From NCBI GenBank assembly GCA_964465575.1, contig CAYXIF010000001.1:15140-79139 (forward strand): a stretch of DNA of 64,000 nucleotides, in the 5' to 3' direction. The position numbers and the translations under genes were made by a program. Under the pieces are notes generated by a model. The model ran no database searches, was not told the DNA's origin, and worked only from the letters and a program-made list of their open reading frames with translations. Positions 1-64,000 of this stretch are shown here, in pieces. Positions within the stretch are counted from its first letter, which is position 1; every line of letters starts with the position of its first letter. The DNA is from an uncultured Candidatus Bathyarchaeia archaeon. GTDB lineage: Archaea > Thermoproteota > Bathyarchaeia > Bathyarchaeales > DTEX01.

Positions 1-561
1 GCAGTAATCCATGAAGGCTCCAGCTCCGTTTAGATCTCTATTGTACAGCCAATCGTAAAAGTAAGGCGAGCACCCGATCTCCTTGGGTCCCGCGTGAGCT
101 GCTCTGTACCGCACTTGGTAGACTCTGCCGACCTCACCCTCGTTAGCCAATCTACGGGCTTCTCGGAAGTTCGCATTCCAAGCAGTTGGGTAATTCACCA
201 TAAGCTTGACCCCATATTTCTTTGAGGCTCTTACCATCCTACTAGCTTGGGCCAATGTCGCGGCCATAGGCTTCTCTACCAGCACATGTAGCCCTTTTTC
301 AGCTGCTAGTTCGGTCACGTCCGCGTGACGGCTGTTCTCAGTGTAGACGAACACTGCATCGATCTTCTCTTCAGCAAGAAGATCCGCGTGAGACTCATAG
401 GTCTTGATACCTCGCTCTTTGGCTTTGGCTAGAAGAGGCTTGTTGACATCTGCGACGCAGGTTACGATGGCGTTTTCGACCTTCTTGACCTCTTCGAGTA
501 CTCCCCAAACGTGGTCGTGAACCAGACCAATAACTCCAATCCTCAGTTTGGTCGTCACCAC
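1..561 (-). CDS. Gfo/Idh/MocA-family NAD(P)-dependent oxidoreductase, N-terminal part; the C-terminus lies beyond the window start
   Basis: Absent from the ORF track because it runs off the window edge. My translation of the minus strand from GTG at 561 reads VVTTKLRIGVIGLVHDHVWG...EKIDAVFVYTENSRHADVTELAAEKGLHVLVEKPMA...GAGAFMDYC. This shows the Rossmann start and the EKP motif of the family. Confidence 0.7.
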   Translation of the reverse strand, partial: MVTTKLRIGVIGLVHDHVWGVLEEVKKVENAIVTCVADVNKPLLAKAKERGIKTYESHADLLAEEKIDAVFVYTENSRHADVTELAAEKGLHVLVEKPMAATLAQASRMVRASKKYGVKLMVNYPTAWNANFREARRLANEGEVGRVYQVRYRAAHAGPKEIGCSPYFYDWLYNRDLNGAGAFMDYC

Positions 562-671
562 ACCACCGCACTTACAATCGTCTCATGCTTCATATATCCT
601 TAACTTACTGTGTAGCAGATATAGTGGAAGCTGCTTTCATACCTGAACTTGCAGAACCGGAACCTTGGGGA

Positions 672-1781
672 CTACGTGGACCTCGCCCATATTCTGCAGG
701 TTCCCTCACTACTGACCATACATGCACCCACTGGTTTCCGTGGTGTGCACGCCTTCATGAACAACGAGCACTCATTCGGTCTGATCCTGCCGACTATGAC
801 GAGGTGGCATCTGCAACCGGGCTGCAAGTCCACGCCCGTCTCGACCTTCAAGCCATGTCTCAAGTGGGCATCGAGTTCTGAGTACTCCTTGGAGAGCGTA
901 AGTTTGGAGAATCGGATTGTGCCTAGTCCGCGCCAGCTCCCGTCGGCCACCTCGAAGACCTTTTGCATGAGTTGCTGCGCCTTAGCATTCCCCTCCCGCC
1001 GGACGGCTCTGGTGTACTCGTTCTCAAGACGGGGCTTCCCTTCGCGCAGCTGTTTCAGAATCATATAGATACCGATCAGCACATCCAAGGGCTCAAAGCC
1101 TGCCACGACGGTTGGCATGCCGTACTTTTCGGGGAAAACTCTGTAAGGCTCAAGCCCTATCACCGTGCTAACATGGCCGGGGGCGATGAACCCGTCTAGG
1201 CCTAAGTCCCTCATCTCGGCCATTATTTCCATGGCAGGGGGAATGAGCCGGTGCGAAACCAACAGGCTAAGATTCCGCGGCGGTTTTCCCACCGCTTCCA
1301 CAGCTGTTGAGGGCGCAGTGGTCTCGAAACCAACAGCGAAGAAGACGGTTTCCCCACTAATCCTTTTCGCGATCTTGACTGCGTCTCCGATACTGTAAAC
1401 GACCCTAACGTCGGCTCCTTCAGCCTTAGCATCTAGAAGTGATCTTCGTGAGCCAGGAACCCGAAGGATGTCGCCAAAGCAAATGGTTGTCACGCCTCTA
1501 AGGGCCAACTCAACAGCTTCATCGATCTCTGATGCTGGCACTATGCAGACAGGGCAACCGGGACCAGCAATAACCTCAACATTTGAGGGCAAGAGCTCAC
1601 GTAGCCCGAAATGGGTAATCGTCCATTCATGCGTGCCGCAGACATGGCAGATTTTGACGTTGCGTTCATTACCAGCGAGTTCACAGATTCTCTTGGCCAC
1701 TTGGTTGGCAAGTGTCGCGTCCCTGAACCTCATGTTCCTAGCCATACTATTCCCTAGTGCGATGGTCATATTTATTGTCAC
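672..1781 (-). CDS. hypD: [NiFe]-hydrogenase maturation protein HypD
   Basis: 369-aa ORF with FRD near the N-terminus and the motifs CHVCGTHE, GPGCPVC and FETTAPS. A TATA-like caataaatat abuts the first ATG, so the real start may be an internal Met at about 1745 or 1733. Confidence 0.93.
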   Translation of the reverse strand: MTINMTIALGNSMARNMRFRDATLANQVAKRICELAGNERNVKICHVCGTHEWTITHFGLRELLPSNVEVIAGPGCPVCIVPASEIDEAVELALRGVTTICFGDILRVPGSRRSLLDAKAEGADVRVVYSIGDAVKIAKRISGETVFFAVGFETTAPSTAVEAVGKPPRNLSLLVSHRLIPPAMEIMAEMRDLGLDGFIAPGHVSTVIGLEPYRVFPEKYGMPTVVAGFEPLDVLIGIYMILKQLREGKPRLENEYTRAVRREGNAKAQQLMQKVFEVADGSWRGLGTIRFSKLTLSKEYSELDAHLRHGLKVETGVDLQPGCRCHLVIVGRIRPNECSLFMKACTPRKPVGACMVSSEGTCRIWARST

Positions 1782-2079
1782 AAGGCGGCCACTTTCAACC
1801 CATCAGCAACGGCTGAAGAACGTCAGGTATGCAAGTAGCTGAGCATAGGCGACCGCTTGCCATGGTTGACTTTTCAGAATAATCTTTCTGGGTTGTTCGG
1901 GACGTTGGAGGAGAAAACAGAACTTTCTAGAAAAAAACGCGGTAAGAAAGCATTGATCGGGCGACCGAGTTCGATTTCTCCATTCAAATGCCGCAGAGTT
2001 GAAGTTTCTGGCTTCGCTGCAGGCCGCAAAGCTTTATCTGATTACAGCTGATGGGGGGTATTTTGCGGGGTGCAAACTC

Positions 2080-2211
2080 ATGTCTCAAGAAAAGCCACCA
2101 GCAGAGAAGAAAGAAGAGGAAGAAGAGGAAGAGTGGGAAGAAGAGGAAACTGAAGAGGACTGGGAAGAGGACTGGGAAGAAGAGGAAACTGAAGAGGACG
2201 AAGACTGGTAG
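2080..2211 (+). CDS. Hypothetical 43-aa hyperacidic Trp-repeat peptide (MSQEKPPAEKKEEEEEEEWEEEETEEDWEEDWEEEETEEDEDW)
   Basis: ATG at 2080 is preceded by the SD-like GGGGTG 7 nt upstream and a TATA-like ctttatct about 45 nt upstream. It is in frame with track ORF 1999..2211. Low complexity makes coding status uncertain. Confidence 0.3.
   Translation: MSQEKPPAEKKEEEEEEEWEEEETEEDWEEDWEEEETEEDEDW
2095..2208 (+). repeat. Polypurine (GAA/GAG-rich) tract containing a perfect 27-nt direct repeat
   Basis: tgggaagaagaggaaactgaagaggac occurs at 2134-2160 and again at 2173-2199, separated by the shortened unit tgggaagaggac. The + strand is almost entirely A/G. Confidence 0.85.
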
Positions 2212-2350
2212 TTACCACCAAGGGCAGTTAAGAACAAAAGTAGACAGGCAATGAACAAAGAGCTTCATTGAAGATTCGGACGGGTCCAGAATCAACAACC
2301 AAACCTCCGACTTTTCGTTGCATGAATGAACCTAGAGTTTTGTGAGTTAG

Positions 2351-2611
2351 CTACGGCAATAGTGCATTCTTTTCACTCGCTGCTTCTCGTTGGGGTTCAC
2401 TCTTCAACATCTCCTCCCACAGTCGCAGCGTTTCTCTTGCTTCTTTTTCATCGAGGACCTGAATCGCGTATCCCGCATGAACTAGAACGTAGTCGCCTAT
2501 CTTTGTCTCAACAAGCATGACGTTCACTTCCCGCAGAACGCCGCTTCCGAAATCAACCTGAGCCACGCCGGCTTTGACCTCCAAGACCTTTGCTGGGATC
2601 GCTAGGCACAT
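2351..2611 (-). CDS. hypC: Hydrogenase assembly chaperone HypC/HupF
   Basis: MCLAIPAKV N-terminus with the essential Cys directly after Met, so I place the start at 2611 rather than the track start 2620. The rest is a typical small OB-fold HypC (GDYVLVHAGYAI). Confidence 0.9.
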   Translation of the reverse strand: MCLAIPAKVLEVKAGVAQVDFGSGVLREVNVMLVETKIGDYVLVHAGYAIQVLDEKEARETLRLWEEMLKSEPQREAASEKNALLP

Positions 2612-2673
2612 CGCCATCAACTTAAATAATCATGACTCTCTGAGCCAAATAAATCCATTGCTGTCCAAGAAAC

Positions 2674-4947
2674 TCAGAAACTTGCCACAACAGCTTGGCC
2701 AAACGATACGCCGCCGTCGCCCGGCGGAACGGCCTCGTGAACTAGGAAATCCAGACCAGATGCTTCTATGATGCTCCGCAACGTTTGTGTCATAATCTCG
2801 TTACAAGCAACTCCGCCTGTGAAGCCAACGGAGCTTACGCCCTTTTCACTGGCTTTTTCGATCGCTAATGTAGCTAGACCCTTTGCCAGATAGGCGTGAA
2901 CTGAGTGAGCCAGATTCGCCTTGCTGATCTCATCCCTATTCTCGAATACGGCGCGAACGAGTCCTTTTGTGTGCAGAACGTTATTCTTGAACTCGGGTTC
3001 AAGGCCTAGAACGTCCTTGCCCTTCAAAGCGAGCGATTCGAGTTTCATCGCGGGCTCACCTTCGTAAGTCCTCTCGTAACATATGCCCAAGACGGCTGCG
3101 ATTGCGTCCAGAATTCTTCCGCAACTTGTCGTCTTGACCGCGCTGTCATGTCTCTCCAGCTGATTCAGAATCACGCGGACTTCTCTCTCGCCATGTGGAA
3201 ACCTTTCTTGGTTTTCTTGAAGCCATGTCTCTACGTCGACTTCTCCATGCAGTATGCCCGCTGCGACTCTTAGAGGGTATCTGGTTGCTAGGTCCCCTCC
3301 GATTAGGGGTTGCTTCTCAAGGTGAGCTAGCCGTTCGAATCCTTCAGATGCCTGGCTACAGAAGAGAACCTCACCACCCCAAGCTTCGCCATCCAGCCCG
3401 TACCCATATCCGTCGCAGCAGATGCCCACAAGCTCATCAACGCCATGCTCAGCCATCAGGGCTGCCGCGTGCGCGTAGTGATGCTGCACTTGGATGAGTT
3501 CCCAGCTGTTCGCTTCGGCAAGTTCACGTGCAAGCTGCGTCGTTGCGAATCTGGGATGAAGATCGTACCCGATCGTTTCAACCTTAGCGTTTGTCAGCCG
3601 AATCAAGTGCTTGGCTGCGTTCTCGAGGAACCCACAAGTCTCAACATTCTCGACATCGCCTATATGCTGCGAGATGAACGCTTTTCCACCTAGAACGACG
3701 CACGCTGTGTTGTTTAGCTCCCCACCTAAACCGACGGCGCAACGCTCAGTCTTCTTCCTCAAGAAGACCGGCGCAGGAGCGTACCCCCGTGAACGCCTTA
3801 TGAAAGCTTGCTTTCGGTCATGAACTCGGACAACTGAGTCGTCGCATCTATGAGTGATCTGTCGATTGTGAAACAGGAAATAGTCCACAACGCCGCTGAG
3901 TTTCTCCAGGGCTTCCTCATCGTCCTTTATGATTGGCTGGTTAGGCGGATTGGCACTCGTCATCACAAAAGCTGGGTCCCCTACATCGCTGAAAAGGATG
4001 TAATGCAGACCAGTATAGGGTAACATGACGCCAACATTATGCAATCTTGGCGAGATCAGGTCTGAGAGGTAGTAGTCTTCGCTCTTGTCCAGCAAGACTA
4101 TGGGGCGTGCTGGAGAAGTTAGAAGCTGCCTATCTCTTTCTTTCACCTCGGCAAACGTCTCGATGGCTCTTAGGCCTGCAGCCATCACTGAGAATGGTTT
4201 CTCTCTCCGGTGCTTGACCTTTCTGAGTCTGACTAAGGGCTCATCCATCACTGTAGAAGCAGCAACGTGGAAGCCACCGTAGCCCTTGATGGCAACAATG
4301 TGTCCTTCTGAGATAAGCCTGCCCGCCTCGCGAATCGGGTTGCGACATGCAGCCACTCTCTCGCCCCCATTATTTGTCAGGCTGACGCTTGGTCCACACT
4401 CGGGACATGCAACAGTTTGGGCGTGGAACCGTCTTTTCTGTGGGTTCTCGTACTCGTCGCTGCAGAAGCTGCATATCTGAAACGCGGACATCGTGGTGTT
4501 CTTGCGGTCGTAGGGGAGCCTATCGATGATAGTGTATCGGGGACCACAGTCTGTACAGGTAATGAAGAAGAACTCATGCCTCGGGTTTTTGGGGTCACGG
4601 AGCTCATCCAAACACTCGTCGCATATAGCAACGTCTGGCGGGATGACTGAACCCGAAAGTTCAGTCGCGTCTGAGCTCTTTAGGATAGTGAATCTCCTAC
4701 GCTCTTGCTTCCCTTTCATAGGCGAGGTGATTACGTCGTAGATCTGCGCCAGAGGAGGTTTCTTGTCCTTAAGGTCCCTCAGGAAGTTCTTGATGTCTTG
4801 TTCCCTACCCTCAACCAGTATGTCTACTCCGGCGTCTCCTCTGTTTTGAACATAACCTGTCAGTGCATTCCTTCTGGCAGTGCGGTAGATGAAAGGACGA
4901 AAGCCTACTCCCTGAACTATGCCTGTGACTCTGATCTTCAAACGCAC
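2674..4947 (-). CDS. hypF: Carbamoyltransferase HypF
   Basis: 757 aa. It has an N-terminal acylphosphatase domain (VTGIVQGVGFRPF), two CxxC...CxxC zinc-finger pairs (CDEC...CTDCGPRY, CSFC...CPECGP), a YrdC-like segment and a Kae1-like C-terminus. Confidence 0.95.
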   Translation of the reverse strand: MRLKIRVTGIVQGVGFRPFIYRTARRNALTGYVQNRGDAGVDILVEGREQDIKNFLRDLKDKKPPLAQIYDVITSPMKGKQERRRFTILKSSDATELSGSVIPPDVAICDECLDELRDPKNPRHEFFFITCTDCGPRYTIIDRLPYDRKNTTMSAFQICSFCSDEYENPQKRRFHAQTVACPECGPSVSLTNNGGERVAACRNPIREAGRLISEGHIVAIKGYGGFHVAASTVMDEPLVRLRKVKHRREKPFSVMAAGLRAIETFAEVKERDRQLLTSPARPIVLLDKSEDYYLSDLISPRLHNVGVMLPYTGLHYILFSDVGDPAFVMTSANPPNQPIIKDDEEALEKLSGVVDYFLFHNRQITHRCDDSVVRVHDRKQAFIRRSRGYAPAPVFLRKKTERCAVGLGGELNNTACVVLGGKAFISQHIGDVENVETCGFLENAAKHLIRLTNAKVETIGYDLHPRFATTQLARELAEANSWELIQVQHHYAHAAALMAEHGVDELVGICCDGYGYGLDGEAWGGEVLFCSQASEGFERLAHLEKQPLIGGDLATRYPLRVAAGILHGEVDVETWLQENQERFPHGEREVRVILNQLERHDSAVKTTSCGRILDAIAAVLGICYERTYEGEPAMKLESLALKGKDVLGLEPEFKNNVLHTKGLVRAVFENRDEISKANLAHSVHAYLAKGLATLAIEKASEKGVSSVGFTGGVACNEIMTQTLRSIIEASGLDFLVHEAVPPGDGGVSFGQAVVASF

Positions 4948-5027
4948 AACGCAACATCTCTCTTACTAAGAACGAAACGACGAGCAATAAAACATTACCC
5001 TAACAGCGCCCATACCATACATGCGGC

Positions 5028-5513
5028 TCAGAGAACTGCTCTTATGGCTTCCATGAGGATTTGTGCGATCTCCCTTGACGCCTTTCGAAGCTTGGGCGAC
5101 AGGTTCTCCCCAAATTCCACCCTTTCCGGCTGCACGCCCAACAGCATGACCTTCGCGTTCAGGCTTTTCCTCAGGACCTCAGCAAGAATGAAGAGGGGCA
5201 TGGCATGCGTGGACAAGACGGTTCTGGCAAACTCTTCTGGTAAGACAAGCCTGGCTCCTCCAGGATCTACATTGAGTTGTGCTGCGTCGATCATCAACAC
5301 ATGGGAGGGCTGAAACGACTCTATCTCATCTAGGCGGTTCTCTGGTACTGTCTCGCACTCGAAGAGTCTGGCGTTCTCTGGTACCTTTCCTTTAAGCCGT
5401 TTAAGAACTTCTATGCCAACAGCATCGTCGCCACGGAAAGGGTTGCCAATCCCAAGTACCGCGAGCCTTCTACAGTCAGTGAGCCAAGTAGCAACCTGAT
5501 TCTTCAGTCTCAA
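5028..5513 (-). CDS. Hydrogenase maturation endopeptidase (HycI/HyaD/FrhD family)
   Basis: 161 aa with the family motif LGIGNPFRGDDAVG and a later HVLMIDAA segment. It lies directly upstream of hypF on the same strand. Confidence 0.85.
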   Translation of the reverse strand: MRLKNQVATWLTDCRRLAVLGIGNPFRGDDAVGIEVLKRLKGKVPENARLFECETVPENRLDEIESFQPSHVLMIDAAQLNVDPGGARLVLPEEFARTVLSTHAMPLFILAEVLRKSLNAKVMLLGVQPERVEFGENLSPKLRKASREIAQILMEAIRAVL

Positions 5514-5646
5514 ATCTTGATACCCTCAATGATACCCGCGCGGGCAACATCGTGTTATAGATTGAGTCTGCTTGCCATGCTTTAAGGGTTGCCTAGGGCT
5601 GCAAGAAGATATATGTTGCCATTGACAATCATATCTGAAAGTGCGC

Positions 5647-5665
5647 TCTGGCATTCGATGCCAGA
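5647..5665. promoter_or_regulatory. Perfect 8-bp inverted repeat (TCTGGCAT-TCG-ATGCCAGA) in the leader/promoter of the LLM oxidoreductase gene
   Basis: Read directly from the sequence. It lies about 35 nt upstream of ATG 5701 and upstream of the SD-like GAGGGAG. Confidence 0.35.
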
Positions 5666-5700
5666 ATCATCAACTGCAAAGGGATCTGAGGGAGTAGCGC

Positions 5701-6651
5701 ATGGTTAAGTTCGGGTTGGATTTAACAATCTGGCCTTGGGAATATGAAACTTTCGACGAGATTGTTGAGATCGCCCAGCTAGCTGAGAGTCTAGGAGTAG
5801 ACTCCTTATGGATGTCAGATCACCTCATGTACACAACGCCAAATGTTGGCTCGCTGGAGGTGTTCGCTGCTTTAGCTGCCGTGGCTGCCAAGACTCGCAA
5901 CGTAGTTCTGGGTACGAAGGTGGTCTGTGCGCCTATTCGGCATCCCGGGCTCTTGGCAAGAGCGGGGACAACATTGGACATAATCTCTGGCGGTCGCTTC
6001 GTCCTTGGGATTGGCACCGGCTGGTTCAAGGCGGAGTTTGACGCCTTCGGATTTCCTTTTGAAAAAAGATTCGAACGAATGCGAGAGACTGTGGAGATCA
6101 TCAGAAAGTCTTGGACGCAGCCCGTTGTGGATTATGAAGGGAAGTATTACACGATTCGCGGAGCTGTGTCCTTACCGTTGCCTGTCCAGAAGCCTCATCC
6201 GCCCATATGGATTGGCAGCCAAGGGCCGCGTATGCTAAGATTGACGGCTGAACTTGGCGACGGCTGGGTCATACCCAACCAAAGCGTAGAGGATTACCGC
6301 CAAAAATGGGAGTTCATCAAAGAGAAAGCTAGAAAGGTTGGCCGAACCGCAAGCGACATCGAACCTGCCCACTACGCATATGCCAGCTTATCCTCAAGCT
6401 CAAACCAAGCGTGGAGATACGCCAAGGATCTTATCTTGCCTGAGAGACGCAGAGCTCTGAACCCGGGGCTGACCCTTAAGGAAGTGGGTGACATCTGCCT
6501 CATCGGCGATCCTGACGAATGGGTCACCCGAATCAACGAGTACATAGAGGCTGGTGCGGAACACATTATTGTCAAGATAGTCCCCTTGACCCAAGAAGCT
6601 CTATGCCTTTACGGGGAAAAGGTGATCCCACACTTCGGGAAGAATACATAG
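5701..6651 (+). CDS. Luciferase-like monooxygenase (LLM) class, probably F420-dependent oxidoreductase (Mer-family fold)
   Basis: 316 aa with the motifs VDSLWMSDHL, GRFVLGIGTGW and HPPIWIGSQGPRML, which are typical of the LLM TIM-barrel family. The sequence is not specific enough to call it Mer itself. Confidence 0.8.
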   Translation: MVKFGLDLTIWPWEYETFDEIVEIAQLAESLGVDSLWMSDHLMYTTPNVGSLEVFAALAAVAAKTRNVVLGTKVVCAPIRHPGLLARAGTTLDIISGGRFVLGIGTGWFKAEFDAFGFPFEKRFERMRETVEIIRKSWTQPVVDYEGKYYTIRGAVSLPLPVQKPHPPIWIGSQGPRMLRLTAELGDGWVIPNQSVEDYRQKWEFIKEKARKVGRTASDIEPAHYAYASLSSSSNQAWRYAKDLILPERRRALNPGLTLKEVGDICLIGDPDEWVTRINEYIEAGAEHIIVKIVPLTQEALCLYGEKVIPHFGKNT

Positions 6652-6729
6652 TCTATCTAGCACGGCGGCACTGATGCAGTACGGTCCTGTGTTTGGCTGG
6701 TCCTCCTCTTGGGAGGCTCTTGTGCAGGT

Positions 6730-9015
6730 CTATAAGCTTTGGCCCACTCGGACAGATCGCAGTATAAGTGTTCTTCTTGATTCACTTGTGAGCAGACCGT
6801 TCAGGTAGTATTTGATGGTTGCATCTTGCTTAACCGTGCCAACATCACTTGACACCCAGTAGTATGCTGTTGTGACTATTCGCATGCTCTGTCCATCAAG
6901 CATTATCCCTTCCACTTCTGTGGTCTTCACCCTTGCACAGAAGTATGTTGCACCATTCTGGGCGCTTACGCTCTCCAGATCCTCCACTTCTTCCTTGCCC
7001 ACGATGCTTCCGCTGTAAGCATTTCCCTGCATGAACACCGTGAAGTTGCTTGCATATTCCCAACTCTTCCCTCTAGCCAGGGGGTATGGAGGACCTGGCA
7101 AGGGGCTATCGTATGTGCATTCCGTTCCATCTGATACCCATTTTCGCAGTGAGCCGCCTTCTGTGAGGTAGTAGTAAGTTGTCTCCTGGGGCCTCTCAAT
7201 CCTGATTTCCGTTTCGCTTACCTTAAGCCATCTTACTGAGCTTTCTTTACCATCAGCCCACTCAGTGAAGATCTTCTCTGTCCCGTCAGGAAGAATAGGC
7301 ATGCCAATCTGTTCAGCGGAATCCTTCCCTGTTCCTACTACCCGTGTCTCAGTTTCAGCAATCAACGACACTAGGTTGAGTATCAGCTGGTAATTGTCTT
7401 CCGAGAAACAGTATGGCTCACTGAGGAAGGTCAGGTCACCAAAGGCAGCTACAGCACCATTTCCCCTTTTTGCCAAAGCAATCACTGCGTAGCTGTCTGC
7501 TCTTTCAGCCACAGAAGAGTACGTAGTGACAGATGTCCAAGCCAACCCTTTTTGCATCGAGTAGATGTGGGTTGCTGTACAAAGAAGCAAGGACCTCAAA
7601 CCCGTGGTTAGGGAGTTTGCCGAGAAGTTCTTCGCGTAGATGTTGCGGTATATCCCGTAGTGTTCCTCTTCGTTGTAGAGGTAACCCTTGGCGAAGGAGA
7701 AACCGAATCTTGTGGAAATTGAGTTAACTGGAGCAATAATTCCCGCGGCCAACCCTTCGTATCCAAGGTATTCCCAAGCTGGATCAAAAAACAGAAGCAG
7801 TAGCCCCCCATCATCCACAAACTTCTCGATGGTCTTGCACTCTGTCTCACTGTAGACTTCGGTTGGGGAGGCAACTATGAAGCACGATGCACTCTCAAGC
7901 TTAGACTCAAGGTCATACCACTGTGAAATAAAACTAACCGTCACGTTTCTTTTTGCCAGCTCGGCTATGAGGATGTCAATGTCCCACCACAAGATCTGGT
8001 TCCCATGCGACGTATCCACAAGTACATCGCCTTCTCGAGCGTCCTGCGTAGCTGGAGACGCGAACGGGTTAGTGCCTTGAGCCATGGCTTGAGGGGGAAG
8101 GTAGATATAGTGAACTGCCGGTGGAGGATGAATCTCATCGAGAACCCTTAAGGTTATGTTTTCCCATCTCATAGATGTTGCGTTAGACGAGCCCTGCCAA
8201 GATGTAGAGACCCCAATCTGTCGTGGGACAAGCTCAGCAACCTCGTACTGAACGAGGTTTGCCTGCTTGGCTACCTTCTCCACGGCCTTCAGGAAAGAGC
8301 CTGCTTCGTCAGCCAAGCCGACGGCCACGGCTTCGCTCCCCAGATAAATCGTTGCCCTTCTCAGCTGGGTCGAAGACAGCTTGAGGCGGTTGCCTCTGCT
8401 CTTCTCGACTGCTGATACGAAGTTGTCGAGCGCGTGGCTCAGGTTAAGGGGAAATAGGAGCTTGGAGAACCCTGTTGCCTTGTGGGCCCCGGTCTCCATT
8501 ACTGATTCCTGAGGTATAAGCACCGGTGGTCCTCTTCCTATGACTCCTATGCTTCCGACGAATGATGTGGGTGGTACGAAAATGTGATCAGCAGCAACAG
8601 CAATGTAATACCCTCCAGAAAGCGCCGTGGTGATTGAGGCGACCAAGGGTTTCTTTGCCTTAAGCTCGAGGAGGTCTAGGTATATCCTTTCAACATAATC
8701 AGCATAGCCACCTGCTGAGTCAACTACGAGCACAACGGCTTTCACACTTTCGTTGAACACGGCTTGGCTGATGAGGTCAGTGCAATAGGCAACAGTCCAA
8801 GATGTCTCGATGTAACCCTCCACCTTTATTACCCCCACTAGGTTCCTGCGTTCGGCCGAAGGGTACCTAGAAGACATCTGCAGATAGATCACGGAGGCGG
8901 CGAAGATGCAGATGAGGATTGTCGCGTAGATCTCACGCCGTCCCAGCTTTGAGAGCAGAGTTCCGAAAGCCATATCTTCTTCTCGACTTTGGTTCAAGAA
9001 ATGTTCCTCCGCCAC
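6730..9015 (-). CDS. Membrane-anchored multidomain protein: N-terminal TM helix, signal-peptide-peptidase SppA (S49) domain, DUF4350/GldG-like domain and a beta-rich C-terminal domain
   Basis: 761 aa with a TM segment IYATILICIFAASVIYL. The S49 motifs are VVLVVDSAGG, LSGGYYIAVAADHIF (nucleophile Ser) and GAHK (general-base Lys). The middle region DTSHGNQ...FIVASP...FVDDGGLLLLFFDP resembles DUF4350. The last ~200 aa are unassigned. An alternative start is MAFGTLL at 8973. Confidence 0.75.
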   Translation of the reverse strand: MAEEHFLNQSREEDMAFGTLLSKLGRREIYATILICIFAASVIYLQMSSRYPSAERRNLVGVIKVEGYIETSWTVAYCTDLISQAVFNESVKAVVLVVDSAGGYADYVERIYLDLLELKAKKPLVASITTALSGGYYIAVAADHIFVPPTSFVGSIGVIGRGPPVLIPQESVMETGAHKATGFSKLLFPLNLSHALDNFVSAVEKSRGNRLKLSSTQLRRATIYLGSEAVAVGLADEAGSFLKAVEKVAKQANLVQYEVAELVPRQIGVSTSWQGSSNATSMRWENITLRVLDEIHPPPAVHYIYLPPQAMAQGTNPFASPATQDAREGDVLVDTSHGNQILWWDIDILIAELAKRNVTVSFISQWYDLESKLESASCFIVASPTEVYSETECKTIEKFVDDGGLLLLFFDPAWEYLGYEGLAAGIIAPVNSISTRFGFSFAKGYLYNEEEHYGIYRNIYAKNFSANSLTTGLRSLLLCTATHIYSMQKGLAWTSVTTYSSVAERADSYAVIALAKRGNGAVAAFGDLTFLSEPYCFSEDNYQLILNLVSLIAETETRVVGTGKDSAEQIGMPILPDGTEKIFTEWADGKESSVRWLKVSETEIRIERPQETTYYYLTEGGSLRKWVSDGTECTYDSPLPGPPYPLARGKSWEYASNFTVFMQGNAYSGSIVGKEEVEDLESVSAQNGATYFCARVKTTEVEGIMLDGQSMRIVTTAYYWVSSDVGTVKQDATIKYYLNGLLTSESRRTLILRSVRVGQSL

Positions 9016-9457
9016 AACCTACGGTAACATACAGTTTATTTAAGAGTTGTGGGGACTTCTTGGCGGCACATTCCAAGAATGAGGCGAGAAAGCAGTACAG
9101 GGAACACGGACAGACAGCTACTCTGCTCGCAAGTCTAAGTGATAACCTCCATGTAAGAAGCGGTAATAGCTGAACGCCTCCTGTTTAGAGCTAGAGGCGC
9201 GCTACGAAAGAAAAGCCCCTATCACCATCTCAAGATGACAGAAAGCGCGACTTTCCTGCGCAAATGTCTCTTCCTCCGCCCGAAGTCAGGATTCACTAGA
9301 AACCTATCTGAAACCTTTGGCTTGTCATGAACAACACGAATGACGAGCGGCTACTTGTGGTAGAATCACTGAGTCATGCGGGTGAACCCCAGGAAAGGTG
9401 GAGAAAGGATTGAAGCATGTACCGATCACGCCGCAGAATCGAGTGGCCGAGACTCTT

Positions 9458-9486
9458 CAGAAAGAGAAAACGAATGAAACAAAGCT
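9458..9486 (-). terminator. Oligo-T tracts immediately downstream of the SAM synthetase stop codon
   Basis: The minus strand reads gagctttgtttcattcgttttctctttctg directly after the stop. Archaeal termination typically occurs at oligo-T runs. Confidence 0.4.
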
Positions 9487-10695
9487 CTAGCATATCGGTA
9501 TTTTGCCTTGGGCTAGGTCCATGCAAAACTTGTCTATGTTCTCCAGCTCGTGGTCAACAATCTCTGCTGCCGCTTTCTTCACCTTGTTGAATGCTGTTCC
9601 TCTCTTCGTGATCAGCTGCACGGCTGCGACCGTTGGATGATCTATGGGGTGACCAATCCTGCTCAGCATCCAAACGTAGACCTCTTCTGCCTCTAGCACT
9701 TGGCGATTTATCTCGTTGGCGATCCTATGGGTTAAGAGGTTATAGATTTTCCCAACATGGCTGACTGGGTTCTTCCCAGCCGCAGCCTCGGAGCACTGAG
9801 GCCTGTTAAGTGAGATCAGTCCGTTCACCCGGTTTCCTCTCCCAACTTGGCCTGAATCTGCCCCGTCTGCGCTCGTTCCCAGCACAGTCAAGTAGACTCC
9901 CCCGATGCCTCTGCCCGGGGCGTCAAGTGTGTTCAGTTGGACACTCACCTTGCTGAAGTTGTTGTTCTCCTTAACAAACCGAGTTAGATCCTCAAGGGCT
10001 TCAGCCTTCTTCTCAAAATAATGCCTCTCACTCTCGATGAAGCGATCGACATAGGCCACCGAAACCGTAAGATCTAGCTCGTCGCCTTTCCGCAGTCCCA
10101 TCACCTTTATGTCCTCCCCTGTCTCAGGGAACCTTTTCTTGAAATCCTTGGAGTTCAGGTAGTTCTCTGTTCTCAAGACAGCTTTCTCAGTGTTCGTCAA
10201 CGGTGCCCATCCCACAGCCGCAGATGTGTCATTCGCTTCGAGGATTTTCCTGCCTCTCCTAAATATGTCAGTGAGCGCCGAGGATCCTGGCAGAATCTCA
10301 ACTTGGTATATGACATGGTGCTCCGGGTTCACGAACCTCAAGTTCCTCTCAAACCATTGCTTGGCTGTTTGGACAGCAATCTCTTCAACCGGTATCTCCG
10401 TCTCGTCAACCTTGAACGTCGCTCTGTCTCCAAAAATCAGCTTCATGGGTTTCTTGACGACTCCGCCACCGAACCTTGTCTCCACGTCTCCTGCGGCTAG
10501 CAAAGACTTGTCGATGTTATGGTGCATTATGAACCCTGTCTTGTCCAAATACTCCTTGCTCAAGGCGACCGAAACCTGGTTCATTATGCAGTCGCAGATT
10601 GTGTCCGGGTGGCCGAGGCCTTTTCTTTCAACAACTTCAATCTTTTGGTCCTCCAATGGAGCCTGCTCTAGCCGCGTGACTAGTATGTTTCTCAT
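9487..10695 (-). CDS. mat: Archaeal-type S-adenosylmethionine synthetase (methionine adenosyltransferase)
   Basis: 402 aa. The N-terminus contains VERKGLGHPDTICD, and the length and overall pattern match the archaeal MAT family rather than bacterial MetK. Confidence 0.93.
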   Translation of the reverse strand: MRNILVTRLEQAPLEDQKIEVVERKGLGHPDTICDCIMNQVSVALSKEYLDKTGFIMHHNIDKSLLAAGDVETRFGGGVVKKPMKLIFGDRATFKVDETEIPVEEIAVQTAKQWFERNLRFVNPEHHVIYQVEILPGSSALTDIFRRGRKILEANDTSAAVGWAPLTNTEKAVLRTENYLNSKDFKKRFPETGEDIKVMGLRKGDELDLTVSVAYVDRFIESERHYFEKKAEALEDLTRFVKENNNFSKVSVQLNTLDAPGRGIGGVYLTVLGTSADGADSGQVGRGNRVNGLISLNRPQCSEAAAGKNPVSHVGKIYNLLTHRIANEINRQVLEAEEVYVWMLSRIGHPIDHPTVAAVQLITKRGTAFNKVKKAAAEIVDHELENIDKFCMDLAQGKIPIC

Positions 10696-10714
10696 AGGAA
10701 GTCACCGTTCATAG

Positions 10715-10810
10715 GCCGCCGAATGAGATAGGACTAGAGGCGATATATACCTTACGGTATAATCTCCATTTCCAGTATACATTATTCTACATAACCGCCC
10801 GAATGATAGG
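10715..10810. promoter_or_regulatory. Divergent mat / HTH-CBS promoter region carrying an imperfect direct repeat CCGCC(C)GAATGA(GA)TAGG
   Basis: Repeat copy 1 is at 10715-10732 (gccgccgaatgagatagg) and copy 2 at 10794-10810 (accgcccgaatgatagg). They flank a TATA-like cgatatatac at 10741-10750. An A-rich tract (aaaaaataac) lies about 25 nt upstream of 10883. Confidence 0.4.
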
Positions 10811-10882
10811 CGATCATACAGAAAAGCAGATATTCACAGAAGCAACCATTGTATGTGGAAAAAATAACTACAGGTTATCAAG

Positions 10883-11440
10883 ATGCTTGTCAGAGGTCTA
10901 ATGTTGAAGAAGATGCGGATTGATGCCGGCCTTACGCAGAGCCAACTCGCAAGGATGGTAGGCGTGTCTCAAGCCCACATCGCAAAGATCGAGGGAGAAA
11001 AGGTCGACCCTAGGTTGTCCACTGTGAACAAGATACTTCAGATTGTTGCAGGCGGAAGAGGAAAGAAATGCGGCGAAATAATGACAAGAGGCGTGATCGT
11101 AGCAGACCCTAAGGACAAGGTCAGCAAGGTAAGCGAGCTCATGATAAAGCACGCTATCTCTCAGTTGCCTGTTGTTCAGGGCGACAAAGCAATAGGAATG
11201 ATCACTGAGGAAGGAATCGTGAGAAACCTCAATCCAAACATTGCGAATGAGCTAGTTGAGAGGGTCATGGTGCCTCCACTCCCAACTGTGACAGAAGACA
11301 CAGACGTGAGTGTAATAAGGCCGCTTGTTGAAACTCATCCTGGCGTGCTCGTCACAAAAGAAGGAAAGCTTGCAGGGATAATCACCCGTTCCGATCTTCT
11401 AAAAGTCATTTCGACCATAATGTCCACCGCTGTGCCCTAG
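10883..11440 (+). CDS. Transcriptional regulator with an XRE-type HTH domain fused to a CBS-domain pair
   Basis: 185 aa. The HTH segment is LTQSQLARMVGVSQAHIAKIE. Two CBS modules follow (IMTRGVIVADP...LPVVQGDKAIGMITE and VMVPPLPTV...VLVTKEGKLAGIITRSDL). Confidence 0.8.
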   Translation: MLVRGLMLKKMRIDAGLTQSQLARMVGVSQAHIAKIEGEKVDPRLSTVNKILQIVAGGRGKKCGEIMTRGVIVADPKDKVSKVSELMIKHAISQLPVVQGDKAIGMITEEGIVRNLNPNIANELVERVMVPPLPTVTEDTDVSVIRPLVETHPGVLVTKEGKLAGIITRSDLLKVISTIMSTAVP

Positions 11441-11977
11441 AATTCCCAAGGATTCAGGCAACCGTATGTGCCACAGGCTAGCCCCGACGTCTCTTCATTG
11501 CTCTAACAAAAACTAGGGAGCTTTTGCCATCCCTCTTGCCATCCAGTCTCCCGAATGTTCCAGAGAGCGAATCTGAATCAAACGTTCCTTTCTTGAAATC
11601 CTGCTCTCGACATGAGCAACGGCATGATCCTAGTCTCTACTCGCATGAACAGACAGGATCGGCAATTGCTCCCGGTGCACCAACCAGATAGAACCTTCCC
11701 CAGACTACTTCGGAGTCATATTCCAGTCTGATGTGGGCACCGGTCAGCGGAGAGGACGCGCCGTCCTACTCAGGCCCTAGCTGTAACTCGAAACCGTCCA
11801 CAACCGATCACTAGTGAACCCTCTTCATCATCTCCAAGGTGCGGGCAAGATCACATACAATTCCTGTCGCTTGGTCCAGCAATAAGCGCGCTCGAAACCG
11901 AAGCAAGCCATCTTGCGAGGCTACGTTTGCCTTGAGAACATATTCATGGTTAAGTGCCCGAAAGTTAACACTAAGGT

Positions 11978-12643
11978 ATGTTGAAGATTGGTCATAGAGG
12001 GGCAGGAGCTTACGAACCAGAGAATACAATCAGAAGCTTCAGTAGGGCTCTAGAGATAGGTGTAGATGCAGTGGAACTTGATGTCAGAAAGACCAAGGAC
12101 AATAGGCTGGTCGTCATCCATGATGCGAAGGTCGATAGAACCACAAGCGGCAAAGGCGCAGTAAACCAACTGACGCTTGATGAGATAAAGCAACTTGTGA
12201 CCGTGAACGATGAGAGGGTTCCCACCTTAGAGGAAGCTCTTGATTTTCTGGACAAGAAGGTCAGAATCCTCATCGAACTGAAAGAGACAGGCGTTGAGGA
12301 ACAAGTGTTGAACATTGTCCGCACAAAGGAACTGACCGACAACGTGATATTGATCTCCTTCATTGAAGACGCCTTGAGAAGAGTCAGGAAGCTGAATAGT
12401 GAGGTCGAGACTGGACTGATTTATGTTAAGCACAAGAACCCTGTAGAGGCAGCTTTGGAGTTGAAAGCCAGCTACTTGGTTGCTCTCTACCGCTTCATTC
12501 ACTCTGCAGACGTCCAGAAAGCCCACGCTAACGGGCTAAAGGTCATCGTGTGGACAATCAACAACAAAGAAGAGGTCCCTGTGTATGTCAAGAAAGGCGT
12601 AGACGGCATAACCAGCGACAAACCCGATATCCTGAAAAACTAA
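11978..12643 (+). CDS. Glycerophosphodiester phosphodiesterase (GDPD family)
   Basis: 221 aa with the motifs IGHRGAGAYEPENT, VELDVRKTKDNRLVVIHD and VIVWTIN. Confidence 0.85.
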   Translation: MLKIGHRGAGAYEPENTIRSFSRALEIGVDAVELDVRKTKDNRLVVIHDAKVDRTTSGKGAVNQLTLDEIKQLVTVNDERVPTLEEALDFLDKKVRILIELKETGVEEQVLNIVRTKELTDNVILISFIEDALRRVRKLNSEVETGLIYVKHKNPVEAALELKASYLVALYRFIHSADVQKAHANGLKVIVWTINNKEEVPVYVKKGVDGITSDKPDILKN

Positions 12644-12712
12644 CAGGACCTAAAGACACAGTCTCAGGTGTGCCTTACCAATCCTAAAAAAACATCAGAG
12701 CCAACGCTTTAC

Positions 12713-13231
12713 TTAGGAAAGATGGATCCTGAAGTCTTCTTTGATAACGTTGAGCACTACGTTCGTAACAGTTCTCCTTACGTAGGGAATGGATAGCAAG
12801 TTCTTCACGAAGTCGTTCAATTCTATTCTGTCCTTAAATCGGACAACGGCTGCAACGTCGAAGTCTCCAGTAATATCATAGACGGAAACAACACTCTTCA
12901 TCTTCGCAATCTCCTTTTCCACTTCGACTAAGTGGGTTCCCTCAGCTTGTATCAAAACGACCGCAGCCATTGCGAACCCGAGCTTGATGGGATCAGCCAA
13001 TACTGTGTAACCCTTGATCACGCCTTTGTCTTCCAAGCCCTTGATCCGGTTGTATGCAGTTCCAACTGATATCCCGAGTCTGCCCGCAATCTTGCTGAAG
13101 CTTAGGCGGGAGTCTTCCTGAAGCAACTTGATGATACCGAAGTCAATCTCGTCAAATTCTTCGACTGGAGCGGACTCCAAACCCTTCACCGCCACAGATG
13201 GTGCTGAACGTTTATTCAACTTTTCTCTCAA
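12713..13231 (-). CDS. lrp: Lrp/AsnC-family transcriptional regulator (full length: HTH plus RAM domain)
   Basis: 172 aa with IDFGIIKLLQEDSRLSFSKIAGRLGISVGTAYNRIKGLEDKGVIKGY followed by a RAM domain. The track start is a TTG that abuts a TATA-like element, so the true start may be a GTG near 13195. Confidence 0.88.
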   Translation of the reverse strand: MREKLNKRSAPSVAVKGLESAPVEEFDEIDFGIIKLLQEDSRLSFSKIAGRLGISVGTAYNRIKGLEDKGVIKGYTVLADPIKLGFAMAAVVLIQAEGTHLVEVEKEIAKMKSVVSVYDITGDFDVAAVVRFKDRIELNDFVKNLLSIPYVRRTVTNVVLNVIKEDFRIHLS

Positions 13232-13271
13232 TATTTAAACGTTTCGACCTAAATCCGAAAGACTTATATAC
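13232..13271. promoter_or_regulatory. Divergent lrp / glnA promoter region with two TATA-like boxes
   Basis: tatttaaa at 13232-13239 serves the minus-strand lrp gene. cttatatac at 13263-13271 lies about 50 nt upstream of the glnA GTG. A strong SD, GGTGATCAC, sits immediately before GTG 13320. Confidence 0.4.
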
Positions 13272-13319
13272 GATTCTGACACTTAGTGTGGATCCGTTGA
13301 ATGAATCGAAGGTGATCAC

Positions 13320-14783
13320 GTGGAGGCCGACGCTCAAAGGAAGGCCATAGAGACTCTGAAGAAGCACAAGGTCAGGTGGATACACGCGGCTTTCGTGGAC
13401 ATGCGCGGTCTAATGCAGGACATGGTCATCCCGGCAAGAGATTTCACAGACGGCTCCGCCTTCACTTCCGGCCTAGGCTTCGACGGCTCGTCAGTTAGAG
13501 GCTTTAAATCCATCGAAGAATCAGACATGATACTCAAGCCCGACCCGAAGACATTAGCTATCATCCCATGGACCAGCGGCGAAAACCAAAAAAGCGCAAT
13601 CACCCTAGGCGATGTCTACGAAGCCTACGGCGGAAAAGAAGCCTCTGAAGTATGCCCAAGGGGATGCGTCGCAAAAAGAGCTGTGAGCGCAGCAGCGGAG
13701 CTCGGGTACACTCCACACTTTGCTCCAGAACTAGAACACTTCCTATTCGCTTCGATCGATCCGACAAAGCTCACTTGGGACCTTTGGGTAAGCCCAAAGG
13801 GGGGTGAAGGGGATTCATGGGGAGCGCCAAGAGTTGTGCCACAGTCGCCAGAGATCACTCCAGGAAACTTCACGTTGAGACCCAAAGAAGCCTTCTGCAG
13901 ACCGCCACCGGAAGATACAACCGTTGAGTACCGCAATGAAGTCTCTTCAGTCCTCGAGGACTACTTCGGCTTCACAATCGAAAAGCACCACCACGAAGTT
14001 GCCACGGCCGGCCAACTCGAAATAGCTTTCCGCTTCGGGACCTTAGTAGAAACTGCGGACAAGGCGATCTACTACAAATTCGTAGCGAAGAACGTAGCCA
14101 AGAAGCACGGCATGATTGCTACATTCATGCCCAAGCCGGTTTACCTTGACAACGCTAGCGGAATGCACGTCCACACATCCATATGGAAAGACAACGAGAA
14201 TATAATGTACGACAAGAACGACGAGTATGCAGAGCTGAGTCAGACTGGAAGATATTTTGTCGGAGGACTGCTGGAACATGCAAAGGCCTTGACTGCTGTG
14301 TGCTCACCCACTGTTAGCTCATACAAAAGGCTTGTGCCCGGCTTTGAGGCTCCGATCTACATCATGTGGTCTCGGCGTAACAGGTCAGCACTAGCCCGAA
14401 TACCCGTGTACTACAAAGGAGCAAAGTTCGCATCCCACAAACGGGTCGAGTACCGAGGCGCAGACCCATCATGTAATGTTTACCTAGCTTTCTCATGTCT
14501 CCTCATGGCCGGTCTTGACGGGATCAGAAGGAAGATGGATCCTGGCGATCCCGTTGACGAGGATGTCTACAAACTGACATCTGAAAGGCGGAGAGCCTTG
14601 GGAATAGGGGAGCTTCCGACGACGTTGAGGGATGCATTAGAGGAGATGAAGAGCGACGAGGTGATCCATAGAACGCTAGGAAGCCACATTTTCGAGGCCT
14701 TCATCGAGTACAAGATGAACGATTGGAATCAGTACTGCCTCTATGTGACGCCTTGGGAGATAATGAAGTACCTAGACTATTAA
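13320..14783 (+). CDS. glnA: Glutamine synthetase (type I-like)
   Basis: 487 aa with a GTG start. Motifs include FDGSSVRGF, PELEHFLF, HHEVATAGQLEI, NASGMHVHTS, SYKRLVPGFEAP, RNRSALARIP and EYRGADPSCNVYLA. The loop at about aa 140-200 is longer than in the bacterial GSI sequences I recall. Confidence 0.88.
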   Translation: MEADAQRKAIETLKKHKVRWIHAAFVDMRGLMQDMVIPARDFTDGSAFTSGLGFDGSSVRGFKSIEESDMILKPDPKTLAIIPWTSGENQKSAITLGDVYEAYGGKEASEVCPRGCVAKRAVSAAAELGYTPHFAPELEHFLFASIDPTKLTWDLWVSPKGGEGDSWGAPRVVPQSPEITPGNFTLRPKEAFCRPPPEDTTVEYRNEVSSVLEDYFGFTIEKHHHEVATAGQLEIAFRFGTLVETADKAIYYKFVAKNVAKKHGMIATFMPKPVYLDNASGMHVHTSIWKDNENIMYDKNDEYAELSQTGRYFVGGLLEHAKALTAVCSPTVSSYKRLVPGFEAPIYIMWSRRNRSALARIPVYYKGAKFASHKRVEYRGADPSCNVYLAFSCLLMAGLDGIRRKMDPGDPVDEDVYKLTSERRRALGIGELPTTLRDALEEMKSDEVIHRTLGSHIFEAFIEYKMNDWNQYCLYVTPWEIMKYLDY

Positions 14784-14796
14784 GGTGGTGGATTGA

Positions 14797-15060
14797 ATGA
14801 GAGCATACGTGTTCATAGAGACGAAGCCTGCGACATCTCTGCAAGTAGTGGAGCGAATTAGGAAGAAGGTCAAAGAAGTCATTCAAGCAGATGCGATCTA
14901 CGGCCGATACGACGCAATCCTAATAATTGAAGCCCCAAACCTTGAGAGCGTAAACGAGATTCTCTACAAGATCATCGAGAAGGATCCAAATATCATACAC
15001 ACGGAAACATCTCTGGTGTTGGAGAGTCCGTCGTCAGGCGAAACTGTTGAGCCAGTGTGA
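14797..15060 (+). CDS. Stand-alone RAM (Lrp/AsnC ligand-binding) domain protein
   Basis: 87 aa: MRAYVFIETKPATSLQVVERIRK...AIYGRYDAILIIEAPNLESVNEILYKI...IIHTETSLVL. This is the beta-alpha-beta-beta-alpha-beta RAM pattern with no HTH. Confidence 0.7.
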   Translation: MRAYVFIETKPATSLQVVERIRKKVKEVIQADAIYGRYDAILIIEAPNLESVNEILYKIIEKDPNIIHTETSLVLESPSSGETVEPV

Positions 15061-15361
15061 GATAGAGAGGGATTATGCCTTGGCTCCAACTAAGGACCTG
15101 CGTCATAAAGTTCTGCGAGCCTTCATAATGGTCACTGTAAAGCCAGGGACTTCAGAGGAACTTGTGAGGTCCAGACGCATCAAAGGTGTCAAGATGGCGA
15201 ATTCAGTTCTAGGAAGGTTTGATGTTGTCGTTGTTGTCGAAGCAGAGAGTCTAGAGGAACTGGGAATGATAATCTATGAGATGGTCGAGCGACACCCGAA
15301 TGTCGTCCATACTGAGACACTGATATCGATATTTCATCCAGCACAGTTGGCCCTGCCATGA
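15047..15361 (+). CDS. Stand-alone RAM (Lrp/AsnC ligand-binding) domain protein, paralogue of the preceding gene
   Basis: RAFIMVTVKPGTSEELV...VLGRFDVVVVVEAESLEELGMIIYEM...VVHTETLISI aligns with 14797..15060. The start is uncertain: TTG at 15047 overlaps the upstream gene, and TTG at 15080 is an alternative. Confidence 0.65.
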   Translation: MSQCEIERDYALAPTKDLRHKVLRAFIMVTVKPGTSEELVRSRRIKGVKMANSVLGRFDVVVVVEAESLEELGMIIYEMVERHPNVVHTETLISIFHPAQLALP

Positions 15362-15377
15362 ACCCTTCTCTCCAACA

Positions 15378-16628
15378 GTGAGAAGTCCTCTAGCAAGGAC
15401 CGGAGAATGCTCGGACATGGATCTAGAAAGTCTTGGTTTTGGGAAGCTGCCGTTAAAGACTAATCCCGTAATCGACGACACTACTCTAAGAGACGGCGTG
15501 CAGATGCCTGGGTTAGCCGTTTCTCCAGAGGATGCCGCCCAGATAGCTCGGCTGTTGGACGAAATCGGGGTCGAGAGAATCGAGCTGCATCATTACCAGA
15601 AGACAGACAAGACGGCAGCAAAGCTGATCCAGCGCATGGGTCTGAACGCAAGGATAGCGGGTTGGTGCAGAGCCTTGAAGGAAGACGTAGACGATGCAAT
15701 AAGCTGCGGCTTCGAAGACGTCGGAATCTCGCACCCAGTATCACACATTCATTTCCGGGCAAAATGGCCCGAGAAGACTCCGGACGAGCTTCTGAGCAGA
15801 GTTGTAGAAGTTGTGGAATATGCTGCCAAGGACCATGGCCTCAGAGTCTTCGTGCACGGGGAAGACAGCACCAGAGCAGACTGGAGCTTTGAACGAAAGT
15901 ACATCAACGCCATCGCTGAGGCTGGTGCAGAATGCTACCGGGTCTGCGATACCGTTGGAGTCGGGTTATCAGCTGTCAACGCTCCGCTGCCAAGCGGGAT
16001 TCCTATCAAGATAAGGGCGATCAAGGCTGAGACCAAGATCAAAGATGTCGAGATCCATGCCCACGATGACTTCGGCAACGCTGTTGAGAACACTTTGGCT
16101 GCGGTCAGGGCCGCCTCAGGCATCTGGGACAGAGTCTATGCCAGCACAACCTACTTAGGCATTGGCGAAAGAGCTGGAAACGCTGAGACTGAGAAGGTCA
16201 TCATGAACCTTTTCATGCATCATGGAGTAGGGAAGTTCGAGGGCAAGGTCAAAAGGCTCAAGGAGATAGCGGAGTTCATTGGTCGAGCTACTGGTTACAC
16301 CGTCCCACCGAACAAAGCCATAGTAGGCGACTATGCCTTTGCTCACGAGTCAGGTATCCATACTCATGGCGTTCTGAGCGACACTGCAACTTATGAACCG
16401 TATCCGCCCGAGCTTGTGGGAAACGCGAGGCGACTGACGATCGGCAAACAGTCAGGAAAAGCCATCATCAAGTACAAGACTAAGGAAGTTGCTGGAAAGA
16501 CGCCGACCAAGGACCATCTTGACACAATCGTACAAAGGATCAAACAGATCTATAGCAGGGGAAGGAAAGCATCGCTAAGAGAAGAGGAGTTCAAAAGGAT
16601 ACTTCGAGAAGCTGGGCTATTGGCTTGA
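15378..16628 (+). CDS. HMGL-like acyl-CoA:2-oxoacid condensing enzyme (homocitrate / isopropylmalate / citramalate synthase family, lacking the LeuA regulatory domain)
   Basis: 416 aa with the motifs DTTLRDGVQ, EIHAHDDFGNAVENTLAA and HESGIHTHG. An alternative ATG start is at 15417. Confidence 0.8.
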   Translation: MRSPLARTGECSDMDLESLGFGKLPLKTNPVIDDTTLRDGVQMPGLAVSPEDAAQIARLLDEIGVERIELHHYQKTDKTAAKLIQRMGLNARIAGWCRALKEDVDDAISCGFEDVGISHPVSHIHFRAKWPEKTPDELLSRVVEVVEYAAKDHGLRVFVHGEDSTRADWSFERKYINAIAEAGAECYRVCDTVGVGLSAVNAPLPSGIPIKIRAIKAETKIKDVEIHAHDDFGNAVENTLAAVRAASGIWDRVYASTTYLGIGERAGNAETEKVIMNLFMHHGVGKFEGKVKRLKEIAEFIGRATGYTVPPNKAIVGDYAFAHESGIHTHGVLSDTATYEPYPPELVGNARRLTIGKQSGKAIIKYKTKEVAGKTPTKDHLDTIVQRIKQIYSRGRKASLREEEFKRILREAGLLA

Positions 16629-16648
16629 AGAGTTCAGGCTTAGGGCGG

Positions 16649-17485
16649 TTATTGGGCGGCTTTGAACCTTCTTGCGGCCTCAGCCAAATTTCTGAGCTTC
16701 CTCATCGATGTCTCGTATCCTTTCTCTTTGGAGCATTCCACAATCAATGGCCTGAAGCCGCAGTCAGGCGTAAACATCAAGGTGTCGCCGTACTTCCGGA
16801 ACTTCTCCATTACCGCCAGAATCTCTTCAGGACTCTCTATTCTTGGTTTCTTGCTGGATAGACAGCCAACTGAAAGTATCTTCCCGCTCTGCTGTACTTC
16901 TTTTGGCACGTAGACATCCATGTTCGTTGGCGTGTCATAGAACTCGTGGCTCAGGAAGCCAAGGTCAGTCTGCAAAAGAATCTTAGCGAGTCTCGGGGAA
17001 ATCCTTCCGCAGATATGAGTACCAGCGGCTTTGTCTCCGCAAGCCTTCTTGACGGTGTTGTAGACCTCGATAATATCTTCTTCACTGCACTTCAAAGCGA
17101 CTCTTCCTCCCACGACTGTCCCGAGTATGGGCTCATCAATTGATACTAGGTCAGCCTGTTCCGAAGCTTCCCTGCAGCTCTTATCTAGAATCCGGGCAAT
17201 CTGCTCAACCAACTTCAGATCAGAGATTGCTCTGTTGAACGGAAAGACTCCGGGTCCGGTCTCAATGTATGATGCAAGTGTGAATGGTCCGGTTATGGGC
17301 GCCTTCAGCCTAACAATGTCTTTCACACCCTTTTCCCGGAGGTATTTCAGAGTCCAGCGGAAAAGCTCCAAGCCTGGCGGCGAAACGCAATCGGTCAGTT
17401 CCTTGGCCACGAGCTTGTAGTGGTCTTTTTCCGGGACGATCCCGCATCCTTCCCTAGCCATGCTGTCCAGAAACTGCTTGCCCAT
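16649..17485 (-). CDS. Cobalamin-independent methionine synthase (MetE C-terminal domain)-like protein
   Basis: 278-aa ORF from the first ATG. The reading frame stays open upstream to 17623 and there encodes LKLTGVYTSTIGSYPLDD, the conserved N-terminal strand of the family, without any ATG/GTG/TTG (see findings). The C-terminal part has THICGR and MFTPDCGF motifs consistent with Zn-binding sites. Confidence 0.7.
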   Translation of the reverse strand: MGKQFLDSMAREGCGIVPEKDHYKLVAKELTDCVSPPGLELFRWTLKYLREKGVKDIVRLKAPITGPFTLASYIETGPGVFPFNRAISDLKLVEQIARILDKSCREASEQADLVSIDEPILGTVVGGRVALKCSEEDIIEVYNTVKKACGDKAAGTHICGRISPRLAKILLQTDLGFLSHEFYDTPTNMDVYVPKEVQQSGKILSVGCLSSKKPRIESPEEILAVMEKFRKYGDTLMFTPDCGFRPLIVECSKEKGYETSMRKLRNLAEAARRFKAAQ

Positions 17486-17702
17486 ATCTGTCAGCTGCGG
17501 GTATGCGGGGAATCCGAGACGCAGGTCGAGAAGGTCTTCTAAGCATCTTCTTCTGTTGTCTATAGTATCATCTAAGGGGTAACTCCCAATCGTCGAGGTG
17601 TAAACGCCAGTTAGCTTCAGGTCTCACACCTAGCAGAGGAAACACAGTGCTTGGAGAAAACCCTTTCGCTTTTGTATCAAGAGGATGGGACTGAGAAATA
17701 CT

Positions 17703-17969
17703 CTACTCGTCCCAGGCTGCAGGCTCGTTAGGCTCGTCAAGCTCGTTTAGAGCTTCAAAGCCGACAAGGTGAATCGTGCTTCTACACTTCTTGCAGCGAA
17801 TCGTGAGCGACTCCAGTGCACCATCCTTTCCGGTCTTGACGTCTGCGACTTGGTATGTGACCTCTGACTCATCGTCTGGAGAAATCGGCGTCTTGCACGA
17901 TGGGCACAGAAAATCTCCTTCGCCCTCAATCTGAGTCAGGTCGATTCTGAACACGGATATCTGCCCCAT
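17703..17969 (-). CDS. Small zinc-ribbon protein (hypothetical)
   Basis: 88 aa with CPSC...CKKC (two CxxC pairs) and an acidic C-terminus. I do not recognise a family. Confidence 0.5.
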   Translation of the reverse strand: MGQISVFRIDLTQIEGEGDFLCPSCKTPISPDDESEVTYQVADVKTGKDGALESLTIRCKKCRSTIHLVGFEALNELDEPNEPAAWDE

Positions 17970-18064
17970 ATCTCTACCGCCGGGTTTTCATTGATCAAGA
18001 AGGAGCTTAAGATCGCCTTTTAAAGCTTAGGAATCAAAAGTCCATGATTCTTTCAGTGCAGCGT

Positions 18065-20308
18065 CTATCTGCCTAGATAAGCCTTGACAGCTATATCTTT
18101 TTCTAGTCTTTCCACGTGAAGCAGGAGCGTGCCGTCAGTTACCCGAACAGTCTCTCGACCGGTTACTTCCCCCGTATAGGTGCTCCACCACTCAACCACA
18201 TATTCGCCGTTCTGGAACCCCTGAAGCACAAGGCTTACATCCTTCGGGGCTCCAATTGTGACATTGTTGACTGCGTTCCACCAAGTGTTATCTTTGTTCT
18301 GTATCCAAACCAAGGCGAAGGTGCCGTTACTCAGTCCGATGACTCTGGTTTTGCTTATGCTCAGCACAGCTCCCGTGACTTTCAGAGAGTCGATTGTGAA
18401 CCAGTCGTTGCCAGAGTTGTCGATCCTTATCTGATGCTTGCCCGGAGGGATCGTCACCTTCACGTCTACGTTGTACTCGTTGACATGATCGGCATTCTTA
18501 CCGTCCTTATCTGCCAATGAGACTGTTTTCGCTAATGAGCCGTCTATGTAAATCTGCATCACAGCGCCTGAGTTGGCAACTGAGTTCACATGTACCACTG
18601 CTTCTCCGCCGTACGTGAGGTTGATGATGAACGTCGGGTTGTTCCTTAGCTCCGGATGGTACTGGCCTTGCACGAAAGCACTGAATTCAGAGAGGTTCGT
18701 CACGTTCCCGTAGAGGTCGACCTCAAACTGACTAGCTCTAGGTCTAGCCCATCCCAGACTCGGGTAGACTGTTAAGTCGCACAGGTCTTTGGGATCGATC
18801 TCCTCTGGCGGGATAATCCCTACTTCAAGGTTCTTGAATCCCTCCCTGTCAGGTTGGACTCCTTCGAGGAATCTGCTTAGGGCTCGAAAGTGATAGTACA
18901 GGTCAAAGGGGTGTATGTAGTTGTCCCACCACCAAAGCATCGCTGAACAAGCGGAGCCCGATAGAACCGAAGACCATATGCCATTGTGTATCTGAACTCC
19001 ATCCTTGTCTTTCGTCGTGTAGGGGTCGTCGAACCACCTCCAGTCGGCGCCGAATTCTGAGACTAAAGTCGGCTTGCCATAGCGCGTCAGAAGATCCCTT
19101 GTCCAGCTGTGCAGTGCTCCTGCGATGTCCAAGAAGCCCGATGGCCCATATCGGTGTACAGTTAGTAAGTCTATCGAGTTCAAACTACCAAACCGGGGAT
19201 CGGAACTTGTAGTGATCAGATGATTGTAGGGATCGATCTGCCTCAGGTACTGAACCACGTCGCCGTGCCATTCGGCGACTGCCCCAAAATCGTACTTGTC
19301 AGTTAGCTCAACTTCGTTCCAGAGTTCCCAAGCGAGAACATGAGTGTTGTACCCCCATCTGGCGACGATGTAAGCCAAACGCTTCTTGAACAGTTTCACT
19401 GCATCTTCGCTCTTGAAAAAGTCCTCAGGCCTTGAGACTGGTCCCCCATTCGCGGAGTTGTAAGGGTTGTTCCTCCACTGGGAGGTCATCCCTCCTGCTT
19501 GAAGCTGCCCATGGTTCATGAAGCAAAGGAGCACATAGATGTCCTTCTCTTCAGCGAGCCTGAGAACATAGTCTAGCCGCCAAGCTTCAGCCATGTCGTA
19601 TTCTCCAAGCGTCTTCCACTCGATGCTCATAGCCCAAGGAGCCATCCAAATCCGCGTAATCTTTTCTTTGTTTAGGCTCATCGAAGAGAACCATGCGTCA
19701 TAGTCATATGTGCCATTTGAACCGAACCAACAGACATTATGCCCTATCAAGATCAAAGATGTGTTGTCGTCAAACCGGAAGTACCGCCAGTCCTTGCCAC
19801 TAAGCCTAACGAATCCGCGGCTTCGTTGCGACGGGGAGACGGTGAAATATACGTCTGGCGTCGTTGCCTTCTTCTGTTCATTCTCCAACTGGGCATGGAA
19901 AGTGTACTTGCCAATCTCCGTCGGGGTGAATCTCACTTTCCAGTATGGTCTGCCGACCTCTGTGAGCTGTTCCTTGTTGCTCTCCAAGGCACGACTATAT
20001 TCTTGATAGTAGAATGCAGGAACGTTTAGGACATGTCCATTAGGAGTCGTGAACACGCCTGTCACATTCACCTCGTCGGGGCTGAACGGGTTCCTGAAGT
20101 TGGCGGTCACATTCAGGTCTATCTCTATAAGACCATAGAGTGGCACGGTTTGCAGGCTAACGCTTCTAATTGCCACCGATGGCATGACCAAGGCTCTCTC
20201 TCTTCCTGGCAGATAGAAATGAAACGCTAGGGCTATTATCGCTATTGCCCCGATCGCTGCTACAGAGAGAGAGGTTACTCGGCGCCTAGAAGCAAAGTGA
20301 TTTGCCAT
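18065..20308 (-). CDS. Membrane-anchored/secreted glycoside hydrolase, clan GH-A (GH5-like) TIM barrel with an N-terminal Ig-like (DUF5060-like) domain and C-terminal beta-sandwich domains
   Basis: 747 aa with an N-terminal TM/signal anchor (VAAIGAIAIIALAF). The candidate acid/base motif is WELWNEVE and the candidate nucleophile motif is TLVSEFG. The C-terminal ~200 aa are beta-rich. Confidence 0.72.
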   Translation of the reverse strand: MANHFASRRRVTSLSVAAIGAIAIIALAFHFYLPGRERALVMPSVAIRSVSLQTVPLYGLIEIDLNVTANFRNPFSPDEVNVTGVFTTPNGHVLNVPAFYYQEYSRALESNKEQLTEVGRPYWKVRFTPTEIGKYTFHAQLENEQKKATTPDVYFTVSPSQRSRGFVRLSGKDWRYFRFDDNTSLILIGHNVCWFGSNGTYDYDAWFSSMSLNKEKITRIWMAPWAMSIEWKTLGEYDMAEAWRLDYVLRLAEEKDIYVLLCFMNHGQLQAGGMTSQWRNNPYNSANGGPVSRPEDFFKSEDAVKLFKKRLAYIVARWGYNTHVLAWELWNEVELTDKYDFGAVAEWHGDVVQYLRQIDPYNHLITTSSDPRFGSLNSIDLLTVHRYGPSGFLDIAGALHSWTRDLLTRYGKPTLVSEFGADWRWFDDPYTTKDKDGVQIHNGIWSSVLSGSACSAMLWWWDNYIHPFDLYYHFRALSRFLEGVQPDREGFKNLEVGIIPPEEIDPKDLCDLTVYPSLGWARPRASQFEVDLYGNVTNLSEFSAFVQGQYHPELRNNPTFIINLTYGGEAVVHVNSVANSGAVMQIYIDGSLAKTVSLADKDGKNADHVNEYNVDVKVTIPPGKHQIRIDNSGNDWFTIDSLKVTGAVLSISKTRVIGLSNGTFALVWIQNKDNTWWNAVNNVTIGAPKDVSLVLQGFQNGEYVVEWWSTYTGEVTGRETVRVTDGTLLLHVERLEKDIAVKAYLGR

Positions 20309-20475
20309 GACAGAAAGCTGGGGAGAGAAGCGCCAAAAGCTTCCGCATCTTCGCGTCGGGCCCAGGACGCTTGCAGGTTCGTAACCCCAAGATGCATATT
20401 GAGATGTGAAGGCACTACGGAGCGATCTGCAATAGTGCTAAGACAAGGGTAGCATATGACGGCTCGAGTCTCACC

Positions 20476-21657
20476 CTACAAGTTCATGGTGTATAATAGC
20501 ATAAAGCTGACTGCAAGCGCGATCAGTGTCAAGGGAGTAACGGCTTTGAAGTAGTCTTTCATTCCGGTCTTGAACGACTCAACCGAAAGTGAGACGCATG
20601 GGTGCACGGGGGTTACGACGTAGCCAAGGAAGATGCCAAAGTAAAGTATGGCGAAAGCCGGGAGAGGTATGGCGCTGAACTTTGTGAGGAAGATTGGGAA
20701 GACTATGCCCGCAGGAGTAATTATCCTTCCAGTCCCGAACCCCAGAAGGAACGCCGTGGCAAGGAGGAATTCTGGCGTGATGCTAAGACTCCCTAAGAGT
20801 TGCGGGATTCCTGAACTCTTAAACACGTTCAGGAAGAATAATATGCCCACCATGGTGACCGCGAAATTCCAAGGCCTAGCTTGACGGACGATCCGACCGA
20901 AGTTCCCTAGTTGCATTCGTCCGATGAACAGAGCCATGACCAGACTGGTCGACACGCCAATCAGGGTTGATGCTTCTTCAACCGGCGGAGCAAAAAGTGC
21001 CTCGACCAAAATGTCTATTGTTGGGGCAACAAGCAATACAGCTAAAGGCACGAATAGTTTCTTGGCTGAAAATCTTCCGCTGTAGTCAATTCCTTCATGA
21101 GCCGCCCTGAGGAAAAAAAGGTAACCCAGCGCTAGAGAGAGCACAAGTGCCGGAACGAGGTACGGAACCGTCTGATAAGTGTCCAGCTGCGCTGCCTGAG
21201 CTGAGATTATCAGATCAGGCGACAAAGGGTAGACCAAGTACAGAACGTGACGGAACCAAACGTTAATTCCTGCTTTCTTCTCGTTTGGGATGTCTCTTCC
21301 AGCCTTCTCTACAAGTGGCGCTGAAAGAAGAGCGCCTCCAGGCATAGGAAGCAACCCGACTATTGCTGGGGAAAGCATCAGGAACGGTATCTTCCCTATC
21401 CTCATGTTGCTAACTAGGTTGTCTAACTGCCCCGAAGCTTTGAGGGATGCACCAATCACAGGGATCAGGGCAACTACCGCGGCCAGGAGAACAGTCGAGG
21501 GAGCGGTGATCGTCGAGGAGAATAGCATAGCCAAGTTCTGAGGTATGGTTGACGCGCCTAGGATCAAAGCGCCCAAGATCATGGCAATGCCCAGGTTTTT
21601 TTGGGAAATGACGAGTAGGGCAACCATTGCCAAGAAGAAGCCTACCCAAGCCGTCAA
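20476..21657 (-). CDS. Polytopic integral membrane protein, permease-like (possibly DUF401 / ion-transporter superfamily)
   Basis: 393 aa, hydrophobic throughout with about 10-12 predicted TM segments. No diagnostic motif recognised. Confidence 0.5.
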   Translation of the reverse strand: MTAWVGFFLAMVALLVISQKNLGIAMILGALILGASTIPQNLAMLFSSTITAPSTVLLAAVVALIPVIGASLKASGQLDNLVSNMRIGKIPFLMLSPAIVGLLPMPGGALLSAPLVEKAGRDIPNEKKAGINVWFRHVLYLVYPLSPDLIISAQAAQLDTYQTVPYLVPALVLSLALGYLFFLRAAHEGIDYSGRFSAKKLFVPLAVLLVAPTIDILVEALFAPPVEEASTLIGVSTSLVMALFIGRMQLGNFGRIVRQARPWNFAVTMVGILFFLNVFKSSGIPQLLGSLSITPEFLLATAFLLGFGTGRIITPAGIVFPIFLTKFSAIPLPAFAILYFGIFLGYVVTPVHPCVSLSVESFKTGMKDYFKAVTPLTLIALAVSFMLLYTMNL

Positions 21658-21751
21658 CCCGGTGTTGCACCTACGCCCTCCATATTTGACTCTTCACAGT
21701 TGTTGACAGTCACTAATAAGCGTTCAACAAGACAGTTCTCAAAGATCACGG

Positions 21752-22678
21752 TCAGAACTTGCGTATGAAAGGTTTGAGCTGCCACGCGGAATCGTAATCC
21801 TCAGAGAGATCAAAAGTGACGTAGGCGGCGTCACTATTGAAGTAGGGCGAGCCTTTCCTTGAGAAAAGGGTCAGGATCTTGCCGTCGTGGTTGATTTTGT
21901 ATCCTTCGTCTGTTGGTTCGTGTCCCCTGACGACGAAACGTACACCAAGCATCTTGACGAAAGCGTCTGTCACGTCCTTGCCGAAGAGGTTTCCAGCTCC
22001 CCTTGGTGAATGATGGATTCCAGTGAAGCCGTCAATCGGGTCACCCCAGAGAATCTCCTCAAGATGACTCTCGGCGGGATGCCTCTCGTACGCGTAGGCA
22101 ACATCGTCGGGCGCCTTAGCTTTGCTTGGAATCCCTCCGTGGAGCATCACGCATCTTTCATCAGCAAGTACAGCGGTGGGAAATTGCCTAAACAATCGGC
22201 CTAGCTCGTCATAGACGACGCGCCAGTCTGAGCGGAATCTTCTTTGCAGGTGCGAGGGCAGATCATGCGGGTAGGCCAGAAGGTCTTCGGGTCCTTCATG
22301 GTTGCCCTGTAGAAGCACAACCTTGTCTGGGAATTTGGCCTTCAGGTTCAAGACAGTGCAGTAGACCTCTGGCGAGTACGGGCCTCTGTCCCCATAGTCT
22401 CCGAGGAAGACTAGGTGTGCATCTTGCTGGTTCGAGGCCTTTTCCATGAAACTTGAATCAGCTAGAATGTAAGTTAGGGAGGCGAAGTCGCCGTGCAAGT
22501 CGCCGACAACCGTTACTTCTCCTGACCTTGGGAGACGGATCAACCTTCCAGTCATCTGCAGCATTCCGAGTTTTCTTGTTTCGTCTTTGAGGACTTGACT
22601 CACTTCACTGATGAGCTGGAGGAAGACTTTTGAATTCATCGTCTTTGCATCGCCAACGAGCTCGGAAAGAGTTCTCAT
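21752..22678 (-). CDS. PPP-family serine/threonine protein phosphatase (metallophosphoesterase)
   Basis: 308 aa carrying the three PPP signature motifs GDLHGD, GDYGDRG and GNHE in the canonical order. Confidence 0.85.
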   Translation of the reverse strand: MRTLSELVGDAKTMNSKVFLQLISEVSQVLKDETRKLGMLQMTGRLIRLPRSGEVTVVGDLHGDFASLTYILADSSFMEKASNQQDAHLVFLGDYGDRGPYSPEVYCTVLNLKAKFPDKVVLLQGNHEGPEDLLAYPHDLPSHLQRRFRSDWRVVYDELGRLFRQFPTAVLADERCVMLHGGIPSKAKAPDDVAYAYERHPAESHLEEILWGDPIDGFTGIHHSPRGAGNLFGKDVTDAFVKMLGVRFVVRGHEPTDEGYKINHDGKILTLFSRKGSPYFNSDAAYVTFDLSEDYDSAWQLKPFIRKF

Positions 22679-22760
22679 TCGGACTCTGGTTCAAGATTCC
22701 GAGACAGATATATTAAGGTTTGAGGTATCAAGTAGGCGACTTGGTTGAGGGGCGAATGCT

Positions 22761-23813
22761 TTGCCTGCCTTTCCAAAAGTGAGCTTTGAGGAAACTCTAG
22801 AGAAGTATGTCTTGCCTTCAGCGTGCATAGGTTGCGCCTCATGCGCGGTTGTGTGCCCCTTCAACTGTCTTGATTACATCAACGAGAAACCAGCTCTGGT
22901 GAAGGAATGCAAATCGTGTGGCATATGTGCTCAAGTCTGCCCCAGATATGGCGTCTCATTGCCCGCTCTGGAGAAGCTCGTCTTTGGCAGGGAAAGAAAA
23001 GCGGACGAAGACTTCGGCATCTACAGACGCATGGTTATTGCGCAGACCAAGGACGAGACCATAATGAGAGCCTGCCAAGACGGCGGAGTTGTCACAACCC
23101 TTCTAGTTCACGCTTTGGAAAAAGGACTAATCGACGGCGCGGTTGTCTCGGGGGTCGTCGAAGAGAATCCATTGAGACCTGTCCCAAAGCTGGCCACAAC
23201 TAGAGCAGATATCGTTGGAAGCGCCGGAACAAGGTACTCGTACTCGCCGAACATGCTCGCACTTGGAGAGGGCATCCAACAGAAAAGGAAGGGCCTAGCG
23301 CTTGTGGGCACCCCATGCCAGATGCACGCAATCAGGAGAGTAGAAGCCATCCCGCTGAGGAAGTACTCTGATGCCCTAAGCTTCGCGGTTGGCGTCTTCT
23401 GTAGCGAATGCTTCGCTTATGATGCGTTCGTCGGGGAACTGATCCAAGGCAAACTCGGGATTAACCCGCTCGAAGTGAAGAAGGTCAACATAAAAGGAAA
23501 ACTCGTCGTAACAGCGAAATCAGGTGCAGTCGCTACGGTCCCTCTGCAAGAAGCAAAGAAGTACGCCAGCAAATGCGTCAAAAAGTGCCCTGATTTCTCC
23601 GCCGAGCTGGCTGATATATCAGCGGGAGGACTAGGTTTGGACGGATGGACGCTCACCATTCTGCGTACCCAGAAAGGTGAAGATCTCTTTAGAGAAGTCG
23701 AGTCGGCAGGACTGTTAGCAACAAGGCCAGCTGAGGAGGACAAAAGAGTCCTCGACCTGTTGGTTGGGTTGTCAGCAAGAAAACGTGAAACCGCTACGGC
23801 ACTGGAGCTCTAA
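22761..23813 (+). CDS. FrhB/FdhB-family F420-binding oxidoreductase subunit with an N-terminal 2x[4Fe-4S] ferredoxin domain
   Basis: 350 aa with a TTG start. The motifs CIGCASCAVVCP and CKSCGICAQVCP are followed by FrhB_FdhB-like N and C regions (DGGVVTTLL, GTPCQMHAIR, CPDFSAELADISAGG). Confidence 0.8.
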   Translation: MPAFPKVSFEETLEKYVLPSACIGCASCAVVCPFNCLDYINEKPALVKECKSCGICAQVCPRYGVSLPALEKLVFGRERKADEDFGIYRRMVIAQTKDETIMRACQDGGVVTTLLVHALEKGLIDGAVVSGVVEENPLRPVPKLATTRADIVGSAGTRYSYSPNMLALGEGIQQKRKGLALVGTPCQMHAIRRVEAIPLRKYSDALSFAVGVFCSECFAYDAFVGELIQGKLGINPLEVKKVNIKGKLVVTAKSGAVATVPLQEAKKYASKCVKKCPDFSAELADISAGGLGLDGWTLTILRTQKGEDLFREVESAGLLATRPAEEDKRVLDLLVGLSARKRETATALEL

Positions 23814-23920
23814 TCTCCCTCTGCTCGCATCATCATAGTGGGGGGCGCTTTACTCATTTTTGAGTAGCAACTCTTAAGTAATAAGACGGAGAGACGGGAA
23901 AGACGAGGGAAGCAACTGAG

Positions 23921-24499
23921 ATGGATTCCAAGACGATAGCGCTCGTGGCTTTGATGGGCGCACTCGGAAATATCCTGTTCGGGCTATCAAACTATCTAGG
24001 ACCGCTTGTTCCTGGAGTCTCAATCGACCTTTCGCATATTCCGACTTTCATCGCAGCACTTTACGGAGGACCAGCAGTGGGCTTCGCAGCTGGATTGATT
24101 GTGGGAATCTTCCCAGGAATCCAGTATGGTCCGCTTTCGCCTTTTGGGTCTTGGATCGCACTCATTGGGCTTCCAGTTGGGAAGGCGCTTACAGGACTCA
24201 CATCCGGGCTGGTTTACCAAGTTCTGGAAATGGATCGAAGAAACCGCAGATCGCTTCTCACAGTTCCTCTAGTGCTGGTCTCATATGTTCCAGAGGCAAT
24301 CTTCACCGTCTTCTACTTCGTTACATTGCTGCCGTATGTTGTCGGAAGAGGAGGAGCAGGTATGCTCATGTTTATCCTGCCTAAGGCCTGGGCAGAGATA
24401 ACCTTCATGAGCTTCTTCATGGCAGCTCTCGTCGGGAATCAAGGCTTCAATAGCTTCGTCGCCAACCACTTCGGCCATAAAAGCAAACCGAAACCCTGA
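23921..24499 (+). CDS. Small integral membrane protein (about 5-6 TM; resembles ECF-transporter S components, weak call)
   Basis: 192 aa, Gly-rich and hydrophobic (ALVALMGALGNILFG, FIAALYGGPAVGFAAGLIVG). It sits 107 nt downstream of the FrhB-like gene on the same strand. Confidence 0.5.
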   Translation: MDSKTIALVALMGALGNILFGLSNYLGPLVPGVSIDLSHIPTFIAALYGGPAVGFAAGLIVGIFPGIQYGPLSPFGSWIALIGLPVGKALTGLTSGLVYQVLEMDRRNRRSLLTVPLVLVSYVPEAIFTVFYFVTLLPYVVGRGGAGMLMFILPKAWAEITFMSFFMAALVGNQGFNSFVANHFGHKSKPKP

Positions 24500-24560
24500 T
24501 AGGTTTCTTGGGCTTGCATTCTCCCCTAGCCTGAGAAGTCAGTACAGCGAGATCTTCGCC

Positions 24561-25505
24561 TCAAGGAGCCGCTGATCTCTTCAGGACTTCTATGTTGAGC
24601 TTGCCAGCTCCAAATGCCTTTCCTGTGATAGCACTGGTGATCACCATTATGGCGGGCGCAAAGAGAGCTGGATCAATCTTGTAGAAGTCAAACCCCGCTT
24701 CTTCGAAGATCTCCGCGAAAGGCCGCCCGTACTGCTCTGAGGCAGAAGAAACCGATTGTCCTGCAAGCGCCACGAGCTCGTTGTCATCCTCGCATTGTAC
24801 GGTCAAATGCACTTCGCCTCCGTACAGTATGGCATCGTTCGTTCTTCCCATGGCTTTAGCAGTGTCCGAGTGGACGGGCAGAATCGGCGCACACCCTTCT
24901 GCGCCGACGATAAGCTTAGGATCGAAGCCCAATTCAGAAAGCTTGTGAACGCCCGTCTCGGCGATTCTACCTGAGATTTGAGTGAACCCAACAAGTGATG
25001 ATGTCGGCGCCAAAATCAGGAAGAGGTTCTGAGGCGAGATCCGGCAAGAACTGGAGATAACGGCCACTGCTTCTTCAGACGGCTTCTCGGAGGTCTCAAG
25101 CACAAGGACTGCTACGTCGGATTCGTCCTTGTAGCCAATCTTCTCGAAAACAGACTTGGGCTTCAAAGCCAAGGCGCGTGCTGGACCTGAACCGATCGCA
25201 GAGAAGTCGCCGATCTTGATTTTCCACCCTGCTAGCTGAGCCCCAAGCAGGGATATGGCGGGATAGTTCGTTGAAAAAGAGATCAAAGGTAGCTTCATGT
25301 TTCCAAAAGCCTTGGTGGAGATTGTAGCCTTGCCAAGTCCGCCGGCACAGATCTCAGTCACAAGCCTGCCCGCCTCAATGCCGGCGGGAACTCTTATCCC
25401 GGCATCTATGAAGCATGCGCCCTGATCATTCCTTTCGACGAGCACTCCGTATTCGTCTGCTTTGCAACAAAGCTCCCTAACGAGTGGTAGTGCTTTGCGG
25501 TTCAC
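24561..25505 (-). CDS. mch: Methenyltetrahydromethanopterin cyclohydrolase
   Basis: 314 aa that aligns along its length with Mch sequences I recall. Shared segments include LGAQLAGWKI, AIGSGPARALALKPK, DVAVLVLE, LAPTSSLVGFTQISGR, AMGRTNDAILYGG and DFYKIDPALFAPA. Confidence 0.92.
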   Translation of the reverse strand: MNRKALPLVRELCCKADEYGVLVERNDQGACFIDAGIRVPAGIEAGRLVTEICAGGLGKATISTKAFGNMKLPLISFSTNYPAISLLGAQLAGWKIKIGDFSAIGSGPARALALKPKSVFEKIGYKDESDVAVLVLETSEKPSEEAVAVISSSCRISPQNLFLILAPTSSLVGFTQISGRIAETGVHKLSELGFDPKLIVGAEGCAPILPVHSDTAKAMGRTNDAILYGGEVHLTVQCEDDNELVALAGQSVSSASEQYGRPFAEIFEEAGFDFYKIDPALFAPAIMVITSAITGKAFGAGKLNIEVLKRSAAP

Positions 25506-25546
25506 ACTTGGCGCAGACGTGATATCGCCTCCTGGTGGTGTAGTTC

Positions 25547-26362
25547 TTAGAGATACTTTTCATAGAAGCTTAGGTGCGGATTCTTGTCCTTCGCAATGAA
25601 CAGTCTCCCCTTGCCATCGTCGGCGATGTCTCCAGTGAATAAGTAGAAGGGCCCTGTCACTTTCTCCCCGTCAGTCCTAGCTGTGGGTCGAATGCTATCA
25701 ATGGTGAACGTGGGCAAGATCGATTCGACACGTCCACAGATGATTACTCTGCCATCAAGCATGCCAGCGCCAGGTCGACACTTGGAGTCTCCTTGGATGA
25801 GTATGGTTCCGTCTCTCATGTGGATACCTGCGAAATCCCCGACGCTCCCGTCCACCTTGAGGAGTCCCCCCCTCATGTAGCACCCGACCTCATTTCCAGC
25901 GTCGCCGTGTATGAGCACCGATCCGTTCTTCATCCCTTCGGTGCTACCTCTGTAGGGCCCCCCCACATAGTCGGCGGCTGACCCATTAACCTCAATTCTG
26001 CCGCCTTCCATCGAGGATCCGGCCCATGAATCGACATTTCCTTTGACAATGATCTCGCCGCCCTTCATATATTCCCCCAGCCTTAAGCCAACATCGCCCT
26101 CTATGACGATTGTTCCTATCGTCATTTCTGCGCCAACCATGCGAACCTTCCGGAGATCCCCCCTGATCTGCAAGGTGACATTCTCGGACTCGTTCGCATC
26201 ACCACACTCTACGTCGAAGAGGCTTCCTAAACTTCGTCGTTTGTTTCCTTCCCATACCTCTAGCTCCAGTATCTCTGACAAGGATTTGCCCACAAAAATA
26301 TCGGGTGATATGCATTCGGCGTAGACTGGGTATCTGAAAGAGTACCTGGGGCTCAGAGTCAC
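25547..26362 (-). CDS. fwdC: Formylmethanofuran dehydrogenase subunit C
   Basis: 271 aa of repeated G-rich beta-helix units (GDVGLRLGEYMKGGEIIVKGNV, GDAGNEVGCYMRGGLLKVDGSVGDFAG), as in FwdC/FmdC and the GltB C-terminal domain. Confidence 0.9.
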   Translation of the reverse strand: MTLSPRYSFRYPVYAECISPDIFVGKSLSEILELEVWEGNKRRSLGSLFDVECGDANESENVTLQIRGDLRKVRMVGAEMTIGTIVIEGDVGLRLGEYMKGGEIIVKGNVDSWAGSSMEGGRIEVNGSAADYVGGPYRGSTEGMKNGSVLIHGDAGNEVGCYMRGGLLKVDGSVGDFAGIHMRDGTILIQGDSKCRPGAGMLDGRVIICGRVESILPTFTIDSIRPTARTDGEKVTGPFYLFTGDIADDGKGRLFIAKDKNPHLSFYEKYL

Positions 26363-26371
26363 AAGGATGCT

Positions 26372-28081
26372 TCATACCTCCAGTTTGACTGGGATTGGTG
26401 CCGAGGCTTTTAGGAACCTTTCTGGGATGAAGTAGTTCTCGAACTCAACAGTCCAGTACTCCCTGAACTTCCTCTTGAGGTCTCGAAGGACTTCAGGGCA
26501 GGATTCGGCTTCCAGGCAAGATGGGATTTGAGGAGCGGTCCAGAAAGTTCTTCCTTCAGCCGGTTGCACTATGGCATCGGCTCTAGACACGATCTTGCCG
26601 CCTTTGATCGTACATGCAGTTTTTTCAAATGCCTTGCGGAGTGTGGTGCGAGCTTTAGAGATATCCGTCTTCTTGGCGTTCAAATCATAGATGGCTACAT
26701 CCGCGTCAGCTCCAACACCCAAGTGTCCTTTGTTTTTGAGACCCAGTGCTTTCGCTTGCCCAGCTCGTGTCACGATGGCTATCTCATGAAGGTCGTATTC
26801 CCTGTCGATGCTGGGGAGCAGTGATCTGCTTCTGGCTTTCCTGCTGACAGTCTTGAGCGTTCTGTCTCGGGCTTTGCGGCTCGCCAGCCAAGAGATAATC
26901 TTGGGATAGGTGAAGAAAGGTGCACCGTTGGGATGATCAGTGGTTAGATAGATCTTCCAAGGGTCTTCGATGAGGAGGGCGAGTTCAAGCGCAATCGACC
27001 ACATGGTTGCGTGAACAGAGCTGGTTCGCCTATACCTGAAGGGAACTATACCCGCGCCCGTTTCAGTCTCCACATCATGGTTGAGCCACTTGTTTCCGCT
27101 TAGCTCATGCAACGTGTATTGCCATGGGCCGTCGGCTGTCATCGTCGTTGTGTCCGTGAAGACTACCTGTCCCATGTCAAGTGTCACATGGGCGCGGTGG
27201 TTCACATACTTGGCTATCTCTTCTGCTCCTGATCTCAAGGTTCCCCAATCGTCCCCTTTGAAGGCGCTGAATTGGCAGTGTGTTACATGAATCGTGGGGC
27301 GATCACCAGCCGCCAAGTCTTCCACGCATTTCATGGTTTCAATCGCCATATCATAGTTGCCAGGTTGTCCCAAGCGGTTCGTATGTACATGGATCGTGTG
27401 CGGCATGTTCAGCATCTGGTTGACCTTGCACAGCCCTCGGATGATCTCTCGAGGAGTGATGCCGAAGTTTGGGACGGCATCATCTAAGTCCTTGACGTTT
27501 CTTCCGAAGCCCCAAGCTTCAACGCCGCCGGGGTTGACAATCTTGATAGCGTAACCTTTCGTTGCCAATAGCATCCACGCAACGTGAGAAGCGCACTCTT
27601 TGATCTGTCCGTCCCTGAGGTATTCCAGAACGAACCACCAATCCCCAAATAGCGGAAACGTAGCCTTGTCGACAATCGGGGTGTCATCAAGCTCCTCGTG
27701 CGTATGCCTTGCTTCGAGCGGCGGCATGGAAGGGTTGCAGATCATAGTGTACCCCATCCGCGCGTACCGGTAGCCAGTCGTGAAAGTAGAAGGTATGGAA
27801 TGACCCACGCCTGATCTTGTGGTTGCGGTTCTGGCTTCCACATCCTTGACATGGTCTTCGGGCCTGAGAAGCCTTCCTGCGTTTACTTCTGAGCCGGCGA
27901 TGTGGGTGTGAATGTCGACCCCTCCTGGCATCACAACCATTCCGGAAGCATCGATAACCCTTGCTTTTCTTTGGCACACCTTCTCAACAATCTTGCCGTT
28001 CTCTATCGCGATATCCATTCTGTCCCCTTTTACGTTGTTGGCTGGGTCGTACACGAACCCGTTCTTCACCAGCAAGCTCAT
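26372..28081 (-). CDS. fwdA: Formylmethanofuran dehydrogenase subunit A (amidohydrolase fold)
   Basis: 569 aa with N-terminal LVKNGFVYDP...GGVDIHTHIAG metal-binding motifs. The size and pattern match FwdA/FmdA. Confidence 0.92.
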   Translation of the reverse strand: MSLLVKNGFVYDPANNVKGDRMDIAIENGKIVEKVCQRKARVIDASGMVVMPGGVDIHTHIAGSEVNAGRLLRPEDHVKDVEARTATTRSGVGHSIPSTFTTGYRYARMGYTMICNPSMPPLEARHTHEELDDTPIVDKATFPLFGDWWFVLEYLRDGQIKECASHVAWMLLATKGYAIKIVNPGGVEAWGFGRNVKDLDDAVPNFGITPREIIRGLCKVNQMLNMPHTIHVHTNRLGQPGNYDMAIETMKCVEDLAAGDRPTIHVTHCQFSAFKGDDWGTLRSGAEEIAKYVNHRAHVTLDMGQVVFTDTTTMTADGPWQYTLHELSGNKWLNHDVETETGAGIVPFRYRRTSSVHATMWSIALELALLIEDPWKIYLTTDHPNGAPFFTYPKIISWLASRKARDRTLKTVSRKARSRSLLPSIDREYDLHEIAIVTRAGQAKALGLKNKGHLGVGADADVAIYDLNAKKTDISKARTTLRKAFEKTACTIKGGKIVSRADAIVQPAEGRTFWTAPQIPSCLEAESCPEVLRDLKRKFREYWTVEFENYFIPERFLKASAPIPVKLEV

Positions 28082-28352
28082 ATGGAGCCTTCTCCTTTGC
28101 TCAGTTTGGCAACCCTTCGACAGAGCGGCTTTCGGTTCACATGTCTGTAAAGCTGAATGCTGTTAAGAATATTCAAGACGCTTATTTAATGTTTCATCAA
28201 CGGGCTCGGCTTCGACTCTTTGACAAGTTCGCCGTGCCCCCCAGAGGGGGACTTTGCGCATGATCCACTGGATAAGATCTCGATCTCAAGAGCCTTTTCC
28301 TGAGCGTGCACGCTCTCCAGCAAGACGTGGAACTGAGGGAAAATTATGGTTA

Positions 28353-28934
28353 CTATCGCGCATGGAGGGCGATTCTTTCCATCTCGTTCCTCTTCTTGAC
28401 AGCGTAGCTTCCTGCGTCTCTACTTGCTGCGGCAACTAGCTCTTCTGCGAGGCACTCTTCAAAAGGTCTCGGGTTACTGAACGATGCCTTTCTGGCTCCT
28501 TCGGTTATGAACCGTAAAGCCAGATCGGCTCTGCGTTGCGGTGATATGTCCACGGCTTGGTGGTAGGCAATCCCACCGTAGCTGATACGGGTCGTGTCCT
28601 CGCATGGAGCTGAGTTCTCGACCGCCTTAACCAAAACCTCCACCGGGTTCTGTCCGGTTCGTAGGTAGGCGATTTCGAAGGCGTTTCTTACGAAGTTGAG
28701 CGCGCGCGCTTTCTTGCCAGCGTTCTTCCCGGGCCTCATAAGGTTGTTCACTAGTCTCTCGACAATGTTCAACTTGGCCTTGTGGAACTTGTGGTGTTCA
28801 TGTCTGCCCATGCTGTGCGGAACATGCATTGGAGTTACTGATATGTACCTTTGGAGTCCTAGGTCTTTCACTTCGACTTCGTAGCTCCATTTTCCGAAGA
28901 GGATGTGCCCGGTTTTGTCACTCACTCGCTTCAC
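28353..28934 (-). CDS. rps7: 30S ribosomal protein S7 (uS7)
   Basis: 193 aa containing [25 protein letters not shown] and [22 protein letters not shown]-like cttaaataacc lies about 35-45 nt upstream. Confidence 0.93.
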
Positions 28935-29055
28935 CTTACGCCGAAACGTCTATGTTTGAAACTTGACCGGTTATTTAAGGGTTGTGAAATGCCCAAGATG
29001 ACGCCGGATAAGTAAGATGGTTCATCCTTTGGCTTCAGATTCTGCCTCGTGATCC

Positions 29056-29982
29056 TCAGCCAATCGTTTCGGCTAGAATTGCTTTCGCTGTGTGTAAGCG
29101 GTTTTCTGCCTCGTCCCACACGACTGATCTCGGTCCGTCTATGACCTGGTCTGTGACCTCTTCGTTGCGGTGGGCTGGTAGGCAATGCATAAAGAGGGCA
29201 TCTGCCTTCGCATGTCTAAAGAGTTCTGCTGTCACTTGGTATCTTGGCATAAAGGTCTTGAGCCTTTCTTCTTTTTCTGCTTCGTTGCCCATCGAGACAA
29301 ACGTGTCCGTATAGACCACGTCAGCTCCCTTAACGGCGCTCCCCGGATCACGCAGTATCTTAATGATTGATCCGCTTGTCTTAGAGTTCTTTCGAGCCCA
29401 TTCGATGGCTTTGCTGTTAGGCTCGTATGCAGATGGGCATGCGACGGACAGGTTGACGCCCATCTTGCTACACCCGACGAGCAATGAGTTGCAGACGTTG
29501 TTCCCGTCTCCTAAATATGCAATCTTCAAACCTTCTAGGACGCCGCGCTTCTCCCAGATCGTGTACAGATCAGCCACAATCTGGCAAGGGTGGAAAAGGT
29601 CCGATAGGGCGTTGACTACGGGTATGCTCGCGTATCTTGCCAGTTCCTCAAGGTCTGTTTGCCTGTGGACTCTAGCAACGATGCCGTGAACATATCGGCT
29701 TAGGACGCGAGCTGTGTCAGGGATCGTCTCGCCTCTGCCCAGATGGGCCTCTTCCCAGCCCAAGTAGATAGGCTGTCCACCAAGATGGCTGACAGCAACC
29801 TCGAAGGAGACACGGGTTCGTGTTGACGCCTTCTGGAAAAGCAATATAATAGACTTCCCCTTGAGCTTCTTGGCTTCCTGCCGCGTGGCCGTCTCTTGCT
29901 TGAACCTTTGAGTGCTTCTAAGGAGACCCCATATCTCATCCTTAGAATAGTCCTGCAGCGTGAGAAAGTCACGTTTGTTCAT
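29056..29982 (-). CDS. argF: Ornithine carbamoyltransferase
   Basis: 308 aa with the motifs STRTRVSFE, HPCQ, DTFVSMG and HCLPAHRNEEV. Confidence 0.92.
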   Translation of the reverse strand: MNKRDFLTLQDYSKDEIWGLLRSTQRFKQETATRQEAKKLKGKSIILLFQKASTRTRVSFEVAVSHLGGQPIYLGWEEAHLGRGETIPDTARVLSRYVHGIVARVHRQTDLEELARYASIPVVNALSDLFHPCQIVADLYTIWEKRGVLEGLKIAYLGDGNNVCNSLLVGCSKMGVNLSVACPSAYEPNSKAIEWARKNSKTSGSIIKILRDPGSAVKGADVVYTDTFVSMGNEAEKEERLKTFMPRYQVTAELFRHAKADALFMHCLPAHRNEEVTDQVIDGPRSVVWDEAENRLHTAKAILAETIG

Positions 29983-29988
29983 GAGCCT

Positions 29989-32886
29989 TCACTCTACATA
30001 GATCGCAGGTCTGTAGGGCTTCGCAAGGTCAGCTCTTGCTTTTGGGTCATGTCTCTGCGGCTCCTCTTCGTGATAGACGGAGACATTGGCGTTGAACTCC
30101 TTCTCTAGGAAGCATCTTGCTTCTGTGAGCAATGCCTTTTCGTCCAGTCTTCCTGTCCTCAGTCTTCTGTTCTTCTGGTCCTTGGGAGCCACGTTGATCT
30201 CACCGATCGCTTTGGCCGCGTAAGCCGCGGCGTCCTTAGCCTTCTTCCTTAGCTCTGGGTCCGCAATAAGGTTCTTCATCACGTCCTGCATCTCGACCTT
30301 TTTAGCCAATGAACCTTCTAGAACCTTTAGGTAAACCATCCACTTCCAGTCTGCCGCCACGTAGTAGCAGATTCTCTTGGGCTTTGTCTTCGTAGCCTTG
30401 GTAATGTTGGTCGTGTCCTCGAGGAGAGATTTGATCAGATCCTCAGCTTCTTCAGCTGCGACATCCGCTTTTGAGCTGTCATAGCATGGCCACTCAGCCG
30501 TGGAAACAAGCCCGTTGTTGCCAAGCTTGTGCCACAGCTCCTCGCTTAGGTACGGTGTGAACGGCGTCAGCAAACGGACCCAGATACTTGCCGCTTCTCT
30601 CAAGACCTTGGGGTTTGGACTACTGGTTCGCCTGAGGTACCATCTAACGTCGTTCCAGATCTCAAAAAATGCGATCTCGGCGGCTGTCCTTGTCTTCAAC
30701 GTCTTTATCGCGTTCGAAATGGTGACCACTCTGGTCTGAAGAGCGGATAGTAGCCAGCGGTCGACGCTCCCGGTCTCCGAGGCACCCTTGAGGCCTATGA
30801 TCTGGCTGACGAACTTCAGCAGAGACTTCAGCTTGGCCGCAGTGCTCTTCGCGTTCTCTTCCCGCCAGTCAGGGTCTTCCATATCTTCCGCGCCTAACAC
30901 TAGGGTCAAACGAGTCACATCTGCGCCGTAACGGCTCACGGTCTCTCTGAGAGTTCGGAAGTTGCCCTTTGACTTTGACATCTTCTGACCTTCTATCGTA
31001 AGCATGCCATTGACACCCACACTTTTAGGCCAGTGTTGCCTCGGGAAAAGCGCAGTGTGTTGGAGGATGAAGAAGGAAAGGTGGTTAGGAACGAGCTCCT
31101 TGGCTGATACTCTTAAGTCTACTGGGTACCAGTACATGAACTCGTCCCTCATAGCCTGCAGGACAGAAATCGGAATCGCTGCACTCTTCGACAACGCTTC
31201 TGGGTTGCTCTTTCCTAGGAAAATATAGTCGAAAACTGCGTTCGTCAGCTGTTCAGGTTTGATCCCATACTTTCGGATGTGTCTGACGATAGTGTAGAAT
31301 GCCATATAGACGGTTGAGTCGCTTAAGGTTTCCACTATCCAACCCGGACTCCAAGGCAATGGCGTTCCTAAACCCGTTCTGCGGGCGCACGCCCAGTCGT
31401 GAAGCCAATCGATCTTGTCATGGAAGTAAGCTCGAGCTGCTTCTGGGAATATCTGTGCCTCGTCAACCGCTATGTGGGCCATCCTTTTCCATTCTAGGTC
31501 TGAGTACCTGAGGAACCACTGATCAGAAAGAATCTTGACGATGCATCTAGTCGTGCATCGGCAGACAACCTTCTGGGGTAGATCAAGCATTGAGTCAGCT
31601 ATGTTGGCCTTCCTGAAGTCTTCTATGAGCTCCGTCTTGACTTCCTGAACTTGCTTGCCAGCATACTTGCCTGTGATAGGTTTCAAGATCCCCGTGTGAA
31701 ACTCTTTTCTGTAGATGATCAAAGTTGCCTCTTCGACTTTTGGATCGAATTGATCCTTGATAGCCATCCGCTCAACGATCTCGACAGCTGGGTTTTCGCC
31801 GTACCCTTCTACGCTAATAAGGGAGATCGGCTTGATCGCTCTAACGGATTTGAGACGAATCCCAAACTTCTCCAGCTCATCAGGCTTTGCAGCCAAGTCC
31901 TTGAGTGCTATCCAGTCAGCTGGCGCGTGGGCTGGGACACTATAGACGACTCCAGTCGCCGCCTCTGGGTTGACAAACCGCCCTGGCAGAATAGGAAGTT
32001 TCCTACCAGTTACGGGGTCTTGGAAATGCTTGCCGATCAACTCCGCGCCCTTGAACTCACGGAGCACTTCGTTAGCTTTCAGTTGCTCCGAGAGCTTTGG
32101 GGCGGCTTCCTTGCTTATGATCCATATCTCGCTGCCAACTCTCGCTTCGACGTATGTGGCATCGGGGTTGATGAACATGTTTGTGACGCCGTAGATCGTC
32201 TCAGGTCTGAACGTTGCTGCCGGCAGGAAGGCGCCGTCGTACTTGAATTTTAGTAAGGTGTATTCTTCTGGCGAGACGCCTTCGCCTTCGAGGCGGTCAT
32301 GGTCGCCCGTTGGACTCTCACAATTCGGGCACCAGACAACTGGGTGAGTCCCCCTTGCCACATAACCTTTCGTGCGTAGGGTCTCGTACTGCCATTCTAT
32401 GAAGCGGCTGTACGTCGGCTCCAAGCTTGTGGTATGGAACTCTCTTCTCCAATCAACAGAGAATCCGATCTTCTTGACAACCTCTCTTCCTTCACGCGTG
32501 TAGTACTCAGCCATGAAAACAGGGTCAACGAATTTCCCAAGCTCTTCCTCAGACACCCCGTCGATCTCTTTGAGTGCTCTGATGATCTCAGCATCGCCTT
32601 TCTGTACGCGTAACGCTGCTCCTAAGATGGGCTCCCCTGTCCAGTGCCAAGCCCAAGGAAAGAGCGCGTTGAACCCGTTCATCCGCATAAAACGAACGTA
32701 GACGTCGACCCGCGTTGCGGTGAAACCGTGCCCCAGATGTAAAGGACCGTTCATGTAAGGATAGGGAAAGGTCACGAAGCACTTCTCGCGTCTAGGATCG
32801 AGGTTACTTTCGAATACGCGTGCTTTCTCCCATTCTGTTCTCCACTTATCTTCGATATCTTTCCAGTCAACCGACACAGTCTTCAT
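29989..32886 (-). CDS. leuS: Leucyl-tRNA synthetase (archaeal type)
   Basis: 965 aa with PYMNGPLHLGH (HIGH motif) and KMSKSKGN (KMSKS motif). The size and editing-domain layout are archaeal. Confidence 0.95.
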   Translation of the reverse strand: MKTVSVDWKDIEDKWRTEWEKARVFESNLDPRREKCFVTFPYPYMNGPLHLGHGFTATRVDVYVRFMRMNGFNALFPWAWHWTGEPILGAALRVQKGDAEIIRALKEIDGVSEEELGKFVDPVFMAEYYTREGREVVKKIGFSVDWRREFHTTSLEPTYSRFIEWQYETLRTKGYVARGTHPVVWCPNCESPTGDHDRLEGEGVSPEEYTLLKFKYDGAFLPAATFRPETIYGVTNMFINPDATYVEARVGSEIWIISKEAAPKLSEQLKANEVLREFKGAELIGKHFQDPVTGRKLPILPGRFVNPEAATGVVYSVPAHAPADWIALKDLAAKPDELEKFGIRLKSVRAIKPISLISVEGYGENPAVEIVERMAIKDQFDPKVEEATLIIYRKEFHTGILKPITGKYAGKQVQEVKTELIEDFRKANIADSMLDLPQKVVCRCTTRCIVKILSDQWFLRYSDLEWKRMAHIAVDEAQIFPEAARAYFHDKIDWLHDWACARRTGLGTPLPWSPGWIVETLSDSTVYMAFYTIVRHIRKYGIKPEQLTNAVFDYIFLGKSNPEALSKSAAIPISVLQAMRDEFMYWYPVDLRVSAKELVPNHLSFFILQHTALFPRQHWPKSVGVNGMLTIEGQKMSKSKGNFRTLRETVSRYGADVTRLTLVLGAEDMEDPDWREENAKSTAAKLKSLLKFVSQIIGLKGASETGSVDRWLLSALQTRVVTISNAIKTLKTRTAAEIAFFEIWNDVRWYLRRTSSPNPKVLREAASIWVRLLTPFTPYLSEELWHKLGNNGLVSTAEWPCYDSSKADVAAEEAEDLIKSLLEDTTNITKATKTKPKRICYYVAADWKWMVYLKVLEGSLAKKVEMQDVMKNLIADPELRKKAKDAAAYAAKAIGEINVAPKDQKNRRLRTGRLDEKALLTEARCFLEKEFNANVSVYHEEEPQRHDPKARADLAKPYRPAIYVE

Positions 32887-35660
32887 CCACCAACCTTCTC
32901 GTAGACGATAAGCCTAGCCTTCTCCAGAGCCTTGGGCGCTCCTTCGATTCGGGTTCCTCCGCCCTGAGCGAAGTCCCGTCTTCCGCTGCCACCCCCACCC
33001 AGCTCCGAGGCTGCGACTTGAGCTATCTCTTGAGCGTCTACGCCGATCTTCTGAGCTGCCTTCCCAACCATGGCAACAATCCTCGCGTTGCCATCGACAG
33101 AGACAAAGATGGCTATAGCTTTGGAATCCATCTTGACCAGCTCGTTCGACACTTTGATAAGGAGCTCCACGTCAGCACTGGTAACCCCGAAGATCTGAGA
33201 CACCAGCCTCAACCCTGATATGTCCTCTGCAGTGGAAAGAAACTTCTCAGCCATGAGTCTCGCGAGACTTCCAGTAAGATGCTCCTTGTTGCGGCGTAGC
33301 TCCTTCCATTCTGAGACAACTCGTTCAAGGGTTTTCTCAACCTTCTCGGCTTGAACCTCGAGGAGCTCCGCAGCCCTCAGAACTCTGGCTTCTATCTCCT
33401 GAACCGCATTGACTGCCGAGGTGCCAGCGCTAAAGATTAGCCTTTCAACCCCGTCTTGGATCCTCTCTGTGCGAACTATCTTGATCAAACCGACTTCGCC
33501 AGTTGACCTACAATGCGTTCCGCCGCAGGCTTCAACCTCCCATTTCTCAGTCTTGACGACGCGTATCTCACGACCTGGAACTACTCCGCCTTGATAGAGT
33601 CTGAAACCGTATTGCCTCTCAGCCTCCTCTCTATGCATCCAGAAAGTCTCTACAGGCAGGTTTCTCATCACGGCGTCATTTGCCAGCTTCTCGATCCTGC
33701 TTGTCTCTTTGACAGTTAGCCGCTTTGGATGGGAAATGTCTAGGCGTGTACGGTCCACATCTTTCTGGGCTCCGCACTGCCATACATGTTGGCCGAGAAC
33801 GCGCCTAGCTGCGCCCATCACAATATGCGTAGCGGTGTGGCCCCTCATGAGGCTGATGCGCCGTTCCCAGTCGATTGTCCCTTTGATCGTTTTGCCTTCT
33901 CTAGGGAGCGTGCCCTCAACCGTGTGGATTATGACGCCGCCAGCTTTCTGGACATCAGTAACGTGAGACCGCATTCCATTGAAATCTAGCCAACCATAAT
34001 CGGCCGGCTGTCCTCCGCCTTCGGGATAGAAAGCAGTTTGGTCAAGCACAACGCAGTTCCCCGAGACACGCAGAACCTTAGCCTTGAACTCCGGGATGTA
34101 AGCATCCTCATAGTAGAGTCTTCGCGTCTCAGCTAAGTCTGAGAACACCTCTTCCACGCCTTGGACACTTTCAGCAACGGCTTCCTTTACCAATCGGGGG
34201 GCCTCAACGTGTCTTTCAGCCACAAAGCTGTAGAAGTTCTCTGGCACGCTTACGTCTGCCCCCTCCGATCGCACTATGTCCTTAACCACTTCGGGTGTTA
34301 GCCCATGCGAGTCATAGAGTTCAACTAGCCTTTCCAGCGGCATCACCGCGGCACCACTCGCCCTCTGTTCTTGAACCAGCCTTTTCACGAGCCCATGTCC
34401 TCGCTGGATTGTCTGTTCATATTTCTCTCCTTCAATGTCGAGAAGCTCGAGGATTTCGTCTCGCATCTCCTTCAGATGTGGGAAGTCTCTTGACCAGTAG
34501 GAAATCTGCATGTCTACTATGTCTGAGAGCTTACCCTCAACTGAAAGACCAGCTAATAGCCGGCACGTCTTCCGAATCATCAACCTTGTAAGATAACCTT
34601 CCCGAACGTTCGAGGGCACAACCCCCTCAGCCAACAGGAAAGCCAAGCACTTCGTATGATCAGCAACGGCATAGACATCCACAACCGGCGTCACTCGACG
34701 TTGAAGATCCCCCACGTCTACATCGATCTTCTGTGATATCCTCCGCCAGTTCTCAGCTCGGCTCGAAGCTTTAGTGACCGCGATCAGGCCGGAGACCTTG
34801 GACATTTCTGTTAGCAGCTTCTCGTCAACAGGTCCTACGCCAGCCATGTCCGTTATCTTGCGTAGGAGGTCGTCGTAGACAGCTTGAAAGGCGCTTATGG
34901 ACCCTTGCGAAAGCCAAGTGAACCGTTCTATGCCATAGCCGGTGTCAACTGTTCTTATGGGGAGCTCGATGAACTCTCCACCCACCACCTTGTACTTCAT
35001 GAAGACCAGAGTTGCGACTTCCAGCCCGCTGACTATGCTTTCAACATCTGGCCCTGCATTTCCGCCTCCTATCCACGTTCCCTCTTTGTATATAACCTCT
35101 TCGGACTTGACACCCAGCGTCTTGGTCACGAACTCATGATGGTATCGAACAGTTTGATCTTTCCAGTAAACCTCCTTGTCTGAGTAATTGAAGGCATGAT
35201 GACCGCCCATCTCAAAGATAGTGAGGTGCCGGCCAAAAGTCGGTCCAACGCTCTCCACGTCAGGAAACCTTACGCAAGGCTGGCTGATGACGAGCGGATT
35301 GGCTGGAGGAGGAACCAGACCTTCTGTCACGTAAGGTTGAAAGTCGATTATGCTAGCGTTCGTAAAGTAGAGGTCATCTCTCCAACGGGCTACAACCGGG
35401 TAGGGCTTGATCCGTTCGTGCCCTCTCTCTTCGAAGAAAAGTAGGAAAGCCTCCCTCATTTCTTGAAAACTGTACGGTTTACGTGTCGGCGGGTTGCCGA
35501 TGAAACCGTAGTCCGCACAGCCTTGAACCGTTGACTCACCGCATAGTGTCTGGTCAGCATGCTGAGTCCAGAAATGTTCTTCGCATTCAGGGCACAGCTT
35601 TCTTATGTAACCGAACTCGTCAAAGAACGGAAGGTGATACTCTTCCTCTGGAAAGCGCAT
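32883..35660 (-). CDS. alaS: Alanyl-tRNA synthetase (archaeal type)
   Basis: 925 aa with an N-terminal Zn-ribbon-like CPECEEHFW, a class II core, the editing-domain motifs HTATHI and CGGTH, and a C-terminal DHHA1-like domain. The stop overlaps the leuS start by 4 nt. Confidence 0.95.
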   Translation of the reverse strand: MRFPEEEYHLPFFDEFGYIRKLCPECEEHFWTQHADQTLCGESTVQGCADYGFIGNPPTRKPYSFQEMREAFLLFFEERGHERIKPYPVVARWRDDLYFTNASIIDFQPYVTEGLVPPPANPLVISQPCVRFPDVESVGPTFGRHLTIFEMGGHHAFNYSDKEVYWKDQTVRYHHEFVTKTLGVKSEEVIYKEGTWIGGGNAGPDVESIVSGLEVATLVFMKYKVVGGEFIELPIRTVDTGYGIERFTWLSQGSISAFQAVYDDLLRKITDMAGVGPVDEKLLTEMSKVSGLIAVTKASSRAENWRRISQKIDVDVGDLQRRVTPVVDVYAVADHTKCLAFLLAEGVVPSNVREGYLTRLMIRKTCRLLAGLSVEGKLSDIVDMQISYWSRDFPHLKEMRDEILELLDIEGEKYEQTIQRGHGLVKRLVQEQRASGAAVMPLERLVELYDSHGLTPEVVKDIVRSEGADVSVPENFYSFVAERHVEAPRLVKEAVAESVQGVEEVFSDLAETRRLYYEDAYIPEFKAKVLRVSGNCVVLDQTAFYPEGGGQPADYGWLDFNGMRSHVTDVQKAGGVIIHTVEGTLPREGKTIKGTIDWERRISLMRGHTATHIVMGAARRVLGQHVWQCGAQKDVDRTRLDISHPKRLTVKETSRIEKLANDAVMRNLPVETFWMHREEAERQYGFRLYQGGVVPGREIRVVKTEKWEVEACGGTHCRSTGEVGLIKIVRTERIQDGVERLIFSAGTSAVNAVQEIEARVLRAAELLEVQAEKVEKTLERVVSEWKELRRNKEHLTGSLARLMAEKFLSTAEDISGLRLVSQIFGVTSADVELLIKVSNELVKMDSKAIAIFVSVDGNARIVAMVGKAAQKIGVDAQEIAQVAASELGGGGSGRRDFAQGGGTRIEGAPKALEKARLIVYEKVGG

Positions 35661-35994
35661 GGGACTTCATCTTGTGGAAGCATCATGAACCTTGCTACAT
35701 GTACGAAGACTGGTGATTTAAGCATATCTAGGTCGGGCAGACGCAGCGTTGGTCTTTATCTTTCTCCATCTAAGACTGATGTCAGAGAGTATGAGTACTA
35801 GTAGACAGGAATCTTTTGCCTCTGCTTTCCCCGCATGGCAAACCGAGAACCGGTAAGTAGCACAATGAACTCTTGCAGGCACTCTCGCCCCTTGAACAAG
35901 GAAAGCGTGTTAGTCCGCCGAGATGTCATCCAGATTCTTCAGCAAGTTCCTACTCAGCGCCAGACCGGAAGAGAGAATAGAAGCGGTAGGCCGA

Positions 35995-36306
35995 CTATCC
36001 GAAGAGGGCTCCCAGCCCTTCTAGGGCTTCCTCTTCCTTCTTTTCTTCCTTCTTTTCTTCCTTTGGCTTCTCTTCAGCCGCAGGTGCAGTTGGAGCAGCT
36101 ACTGCCGCGGGCACGGCAGCGGGCATGAAGGCGGGAGCAGTCTTTATTGCATCTTCGATGTTGATCTCTGAAAGCGCTGCCACAAGGGCTTTCACTCTCG
36201 CTGGGTCTGCTTCGATTCCGGCTGCCTGGAGGATCCTTGTCACATTGCCTTCATCGATCGGCTTGCCAGCCTTGTGCAGAAGCATAGCCGCGTAAACGTA
36301 CTCCAT
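35995..36306 (-). CDS. rpl12: 50S ribosomal stalk protein P1 (L12e)
   Basis: 103 aa beginning [15 protein letters not shown], with an Ala/Pro hinge and the acidic tail [21 protein letters not shown]. An SD-like GGGTGG lies upstream. Confidence 0.93.
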
Positions 36307-36619
36307 CAGACTTCCACCCTTTATTCTTTCATTGGTCCAAACGATCGATCAACCTCTGGAACATGGCAAGTCCTATACTTAAATCTGTCGGAAGCACAAA
36401 CCACGGAGGCCTCTAGGCGGCTACCTTTGTCAGGCAGATGCACAGACGACGCCAAAGCATAGACAAGCTCTTCATGTCCCTTCGGGACGCGGCCGACCTC
36501 CGGGTTCAGGGCTACGTGCACGTGCCCTGATTTCAGAACGGAGACTCGCTAGTACGTATTGCTGGTTCATAACCCCTAAGTTCGTTCCAGAGGATATACG
36601 CTGCGTCGGCGAGACTGAA

Positions 36620-36889
36620 ATGGCCACAAAGAACCGACAGGACATGTTGCTACCCTCCATCATTGAAATAGCATGGGACAAAGGTTTCAACATCTGCGAC
36701 TTCTGGAGAGACGAATACAGAGAAATAAGAGAGTACCCGCTGACTACAATCCTTGAAACCTGTGAATTCTTGGCTGAGCATGATATTATTGACCAGTTGG
36801 ATGACGGAACATACGTGCCTTCGGCTCAATCAAGACTCAGAAGCTCGACTAGGTTCAGCCAGTCTCCGCCAAGGACTCAAGAGACCTAA
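36620..36889 (+). CDS. Hypothetical small protein (possibly winged-helix-like)
   Basis: 89-aa ORF. A TATA-like ggatatacg about 25 nt upstream is compatible with a leaderless start. No recognisable family, and the tail is low complexity. Confidence 0.35.
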   Translation: MATKNRQDMLLPSIIEIAWDKGFNICDFWRDEYREIREYPLTTILETCEFLAEHDIIDQLDDGTYVPSAQSRLRSSTRFSQSPPRTQET

Positions 36890-37030
36890 CAAGCTTGAGG
36901 CTCCTTCATGCCCCGTGCAAGGCGAGCCAAAGGTCGTAGGCGCGTATAGAAGAGCTACTATAGAGCTTTTTGGAAAGGTGGAACGCTGCAACTACCGTGC
37001 AAATCTAGCACCTGCATACAGCGGACATAT

Positions 37031-37042
37031 TCTTATATATAA
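37031..37042 (+). promoter_or_regulatory. TATA box (cttatatataag) upstream of secE-spt5-rpl11
   Basis: A strong AT-rich box about 50 nt upstream of the proposed secE TTG start. Confidence 0.45.
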
Positions 37043-37088
37043 GACGATTCTCCTTCTGTGTAGGAAAGCAGGCTTAGGTTGAGTCAGT

Positions 37089-37268
37089 TTGGGTTTGCGA
37101 TCGTTCTTAAGGTCGTGTTCGAGGCTACTAAGGCTTGCAAGGAAACCTGGGGGTAGCGAGCTGTGGCTCACGATCAAGGTCTGTTCACTAGGAATCACCT
37201 TGATCGGTGTCGTTGGTTTTGTGGTGAAGCTCCTTTCAGCCTTTCTAGCCAGCGCCTTCCCCGTGTAG
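37089..37268 (+). CDS. secE: Preprotein translocase subunit SecE (Sec61-gamma)
   Basis: Below the 60-aa track cutoff. My translation from TTG 37089 reads MGLRSFLRSCSRLLRLARKPGGSELWLTIKVCSLGITLIGVVGFVVKLLSAFLASAFPV, 59 aa. This is the typical basic N-terminus plus single TM helix, in the conserved position immediately upstream of spt5/nusG. Confidence 0.7.
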   Translation: MGLRSFLRSCSRLLRLARKPGGSELWLTIKVCSLGITLIGVVGFVVKLLSAFLASAFPV

Positions 37269-37278
37269 GAGAGAGAAG

Positions 37279-37761
37279 ATGAGCCAAAAACAGCCGTCGA
37301 CCACGATCTTTGCCGTAAGAACGACAGTGGGGCAAGAGAGGAATGTTTCCAACCTTGTCACAGGCAGAGCTGAGACCAACGCGATACCCATAAAAGCGAT
37401 TCTTGTCCCCGAGATGTTGAAGGGGTACATTTTTTTCGAGGCTGAGGGCCCGCACATAGTGGAACAGGCCATCACGGGGATCAAGCACATTAGGTCAAGG
37501 GTTCCCGGCCTTGTATCCTTCCATGAGGTTGAGAAGTACATTGTTGTGAAGCCTTCGATCGAGGAGCTTAGCATCGACGACATCGTGGAGGTCATAGGCG
37601 GGCCCTTCAAGGGGATGAGAGCAAAGATAACCGACATAGACAAGACCAAGGAGGAAGTGACGATAGAGCTGCTGGAAGCCACGTTTACGTTGCCGATCAC
37701 GGTTCATGCAGACTACGTGAAGATCGTTGAGAAGAAGAGCCAAGAGACGGTGGGAAAGTAG
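37279..37761 (+). CDS. spt5: Transcription elongation factor Spt5 (NusG)
   Basis: 160 aa with an NGN domain (IFAVRTTVGQERNV...GYIFFEA) and a KOW motif (VEVIGGPFKGMRAKI). Confidence 0.92.
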   Translation: MSQKQPSTTIFAVRTTVGQERNVSNLVTGRAETNAIPIKAILVPEMLKGYIFFEAEGPHIVEQAITGIKHIRSRVPGLVSFHEVEKYIVVKPSIEELSIDDIVEVIGGPFKGMRAKITDIDKTKEEVTIELLEATFTLPITVHADYVKIVEKKSQETVGK

Positions 37762-37762
37762 C

Positions 37763-38263
37763 ATGGGCGAAAAGAAGACAGTGGAAGCTCTTGTGAGCGG
37801 AGGACAGGCAACCGCAGGACCACCACTAGGACCAGCATTGGGACCACTGGGGGTTAACGTTCTCGTCATCGTGAACAAAATCAACGAGGAGACGAAAGCC
37901 TACGCAGGCATGAAGGTTCCAGTCACGATCACTGTTGACTCTGAGACCAAAGAATTCGAAGTAAACGTTGGAATACCCACAACCTCAGCTCTGATAGTCA
38001 AGGAAGCTGGCCTGGGAAAGGGCTCCGGCAAGCCCAACACAGAAAAAGTCGGCAACCTTTCGTTAGCTCAAGCAATAACAATAGCTGAGATCAAGAAACC
38101 AACTCTCTTGGCAAAGAGCCTCAAGGCAGCCGTCAAAGAAGTTGTCGGCAGCTGCGTAAGCATGGGCGTAACAGTAGACCAGAAAGACCCTAAGGATGTG
38201 CTACGAGAGATTGATGAAGGAACATACGACAACATACTCGAGAAGCAGGAAGCTGGACAATAA
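37763..38263 (+). CDS. rpl11: 50S ribosomal protein L11 (uL11)
   Basis: MGEKKTVEALVSGGQATAGPPLGPALGPLGVN. I use the internal ATG at 37763 because the track start 37727 overlaps spt5 and adds a non-homologous basic extension. Confidence 0.92.
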   Translation: MGEKKTVEALVSGGQATAGPPLGPALGPLGVNVLVIVNKINEETKAYAGMKVPVTITVDSETKEFEVNVGIPTTSALIVKEAGLGKGSGKPNTEKVGNLSLAQAITIAEIKKPTLLAKSLKAAVKEVVGSCVSMGVTVDQKDPKDVLREIDEGTYDNILEKQEAGQ

Positions 38264-38311
38264 CATTTTTATTGGCGACCCGGCATCTTGTCACGGTCTG
38301 AGGCATTGTAG

Positions 38312-38962
38312 ATGTCAGTGGAGACTAAGAGCATCAAAGCCGCCATAAATGAAATGCGTGACAAATCAGCTAAGAAGAACTTCAATCAGTCAGTGGAACT
38401 TGTGATTGGCCTTCGCGATGTCGATGTCAAGAAGCCCGAAGGCAAAATCCAAGAGAGGATGGAACTGCCGCATCCCATAGGCAAGAAGATTAACATCTGC
38501 GTCTTCGCCAGCGGGGACATGGCTCTAAGAGCGAAAAGAGGCGGCGCAGACCTTGTTCTCGAAGGCACAGAGATCGAAAGCTTGGCGAACGACAAGAAAC
38601 GGCAGAGGCAGATAGCCAAAAGCATGGATGCCTTCATAGCCGCGGCCCCGTTGATGCCTGTTGTGGGCCGAGTCTTCGGAGCGGTCCTAGGACCTAGAAA
38701 CAAGATGCCAATCCCCGTTGCCCCCACGGCAAACATAGAGGGCGAGATTGAAAGGGAAAGAAGGATTATTCTCGTTAGAACTCGCAACCAACCAATCGTC
38801 CAGTGCAGAGTCGGCACAGAAGGAATGCCGGATGATGAGATATCTGAAAATGTGCAGGCAGTCCTGACAGGAATCAGAGGGAAGCTCAAGAGAGGTGCCA
38901 AGAACATTGACTCTGTACAAATCAAGATGACGATGGGGCCAAGCGTAAAGGTGAGTGTCTAG
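38312..38962 (+). CDS. rpl1: 50S ribosomal protein L1 (uL1)
   Basis: 216 aa containing KKNFNQSVELVIGLRDVD, FIAAAPLMPVVGR and LGPRNKMP. Confidence 0.93.
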   Translation: MSVETKSIKAAINEMRDKSAKKNFNQSVELVIGLRDVDVKKPEGKIQERMELPHPIGKKINICVFASGDMALRAKRGGADLVLEGTEIESLANDKKRQRQIAKSMDAFIAAAPLMPVVGRVFGAVLGPRNKMPIPVAPTANIEGEIERERRIILVRTRNQPIVQCRVGTEGMPDDEISENVQAVLTGIRGKLKRGAKNIDSVQIKMTMGPSVKVSV

Positions 38963-38973
38963 GAGAAAGGAAG

Positions 38974-39843
38974 TTGCAGCGGCAGGCATTGCTGACGAAA
39001 GGCGAAAAAGTCCGAGAAGTGAGAGATACTATCCAGAAGTACCAAGTCATCGGGATTGCTAGTCTGCAAAAGGTTAGGGCTTCTCAGCTCCAGGAACTCA
39101 GAAGGAGACTGAAACACACTGCCCACATCCGCGTCATCAAGAACACCCTCGTGGAGCAAGCCATCCACCAATCTCAAGAAAGACCGAACGTAGAGAAGCT
39201 GAATGAGTACCTTAAGGGTTCAAACCTGTTCTTGTTCACTAACCTGAACCCCTTCAGGCTTGCGCTCCTTCTTGAGAAGAGCAAGGTCAAGGACATCGCG
39301 AAAGCCGGGGACATCGCCACTGAGGATGTAGTAGTGCCAGCCGGAAATACGGGCATCCCGCCAGGACCGATCATAAGTCAGCTAGGTTCCGTCGGTATCC
39401 CGACACGAATAGAATCTGGAAGTGTCTGGGTAAACCGAGACACAGTCGTCGCGAGAAGGGGAGAAGTCATCTCCGAAACCCTTGCGCCTGTCCTGTCGAA
39501 GCTTGGCATCAAAGCCATAGAGATGGGGCTATCGCTCAAGGTCGTCTACGACGACGGTACCATCGTCCCGGAAGAAGACCTCAAGCTTGACTTGGAAGAG
39601 CACAGGAAGAGCATTGGCGAAGCCTACATCCAAGGTCTTACCCTTTCCTTGAATGCGACATATCCTACGGCAGAGAACATCGCGATGCTTGTGCTGATGG
39701 CTTCTACAGAGGCATTCAACCTTGCTTTCAACGCATCATTTCTGACGCGCGACACAATCGCAGACCTGATCAGAAAGGCATATTTCCAAGCCCTAGCTTT
39801 GGTAGCCAAGATACCTGCTGACATTACTGAGATAGCGAAGTAG
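38974..39843 (+). CDS. rpl10: 50S ribosomal stalk protein P0 (uL10); no acidic C-terminal tail
   Basis: 289 aa with a TTG start. It has the L10 N-domain (VIGIASLQKVRASQLQELRRRL), domain II and the spine-helix region. It ends ...IPADITEIAK without the Ala/Glu/Lys hinge or the GLGALFG-type tail. Confidence 0.9.
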   Translation: MQRQALLTKGEKVREVRDTIQKYQVIGIASLQKVRASQLQELRRRLKHTAHIRVIKNTLVEQAIHQSQERPNVEKLNEYLKGSNLFLFTNLNPFRLALLLEKSKVKDIAKAGDIATEDVVVPAGNTGIPPGPIISQLGSVGIPTRIESGSVWVNRDTVVARRGEVISETLAPVLSKLGIKAIEMGLSLKVVYDDGTIVPEEDLKLDLEEHRKSIGEAYIQGLTLSLNATYPTAENIAMLVLMASTEAFNLAFNASFLTRDTIADLIRKAYFQALALVAKIPADITEIAK

Positions 39844-39860
39844 TGCGCTAGCCAGTTCAA

Positions 39861-40730
39861 TTAGATCTTGACAGTCTCTGTTCCGATATCACGTAGCAAC
39901 CTAAGCAGTCTGTCTTTGTCGTCTCCCTTTATACCTTTCCAGTCCAACACAACCTTTGTGACAGGCTCGACCGTTCTGTCTATACACTGCCTCAATACTT
40001 CTGTATCTAATGTTCTGACCGCATACTTTGGCACGATGTGTCCAAAAGCTGTCTCGGTGTTCAAGGCCACTTTCGTGAATTTCGAGTTGTAGTGCGGTCC
40101 ACCGATCCCCAGAACAGCTGGGTACGATTTCGTCCTGGACACGGCGGCTAAGGCGCCTCTCGCTACGGCTTCAGCAGCCTCGGAGTCACCCCACTGCATC
40201 GGCGAGCTGCCCAGCTCCAGAAACATGGTTGCGAAGGCCAGAGAAGGCCCGTGGTGCGTGCATTCATATGAAACCTCATATTCCAGACTCATCTCTTCTT
40301 GGCGCTTCTTCATGGACTTCAAAGCCTCTTTCATGGAGCTTGCTGGAGAGACTGACACGGTACTTGGGAGACCGCCAAGAACCGCTTCGCCGAGGTTCCC
40401 GGGCGTGTGAACCGAAAGCGTCGGTGTCCCGCTTTCGCTTCTGTGCCTAGATAGAAAGACCAGCAATCTCGGAGCAACAGAGATGCAAAGGGACTGGGCG
40501 TCCACGGACTCTACGTCTATGAAGGCGAGCTTTGCGATCCGTCCGTTTCCGATTTCCTTTATGTAAACCGGGTTGCCAAAGGTTCTCTCCGAAGTTTCAG
40601 CAAACCCATGGTTCGATATGAGCTGGTTGGCAATGTTCATAGCGGCTACGTCTTTTCTTGACGCTATAAGCAGTATCGTCGTTTCCCTCTGGTTTTCGAG
40701 GGGCGGATCCGTCAATTCGCATTTTATCAC
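39861..40730 (-). CDS. dtdA: D-aminoacyl-tRNA deacylase, archaeal type (DTD2/DtdA)
   Basis: 289 aa containing LLIASRKDVAAMNI, SVHTPGN, ECTHHGP and GIGGPHY, the pattern of the archaeal tRNA_deacylase family. Confidence 0.82.
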   Translation of the reverse strand: MIKCELTDPPLENQRETTILLIASRKDVAAMNIANQLISNHGFAETSERTFGNPVYIKEIGNGRIAKLAFIDVESVDAQSLCISVAPRLLVFLSRHRSESGTPTLSVHTPGNLGEAVLGGLPSTVSVSPASSMKEALKSMKKRQEEMSLEYEVSYECTHHGPSLAFATMFLELGSSPMQWGDSEAAEAVARGALAAVSRTKSYPAVLGIGGPHYNSKFTKVALNTETAFGHIVPKYAVRTLDTEVLRQCIDRTVEPVTKVVLDWKGIKGDDKDRLLRLLRDIGTETVKI

Positions 40731-40889
40731 AGGTTACCTTCCCGAACTTTATCTCTTTCGCGTCAAGGAACGCCACGACTTTTCTGATAGCACCTGTAGC
40801 AAGAGCTTCTTTCCCCTAAACGAAGACTCTTCACCTTAAGAACGTTCAGACCGTGGTGGGTTCTCGATACGGTTCTGCCGACGATCCTA

Positions 40890-41618
40890 TCATGCGATTC
40901 TCTTGCCGAAGCCTTCTAGTGTCGGGCTGTTGTCATACACTTCTTCGACGTTCAGGATGTAGACTGGTCTTTCCATCCCGCGTCTTTCTGGAGAAACATA
41001 GTGGAACACATCATGGACCGCGTTCACAAAATCGAAGTACTCGCCTTTCTCTTGCACATCTAGCCACCCATGAACCTCGAAGCTTACGCTCGGCGGCCTA
41101 TAGAAAACCAAGCACGCCGTTCTATTCCCCTGAACAATGCTCCATGTGTGCTTGGATGACTGCCGCCTACTCTTGGCGAGCTCAATCGTGGACATCTTCG
41201 TAAAGTCAACCCGTCGCATGGCTTCTTCAGGTTCCAAGTAGAGGTGCTGTAAGAGCAGAAGCAGACCGCCTCTCTGGTATCTGCTTAATGCCACTCTCTT
41301 TTGCTCATCAGTACGGGATTCGGCTATAATCTTGTCACCCCATTCGATGTGGCGGCTCAGATCTTCGGTTGCATCACGTAAGAACTGCTTTCTCAACACA
41401 TAGCCCATGCCGACTATCTTGGCATTTACATATATGCTACCATCCGGCTTTGCACAAGCGGTGCACAAGGCAGGGTTGTGCCGCGTGCTGTCCAAGAGGA
41501 AAAGGTTCATGTCCTCGGGAAGCTCACGCTCAGATAACTCCTTGATAGCCTCTAGTCTTGAGAAGTAATTCCACCGCAGAAACTGTATGGGCAGCTCAAC
41601 CGCCATGCTCATTCCCAC
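40890..41618 (-). CDS. Hypothetical protein (242 aa)
   Basis: Long ORF with ordinary composition and no motif I can name with confidence. The C-terminal half (ACLVFYRPPSVSFEVHGW...VYILNVEEVYDNSP) is faintly reminiscent of split-beta-barrel proteins. Confidence 0.5.
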   Translation of the reverse strand: MGMSMAVELPIQFLRWNYFSRLEAIKELSERELPEDMNLFLLDSTRHNPALCTACAKPDGSIYVNAKIVGMGYVLRKQFLRDATEDLSRHIEWGDKIIAESRTDEQKRVALSRYQRGGLLLLLQHLYLEPEEAMRRVDFTKMSTIELAKSRRQSSKHTWSIVQGNRTACLVFYRPPSVSFEVHGWLDVQEKGEYFDFVNAVHDVFHYVSPERRGMERPVYILNVEEVYDNSPTLEGFGKRIA

Positions 41619-41743
41619 GTTTGCCGCTAGTTCCCGTAATGGATAACTTCGAGGAAAGTGTTATGTAGTCCAATCTTCACTACAATTCTCCAGCGAAAGC
41701 TGCCTTATGCTATGAGTCTCGCTTTCCCTCATAGGTGGCGAGT

Positions 41744-41968
41744 TTAGGCTTCAGCTAGAGTCTCAGAGCTCCTCACGCCTGCGATCTCGTTGATCCGGCT
41801 CGTTATCTTCCTCAGTTCCTTGTAGTCTTCTACTTCGACGAAGGCGACTATATCGAATCTGCCATACGTGAAGTAGGCTTTGCGAACACCCTTGATCACC
41901 TTGATGACACTCAAAATGGCATCCGCCTTTGTTGGCACAACCTTTAACAAAACACATGCATTGAGCAT
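41744..41968 (-). CDS. Stand-alone RAM (Lrp/AsnC ligand-binding) domain protein
   Basis: 74 aa: MLNACVLLKVVPTKADAILSVIKVIKGVRKAYFTYGRFDIVAFVEVEDYKELRKITSRINEIAGVRSSETL. Confidence 0.7.
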   Translation of the reverse strand: MLNACVLLKVVPTKADAILSVIKVIKGVRKAYFTYGRFDIVAFVEVEDYKELRKITSRINEIAGVRSSETLAEA

Positions 41969-41982
41969 TTTTCATCCTCCAC

Positions 41983-42213
41983 TCACTGTTCGATCTCCAC
42001 TAAGGTTTCCGTGAAAACGACGCCCCCAACTCTGCCTATCCTAAGGACGGTCGCCCCAAGGTCAGCTAGATTCATGTCGTCAACGTCGACCACAACATCG
42101 TACCTGCCAAGGACAGGAAAGACGCCTCTGACACCCTTAACTTGGCTGATCATCTTGACGACCTCCTCATACTTCCCTTGCGATGTCCTAATCAACACAC
42201 AAGCCGAAACCAA
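41983..42213 (-). CDS. Stand-alone RAM (Lrp/AsnC ligand-binding) domain protein
   Basis: Only the C-terminal 76 aa of track ORF 41983..42414 look RAM-like: (M)VSACVLIRTSQGKYEEVVKMISQVKGVRGVFPVLGRYDVVVDVDDMNLADLGATVLRIGRVGGVVFTETLV. I propose the TTG start at 42213, preceded by GGTGAG. The upstream 67 aa are basic, low complexity and unlike any domain. Confidence 0.62.
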   Translation of the reverse strand: MVSACVLIRTSQGKYEEVVKMISQVKGVRGVFPVLGRYDVVVDVDDMNLADLGATVLRIGRVGGVVFTETLVEIEQ

Positions 42214-42555
42214 CCAACGTCCCTCACCTAGCAATAGACACTCATCGCGATATAATAATATCCCCAACGTCTTGGGGTTACTCCATGCTCTGCGAAGCCG
42301 ATACGCCACAAACGTTTGACATGCAAGACTGAAGTAGGTTCGAGCCCTTTTCCGAACCTTTCCCCGCAATCCCTGCTTTGTGCAGCCACAACGTAAGGCA
42401 AGAAAGCCTGACAATGAGACCTACGTTCCTTTCTAATCCTGTAGTGACCGTACCTAGGACAACTAGGGCGCCAGAAGCGTTCTCTAAGCCTTACTATTCG
42501 GGAAGTCTAACACTTGCTGACGCCAACTGAACCTTCCTTCCCTGTATCACGACAG

Positions 42556-42574
42556 TTTATCAGCAAATGATAAA
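42556..42574. promoter_or_regulatory. AT-rich inverted repeat TTTATCA-GCAAA-TGATAAA upstream of the Zn-ADH gene (TATA/operator candidate)
   Basis: Read directly from the sequence, about 40-55 nt upstream of ATG 42611. The SD-like GGTGAG is at 42597-42602. Confidence 0.35.
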
Positions 42575-42610
42575 TCAGGCGGCGGCTACTCCAACTGGTG
42601 AGAAACTCTT

Positions 42611-43639
42611 ATGAGGGCAGCAGTCTGGCACGGAGGGAAAGACGTTAGAATCGAGGATGTCCCTAAGCCTAAAGTGAAAACTGATGAAGTTCTTGTGAGG
42701 GTCAAGGCTGCAGGCATCTGTGGCTCCGACCTCCATGCCTATGAAGGCGTATCTGAGAGGAGGAGGCCACCGCTCATCATGGGTCACGAGTTCTCAGGTG
42801 AGGTGGCTGAAGCGGGAACGGACGTTAAGGACTTGGGCATTTGTGACAGAGTCGTCGTCGACCCATTCACCCGCTGCGGGAAATGCGAGCAATGCCTAGG
42901 AGGTCGAGACAACCTCTGCCGAAAGATCTGCCTCATTGGGTTGCACACAAACGGCGCTTTCGCTGAATACGTGTCCGCACCAGCAAGGAACTGTTACAGG
43001 ATGCCCGCTGACATGTCTTTCGAGGAGGGAAGCATGGTGGAGCCCTTCTCGGTCGCTTTACGCGCCATCAACCGAACGCCGGTCAAGCTCGGGGACACAG
43101 TCGCTGTGATCGGAGCAGGAATCATCGGGCTGATGCTTTTGCAGGCCGCAAAAGCAGCTGGCGCAGGAAAAACCTTCATAACCGATGTACTAGACTACAG
43201 GCTAGACTTTGGAAGGAAGCTTGGCGCCGACATCACAGTGAACTCGAAAGTCGAGGACCCTGTTGCGACAATCCGAGAAGCAACCAGCGGGCTAGGTGTA
43301 GACGTGACGCTCGAAGCTGTTGGTGTCGAGGCCACTGTTCAGCATGCAATGAGAATAGCACGCACGGGCGGAAAGGTGACAATAGCAGGAATGCTTTCAA
43401 AGGCCATGATGCTAGATGTCCTAGACGCGGTTGTCAGAGAGCTCGATATAAAGGGGTCGTATGCCTACGCTTCGCACGACTTCAGAAGAGCCTTCAGCTA
43501 TATCAAAGAGAAAAGAATCGATGTAAAGCCTCTGGTAACGGACGTGCTACCGCTGTATGAAGCGAAGAGGGGGTTCGAACTGCTTCACGAAAAGAAAGCT
43601 GGCGTACTAAAGGTCTTGCTCGTACCTGAAAGCCCCTGA
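42611..43639 (+). CDS. Zinc-dependent medium-chain alcohol/polyol dehydrogenase (threonine/sorbitol dehydrogenase-like)
   Basis: 342 aa with GICGSDLH, GHEFSGEV, the structural-Zn cysteines C..C..C...C (CGKCEQCLGGRDNLC) and the Rossmann motif VIGAGIIG. Confidence 0.88.
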   Translation: MRAAVWHGGKDVRIEDVPKPKVKTDEVLVRVKAAGICGSDLHAYEGVSERRRPPLIMGHEFSGEVAEAGTDVKDLGICDRVVVDPFTRCGKCEQCLGGRDNLCRKICLIGLHTNGAFAEYVSAPARNCYRMPADMSFEEGSMVEPFSVALRAINRTPVKLGDTVAVIGAGIIGLMLLQAAKAAGAGKTFITDVLDYRLDFGRKLGADITVNSKVEDPVATIREATSGLGVDVTLEAVGVEATVQHAMRIARTGGKVTIAGMLSKAMMLDVLDAVVRELDIKGSYAYASHDFRRAFSYIKEKRIDVKPLVTDVLPLYEAKRGFELLHEKKAGVLKVLLVPESP

Positions 43640-43945
43640 TCATATCAACGCGCAAAAAACAATGCGAGCGCTGGAAGCTGACCTCTATTCACTAGACGTT
43701 CACCTCGCCGATCGAGGCAACAAGGTGGCCAAAGTGTTCGAGACGATCGGTGATCTGCAACTTCGCGTGGTTCATGTTCAGCTAGAGACGAGAAGGCCCC
43801 CCACGAACCTATAGTCCTAATCTAGCGTTCGTAACCTAGATATACATCTGGAATCTTTTTTCGTGCAAACGCGAAGCGCACGAAACTGGACGGTGGAACA
43901 CCCGTGGGCCTATTCAAGAAGAAAAAACTTGAACAGGGAGGAGAC

Positions 43946-44584
43946 ATGGTTGATGCTGCTGAATACCTTGAAGGCGTCGCCTCGGACAAAGACCAGAAAA
44001 CGGGGAAGCCTAAGGAAAGAAGACTCCCAGATGATGAAAGCCAAAAGGAGCCTACAGAGAAGGCACCCAAGAAAGAGGAAACCCATGCAAAACAAGAGAT
44101 CAATGAGACAGATACTCTTACGATCTTGGAGAAGCTAAAGGCCGACCTCAATGATTTTGAAAAAATCAGGGAAGTTCTCAAGGCAAAGGTCGAATCAACA
44201 TCAAGACTTGTTCCGAAACTCAATGAGAAGAAAGAACTACTAGGGAAAGCCGTTCATGAACAACAAGAGAAGATCGCCGAAATAGACGAACTCGTCCCGA
44301 AGCTAGAAAGAAAGAGAGTAGACCTACAGGAGGAAATGCAACAAAAGCGTGCAGAGATAGAGCTTCTTGAGAAAGCCGTTCATGAACAACAAGAGAAGAT
44401 CGCCGAAATCAACGAACTCATGCCGAAGCTTGATCGACAAAGAGACAAGATCCAGAAGATTGTGCAGGAAAAGCAGGCCGAAGTATCCAGGATAACTGAA
44501 CAGACCAATCAGATGATGACTGTACAGAAATACGGCGTAGACTTACTGAGCACACTAGTATATTCCAACAAAAGAAATCGTTGA
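43946..44584 (+). CDS. Hypothetical coiled-coil protein with a K/E-rich N-terminal region and an internal 42-aa duplication
   Basis: ATG 43946 is preceded by GGGAGGAG, and the track start GTG 43904 is less likely. Heptad-like segments KAVHEQQEKIAEI(D/N)EL(V/M)PKL occur twice. No family recognised. Confidence 0.55.
   Translation: MVDAAEYLEGVASDKDQKTGKPKERRLPDDESQKEPTEKAPKKEETHAKQEINETDTLTILEKLKADLNDFEKIREVLKAKVESTSRLVPKLNEKKELLGKAVHEQQEKIAEIDELVPKLERKRVDLQEEMQQKRAEIELLEKAVHEQQEKIAEINELMPKLDRQRDKIQKIVQEKQAEVSRITEQTNQMMTVQKYGVDLLSTLVYSNKRNR
44245..44446 (+). repeat. Intragenic tandem duplication with a 126-nt period (two copies)
   Basis: The 39 nt at 44245-44283 are identical to 44371-44409 (gaaagccgttcatgaacaacaagagaagatcgccgaaat). 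The flanks are similar but diverged. Confidence 0.9.
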
Positions 44585-44820
44585 AAGATCTCTATTTCTG
44601 TGTAGCCTCACCCATTGCCCAATCCGGCTACATCTCGCAATGCAAACCCAAATAGAGCGTTCGGGAGCACATTGCTCTAGGCCCTTTATTAGCGCTTATC
44701 GATACGAGCAATGTCGAAGGCGTTTCGCCTCTCACAAGAGGCCTCGAAGAAACCTACTTAACAGTCTTTCGCAATCCTTAAGACAAGCCCCACCCGCACC
44801 CTATTACTTGGTAAGTGAAG

Positions 44821-45075
44821 ATGCAGAACAACGATGAAGGCTCTAGATATGCGTATCTGGATCTTCTGGCAACAGCACTCACAGCCCACGAAAAAAACCT
44901 GTCTTTGCTGATCGAGAGACTTGACAGGATAGTGGAGAATCTGTCGAAAATACCGTGTGCAGAGACTGTTGTGGAGGAGGGCAAGGGGTCAGTACAAGAC
45001 GAATCTGCCCTCAGTGATGAAGCCACAGAGGCCTTGTTGCAGGCAGCCCGAGATGCCGCGGAAAGCAAAGCGTGA
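44821..45075 (+). CDS. Hypothetical small protein (84 aa, helical/acidic)
   Basis: ORF MQNNDEGSRYAYLDLLATALTAHEKNLSLLIERLDRIVENL... (the track gives GTG 44815). No family recognised. Confidence 0.4.
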   Translation: MQNNDEGSRYAYLDLLATALTAHEKNLSLLIERLDRIVENLSKIPCAETVVEEGKGSVQDESALSDEATEALLQAARDAAESKA

Positions 45076-45247
45076 TTCTAGATGGACACAAGTCAGGTGT
45101 TTTCTGGTTGGTTCTGCAGATAGACCTAAGGGATCACTCATGAAGGGGCTGGCCACTTTCATGGCCCAGCTGGGAGTAGTCGGACTTGCTTTCGTCGGAG
45201 ATGTGAGCATTAAGGCTTCGCACTCATCTCAGGCTTGCTTATGAAAG

Positions 45248-45886
45248 TCATATGGGTTTGCGTTTGGACCTGCTTCTTGGCCGCTTACCCTCTTCCTTTT
45301 CCAGCAGTGTTAGGGCTCTCTCAACGGATGACGTGTTTTCTTCCTTTCTTCTCTCAGGAAAGCTGAACTGAAAGACTTGGAAGAGCCAAGTAGCCATTGC
45401 ACCCAATAGCGCGGACACTGTCACAGCCCCATGAGATTCCAGCGTTCCTTCGGATGCGAATAGGAAGCACTGAACTGGGTCAGCTACTCCCGCAACTCTG
45501 CCTAGCAACACTTCGTACATCCTCACGATTTGGTAAGAACGCAGCAACTTTAGGACACAGTATCCCAAAAGCAATGTAAATCCTAAGTAGGCTAGAGATG
45601 CTAAGAACAGTTCGTAAGGTGAATGACAATTCTTCACGGACTTCATTAGGAAGAAGATCCCCAGGAGAGAAGGGACAACAAGAACAGCCCACGTGCTTCG
45701 CCTGCTTAGCTCCCATCCTATGAGTTCCCGAAGGTACGAATCTTCGGCTTCTATCTGTGCATTGAATATGTTTGCCTGACTCGTAGCCAAGACTGCATAG
45801 GCAAAGACGGAGAAGCACAACCACAGAGCGAGGAAGTATACGTAGGCCAAGCGGTCTCTTGTCTTTCTCTCCAACGCAACAACCAA
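45248..45886 (-). CDS. Hypothetical integral membrane protein (about 4-5 TM) with a basic C-terminal tail
   Basis: 212 aa with hydrophobic segments (AYVYFLALWLCFSVFAYAVLA, WAVLVVPSLLGIFFLM, LASLAYLGFTLLLGYCVL, VSALLGAMATWLF). The tail is KRPRSRSKRKPI. Confidence 0.5.
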   Translation of the reverse strand: MVVALERKTRDRLAYVYFLALWLCFSVFAYAVLATSQANIFNAQIEAEDSYLRELIGWELSRRSTWAVLVVPSLLGIFFLMKSVKNCHSPYELFLASLAYLGFTLLLGYCVLKLLRSYQIVRMYEVLLGRVAGVADPVQCFLFASEGTLESHGAVTVSALLGAMATWLFQVFQFSFPERRKEENTSSVERALTLLEKEEGKRPRSRSKRKPI

Positions 45887-46175
45887 CCATAGAGTTGTTC
45901 AGTAGCTTTTTTAAGATTTTCTGGCTCACACTTGCTCTCAGTTCACTCTTGTTCCAGCATACTAGGTCCCGAAACCCTATACGAGACCAGAGCCAGCCTT
46001 CATTCTGGAAGCGCATTCAGCAGATACCTAGAAGTACTAGCCAAGCCAGGTAAAGCATCGAAGTGTTGCAGCATCAGCCCACGCACCCAGCGACCTCTTT
46101 GGGTCCAACCATAACACACAATTTCTGGAGTTGCATCCAGCGCAGGCCGAAACTGGGCCCTGCCGGTCTTGATAG

Positions 46176-46185
46176 GCTTTTAAAG
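46176..46185 (+). promoter_or_regulatory. TATA box (cttttaaaga) upstream of the DUF47-PiT operon
   Basis: It lies 33-42 nt upstream of ATG 46218. Confidence 0.4.
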
Positions 46186-46217
46186 ACCAAGGTCTTACAT
46201 TCTACCGGCGAACTTCA

Positions 46218-46892
46218 ATGTTCAAGTCTAGTCATGTTTCGGTCTGGCTTTCCAGAAAAGCGGAAAGGGAAATCCTTGGCGAATGCAAGCTTCATGCGGA
46301 CGCAATTGTAGCTACGGTTGTCGAGACCAGGAAGGTCATATACGACTTCTGCGAAGGCGACCTGGAGAACCTTAAGAAAAACTTTGAGTCAGTGTTCAAG
46401 CAAGAAAGGGACGCCGACAACCTGAAGAGGGAGATCCTAGACAAACTTGCCAGAGGAGTCTTTCATCCCATCACGAGGGAGGAAGTCGTTAGAGTCGTAT
46501 TAACAGCTGATGACGTAGCCGCGAACGCCAAGTCTGCTGCAAGAAAAATTAGCGCGTCGTCACCCAAAGACCTACCAGACGAAATCAAGAAGGGGTTAAG
46601 ACACCTCGCAGATATGGATCTCAAGATAGCGGAGCTAATGAGAGAAGCCTTTGTGAAGCTTCTTGAAGACCCCAAGGCCGCCATCCTCATCACTCATGAA
46701 GTGGAAAAGATGGAAGAGGAGATTGACGAACACCGCGTCACCCTCGTTGAAAGGATACTGAAATATGGAGACAGTGTCAAGAGCATAGCCGGGTGGCTGA
46801 TGCTGAAAGAAGCCGTCGAAAACCTTGAGAACATAGCAGACCGCTCAGAAGATGTCGCTGATGTCATACGTGGCATAGCGATTCTTGGCTAA
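46218..46892 (+). CDS. DUF47 / PhoU-like putative phosphate-transport regulator
   Basis: 224 aa, all-helical, with the conserved ERDADNLKREI and ITREEV segments. It immediately precedes a PiT transporter, the known DUF47-PiT pairing. Confidence 0.8.
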   Translation: MFKSSHVSVWLSRKAEREILGECKLHADAIVATVVETRKVIYDFCEGDLENLKKNFESVFKQERDADNLKREILDKLARGVFHPITREEVVRVVLTADDVAANAKSAARKISASSPKDLPDEIKKGLRHLADMDLKIAELMREAFVKLLEDPKAAILITHEVEKMEEEIDEHRVTLVERILKYGDSVKSIAGWLMLKEAVENLENIADRSEDVADVIRGIAILG

Positions 46893-46955
46893 CTCGCAAC
46901 CAACGACGCATGTCAAGCTCTTGCTCCTTCGCCGCGGAAAGGAGGTGCCAGTAGC

Positions 46956-47978
46956 GTGGACGCGCACATGATCCTACTAGCTTGCGGACTTGGACTGTCT
47001 TTCTACATGGCTTGGAACCTTGGAGCGAACGACGCCGCAACGCCAACCGACTGCGCCGTTGGGTCAGGGGCCATCTCTACAAGGCAAGCCGTGGTTCTCT
47101 TTGCCTTTTTCTCTGCACTTGGAGCATTGGCCCAAGGTTTCATGAGCATCAAAACCATAGGCACGGGCATAGTGCCTGACATTGATGCTTTGGGGGCGCT
47201 CACGATAACGCTTTCGTCATGTTTGTGGGTTACCTTCTGCACATGGAAGGGCCTCGAGATCTCGAACACATACTCCGTAATCGGAAGCGTCATTGGCTAT
47301 GGGCTGATCGTCTACGGCCCCATGCAAACGATGAGCGACATTCTCGTGAAGCTTGTTGTCTCATGGATTGCGTCGCCTGTCTTGGCCATGCTTTTGTCAT
47401 CAGTCATATATCTTCTTCTGAGAAAGGCCTTTCGGAATGTCCTGAACAATGAACGATTTAATAAAGCCCTGTCGCTCTTGCTGATTGGAGCTCTCTGCTT
47501 TTCCGCGTACTCGTTTGGTGCAAACGATGTTGGAAATGCTACCGGTGTCTACTTGACTGTCGCGCAGGAACTGGGAAGCGTCGCAACCTTCACTGCCATG
47601 ATTGCATTAGCCGCCTTCGGGTCTGTAGGGATCGCCTTGGGCGGACTGACTTGGGGGCACAGGGTCATAGAGACTGTTGCCTACAAGATCATCCGTCTGG
47701 ACTTATGCTCGGGATTCGCCGCGGAACTCTCAAACGCATTAGTAGTGTATCTTTTTGTGACCTTACCCTACGTCTATCTTGGCTTCGGCCTTCCCATCTC
47801 CACCTCTATAGCAAGCGTGGGAGCCATAATAGGCGTCGGCTTGGCGAGGAACCGCAGAGCCATCAACAAGACGATCATAGCCCGGCTGATCTTGACCTGG
47901 GGTTTAACGGTGCCCTCCACGGCGATCATGAGCATGATTCTGTACAAGGTAGCCTCCTTACTTGCTTTCGGCTATTGA
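46956..47978 (+). CDS. Inorganic phosphate transporter, PiT (PHO4) family
   Basis: 340 aa, polytopic, with the duplicated signature GANDAATP... and GANDVGNATG. The start is GTG 46956 or ATG 46968. Confidence 0.9.
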   Translation: MDAHMILLACGLGLSFYMAWNLGANDAATPTDCAVGSGAISTRQAVVLFAFFSALGALAQGFMSIKTIGTGIVPDIDALGALTITLSSCLWVTFCTWKGLEISNTYSVIGSVIGYGLIVYGPMQTMSDILVKLVVSWIASPVLAMLLSSVIYLLLRKAFRNVLNNERFNKALSLLLIGALCFSAYSFGANDVGNATGVYLTVAQELGSVATFTAMIALAAFGSVGIALGGLTWGHRVIETVAYKIIRLDLCSGFAAELSNALVVYLFVTLPYVYLGFGLPISTSIASVGAIIGVGLARNRRAINKTIIARLILTWGLTVPSTAIMSMILYKVASLLAFGY

Positions 47979-48140
47979 GGCGATGTGACTCCGCCTCGTA
48001 CGCCCAAGGAGAGAGAGGGTTCCTTTGCACGCGACCTAGTCTCTGATAGCTCTTTGACTTTGGGCCTTTGGCGCAACCTTTAAATAATGAACATCTTTCT
48101 GCATACTTGGTCTTAGAAGAACGGTAGAAGGTCAACCTGA

Positions 48141-48629
48141 ATGTCCTCAGAGTTCAGGCACATCGTACGGCTGATGGGCAAAGACTTGGACGGCACAAGG
48201 AATATAGTGTACGCCCTAACTCAGGTCAGCGGAATCAGCATCAGACTTGCAGACGCAATCGTGAAGAAAGCCGAGATACCCCTAGAGAAACGCCTAGGCC
48301 TCCTCTCAGATGTCGAAGTCAGAAGGATAGAGGACGTAATCAGAAACATTGAGAACTACGACTTGCCGCCATGGCTCCTTAACCGCCGGAAGGACCTTGG
48401 AACAGGAAAGGACATTCACCTGACAACCTCGGACTTGGACCTGCAGACCAAAAACGACATCGAAGAGATGAAGACTATGAGGTCATGGAGAGGATATCGC
48501 CACTCATACGGGCTTAGGGTTAGAGGGCAGAAAACGAGAACAACCGGTAGAAAAGGAAAGGCAATAGGTGTGAAGAAGAAGGCGGCAGCGCTAGCTATAA
48601 CAGGGGGAGGAACCGGTGGGGGATCCTAG
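48141..48629 (+). CDS. rps13: 30S ribosomal protein S13 (uS13)
   Basis: 162 aa containing FRHIVRLMGKDLDG and WRGYRHSYGLRVRGQKTRTTGRKG. Confidence 0.93.
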   Translation: MSSEFRHIVRLMGKDLDGTRNIVYALTQVSGISIRLADAIVKKAEIPLEKRLGLLSDVEVRRIEDVIRNIENYDLPPWLLNRRKDLGTGKDIHLTTSDLDLQTKNDIEEMKTMRSWRGYRHSYGLRVRGQKTRTTGRKGKAIGVKKKAAALAITGGGTGGGS

Positions 48630-49164
48630 AAAACAGAAAAAGAAATACGAATCTCCAAGATTCCCTTGGAGATCGGACGTTATGGAAAGCGAACTCAAGC
48701 TGCTTGGCGACTACGGCCTTAGGAACAAGCGGGAGCTTTGGCGCCATAGGTCGATGCTTTCGAAATTCCGTGGCATGGCTAGATCCCTTTTGAGCATGTC
48801 AGAATCTGAAAGAGTGGAACCTGAATCTCAGCTCCTTGGCAGGCTGAAGCACCTCGGCATTTTGCCCGAAGGCTCTGTTCTGGACAATGTTTTGGATTTG
48901 GCGATGGAATCGATCCTCGAAAGGAGACTTCAGACTCTCGTTCTCAGAAGAGGTCTGGCAAAGACGCCCTATCAAGCTCGTCAGCTTATCACACATGGAC
49001 ATGTTGCCATTGGAGGCAAGAAGGTCTTCTCTCCCAGTTACCTTGTCCTGAAAGAAGAAGAAGACAACATAGCCTTCGCGCCAACTAGTCCGCTGAATAG
49101 TATGGAGCACCCACTGCGGCAATCGATAGACGTCAGCGTTGGTGGAGGAAGCAGAAGTGAGTAA
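48616..49164 (+). CDS. rps4: 30S ribosomal protein S4 (uS4)
   Basis: 182 aa with [17 protein letters not shown] at the N-terminus and an S4 RNA-binding domain ([28 protein letters not shown]). Confidence 0.93.
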
Positions 49165-49555
49165 GAAAGATGAGAGATGGGGAGTTGTCCATATTTACAG
49201 CTCATACAACAACACAATTGTGCACATAACAGACCTTTCAGGAGCCGAAACCATCTCGAAGGGCTGCGGAGGAATGTTTGTAAAGGCAGATAGGCTGGAA
49301 TCTTCACCATACGCTGCCATGAGAGCAGCGGCACATGCCGCCAGTGTGGCAAGAGAGAAAGGGATAACTGCCATACACATCAAAGTTCGAGCGCCAGGTG
49401 GCTCTGGCGCAAGAACCCCAGGTCAAGGCGCACAGGCAGCCATCAGAGCTCTGGCACGAGCTGGTTTCAGGGCCATTGGCCGAATAGAAGAAGCCACTCC
49501 TTTGCCTCATGACGGCACCAGACGAAAGGGCGGACGAAGAGGGCGAAGAGTTTAG
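49139..49555 (+). CDS. rps11: 30S ribosomal protein S11 (uS11)
   Basis: 138 aa containing [22 protein letters not shown] and [15 protein letters not shown]. Confidence 0.93.
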
Positions 49556-49696
49556 AATCTCTCGCTTGCGAGACGAAAGTGACTGCGTCTTGAGAGTGCA
49601 AGCGGGGAGAAAGGTTGAAATATGGCTCGTCATTCCTTAAGAGAGAAACGAGATCTGGATGAACCTCGATCCTCGTGACGAACGAGGATGTGACTA

Positions 49697-50530
49697 ATGA
49701 ACCTCCGCATCCTTGAGAAAGACACTGATTCAGTACGTTTCGTAGCAGAAGGCATCGACACGCCACTAGCCAATACCCTTCGCAGGATAATGCTTGCTGA
49801 AGTTCCCTCCATGGCGGTCGACGACGTTATGGTTATAGAAAATTCATCTGTCCTCCATGACGAAATTCTCGCCTTAAGACTAGGTCTGATCCCGCTCAGG
49901 ACGAATCTTGATGCCTATAACCTTCCGGAGGAGTGCACCTGCAAGAGCGAACTAGGGTGCCACTTATGCCGTACAGTTCTTACTCTGGACACGCAAGCTG
50001 AGAACGAGGTCAGAACGGTCTACTCAAGAGACTTAGTACTGGAGGACCCGAACGTATCACCAGTCAGCGACAAGATTCCAATCGTGAAACTCGCACCCGG
50101 CCAAAGGGTGAGGTTAGAGGCTTATGCAAGGCTTGGCAAGGGAAATGCTCATGCGAAATGGCAGCCGGTCTCCGCTTGCACCTACCGGTGCATGCCAGCA
50201 ATCCACCTAGACTCTGCTAGCTGCGATGCATGCGGCGCCTGTGCTGACGTTTGCCCAAGACGAGTTCTGCAGAAAGACGACAACAAGGTCAAAGTGGCCA
50301 GACTCGTCGAGTGTATCCTCTGCAACGACTGTGTCGCGGCATGCCCCAAGGAACCGCCAGCTATCAATGTCGCCCCGAAGCGTGATTCCTTCATATTCTA
50401 CGCGGAATCCACTGGCTGCCTTCCAGTCGAACGTGTCATATCCGAAGCCCTAAGGATCTATGAAAGCAAGTACTCAGAGTTCTTGAAGCAGCTTGCAGGA
50501 ACCCAGAATGAGCCCCAAGAAGCAGTCTAG
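49697..50530 (+). CDS. rpoD: DNA-directed RNA polymerase subunit D (Rpo3) with a ferredoxin-like Fe-S domain
   Basis: 277 aa containing ANTLRRIMLAEVPSMAVD and the inserted cysteine motifs CDACGACADVCP and CILCNDCVAACP. Confidence 0.92.
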   Translation: MNLRILEKDTDSVRFVAEGIDTPLANTLRRIMLAEVPSMAVDDVMVIENSSVLHDEILALRLGLIPLRTNLDAYNLPEECTCKSELGCHLCRTVLTLDTQAENEVRTVYSRDLVLEDPNVSPVSDKIPIVKLAPGQRVRLEAYARLGKGNAHAKWQPVSACTYRCMPAIHLDSASCDACGACADVCPRRVLQKDDNKVKVARLVECILCNDCVAACPKEPPAINVAPKRDSFIFYAESTGCLPVERVISEALRIYESKYSEFLKQLAGTQNEPQEAV

Positions 50531-50879
50531 AAGCACTAACCCAAGTCTCAATAGCCTAATCCGCCTTCTGCAGAAGAGGGCCAAAGAGGACGACGCTGCC
50601 ATCTGGAAGACTACTGCTGAGTTGCTGTCCAAACCCAAGAGAAAGCGGCTTACAATAAACCTGAGCAAGATAAACCGCCACACAAAAGAGAATGATGAGG
50701 TTGTTGTTCCAGGAAAAGTCTTGGGTGCCGGTCTCATTGACCATCCTGTGAAGGTAGCGGCGCTTGATTTTTCCGACCAGGCAAGGTCGAAGATTGCCAC
50801 TGCAAAGGGGACATGCCTGTCTATAGCGGAGCTCGCAAAGAGCAACCCTAAAGCGTTTAAAGTCAAGATGATTGGGTGA
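50493..50879 (+). CDS. rpl18e: 50S ribosomal protein L18e
   Basis: STNPSLNSLIRLLQKRAKE...VVVPGKVLGAG matches L18e. The true start is probably ATG 50508 (MSPKKQS). Confidence 0.9.
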   Translation: MQEPRMSPKKQSRSTNPSLNSLIRLLQKRAKEDDAAIWKTTAELLSKPKRKRLTINLSKINRHTKENDEVVVPGKVLGAGLIDHPVKVAALDFSDQARSKIATAKGTCLSIAELAKSNPKAFKVKMIG

Positions 50880-51331
50880 GTTCGATGAGCGAAGCGAAAG
50901 GCACTAGGACTGCAATGATTGATGCAAAGGGCTTAGTACTCGGCAGGATGGCGAGCATAGTAGCCAAGAGACTTCTTGCTGGCGAAAGAATAGTCATTGT
51001 CAACGCCGACGAAGCCGTCATCTCTGGGAAAAGGCAAAGCATCCTCAAAGAATACGAAGATTACCTGCAGATCGGCCACTTTAGAAAAGGACCCTTGCAC
51101 CCTAGGAGACCTGACATGATTGTAAGGAAAGTTGTTAGAGGCATGCTTCCACGAAGTAGGCCTAAAGGAAAAGAAGCCTTAAAAAGGCTAAGAGTCTATG
51201 TAGGCATCCCCCAAGAGTTCAGGGGGACGGAGAAAGAAACGATTCCCAAAGCGGATATAAGCAATCTTAGGGGTTCTTTCATAAGAGTCTCGGAACTGGC
51301 GCGCAATGTCGGATGGAAGGAAGGTGCATAA
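50876..51331 (+). CDS. rpl13: 50S ribosomal protein L13 (uL13)
   Basis: 151 aa containing IDAKGLVLGRMASIVAKRLL and MLPRSRPKGKEALKRLRVY. Confidence 0.93.
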   Translation: MSSMSEAKGTRTAMIDAKGLVLGRMASIVAKRLLAGERIVIVNADEAVISGKRQSILKEYEDYLQIGHFRKGPLHPRRPDMIVRKVVRGMLPRSRPKGKEALKRLRVYVGIPQEFRGTEKETIPKADISNLRGSFIRVSELARNVGWKEGA

Positions 51332-51746
51332 TGTGACCGGGTCAAGAAAAGTAGTTGTCGTAGGCGGTAAACGCAAAACTGCTATGGCCAGAGCTACTCT
51401 CAGGCAAGGAACGGGAAGAGTATGGGTGAACAACGTGCCTCTCGATGTTTATGAGCCTGCTATCGCCCGCGAGAAGATCCGTGAGCCACTTTTGGAGGCT
51501 GGCGACGACATCTGGAAGCAGGTGGACGTGAGCATAAGGGTCAGGGGCGGTGGGTTTATGGGGCAAGCTGAAGCAAGCAGGATGGCAGTGGCTAAAGCCC
51601 TATTGAGATGGACGAAGAGCGCCCATCTGAAGACTGAGTTACTGAAGTACGACAGGACGATGATAGCAGGGGACCCCAGACGCAAGGAACCAAGAAAGTT
51701 CGGGGGACCGGGAGCGAGGGCTAGGGACCAGAAAAGCTACAGATAG
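51306..51746 (+). CDS. rps9: 30S ribosomal protein S9 (uS9)
   Basis: 146 aa containing [24 protein letters not shown] and [19 protein letters not shown]. Confidence 0.93.
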
Positions 51747-51759
51747 GCTGGAGACGATC

Positions 51760-51987
51760 ATGATTATACCAGTTAGGTGTTTTACTTGCGGAAAGCTGAT
51801 CGGAGACAAGTGGGAGGAGTTTGCCAGAAGAGTGAAGGAGGGAGGAGTCGCAGGAAAGGTCTTGGACGATCTGGACATAACCCGTTACTGTTGCCGACGC
51901 ATGCTCTTGTCCCATGTGGAAATTATTGATGAAATCATCAAGTTCTATGAGAGAGGCAACGTAAAGAACAAGGAGGCACGAGCTTAG
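51760..51987 (+). CDS. rpoN: DNA-directed RNA polymerase subunit N (Rpo10)
   Basis: 75 aa beginning [12 protein letters not shown] and containing [11 protein letters not shown]. Confidence 0.92.
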
Positions 51988-51988
51988 G

Positions 51989-53239
51989 ATGTCTGCGTTG
52001 ATCGAAGAAGTAGCAGCTCGAAAAATCCTAGATAGCCGGGGAGAACCAACGATCGAAGTTGATGTAACGACTGTCGATGGATTCGGAAGTGCCTCAGCAC
52101 CGAGCGGAGCAAGCACAGGGAAAGCCGAAGCCATTGCCTTTCCAGAGGGTGGGGTCGACGAAGCCGTGAAGAAAGTAGAAGAACTGATCGCCCCCGAGGT
52201 CATCGGACTTTACGCTGATGAACAAGAAGAGATAGACACCATACTCCACGAGCTCGATGGAACAGATAGTTTCCGGAACATAGGTGGCAACACCGCCTAC
52301 GCCGTGTCGCTCGCAGTGGCTGACGCGGCTGCAGATTCATACGGTTTGCCTCTGTTCCAGTATCTGGGCGGCTCCTTAGCTTCTGTCCTTCCCACTCCTT
52401 TAGGGAACGTTGTTGGTGGTGGCAAACATGCTACTGGCAAGGCAACTGACATCCAAGAGTTCCTGGTCCTCCCGCTAGGCGCGACATCTTTCCTAGCCGC
52501 TGTCGAAGCGAATGCGGCGATACACAGGAGACTGAAGGCTCTTCTGAGGGAAGTCGACGCAACATTTACGGGTGGAAGGGGCGACGAGGGTGCTTGGGCG
52601 CCGAATGTCTCCAACGATCAAGCTCTCGAGGCAGTCACCAAAGCGTGCAAGCAAGTTTCAGAGGAGCTAGGGCTCAGGTGCAAAGCTGGTCTCGATCTGG
52701 CTGCTTCTTCTCTATGGGATCCAGAAAAGAAGAGCTACGTCTACGCAAGAGACGGCCTAAGCCGAGACAAAGGTGAACAGATAGACTACATTCTAGACCT
52801 GATTGAAAAGTATAGGCTTGCTTATGTAGAAGACCCGTTCCACGAAGACGATTTCACCTCCTTCAAGGAGCTCACATCCAAGTCCCGAGGCTGCTTGATC
52901 TGCGGAGACGACCTTTTCGCCACCAACGTCAAACGGCTACGACAAGGAATAAAGAGCCACGCTGGCAATGCAATCATCATCAAGATGAACCAAGTCGGAA
53001 CTCTTACAGATACTTGGGAGACCACCCGGCTAGCGAAGGAGAACGGCTACATTCCCGTCGTCTCCCACAGATCGGGAGAAACATCAGCATTTCATATAGC
53101 CCACCTAGCAGTGGCATTTGATGTACCCATCATAAAGGCAGGCGTTGTGGGCGGCGAGAGAATAACCAAGCTAAACGAGCTCATCCGAATCGAAGAGAGT
53201 CTCGGCGACAAGGCTCGAATGGCAAAACTGGGGATCTGA
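51989..53239 (+). CDS. eno: Enolase (phosphopyruvate hydratase)
   Basis: 416 aa containing ILDSRGEPTIEVDV, SGASTG, IKMNQVGTLT and SHRSGET. Confidence 0.93.
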   Translation: MSALIEEVAARKILDSRGEPTIEVDVTTVDGFGSASAPSGASTGKAEAIAFPEGGVDEAVKKVEELIAPEVIGLYADEQEEIDTILHELDGTDSFRNIGGNTAYAVSLAVADAAADSYGLPLFQYLGGSLASVLPTPLGNVVGGGKHATGKATDIQEFLVLPLGATSFLAAVEANAAIHRRLKALLREVDATFTGGRGDEGAWAPNVSNDQALEAVTKACKQVSEELGLRCKAGLDLAASSLWDPEKKSYVYARDGLSRDKGEQIDYILDLIEKYRLAYVEDPFHEDDFTSFKELTSKSRGCLICGDDLFATNVKRLRQGIKSHAGNAIIIKMNQVGTLTDTWETTRLAKENGYIPVVSHRSGETSAFHIAHLAVAFDVPIIKAGVVGGERITKLNELIRIEESLGDKARMAKLGI

Positions 53240-53251
53240 GGATGAAAAGCG

Positions 53252-53938
53252 ATGTCTAATGCAGAGAAGCAAGCAGAAGAGGTCAAGGAGACTAAAGAGG
53301 CGGCCAGCGCCGCAATCGAAGGCTTGCTACTAGCTCAGGATGTTCTTCTTTCAGCAGGCATTCACATCGGCACAAAAATAAAGACGAAAGACATGGAGCC
53401 CTTCATTTACAGGGTCAGAGGCGACGGCCTCTATGTCCTAGACCTCAAGAAGACTGATGAGCGCATAAGAACCACAGCTAAGTTCCTAGCGCGCTTTGAA
53501 CCATCCAAAATCGCGGTTGTAGCGGTCAGGCTGTACGCTCGTGAGCCTGTCGCAAAGTTTTGTGAGACTATCCGAGCAACCTCCATAACGGGTCGCTTCA
53601 TTCCCGGGATGCTTTTGAACCCGCTTTACCCAAACCGTATCGAGCCCGATGTCATTCTTGTCTCTGATCCAAAGGCAGATTTCCAAGCTGTGAAGGAAGC
53701 CTCAAGCCTCGGAATCCCAGTTGTGGCGCTCTGTAGCACGGATAACGATTTCAGCTTCGCTGACTTGGCTATTCCTACAAACAATAAGGGCAGAAGAGCT
53801 CTAGCTGTGATATACTGGCTTCTCGCAAGGCAAGTCATGCGTGAAAGGGGTGAGGTGCCCCCCGACGGTGATCTATCCGTCTCAATCGAGGACTTCGAAG
53901 TGAAGCTCGCCGAGAAGACCCCGCAACAAGCAGGTTAA
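53252..53938 (+). CDS. rps2: 30S ribosomal protein S2 (uS2)
   Basis: 228 aa containing LLSAGIHIGT, DGLYVLDLKKT and VVALCSTDNDFSFADLAIPTNNKGRRAL. Confidence 0.93.
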   Translation: MSNAEKQAEEVKETKEAASAAIEGLLLAQDVLLSAGIHIGTKIKTKDMEPFIYRVRGDGLYVLDLKKTDERIRTTAKFLARFEPSKIAVVAVRLYAREPVAKFCETIRATSITGRFIPGMLLNPLYPNRIEPDVILVSDPKADFQAVKEASSLGIPVVALCSTDNDFSFADLAIPTNNKGRRALAVIYWLLARQVMRERGEVPPDGDLSVSIEDFEVKLAEKTPQQAG

Positions 53939-54075
53939 GGCAGAAGGTAGCCTAGACAAAACGCCTAGGCGTTGAAGTGTTTTATATCCTCGATCTGACA
54001 GTATATCTAGCTCAAGGCATATTTGGCATCGCAGAGGGAGGATTAGAGCTGTCAGGTAGGGTTAGGGCTCCGAAA

Positions 54076-54903
54076 ATGGCAGGAAGTTTCTACGAAGGTT
54101 CAACCGAATCCCTGAGGCGACAGATCGATGAATGCTTCTTGCACAGGTACGGACCCCGAGAGCTGCCTGAGGTGAACGAAAAGGGAGCGCGAAAAATAGT
54201 TGGGCTGATCTGTCCTCACGCAGGTTACATGTATTCTGGTCCAGTTGCAGCGAATGCTTATCACCGTCTTGCGTTGGACGGCTCACCAAGTCTTTTCGTG
54301 ATCATGGGTCCAAACCACCATGGTATCGGAAGCGGCGTAGCTGTTATGGATAGTGGTGTTTGGCGGACGCCGCTTGGAAACATTGAGATAGACACGCAGA
54401 CGGCAAGGGAGATCGTGCGGCAGTCCAGTATAGTCGACATAGATGACTCGGCCCATGCCTATGAGCATTCGATCGAGGTCCAGCTACCGTTCCTGCAGTA
54501 CGTCTACGGCTCGACTTTCAAGTTTGTTCCCCTCTGCTTCTTGATGCAGGACCTTGAGACCTCTGAAGAGGTTGGGCATACATTGGCCGAGGTTCTGGGA
54601 GATAGGAACGCTGTGATAGTCGCCTCCACGGACATGACCCACTATGAACCCCACAACAAAGCAGTGGAGAAAGACAGAAAAGCACTCGAAGCTATCACCA
54701 AGCTTGACGAGGAACAGTTCTACTCCGCTCTGGACTCATACAGCATTTCGGCATGCGGGTATGGTCCCGTGATGGCACTCTTGAAGGCGGCGAAGAATCT
54801 CAAGGCCCAAAAGGCTGAGCTACTGACCTATAGGACGAGTGGGGAAATAACGGGCGACACATCAGCTGTTGTCGGCTACGCCGCTCTCGTCATCGAAAAG
54901 TGA
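54076..54903 (+). CDS. MEMO1-family / AmmeMemoRadiSam system protein B homologue
   Basis: MAGSFYEGS...CPHAGYMYSGPVAANAY...HSIEVQLPFLQ...STDMTHY. I start at ATG 54076 because the track start 53977 adds 33 non-homologous residues. Confidence 0.85.
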   Translation: MAGSFYEGSTESLRRQIDECFLHRYGPRELPEVNEKGARKIVGLICPHAGYMYSGPVAANAYHRLALDGSPSLFVIMGPNHHGIGSGVAVMDSGVWRTPLGNIEIDTQTAREIVRQSSIVDIDDSAHAYEHSIEVQLPFLQYVYGSTFKFVPLCFLMQDLETSEEVGHTLAEVLGDRNAVIVASTDMTHYEPHNKAVEKDRKALEAITKLDEEQFYSALDSYSISACGYGPVMALLKAAKNLKAQKAELLTYRTSGEITGDTSAVVGYAALVIEK

Positions 54904-54924
54904 GACAGTCTGGAGAACACATGG

Positions 54925-55908
54925 TTGAGGACTAGAGCCAGAGCCTCAGCTCCCGGCAAAATTATTCTCTTAGGTGAACACTTCGTAGTACATGGAGAGC
55001 CAGCCATAGTCTTAGCCATAGACAAACGTGCAGTGGTCACAGCACAGCTCCGAGACGACAGAAGGATATGGGTTTGGTCAGAAACATTGAAGGCCAGTGG
55101 CTATTTTGTGAACGACAGGTTCCACACTCAAAAAGGAGAAGAAAGCACAGAAGAGAGGTTTGAACCTGTCTACGCTGTCGCCAAGAGTGTTCTTGGCATT
55201 TCAGGACGAGATTGCGGCGTCGATGTAGAGATCAATTCATCCATCCCAATCTCAGCCGGTCTGGGCTCCTCTGCGGCGGTCGCTGTGGCTTCTGCAGCCG
55301 CTCTAAATGAGCTCTTGGGCGCAGGTTTGTCGAAAGACGGAGTTTTTCAATTGGCTTTTGATGCTGAGAAGATCGTTCATGGAACTCCGTCAGGCATTGA
55401 CCCAGCCATATCGACCTACGGTGGCGTCCTCCTCTACCGGAGTGGCAAGAACGTCAAGCCCTTGAACATCCAAGTGGATCTGCCATTGGTGATCGGGGAT
55501 ACGATGCAGGAGCGGCCAACGGGCAAGATGGTTGCTCATGTGAATGGGCTTAGAAGACGCTACCCTCTTGTTATCAGTAATATGATGAGAGCTGGCGGAA
55601 AGATCGCCTTGCATAGCATTGAAGCCCTGCAGACCGGAGACCTCGAAATCTTAGGCGAGTTGATGAACATGAACCATGCCCTTCTCTGTGCCGTCGGAGT
55701 CTCCAACGAACGACTTGAGAAACTAGTCCGTGCAGCTAGAGAAGCCGGCGCTTTGGGTGCGAAGCTGACGGGTGCAGGGGGCGGGGGGTGTATGATCGCA
55801 CTGGCGTTTCCCGAAAAGCTTGATGATGTTGCGGATGCGATTAGACGGGCTGGCGGAGAAGCCTTTATCACTAGAAAGACTGCGGAAGGCGTGAGGATTG
55901 AGGAGTGA
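54925..55908 (+). CDS. mvk: Mevalonate kinase
   Basis: 327 aa with a TTG start. Motifs are APGKIILLGEHFVV, the GHMP motif GLGSSAAVAVA, and KLTGAGGGGC. Confidence 0.9.
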   Translation: MRTRARASAPGKIILLGEHFVVHGEPAIVLAIDKRAVVTAQLRDDRRIWVWSETLKASGYFVNDRFHTQKGEESTEERFEPVYAVAKSVLGISGRDCGVDVEINSSIPISAGLGSSAAVAVASAAALNELLGAGLSKDGVFQLAFDAEKIVHGTPSGIDPAISTYGGVLLYRSGKNVKPLNIQVDLPLVIGDTMQERPTGKMVAHVNGLRRRYPLVISNMMRAGGKIALHSIEALQTGDLEILGELMNMNHALLCAVGVSNERLEKLVRAAREAGALGAKLTGAGGGGCMIALAFPEKLDDVADAIRRAGGEAFITRKTAEGVRIEE

Positions 55909-56692
55909 GCTGGTAGTCCTGAAGCTCGGAGGCTCCGTCATCACAGAGAAGAACAAACCTTTGACGCCTAACCTTCAAGCGATTAGAAGGCTGTCTGGCG
56001 AGATAGCTCAGGCGAACGTTACATCGCTAGTGCTTGTTCATGGTGGAGGTAGCTACGGGCACCCTATTGCGAGCGCACACAGGATTTCTTTAGGCTTCAA
56101 AGACAGAACCCAAATCGTTGGCTTCTCAAGGACTCATGAAGCCATGGTCTCACTGAACACGCTGCTGGTGGGGAATTTCTTGGATCAGGGTCTTCCAGCT
56201 CTTGGAATGGCACCCTCGTCCTTCATCGTCACAAAGAATGGGCGGATTCACTTCTTTGCTGACGAACCGTTGAAACAAGCGATCAATACTGGACTCGTCC
56301 CGGTCCTATATGGAGACGCTATGTTAGACGTTGACCAAGGGTTCTCAATTCTTTCAGGAGACCAGATCTCGTCCTTCCTAGCTGTCAGACTTGATGCTGA
56401 CAGGCTCATTATGGGGGTTGATGTGGATGGAGTATTCGATGCAGACCCTAAGAGGGATCCCACCGCCCGTCTGATGCCGCATCTGAAATTGGACAAGCTC
56501 GAGGAAGTGAAGGCCAAGATTCAGGGAACGAGAACTCCTGACGTAACAGGCGGGATGTGGGGGAAGATCCTAGAGCTGAAGACGCCAGTCGCTAAGGGAG
56601 TCCAGACTACGATCTTGAACGCGTTAAAGCCAGGTGTCACCTTGAAGGCTTTGAGAGGAGAGGAAGTAGTTGGGACCAAGATCGAGATATGA
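55898..56692 (+). CDS. ipk: Isopentenyl phosphate kinase
   Basis: 264 aa of the amino-acid-kinase fold (VLKLGGSVITEK, LVHGGGSYGH, ILSGDQ). It is in the conserved position after mvk. Confidence 0.88.
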   Translation: MRSELVVLKLGGSVITEKNKPLTPNLQAIRRLSGEIAQANVTSLVLVHGGGSYGHPIASAHRISLGFKDRTQIVGFSRTHEAMVSLNTLLVGNFLDQGLPALGMAPSSFIVTKNGRIHFFADEPLKQAINTGLVPVLYGDAMLDVDQGFSILSGDQISSFLAVRLDADRLIMGVDVDGVFDADPKRDPTARLMPHLKLDKLEEVKAKIQGTRTPDVTGGMWGKILELKTPVAKGVQTTILNALKPGVTLKALRGEEVVGTKIEI

Positions 56693-57797
56693 ACCTCCAA
56701 CGAACCAGACAGAGGAGAGGAAGAGCAACCACATACGCGTGAGTCTAGAGAAAGATGTAAAAGCCCGTCGAATCACAACAGGCTTCGAGGATGTCTTCCT
56801 AGTACACAGGGCTCTGCCTGAGATCAACCGAGACGAGATAGACCTTTCGACCACAGTTTTCGGCCACAGGTTCTCAGCTCCGGCGATCGTGGAGGCCATA
56901 ACGGGCGGAACAGAGAAAGCTCTCAAGATCAACGCCACGATCGCACGGGCAGTCGAAGAATTGGGCATCGGAATGGGCGTAGGAAGCCAACGAGCAGCAC
57001 TAGAGAAGCCTGAACTGGAAAGAACCTATACGATTGCGAGGAAGAGGGCTCCGAACGCCTTCCTCATTGCAAATATTGGCGGGTCCCAGATTGTGAGAGA
57101 ACACGACCTCAAGGCAGTGAGGAAGGCTGTTGATATGATCGACGCCGACGCCTTGGCAATCCATTTGAACCCTCTTCAGGAAGCCGTGCAGCCGGAAGGA
57201 GAAACGACCTATGCCAAAATCTTGGAGAAGATAGAGGAGATTGCATGCAGCATCAATACGCCAGTAATTGTCAAAGAAACGGGTGCAGGCATAGCAGCCG
57301 AAGAGGCCAAAAAGATCGAAGAAGCCAATGTATCAGGCATAGACATTGCCGGAGCGGGCGGAACCAGCTGGGCAGCTGTCGAATATTACAGGGCGAAGGA
57401 GCGAGGAGACCCGTTCGGGCAGGAGCTTGGTAGAGACCTTTGGGACTGGGGCATACCAACCGTAGTCAGCCTCGTCGAGGTTGTGCAGTCGGTCAGAGTG
57501 CCAGTCATCGCATCGGGTGGTATACGTACCGGTAGCGACATAGCAAAGGCACTAGCTTTAGGCGCTAGCATGGCTGGGTTTGCCTTTCCAATCCTCGGTC
57601 CGGCACTGAAAAGCTGCGATGAAGTGAAGAGAAAGATCAGTCTCATGCTTCATCAGTTGAAAACCGTTATGTTTCTGGTCGGCGCCGGTTCATTGGAAAA
57701 GTTGAAGACCACACCCGTCGTGGTAACGGGAAGACCGGCCGAGTGGTTACGGTCTAGGGATTTTGAAGTGTCATCTTACGCGAAGCGGGGAGGTTGA
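56670..57797 (+). CDS. fni: Isopentenyl-diphosphate delta-isomerase, type 2 (FMN-dependent)
   Basis: 375 aa containing RKSNHIRV, MGVGSQR, VIVKETGAGI and ASGGIRTG. Confidence 0.9.
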   Translation: MGPRSRYEPPTNQTEERKSNHIRVSLEKDVKARRITTGFEDVFLVHRALPEINRDEIDLSTTVFGHRFSAPAIVEAITGGTEKALKINATIARAVEELGIGMGVGSQRAALEKPELERTYTIARKRAPNAFLIANIGGSQIVREHDLKAVRKAVDMIDADALAIHLNPLQEAVQPEGETTYAKILEKIEEIACSINTPVIVKETGAGIAAEEAKKIEEANVSGIDIAGAGGTSWAAVEYYRAKERGDPFGQELGRDLWDWGIPTVVSLVEVVQSVRVPVIASGGIRTGSDIAKALALGASMAGFAFPILGPALKSCDEVKRKISLMLHQLKTVMFLVGAGSLEKLKTTPVVVTGRPAEWLRSRDFEVSSYAKRGG

Positions 57798-57800
57798 GGG

Positions 57801-58889
57801 ATGAACACTGGCTTGGATGTCGAAGTGGAGCGTATTTTGAGAGAAAAGGCTCGCCTAATCGACGCTCACATCGAGAAGTACGTCCCAAAGAAGTTCACGA
57901 AGAACTCATTGGTGTTCAAGGTCAGCCCTCCAAAGCATATGCCGGACTACGAAGCACTGAACAAAGCTGTGGCGGAACCTTTCTGGGAATTCCTGGGCAG
58001 AGGGGGAAAGCGGTGGAGGCCAGCGCTTTTTCTCTTGATATGTGAGGCGTTGGGCGGTAATCCGGACGATTTCTTGGATTTCGCGGCTATACCCGAGGTC
58101 ATACATAACGGGACGCTTGTGGCCGATGATGTTGAGGATTCGTCGGAATTCCGCAGGGGAAAACTGTGCACGTATAGGCTCTTTGGTCTCGATGTAGCGG
58201 TGAACTTGTCAGACATGATGTACTTTGCACCAATGATAGCTCTGGCTGAGAGAAAGGCCGAAATCCCTCCTGAGAAGGCAAGGAGAGTATATGAGATATA
58301 TGTTCAGGAAATGGTTAATGTCAGCTTGGGACAAGCCATTGACATCGCTTGGCATAGAGGCTTGACCCCCGCTCACGAAGTCACAGAAGCGCAGTATCTC
58401 CAAATGTGTGCATACAAGACTGGAACCTTGGCAAGAATGGCAGCTAGGATGGCATCTGTACTCGTTGGTGCTGACGACGATGTGGTTGAGAAGATTGGGA
58501 GATTCGCAGAATCTGTTGGAGTCGCATTCCAGATCCAAGATGACGTACTAGACCTTGTTGGCGAGGAATTTGCCAAGGGGAAAGGCGGAGCGGGAATGGA
58601 CATTACGGAAGGCAAGCTCAGCCTCATGGTCATCCACACCCTTCAAAAGGCTGACCCTTCAGAGAAAGAAGAGTTGAGATGTATCCTTTCGAAGCACACA
58701 CGGGACGAAGTTCTGAGAGAAAAGGCGATCAGCATCATCAAGAAGCATGGGTCAATAGAATACGCTAGGAACTTCACCGCCGAAATAGTGAAGGAGAGCT
58801 GGAGCGAAGTGAACAGAATCCTCCCGCCGTCTAATGCTAAGAAAGCTCTCAGAAATCTTGCTGAGTACCTCATCAAGAGACAAGTCTAG
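57801..58889 (+). CDS. idsA: Polyprenyl (geranylgeranyl) diphosphate synthase
   Basis: 362 aa with the first aspartate-rich motif LVADDVEDSSEFRRG and the second FQIQDDVLD. Confidence 0.88.
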   Translation: MNTGLDVEVERILREKARLIDAHIEKYVPKKFTKNSLVFKVSPPKHMPDYEALNKAVAEPFWEFLGRGGKRWRPALFLLICEALGGNPDDFLDFAAIPEVIHNGTLVADDVEDSSEFRRGKLCTYRLFGLDVAVNLSDMMYFAPMIALAERKAEIPPEKARRVYEIYVQEMVNVSLGQAIDIAWHRGLTPAHEVTEAQYLQMCAYKTGTLARMAARMASVLVGADDDVVEKIGRFAESVGVAFQIQDDVLDLVGEEFAKGKGGAGMDITEGKLSLMVIHTLQKADPSEKEELRCILSKHTRDEVLREKAISIIKKHGSIEYARNFTAEIVKESWSEVNRILPPSNAKKALRNLAEYLIKRQV

Positions 58890-58928
58890 CAAGCCTTTGC
58901 TGGATGGACCTTTACATGGAGGCTTCGG

Positions 58929-60680
58929 TTGAACCCTACTGACGCGGATCTGGAACTCAAGGAGCTTATCCAGAAGATAGCACTGGCGAACGCCATAGCC
59001 CACGAAGGGAGAGCTCAACAGAAGCCCGTCCTCGGGAAACTGCTGAACGAGAAACCCGAGCTTAAGAACAGGGTACTGGAAGTGGCTCTGCTAGTCAACG
59101 ATGTTGTAGGGGAGTTGAACACCGTTCCCCTAGACCAGCAGATCGAAACCGCAAAGAGAAAATGGCCTGAGCTTCTGGCGAAAGAGAAGAGGGTCGAAGA
59201 AAGGAAACTGCTTCCGCCGCTACCGAATGTTGAGTGGTACAGTCGAGTTGTGACACGTTATGCTCCTAACCCAGATTGTGTTCTCCATTTGGGATCAGCA
59301 CGGGCCATCATTCTCTGCCATGAATACGCGAGGGTGTACAATGGCCACTTCATCCTGCGGTTTGAGGACACGGACCCGAGGCTCAAGAAATCGTCGCTCG
59401 CGTTCTTCGACTTGATAAGGAAGGATATCGAATGGCTTGGGTGCAAATGGGATGAAGAGTGCATTCAAAGCGACAGAATTGAGATCTACTACAGATACGC
59501 TGAGCAACTGCTTCGCAAGGGCCATGCTTATGTTTGCACCTGCAAGCGAGAGGATTTCCGGGAGAGAGTGTCACGCAAGGAACCATGTTCGTGTAGAAGC
59601 CTAAGACCAGAACTTCAGCTAAACCGTTGGGAAGCCATGCTCAGTGGCGAGTTTGGCGAAGGCGAAGCCGTCGTGAGAGTCAGGACACATCTGGACCATC
59701 CTAACCCGGCTATCCGAGATTGGCCTGCATTCAGGATCATAGACACAAAGAAGCATCCACATCCACGGGTTGGCGACAGGTATCGCGTTTGGCCCTTGTT
59801 TGCGTTCGCTAATGGGGTTGATGACCACCTCAACGGTGTTACCCACATCATCAGAGGCAAGGAACACTTGACGAACCAAGCTAGGCAGGAGTACCTTTAC
59901 CGGTACCTTGGCTGGGAGTATCCCGAAGCTATTCATTATGGCAGACTTAAGATCGTTGGTGCCTCGTTGAGCAAGTCAAAGATTCTACGCGGCGTCCAAG
60001 ACGGAACATACAAAGGCTGGGACGACCCCAGGCTGGCAACCTTCCTTGCGTTGAAACGGAGGGGTATCAGACCTGCATCCATACGACAGCTCATAGTTGA
60101 CATAGGCCCCAGCCCAGTTGACATAACTGTTAGCTGGGAGAACCTATACGCTCATAACCGTAAGATGATTGACCGAATAGCAGACAGATACTTCTTCGTG
60201 CAAGACCCAAAGACGCTAGTTATCAAAGATATGCGGAGAGAGTTCACAGCCCATGTTCCGCTTCATCCTGACTATCTAGAACGGGGAACTCGGACGCTCT
60301 CCGTGAAACCTGAGAAGGGCGAAGCGCGCCTACTTATATCAAGCAGAGACCTAGCCTTGTTCAAGAAGGGCATCGTGCGGCTAATGGGCCTCTTCAATGT
60401 CAGAGCTGAGACTGTAACCGAAGAAGAAGTCGTCGCAGTGTACCATAGCGAACCCTACAGGGAAGCGAGGAGGTTGGGTGCTCCCCTTATTCATTGGTTG
60501 CCGAGCGCGGGAGGGGTTCGGTGCGAGACTGTTATGCCTGACGGTTCGGTTGGGCATGGGTTGGCTGAAAGTAACGTCCTCCGCGTCGCTGCTGGTCAAG
60601 TTGTCCAGTTTGAGCGTTTTGGTTTCGTCCGGATCGACCAAGTCGGACAGGAAGTGGTTGCGTTCTACGCCCACAAGTAA
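58929..60680 (+). CDS. gltX: Glutamyl-tRNA synthetase (archaeal type)
   Basis: 583 aa with a TTG start. It contains FAPNPDCVLHLGSAR (HIGH-like), ILRFEDTDP and LSKSK (KMSKS-like). Confidence 0.92.
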   Translation: MNPTDADLELKELIQKIALANAIAHEGRAQQKPVLGKLLNEKPELKNRVLEVALLVNDVVGELNTVPLDQQIETAKRKWPELLAKEKRVEERKLLPPLPNVEWYSRVVTRYAPNPDCVLHLGSARAIILCHEYARVYNGHFILRFEDTDPRLKKSSLAFFDLIRKDIEWLGCKWDEECIQSDRIEIYYRYAEQLLRKGHAYVCTCKREDFRERVSRKEPCSCRSLRPELQLNRWEAMLSGEFGEGEAVVRVRTHLDHPNPAIRDWPAFRIIDTKKHPHPRVGDRYRVWPLFAFANGVDDHLNGVTHIIRGKEHLTNQARQEYLYRYLGWEYPEAIHYGRLKIVGASLSKSKILRGVQDGTYKGWDDPRLATFLALKRRGIRPASIRQLIVDIGPSPVDITVSWENLYAHNRKMIDRIADRYFFVQDPKTLVIKDMRREFTAHVPLHPDYLERGTRTLSVKPEKGEARLLISSRDLALFKKGIVRLMGLFNVRAETVTEEEVVAVYHSEPYREARRLGAPLIHWLPSAGGVRCETVMPDGSVGHGLAESNVLRVAAGQVVQFERFGFVRIDQVGQEVVAFYAHK

Positions 60681-60783
60681 GCAACGTGCCCGGGACGATC
60701 TCTTGTGCCAGTATGCCGGGTCCATCTGGCAAGGTTTATATGTAAGATGGAACCCCGTAACATGGTCAAGGGAGCATCTCGTA

Positions 60784-61005
60784 TTGAAGGCCGAAGTCGA
60801 GAAAGTCATCAAAGAGATTCAACCTCACCTGAGAGCGGATGGCGGAGACATAGAACTCGTTGATGTAGACAATGAAGGGATCGTCAAAGTCAGGCTGAAG
60901 GGTGCCTGCTTCGGGTGCCCCATGGCACAGATGACCCTAAAAATGGGGGTCGAACGATACCTGAAACAGAAGGTTCCACAAGTGAGAAGCGTAGAAACAG
61001 TGTAG
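60784..61005 (+). CDS. NifU/Nfu C-terminal-domain-like Fe-S scaffold protein
   Basis: Only the last 73 aa of track ORF 60478..61005 are homologous: (M)KAEVEKVIKEIQPHLRADGGDIELVDVDNEGIVKVRLKGACFGCPMAQMTL. I propose the TTG start at 60784. The upstream part overlaps gltX out of frame. Confidence 0.68.
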   Translation: MKAEVEKVIKEIQPHLRADGGDIELVDVDNEGIVKVRLKGACFGCPMAQMTLKMGVERYLKQKVPQVRSVETV

Positions 61006-61348
61006 ACTTCACCTCGTTGTCACAACCCTCTTCCTTTTGTGGCTCGCAGAATCTTGGAAGCCTTGCGTTGGCATTCTTCAGACCTTTAGGGTTCTTCTCT
61101 GAATCCCCTCATCATTGGTCCTTCCTTTTTCGAGATCAGATAGGTGGTCGCCAATTGGACCAGCGTGAAGAGCACAAAACAACAAGCACGGAGAGCGGTG
61201 GGGAACTCGACTTGTGTGTTGGAATCCAGCTGAGATGCTGAGAATGCGCGGCCAGTTTCGCCGGCCTCAGAAGTGCCTCGACATATGCGTGTATAGCTCA
61301 TCAACGCTTCTGAACGCTCTGGGAGTTGCGATTCGAGTTTACCGCAAT

Positions 61349-61357
61349 CTATATAGA
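61349..61357 (+). promoter_or_regulatory. TATA box (ctatataga) upstream of rpl7ae-rps28e
   Basis: About 70 nt upstream of ATG 61427, which implies a ~45-nt leader containing the K-loop-like element. Confidence 0.4.
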
Positions 61358-61390
61358 GGGGAGTTTTTCTTAGTTAGGGGTTAATGCAAA

Positions 61391-61409
61391 CTGAGACACA
61401 TGTTGATGA
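61391..61409 (+). promoter_or_regulatory. K-turn/K-loop-like element (CUGA-N9-UGAUGA) in the rpl7ae 5-prime leader
   Basis: CTGA is at 61391-61394 and TGATGA at 61404-61409, in D-prime/C-prime order. The SD GGTGATC at 61417-61423 and ATG 61427 follow. Confidence 0.4.
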
Positions 61410-61426
61410 AGTTTCGGTGATCGGGA

Positions 61427-61810
61427 ATGTCGAAACCGTTCTACGTCAAGTTTGACGTTCCGGACGAGGTCGCTAACGCTACTTACGAGGCTTTACAGAT
61501 AGCGGCAAGGTCCGGTGCAGTTCGCAAGGGCACGAACGAGACCACTAAAGCAGTTGAAAGGGGGCAGGCGAAGCTAGTTGTCATAGCAGAGGATGTTGAC
61601 CCGCCAGAGGTTGTGGCGCACCTCCCGATCCTATGCGAGGAAAGGAAGATCGCTTATGTCTTCGTCCCGAGCAAGGTTCAGCTCGGCACATCCGTAGGGA
61701 TAGATGTCCAGTCCGCTGCAGTGTGCATAATAGAAACTGGAGACGCCACAGACCTCGTCAAGGAGATCATCACCCGGGTTCTGAGGCTTAAGGAAGGACC
61801 TAGCGGATGA
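61427..61810 (+). CDS. rpl7ae: 50S ribosomal protein L7Ae (K-turn-binding protein)
   Basis: 127 aa containing [40 protein letters not shown]. Confidence 0.94.
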
Positions 61811-62028
61811 GCCAGAAGGAACACGCCGAGGAAACCCTGACGCCTGCGCAGGTCATCCAGATAGTTGGCAGAACTGGAGCCACTGGCGAGATCAGACAGG
61901 TTAGAGTTCGGATACTCGACGGTCCAGACAAGGGACGCATAATAACCAGAAATGTTAAGGGACCTGTCCGGCTGGAAGACATCCTTATGTTGAGAGAGAC
62001 TGAAAGGGAAGCAAGAAAAATACGCTGA
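61807..62028 (+). CDS. rps28e: 30S ribosomal protein S28e
   Basis: 73 aa containing [19 protein letters not shown]...[13 protein letters not shown]. Its start overlaps the rpl7ae stop in an ATGA overlap. Confidence 0.93.
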
Positions 62029-62099
62029 CAACCCAAGAGCCGAAGCCATCGTGAACCCGCCTCACGCAACTATGACTAGGCGTTCAAGAGGAACCAGAA

Positions 62100-62297
62100 A
62101 TGCCCAGACTTCAAATATGCTCATTCTGTGGACGCGATTTTTCCTCAGGCACAGGGATCATGTACGTCAACCTTGACGGCTCAACTAGGTGGTTCTGTTC
62201 GAGCAAATGCAGAAAGAACGCGCTGAAGCTGAGACGTGACCCACGCAAGCTCAAATGGACCGCCCACTACCGAAAGGAAGAGAAAGCAAAAGTGTGA
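62100..62297 (+). CDS. rpl24e: 50S ribosomal protein L24e
   Basis: 65 aa containing CSFCGRDFSSGTG...RWFCSSKCRKN, the zinc-ribbon L24e pattern. Confidence 0.93.
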   Translation: MPRLQICSFCGRDFSSGTGIMYVNLDGSTRWFCSSKCRKNALKLRRDPRKLKWTAHYRKEEKAKV

Positions 62298-62342
62298 GAA
62301 ACGTGCTACTCCCTTACTTTCGGATGCTTTCCTAAACAATGC

Positions 62343-62354
62343 ATTTTCTATTCT
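62343..62354 (+). terminator. Oligo-T tract (attttctattct) downstream of rpl24e
   Basis: T-rich runs lie 45-57 nt after the rpl24e stop. This is an archaeal oligo-T terminator candidate. Confidence 0.35.
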
Positions 62355-62360
62355 GTGCCT

Positions 62361-62589
62361 CTTAAGCGGGTTACGAGTTTATCGTGGGCGCTTTTGTGTT
62401 CCACGTAACTAACACTCAGCATCACAGCCGAGCGGGTTCGCTCTTCTCAGCCAAGCTCTCTCTAACGCGGATTTCTTAGCGCCCACGCCCGCCTTGTCCC
62501 GCATCTGGGTAAACCCTCCTTCATGAACGGCTTGTCAAACCGTTTTGGTCGAGTCCGTCTAGGCGGGCCCCGAGAGGGTTCAGGCGGGA
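62361..62589. ncRNA. Candidate structured non-coding RNA; identity and strand unresolved
   Basis: No ORF of 60 aa or more in any frame between two convergent genes. Long-range perfect helices: 62383-62391 cgtgggcgc with 62479-62487 gcgcccacg; 62497-62502 with 62584-62589; 62512-62518 with 62574-62580; 62487-62493 with 62562-62568. Local hairpins are at 62430-62443 and 62526-62544. Confidence 0.3.
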
Positions 62590-62658
62590 TTCCAGAAGCT
62601 CATATCATCGCTGATCTATGGAAGGGTGGGTTTTCTGATAAACCTTTCTTAATCAGGT

Positions 62659-64000
62659 TCAAGGGTGCGCAGTTTCAATACTCCTTCCCGCACCTTGCTT
62701 AAGGTCGGCTAGGTTAACTTCAAACGCCGCTGTCGGGTTTTCAAGTCCCCAGTTTTGGATGACTTGGGGATGAAGCTCTCCGATGATACCGGCTCTGCAA
62801 TTCCTGACAAGTACATTGCCTGCTCTTCCTTCAATGAAGCTTCCATGGCTACAGGGCTCTAGCTGAAAGCTGATCCCAAGGTTAGCCAACAGGGCATCCA
62901 TGATTGATTTCGCCTCTGTAAAGCTAGCTTGCGAATGGATTGTCACCGCAGCAAGCTTCTCAGGCTCCTTGGTCTTAGTTTCTTGCTCCTCGTCGTGCAA
63001 GGCACAGTAGCCTATCTCAAAGATCCTTTGCGGGTACTGTAGGTGTGTGTTATTGCTGAGGAATTCCAAGAGGCTCGGCAGCAACCAGTTCCTCAAGCAC
63101 GTCATCGATGCGAGTTTCGGATTGGCCACTTCAACGACCTTTTCTGGCTTGCTCTCCATTTTCGTGAACAAGTTCTCTGGATCGGTCATACTGAACGATA
63201 GGATTTCTTGGTAGCCCAAGCCAATCATAATCTCTCTGATCACGTTGCGGAATTCAGTCTCGGAAGCCAAGCCCCCAATCGTTAGAAGCTGAGGCCATCT
63301 CGGCTGAATCATATTATAGTCATAAGCGATGGCTATGTCCTCAACGATGTCGATGGGATGCAGGATGTCAACGCGGTAGCAGGGCACTTTCACAACCATT
63401 TGGGTCTTTGTGATTTTGACTACTCCGTACCGAGAACGTTCAAGCAGACTTCTGATTTCTCGTATAGTAAGCTTTATGCCAAGGACCTTCTTGACGTAGT
63501 CGACGTTTATCTGAAACACGTCCGTACTTAGCAGGGGGGTCTCAACCTCCCCCATACCCCTGTAGGGATAGTGAATTCTGGTTGAGTGGATTCTTCCCTC
63601 ACGGTCGGCTAGCGAAAGAGTCACATTCGTCAGCGTATCCAACACGGTTTCATGGGTTGTTCCGGTCACCTCTACGAGCACGTTTCGCGTCTGTTCGGTA
63701 ACTCTTCCAAGGTCAATAGAGTTGATGATGGGTGGGAAAGATAGAACCTTGTCCTCAGAATCTATAAATATCGGCCATACGGGGTGGTGACGAACGATGT
63801 GCCCGTACTCAATGCCTTTTGGATGTTTCTCCAGAATCTCCTCAAGTGTCAGCTTCTCAACTAACTCAAGGGGGACAAAACTGATCTCTTGGGGTTTTGC
63901 AACTCCATAGCGGAGTGGTGGTGTGATCAAGTCGAAGTCGTATACCCCAATGGACGTTCTCCGGCGGTTTCGCCCGTAGGTCTGATCCATCTTGTCCTGG
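62659..64000 (-). CDS. pheT: Phenylalanyl-tRNA synthetase beta subunit (archaeal type); N-terminus beyond the window end
   Basis: The frame is open to position 64000 (..QDKMDQTYGRNRRRTSIGVYDFD..). The B3/B4-like, B5-like and C-terminal catalytic-like domain pattern fits an archaeal PheT of about 550 aa. Confidence 0.88.
   Translation of the reverse strand, partial: QDKMDQTYGRNRRRTSIGVYDFDLITPPLRYGVAKPQEISFVPLELVEKLTLEEILEKHPKGIEYGHIVRHHPVWPIFIDSEDKVLSFPPIINSIDLGRVTEQTRNVLVEVTGTTHETVLDTLTNVTLSLADREGRIHSTRIHYPYRGMGEVETPLLSTDVFQINVDYVKKVLGIKLTIREIRSLLERSRYGVVKITKTQMVVKVPCYRVDILHPIDIVEDIAIAYDYNMIQPRWPQLLTIGGLASETEFRNVIREIMIGLGYQEILSFSMTDPENLFTKMESKPEKVVEVANPKLASMTCLRNWLLPSLLEFLSNNTHLQYPQRIFEIGYCALHDEEQETKTKEPEKLAAVTIHSQASFTEAKSIMDALLANLGISFQLEPCSHGSFIEGRAGNVLVRNCRAGIIGELHPQVIQNWGLENPTAAFEVNLADLKQGAGRSIETAHP

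Follow-up and report, generated by a model that had tools for sequence, protein, structure and literature searches.

A minus-strand RNA gene between pheT and rpl24e

The window is a 64,000-nucleotide stretch of a contig from an uncultured Candidatus Bathyarchaeia archaeon, in which the convergent genes pheT and rpl24e are separated by a gap (62298-62658) that holds no long ORF, as originally predicted. Bathyarchaeia are abundant and uncultured, and to our knowledge almost nothing is known of their non-coding RNAs. We find that this gap holds a previously unannotated gene for a structured RNA that is encoded on the minus strand in one group of Bathyarchaeia (Table 1). The original prediction had proposed an independent, GC-rich structured RNA gene at 62340-62625 and had leaned towards the minus strand. 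The gene and its strand stand, and the predicted interval overlaps the conserved block, but its bounds were off: the RNA occupies 62376-62612 and a promoter-like element reaches 62650. The enrichment in GC is weak (0.55-0.58 in the gap versus about 0.50 in the flanks).

Homologues of the RNA were found in relatives, with 71 nhmmer matches that reduce to 49 unique cores; in a pattern search of metagenomes, about 50 of the 106 matching stretches were chance matches without a homologue. In relatives from 12 genome loci (blastn/nhmmer), nucleotide identity of the RNA is 72-83% across 177-288 nt, while the neighbouring PheT is only 64-69% identical in amino acids. Contig Ga0315310_10003375 (L089) has the same RNA core, with flanking proteins that are 98-100% identical. 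In most loci the RNA lies directly downstream of pheT and beside the L7Ae operon. Its conservation persists at loci that lack pheT or have it at a distance of 0.8-6 kb, and at loci in which up to 3 kb separate the RNA from L24e. We find no conserved reading frame in any of the frames, each of which is interrupted by stops in most homologues, and 416 of the 449 gap runs in the homologue alignment are not multiples of three. A coding gene was rejected on these grounds. Taken together, there is strong support for an independent structured non-coding RNA gene between the convergent genes: the element is conserved, its pairs covary, a promoter-like element is conserved with it and no ORF is. No Rfam family matches the whole window at the gathering threshold or the gap at E<=10, where only chance matches appear (SAM_alpha, NEAT1_2, SNORA62 and MIAT), and no tRNA or tmRNA was found.

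Three observations place the gene on the minus strand: several pairs are invariant G·U in that reading, the alignment folds with an energy of -69.4 kcal/mol versus -55.5 kcal/mol for the other strand, and the promoter-like element lies upstream on the minus strand. This element resembles an archaeal BRE/TATA promoter, with the TATA box at -31 to -26 relative to G62611 and beginning about 10 nt past the pheT stop codon (62659-62661). Upstream of the unique homologues, anchored on GCGAUGA, we find (A/G)GAAA(C/T/G)GTTTA(T/A) or GTAAAGTTTATTT at the same offset. The element probably acts as a promoter because both its sequence and its spacing follow the established archaeal BRE/TATA consensus, and the RNA would then be transcribed as a stand-alone unit in the same direction as pheT. 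Our promoter and terminator scan is of the bacterial type and is uninformative for an archaeon. At the other end of the gene, a run of at least four T lies within 40 nt downstream in 27 of 49 homologues, 13 of them having it within about 5 nt; in the window itself there is no such run until about 62335.

Table 1. Positions of the RNA gene, its putative promoter and its structural elements, in minus-strand order
Feature	Position	Strand	Description
Putative BRE/TATA-like archaeal promoter	62637..62650	minus	AAGAAAGG-TTTATC; from comparison of homologue upstream regions
Conserved non-coding RNA gene	62376..62612	minus	about 235-237 nt; 5' AGCGAUGAUAUGAGC ... GCGCCCACGAUAAAC 3'; exact 3' end in the window uncertain
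5' K-loop hairpin	62597..62612	minus	AGC-GA-UGAUAU-GA-GCU; 3-bp stem, tandem G·A/A·G, 6-nt loop
Outer helix A, 5' strand	62582..62588	minus	CCCGCCU; pairs with 62488-62494; encloses unit 1 including its ACA box
Small variable hairpin A'	62569..62578	minus	CCC-UCUC-GGG; in three-way junction of helices A and B
H/ACA-like unit 1	62495..62567	minus
Unit 1 lower stem B	62563-62567 with 62498-62502		5 bp
Unit 1 5' pocket strand	62555-62562		CUAGACGG
Unit 1 GA stem	62545-62554 with 62513-62522		10 layers including an embedded tandem G·A
Unit 1 C-stem hairpin	62526-62544
Unit 1 K-turn bulge	62523-62525		CAU
Unit 1 3' pocket strand	62503-62512		UUACCCAGAU
Unit 1 ACA box	62495-62497
Outer helix A, 3' strand	62488..62494	minus	AGGCGGG; covariation
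Outer helix D, 5' strand	62478..62487	minus	CGUGGGCGCU; pairs with 62383-62392; encloses unit 2 including its ACA box
H/ACA-like unit 2	62396..62470	minus
Unit 2 lower stem E	62465-62470 with 62401-62406		6 bp
Unit 2 5' pocket strand	62457-62464		UAGAGAGA
Unit 2 GA stem	62447-62456 with 62414-62423		GCUUGGCUGA / GAUGCUGAGU; 10 layers
Unit 2 apical C-stem hairpin	62427-62446
Unit 2 K-turn bulge	62424-62426		UGU
Unit 2 3' pocket strand	62407-62413		GUUAGUU
Unit 2 ACA box	62397-62399
Outer helix D, 3' strand	62383..62392	minus	AGCGCCCACG; covariation
3'-terminal ANA trinucleotide	62380..62382	minus	one nt past helix D

A covarying fold of two similar units

The RNA folds into a 5' K-loop hairpin followed by two similar units, each of which consists, in order, of a short lower stem, an internal loop with invariant strands, a 10-layer stem capped by the tandem G·A pairs of a C/D-like K-turn, and an ACA box. 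The evidence for this structure comes from comparison with relatives and not from the single sequence, whose folding is unremarkable (z = -1.08 for the plus strand and -2.13 for the minus strand). In the homologue alignment, the 59-pair structure has 93.8% of its cells paired, compared to 36-45% in slid controls. Compensatory double changes, for which the original prediction had suggested searching in relatives, occur at 19 pairs (104 cells), and none of 500 shuffles reached the observed values. Counts per sequence for the structure refer to an alignment of 48 sequences.

Covariation also settles which of the complementary segments pair. A 9-bp repeat singled out in the original prediction exists as 9-10 conserved bp with compensatory changes (62383-62392 with 62478-62487) and is helix D, in which 93% of cells are paired and the columns 155/254, 156/253 and 157/252 change together. 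Likewise, two predicted hairpins are conserved and covary: GAGCG-N4-CGCUC (62430-62443) is the apical stem of unit 2, and ACGG/CCGU (62526-62544) is the C-stem of the unit 1 K-turn. Other pairings fared worse. The nested tcccgc/gcggga helix and its competitor gcccgcc/ggcgggc put two near-identical CCCGCC/GGCGGG repeats in the wrong register, as covariation favours pairing of the A5' with the A3' strand, with B5'-B3' nested inside, and the aaccctc/gagggtt pairing is not conserved in relatives. Helix A itself is paired in 97% of cells, with multiple pair types at columns 38/141 and a compensatory change from G-C to A-U at columns 35/144 (GC 43, AU 4, GU 1). The alternative A5'-B3'/B5'-A3' arrangement, a pseudoknot like that of RNase P, was rejected on covariation.

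The remaining elements differ in how strictly they are kept. The 5' K-loop hairpin keeps its GA...GA and its GC/GC flanks unchanged, or almost unchanged, in 46 of 48 sequences. L033 and L052 lack it or carry a degenerate form, so it is dispensable in some lineages. Hairpin A' varies in sequence and length, retaining a CCC/GGG, CUC/GAG or UCC/GGA stem, and it aligns poorly, its cells being only 76% paired. In unit 1, the K-turn boxes RUGANG (NRU-GANG) and CNGA are present, position 2n of the K-turn is A and not G in the window, and column pair 78/120 covaries (UA 21, CG 16, UG 11). In unit 2, CUGA on the 5' strand and UGU-GAUGC on the 3' strand (GUGAUGC) form a C/D-like K-turn, and covariation is seen at 181/228, 182/227 and 183/226 and at 167/241 in stem E (GC 22, AU 15). 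The three K-turn/K-loop motifs and the two ACA boxes, which are pointers to L7Ae and H/ACA, had been missed in the original prediction. Past helix D, the sequence CCACGA.A is invariant in 48 of 48 sequences and contains the only ANA located in the 3' tail, which reads AUA in the window and ACA, AGA or AAA among relatives. This trinucleotide might serve as a third Cbf5-type box or determine where the 3' end lies. Helix D together with this ANA was rejected as an H/ACA lower stem, the distance to any pocket being 16-19 nt and variable in length.

The proposed guide role and its predicted targets

We propose, with a probability of about 0.6, that this RNA is an atypical two-motif box H/ACA-type guide for pseudouridine formation. 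In archaeal H/ACA RNAs, a GA stem of exactly 10 layers leads from the pocket-closing pair up to the G·A of the K-turn (PMC4652768), the upper stem carries a K-turn or K-loop, and the ANA box lies 14-15 nt from the closing pair (PMC4652768, PMC2377435). Both units have the K-turn, with core G and A residues that are invariant or at least 90% conserved in the 48 sequences. The 10-layer stem is clean in unit 2, where both strands measure 10 nt in 48 of 48 sequences and are followed by 14 nt to the ACA in 48 of 48, all without adjustment. It is conditional in unit 1: with two invariant basal G·U pairs left out, all sequences have a 5' strand of 10 nt and 45 of 48 also a 3' strand of 10 nt, but the stem has 12 layers if these pairs are counted, so that 10 layers require them to serve as guide nucleotides. 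The distance from the closing pair to the ACA of unit 1 is 15 nt, and the ACA itself present, in 48 of 48 sequences. No indels occur in either the 14-nt or the 15-nt stretch, though neighbouring loops vary in length. An extra sheared G·A inside the GA stem, as in unit 1, is known for Pa19 and Pa105.1 (PMC4652768).

Two features are less orthodox. The lower stems (5 bp in B and 6 bp in E) are shorter than the euryarchaeal descriptor, in which lower stem H1 has at least 7 bp (PMC2377435; euryarchaeal motifs have 7-9 bp), and fall within the range of the crenarchaeal Pyrobaculum sR201 and sR202, whose lower stems have only 5-6 bp (PMC4652768). The ANA boxes are also not free, as both ACA boxes are single-stranded but sit inside junctions or loops closed by helices A and D; we found no description of ACA boxes enclosed by an outer helix. 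Curated Rfam H/ACA families (for example, RF00058, RF00060, RF00064 and RF00065) give no match at E<=10, and the only H/ACA-type match is SNORA62 at E=9.4. Given that guide families are lineage-specific, this argues only against those particular families.

Both strands of the internal loop are invariant in both units while the neighbouring loops vary, as expected of antisense elements against conserved rRNA, and a length of about 235 nt with two to three K-turn hairpins is within the range of multi-motif archaeal H/ACA sRNAs. The guide positions that do vary are NN of the 5' strands, column 237 (U/C/G) and ACCCAG(A/C). In the proposed mechanism, L7Ae would bind the K-turns of both units and probably the 5' K-loop too, and Cbf5-Nop10-Gar1 would dock, in either unit, on the ACA box and the short lower stem. 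The invariant loop strands would pair with the target RNA on both sides of a uridine for conversion to pseudouridine by Cbf5, and the outer helices A and D would clamp the units, ACA boxes included, into a compact two-domain RNA.

The loop strands give explicit target predictions, with the consensus 5'-CUGGGUAA-U-N-CCGUCU-3' for unit 1 and 5'-ACUAAC-U-N-UCUCUC-3' for unit 2. We scanned the rRNAs of E. coli, of haloarchaea and of Thaumarchaeota-like archaea as well as a 23S rRNA from Bathyarchaeia (L131). In the first three, shuffled guides score at least as well as the canonical pockets. In the Bathyarchaeia 23S, the top canonical site for unit 2 is the 3' strand of helix 69 (CUGAC-U-C-UCUC, within GGGAGUAACUCUGACUCUCUCAAGG), with a match of only 5+4 bp that leaves some invariant guide nucleotides unused (shuffle P ~0.12). 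The same site is found in three further 23S-bearing loci from presumed related (TACK) archaea. By sequence matching, helix 69 is the best available candidate target for unit 2. The position (2048 in L131 numbering of the 23S) corresponds to E. coli 1921 and yeast psi2264, which is pseudouridylated, and pseudouridines in helix 69 are found in bacteria, archaea and eukaryotes. For unit 1, the best match in the same 23S falls in a variable hairpin (P ~0.04 before correction for three fold variants). Two further 23S sites were set aside: the peptidyl transferase region GCUGGGUUUAGACCGUCG (E. coli 2579-2594), which pairs with ACCCAG and GACGG but with 4-5 nt unpaired and is not canonical, and helix 71 GGGUAAGUUCCGAC, in which a G follows the 3'-guide duplex. 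In 533 kb of local Bathyarchaeia DNA, which takes in pheT and gltX, no conserved target site was found, the relatives' loci that carry the RNA hold no rRNA, and IMG/VR yielded only eukaryotic LSU fragments and no archaeal 16S. The local Bathyarchaeia DNA has few tRNAs and is not informative about them as targets.

Alternative readings and known RNAs

A different identity for the RNA is improbable in each of three forms. One is an element without its own gene (a read-through 3' UTR or terminator of pheT or rpl24e, or a small ORF), for which two observations speak: it is directly downstream of pheT in most loci, and plus-strand ORFs yield similar peptides in some relatives. This reading is largely refuted by the BRE/TATA-like element at a fixed distance upstream, by conservation of the RNA at loci where its neighbours are distant or missing, by a nucleotide identity above that of the flanking coding sequence, and by the stops and frame-breaking indels. 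Equally improbable and largely refuted is the idea, hinted at in the original prediction, of a divergent or minimal RNA of RNase P or SRP. Archaeal RNase P RNAs (types A, M and T) are L7Ae-bound K-turn RNAs of 200-300 nt with a GC-rich core helix, and the type T RNA of Pyrobaculum was missed by standard models before its discovery. The RNase P consensus has CR-I GNAANNUCNGNG and CR-V ACNNRANNNNGNNUA, whose P4 strands are loosely resembled here by AAUCCCGCC and ACAN-GGCGGG. However, RNaseP_arch, RNaseP-T and Archaea_SRP give no match at E<=10, there is no P4 pseudoknot or CR-I/CR-V, and the CCCGCC/GGCGGG helices are nested (covariation at 35/144). The strand AACCCGCUUAAG (62372-62361), on which the suggested P4-like pairing relies, falls beyond the end of the conserved block near 62376. 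GAGGAAAGUCC and the SRP helix-8 motif (GGAAGGGAGCA-type) are absent from the sequence, as had already been remarked, and so is GGCUUA. A box C/D guide for 2'-O-methylation, or a C/D sRNA precursor, is also very unlikely. It would account for three K-turn motifs with C/D-like sequences (GCGAUGA; CNGA with RUGANG; CUGA with GUGAUGC), but the box flanks are the two sides of covarying helices (helix F and the GA stem of unit 1) and so are not free guides of 10-12 nt; the boxes are tens of nt apart with intervening hairpins, a misfit to the C-12nt-D'...C'-12nt-D plan, and the D-5'/C-3' polarity around the apical stem is that of H/ACA K-turns and C'/D' K-loops. We rejected this reading, as C/D-like boxes occur only as halves of K-turns.

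The main competitor, though unlikely, keeps the H/ACA-like scaffold and L7Ae binding without any guiding of pseudouridylation, so that the RNA would be a chaperone of pre-rRNA folding or processing, or another RNP scaffold whose invariant internal loops bind proteins or pre-rRNA. Models for this are U3 and snR30/U17, an H/ACA snoRNA of 18S processing whose loop strands pair with pre-rRNA without positioning a uridine; snR30/U17 differs in being eukaryote-specific and in having no K-turn. The three K-turn/K-loop motifs and invariant loop strands, found with no strong canonical target in the scanned rRNAs, are consistent with such a role. So are the enclosed ACA boxes, which are atypical for modification guides, the position of the gene beside the L7Ae operon in most loci, and the mirror-like loop strands of unit 1 (CUAGAC / CAGAU), which could form tandem A·G/G·A pairs and hence a structured protein-binding loop. 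On the other hand, 10-layer GA stems with a fixed ACA spacing of 14 or 15 nt are most simply explained by Cbf5-Nop10-L7Ae geometry, no such archaeal processing RNA is known, and the lack of a target counts for little, since from Bathyarchaeia the scan covered the 23S rRNA and not the cognate 16S. More speculative still, and doubtful, is that the RNA forms the core of a new L7Ae-dependent RNP with a co-opted H/ACA scaffold, acting either as an snR30/U3-like pre-rRNA factor or as a regulator linked to the neighbouring L7Ae-S28e-L24e operon, its invariant loop strands recognising pre-rRNA or proteins in either case.

If read as an H/ACA guide, the RNA most resembles the euryarchaeal multi-motif sRNAs, namely Pab35, Pab40 and Pab105 of Pyrococcus (equal to Pf3, Pf6 and Pf7), Afu-4 of A. 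fulgidus and sR-h45 of H. volcanii. Like these, it combines several hairpin units in one RNA of about 130-250 nt (PMC2377435, PMC4652768), each unit with a lower stem, a two-strand pocket, a 10-layer GA stem and an ANA 14-15 nt away. sR-h45 targets helix 69, as unit 2 may do here. Unlike them, our RNA has lower stems of 5-6 bp instead of 7-9, an extra outer helix (A or D) per unit, an additional 5' K-loop hairpin without a pocket, and no resemblance to Rfam H/ACA families by sequence or covariance model, and its targets are predicted ones. It shares the Thermoproteota/TACK lineage, short 5-6 bp stems and a retained 10-layer GA stem with the crenarchaeal sR201 and sR202 of Pyrobaculum and sR115 and sR435 of Sulfolobus islandicus. 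However, the studied Crenarchaeota (Sulfolobus islandicus, Pyrobaculum) have single-hairpin H/ACA RNAs only (PMC11077068), compared to two pocket units and a K-loop hairpin here. Crenarchaeal and atypical H/ACA RNAs are relaxed in structure, tolerating guide-target duplexes that are short and imperfect, at 8-11 bp or even 6 bp (PMC11077068), and in contrast to atypical H/ACA-like RNAs that lack both lower stem and ACA, the RNA described here keeps its ACA boxes. Cbf5, Nop10 and Gar1 of P. furiosus accept atypical guides.

Should the H/ACA reading be true, this would be a multi-motif guide within the Thermoproteota/TACK lineage with a new arrangement, in which ACA boxes are buried in clamp helices and a K-loop hairpin is added. 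This arrangement would be a test of the structural latitude of the Cbf5-Nop10-Gar1-L7Ae complex, and the RNA comes with concrete target predictions, including helix 69. If the RNA is not a guide, it would represent a new kind of archaeal L7Ae RNP. The 48-sequence alignment is suited to building a covariance model for annotating the RNA in MAGs.

An RNA gene between rpl24e and pheT

We fetched pheT loci from 13 genomes of Bathyarchaeia, the group to which the source of the window belongs. Twelve of these loci carry, immediately 3' of pheT, a stretch of 177-288 nt that is 72-83% identical to the window gap; the PheT proteins are less similar, at 64-69% amino-acid identity. A fixed 20-base motif retrieved 106 stretches from metagenomes, and a profile search placed the element in 71 loci (49 unique sequences). 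Its usual neighbours are pheT on one side and the convergent L24e-S28e-L7Ae operon on the other; it is still conserved in loci where either of them is absent or kilobases away. As originally predicted, the 361-nt gap contains no long ORF. No reading frame is conserved across homologues (a median of at least two stops in every frame), and 416 of 449 gap runs are not divisible by three. Conservation, covariation, a promoter-like element and the lack of a conserved frame uphold the original prediction of a structured non-coding RNA gene as genuine, conserved and probably independently transcribed.

The minus strand, towards which the original prediction leaned, agrees with the RNAalifold energies (-69.4 kcal/mol versus -55.5 kcal/mol on the plus strand), with several invariant G.U helix positions that would be A.C mismatches on the opposite strand, and with an upstream promoter-like element. 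Almost every homologue carries (A/G)GAAA(C/T/G)GTTTA(T/A) or GTAAAGTTTATTT at a set distance 5' of the block; in the window this element begins only ~10 nt past the pheT stop, and we infer from it an archaeal BRE/TATA promoter. An oligo-T run follows soon after the block in about half of the homologues; the window has no such run nearby, and the 3' end of the element there is uncertain.

Features at the pheT end of the window
Feature	Position	Strand	Remark
rpl7ae	61427-61810	+	heads toward pheT
rps28e	61807-62028	+	heads toward pheT
rpl24e	62100-62297	+	heads toward pheT
Conserved block of the RNA gene	62612 down to ~62376	-	
BRE/TATA-like element AAGAAAGG-TTTATC	62650-62637	-	TATA box at -31..-26 from G62611
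pheT	stop codon 62659-62661	-	gene continues past window end

Other parts of the original prediction fared less well. The gap is hardly GC-rich (0.55-0.58 versus ~0.50), and its inverted repeats, while present in the sequence, are unimpressive in single-sequence folding (MFE z-scores of -1.08 on the plus and -2.13 on the minus strand). The Rfam search that it had suggested yielded no match at the gathering threshold in the whole window and only chance matches in the gap at E<=10. We conclude that the element is not RNase P or SRP RNA; the supposed P4-like partner AACCCGCUUAAG falls outside the conserved RNA.

Secondary structure

A structure predicted by RNAalifold from alignments of 12 and 48 sequences and completed by hand runs 5' to 3' from a K-loop hairpin (GC-GA-UGAUAU-GA-GC) through two outer helices, A around a small variable hairpin (A') and unit 1, and D around unit 2, to a short G-ANA tail. 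Its 59 pairs are 93.8% paired across 48 distinct sequences; sliding the partners by 1-3 columns lowers this to 36-45%. The alignment of relatives, proposed earlier as a check for compensatory changes, revealed 19 pairs changed on both sides (104 cells), and 0 of 500 shuffles reached the observed values. Covariation also replaces the predicted crossing CCCGCC/GGCGGG register with pairing between the two strands of helix A, within which the two strands of helix B, the lower stem of unit 1, are nested; the predicted aaccctc/gagggtt helix is not conserved in relatives.

Helices A and B carry near-identical repeats (5' CCCGCC and 3' GCGGG / GGCGGG; 62488-62494, 62498-62502, 62563-62567 and 62582-62588), so that a crossing, pseudoknot-like register, and with it a conformational switch, is possible in principle; covariation supports the nested register only. 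In two homologues (L033:4460-4685 and L052:2344-2569) AU-rich sequence takes the place of the 5' K-loop hairpin, A' is reduced and the TATA-like element AAAGGTTCATAT sits at a different position. Some members of the family thus lack the K-loop hairpin. Lineage-specific changes occur in L003:5392-5639, where the K-turn region of unit 2 (GCCCAGCCUAUAGCCGAAGAGCGGCUUAGCC) has gained 5 nt and its D-like box is rearranged, and in L034:3115-3362, with a long insertion within A'.

Relation to box H/ACA guides and candidate targets

Units 1 and 2 share a plan: a short stem of 5 or 6 bp, an internal loop with both strands invariant, a stem that ends in a K-turn whose boxes are C/D-like (CNGA and RUGANG in unit 1, CUGA and GUGAUGC in unit 2), an apical hairpin, and an invariant ACA directly 3' of the short stem. 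Archaeal H/ACA guides combine a K-turn or K-loop with an ANA box and a distance of 14-15 nt between ANA and target position (PMC2377435). In every crystal structure and productive fold, exactly 10 layers make up their GA stem, which reaches from the pair that closes the pocket up to the G.A pairs of the K-turn; additional sheared G.A pairs are tolerated inside it (PMC4652768). In unit 2, 10-nt GA-stem strands (GCUUGGCUGA / GAUGCUGAGU) are followed by 14 nt and then ACA in 48/48 sequences. If two invariant basal G.U pairs are counted as guide nucleotides, unit 1 shows 10 layers, with ACA after 15 nt, in 48/48; otherwise it has 12 layers. These stretches contain no indels, whereas the adjacent loops vary in length. 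Where GA stem 2 ends and its 3' guide starts, an invariant GUGUU (62409-62415) is complementary to the invariant AACAC in which ACA box 2 lies (62396-62400), a candidate pairing whose two sequences are too invariant for covariation.

Mainly because both units match the 10-layer and 14/15-nt rules, we classify the RNA as H/ACA-type. We propose, with a probability of roughly 0.6, a box H/ACA guide of an atypical kind, with two pockets, three predicted L7Ae sites and clamp helices. It departs from the H/ACA plan in that its ACA boxes lie inside the covariation-supported helices A and D, not in a tail or hinge. Its lower stems are shorter than those of euryarchaeal H/ACA RNAs; those of Pyrobaculum sR201 and sR202 are likewise only 5-6 bp (PMC4652768). 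The H/ACA RNAs described from Sulfolobus islandicus and Pyrobaculum have one hairpin each (PMC11077068), in contrast to the two units here. The main alternative, an H/ACA scaffold put to a non-guide role, seems to us unlikely.

As a guide, the unit 1 pocket would select 5'-CUGGGUAA-U-N-CCGUCU-3' and that of unit 2 5'-ACUAAC-U-N-UCUCUC-3'. The window and collected loci yielded no rRNA genes; the rRNAs scanned were those of E. coli, a haloarchaeal operon from a megaplasmid, and four 23S-bearing contigs (L131, L133, L134 and L135) located via spurious ORFs called within 23S genes. L131, assigned to Bathyarchaeia because many 'Candidatus Bathyarchaeota' proteins share ~80% identity with the neighbouring PurP, carries a full-length archaeal LSU at 8066-11103 (Rfam). 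A canonical-pocket scan of the E. coli and haloarchaeal rRNAs found nothing above shuffled guides, and 16S scans (Thaumarchaeota-like, by primer matches; haloarchaeal; E. coli) found no site. In the L131 23S, unit 2 finds its top site at position 2048, on the 3' strand of helix 69 (CUGAC-U-C-UCUC; 5+4 bp); this position corresponds to E. coli 1921 and to yeast psi2264, which is pseudouridylated. The site recurs in the other three contigs. As a candidate target, helix 69 is biologically attractive but statistically weak: the match has a shuffle P of ~0.12, and some invariant guide nucleotides stay unpaired in it. Unit 1 lacks a convincing site in 23S, its best match lying in a variable hairpin.

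Neighbouring sequences and 23S contigs

The ~90-nt stretch that leads up to the L7Ae start codon (61338-61426, plus strand) is 75-88% identical in many relatives and contains a TATA-like TTTACC...TATATA followed by CUGAGAC...UGAUGAAG...GGUGAUCGGG, resembling C/D boxes. In other archaea L7Ae is reported to regulate its own mRNA via a K-turn, and this leader may be a candidate K-turn for such regulation. Between a NifU-like ORF (ending at 61005) and the leader, ~330 nt (61005-61338, plus strand) hold no convincing ORF, and blastn against the collected loci detected no conservation.

The 23S gene of L131 (8066-11460; contig JBFONC010002176.1) stands alone: no 16S lies closer than 8 kb, and shortly beyond its 5' end there is a tRNA on the other strand. 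All four 23S contigs share the helix 69 sequence UAACUCUGAC, with C at E. coli position 1916 and the 3' strand CUCUCUC. Translation by gene callers of antisense archaeal 23S sequence near the peptidyl-transferase centre (8001-8537 in L131) accounts for at least 98 clusters of spurious 'proteins' (P0001-P0098), which are annotation artefacts in public protein collections. Two IMG/VR contigs from the viral collection (L124 and L125) carry eukaryotic LSU fragments (Rfam LSU_rRNA_eukarya, 127 and 682 bits).
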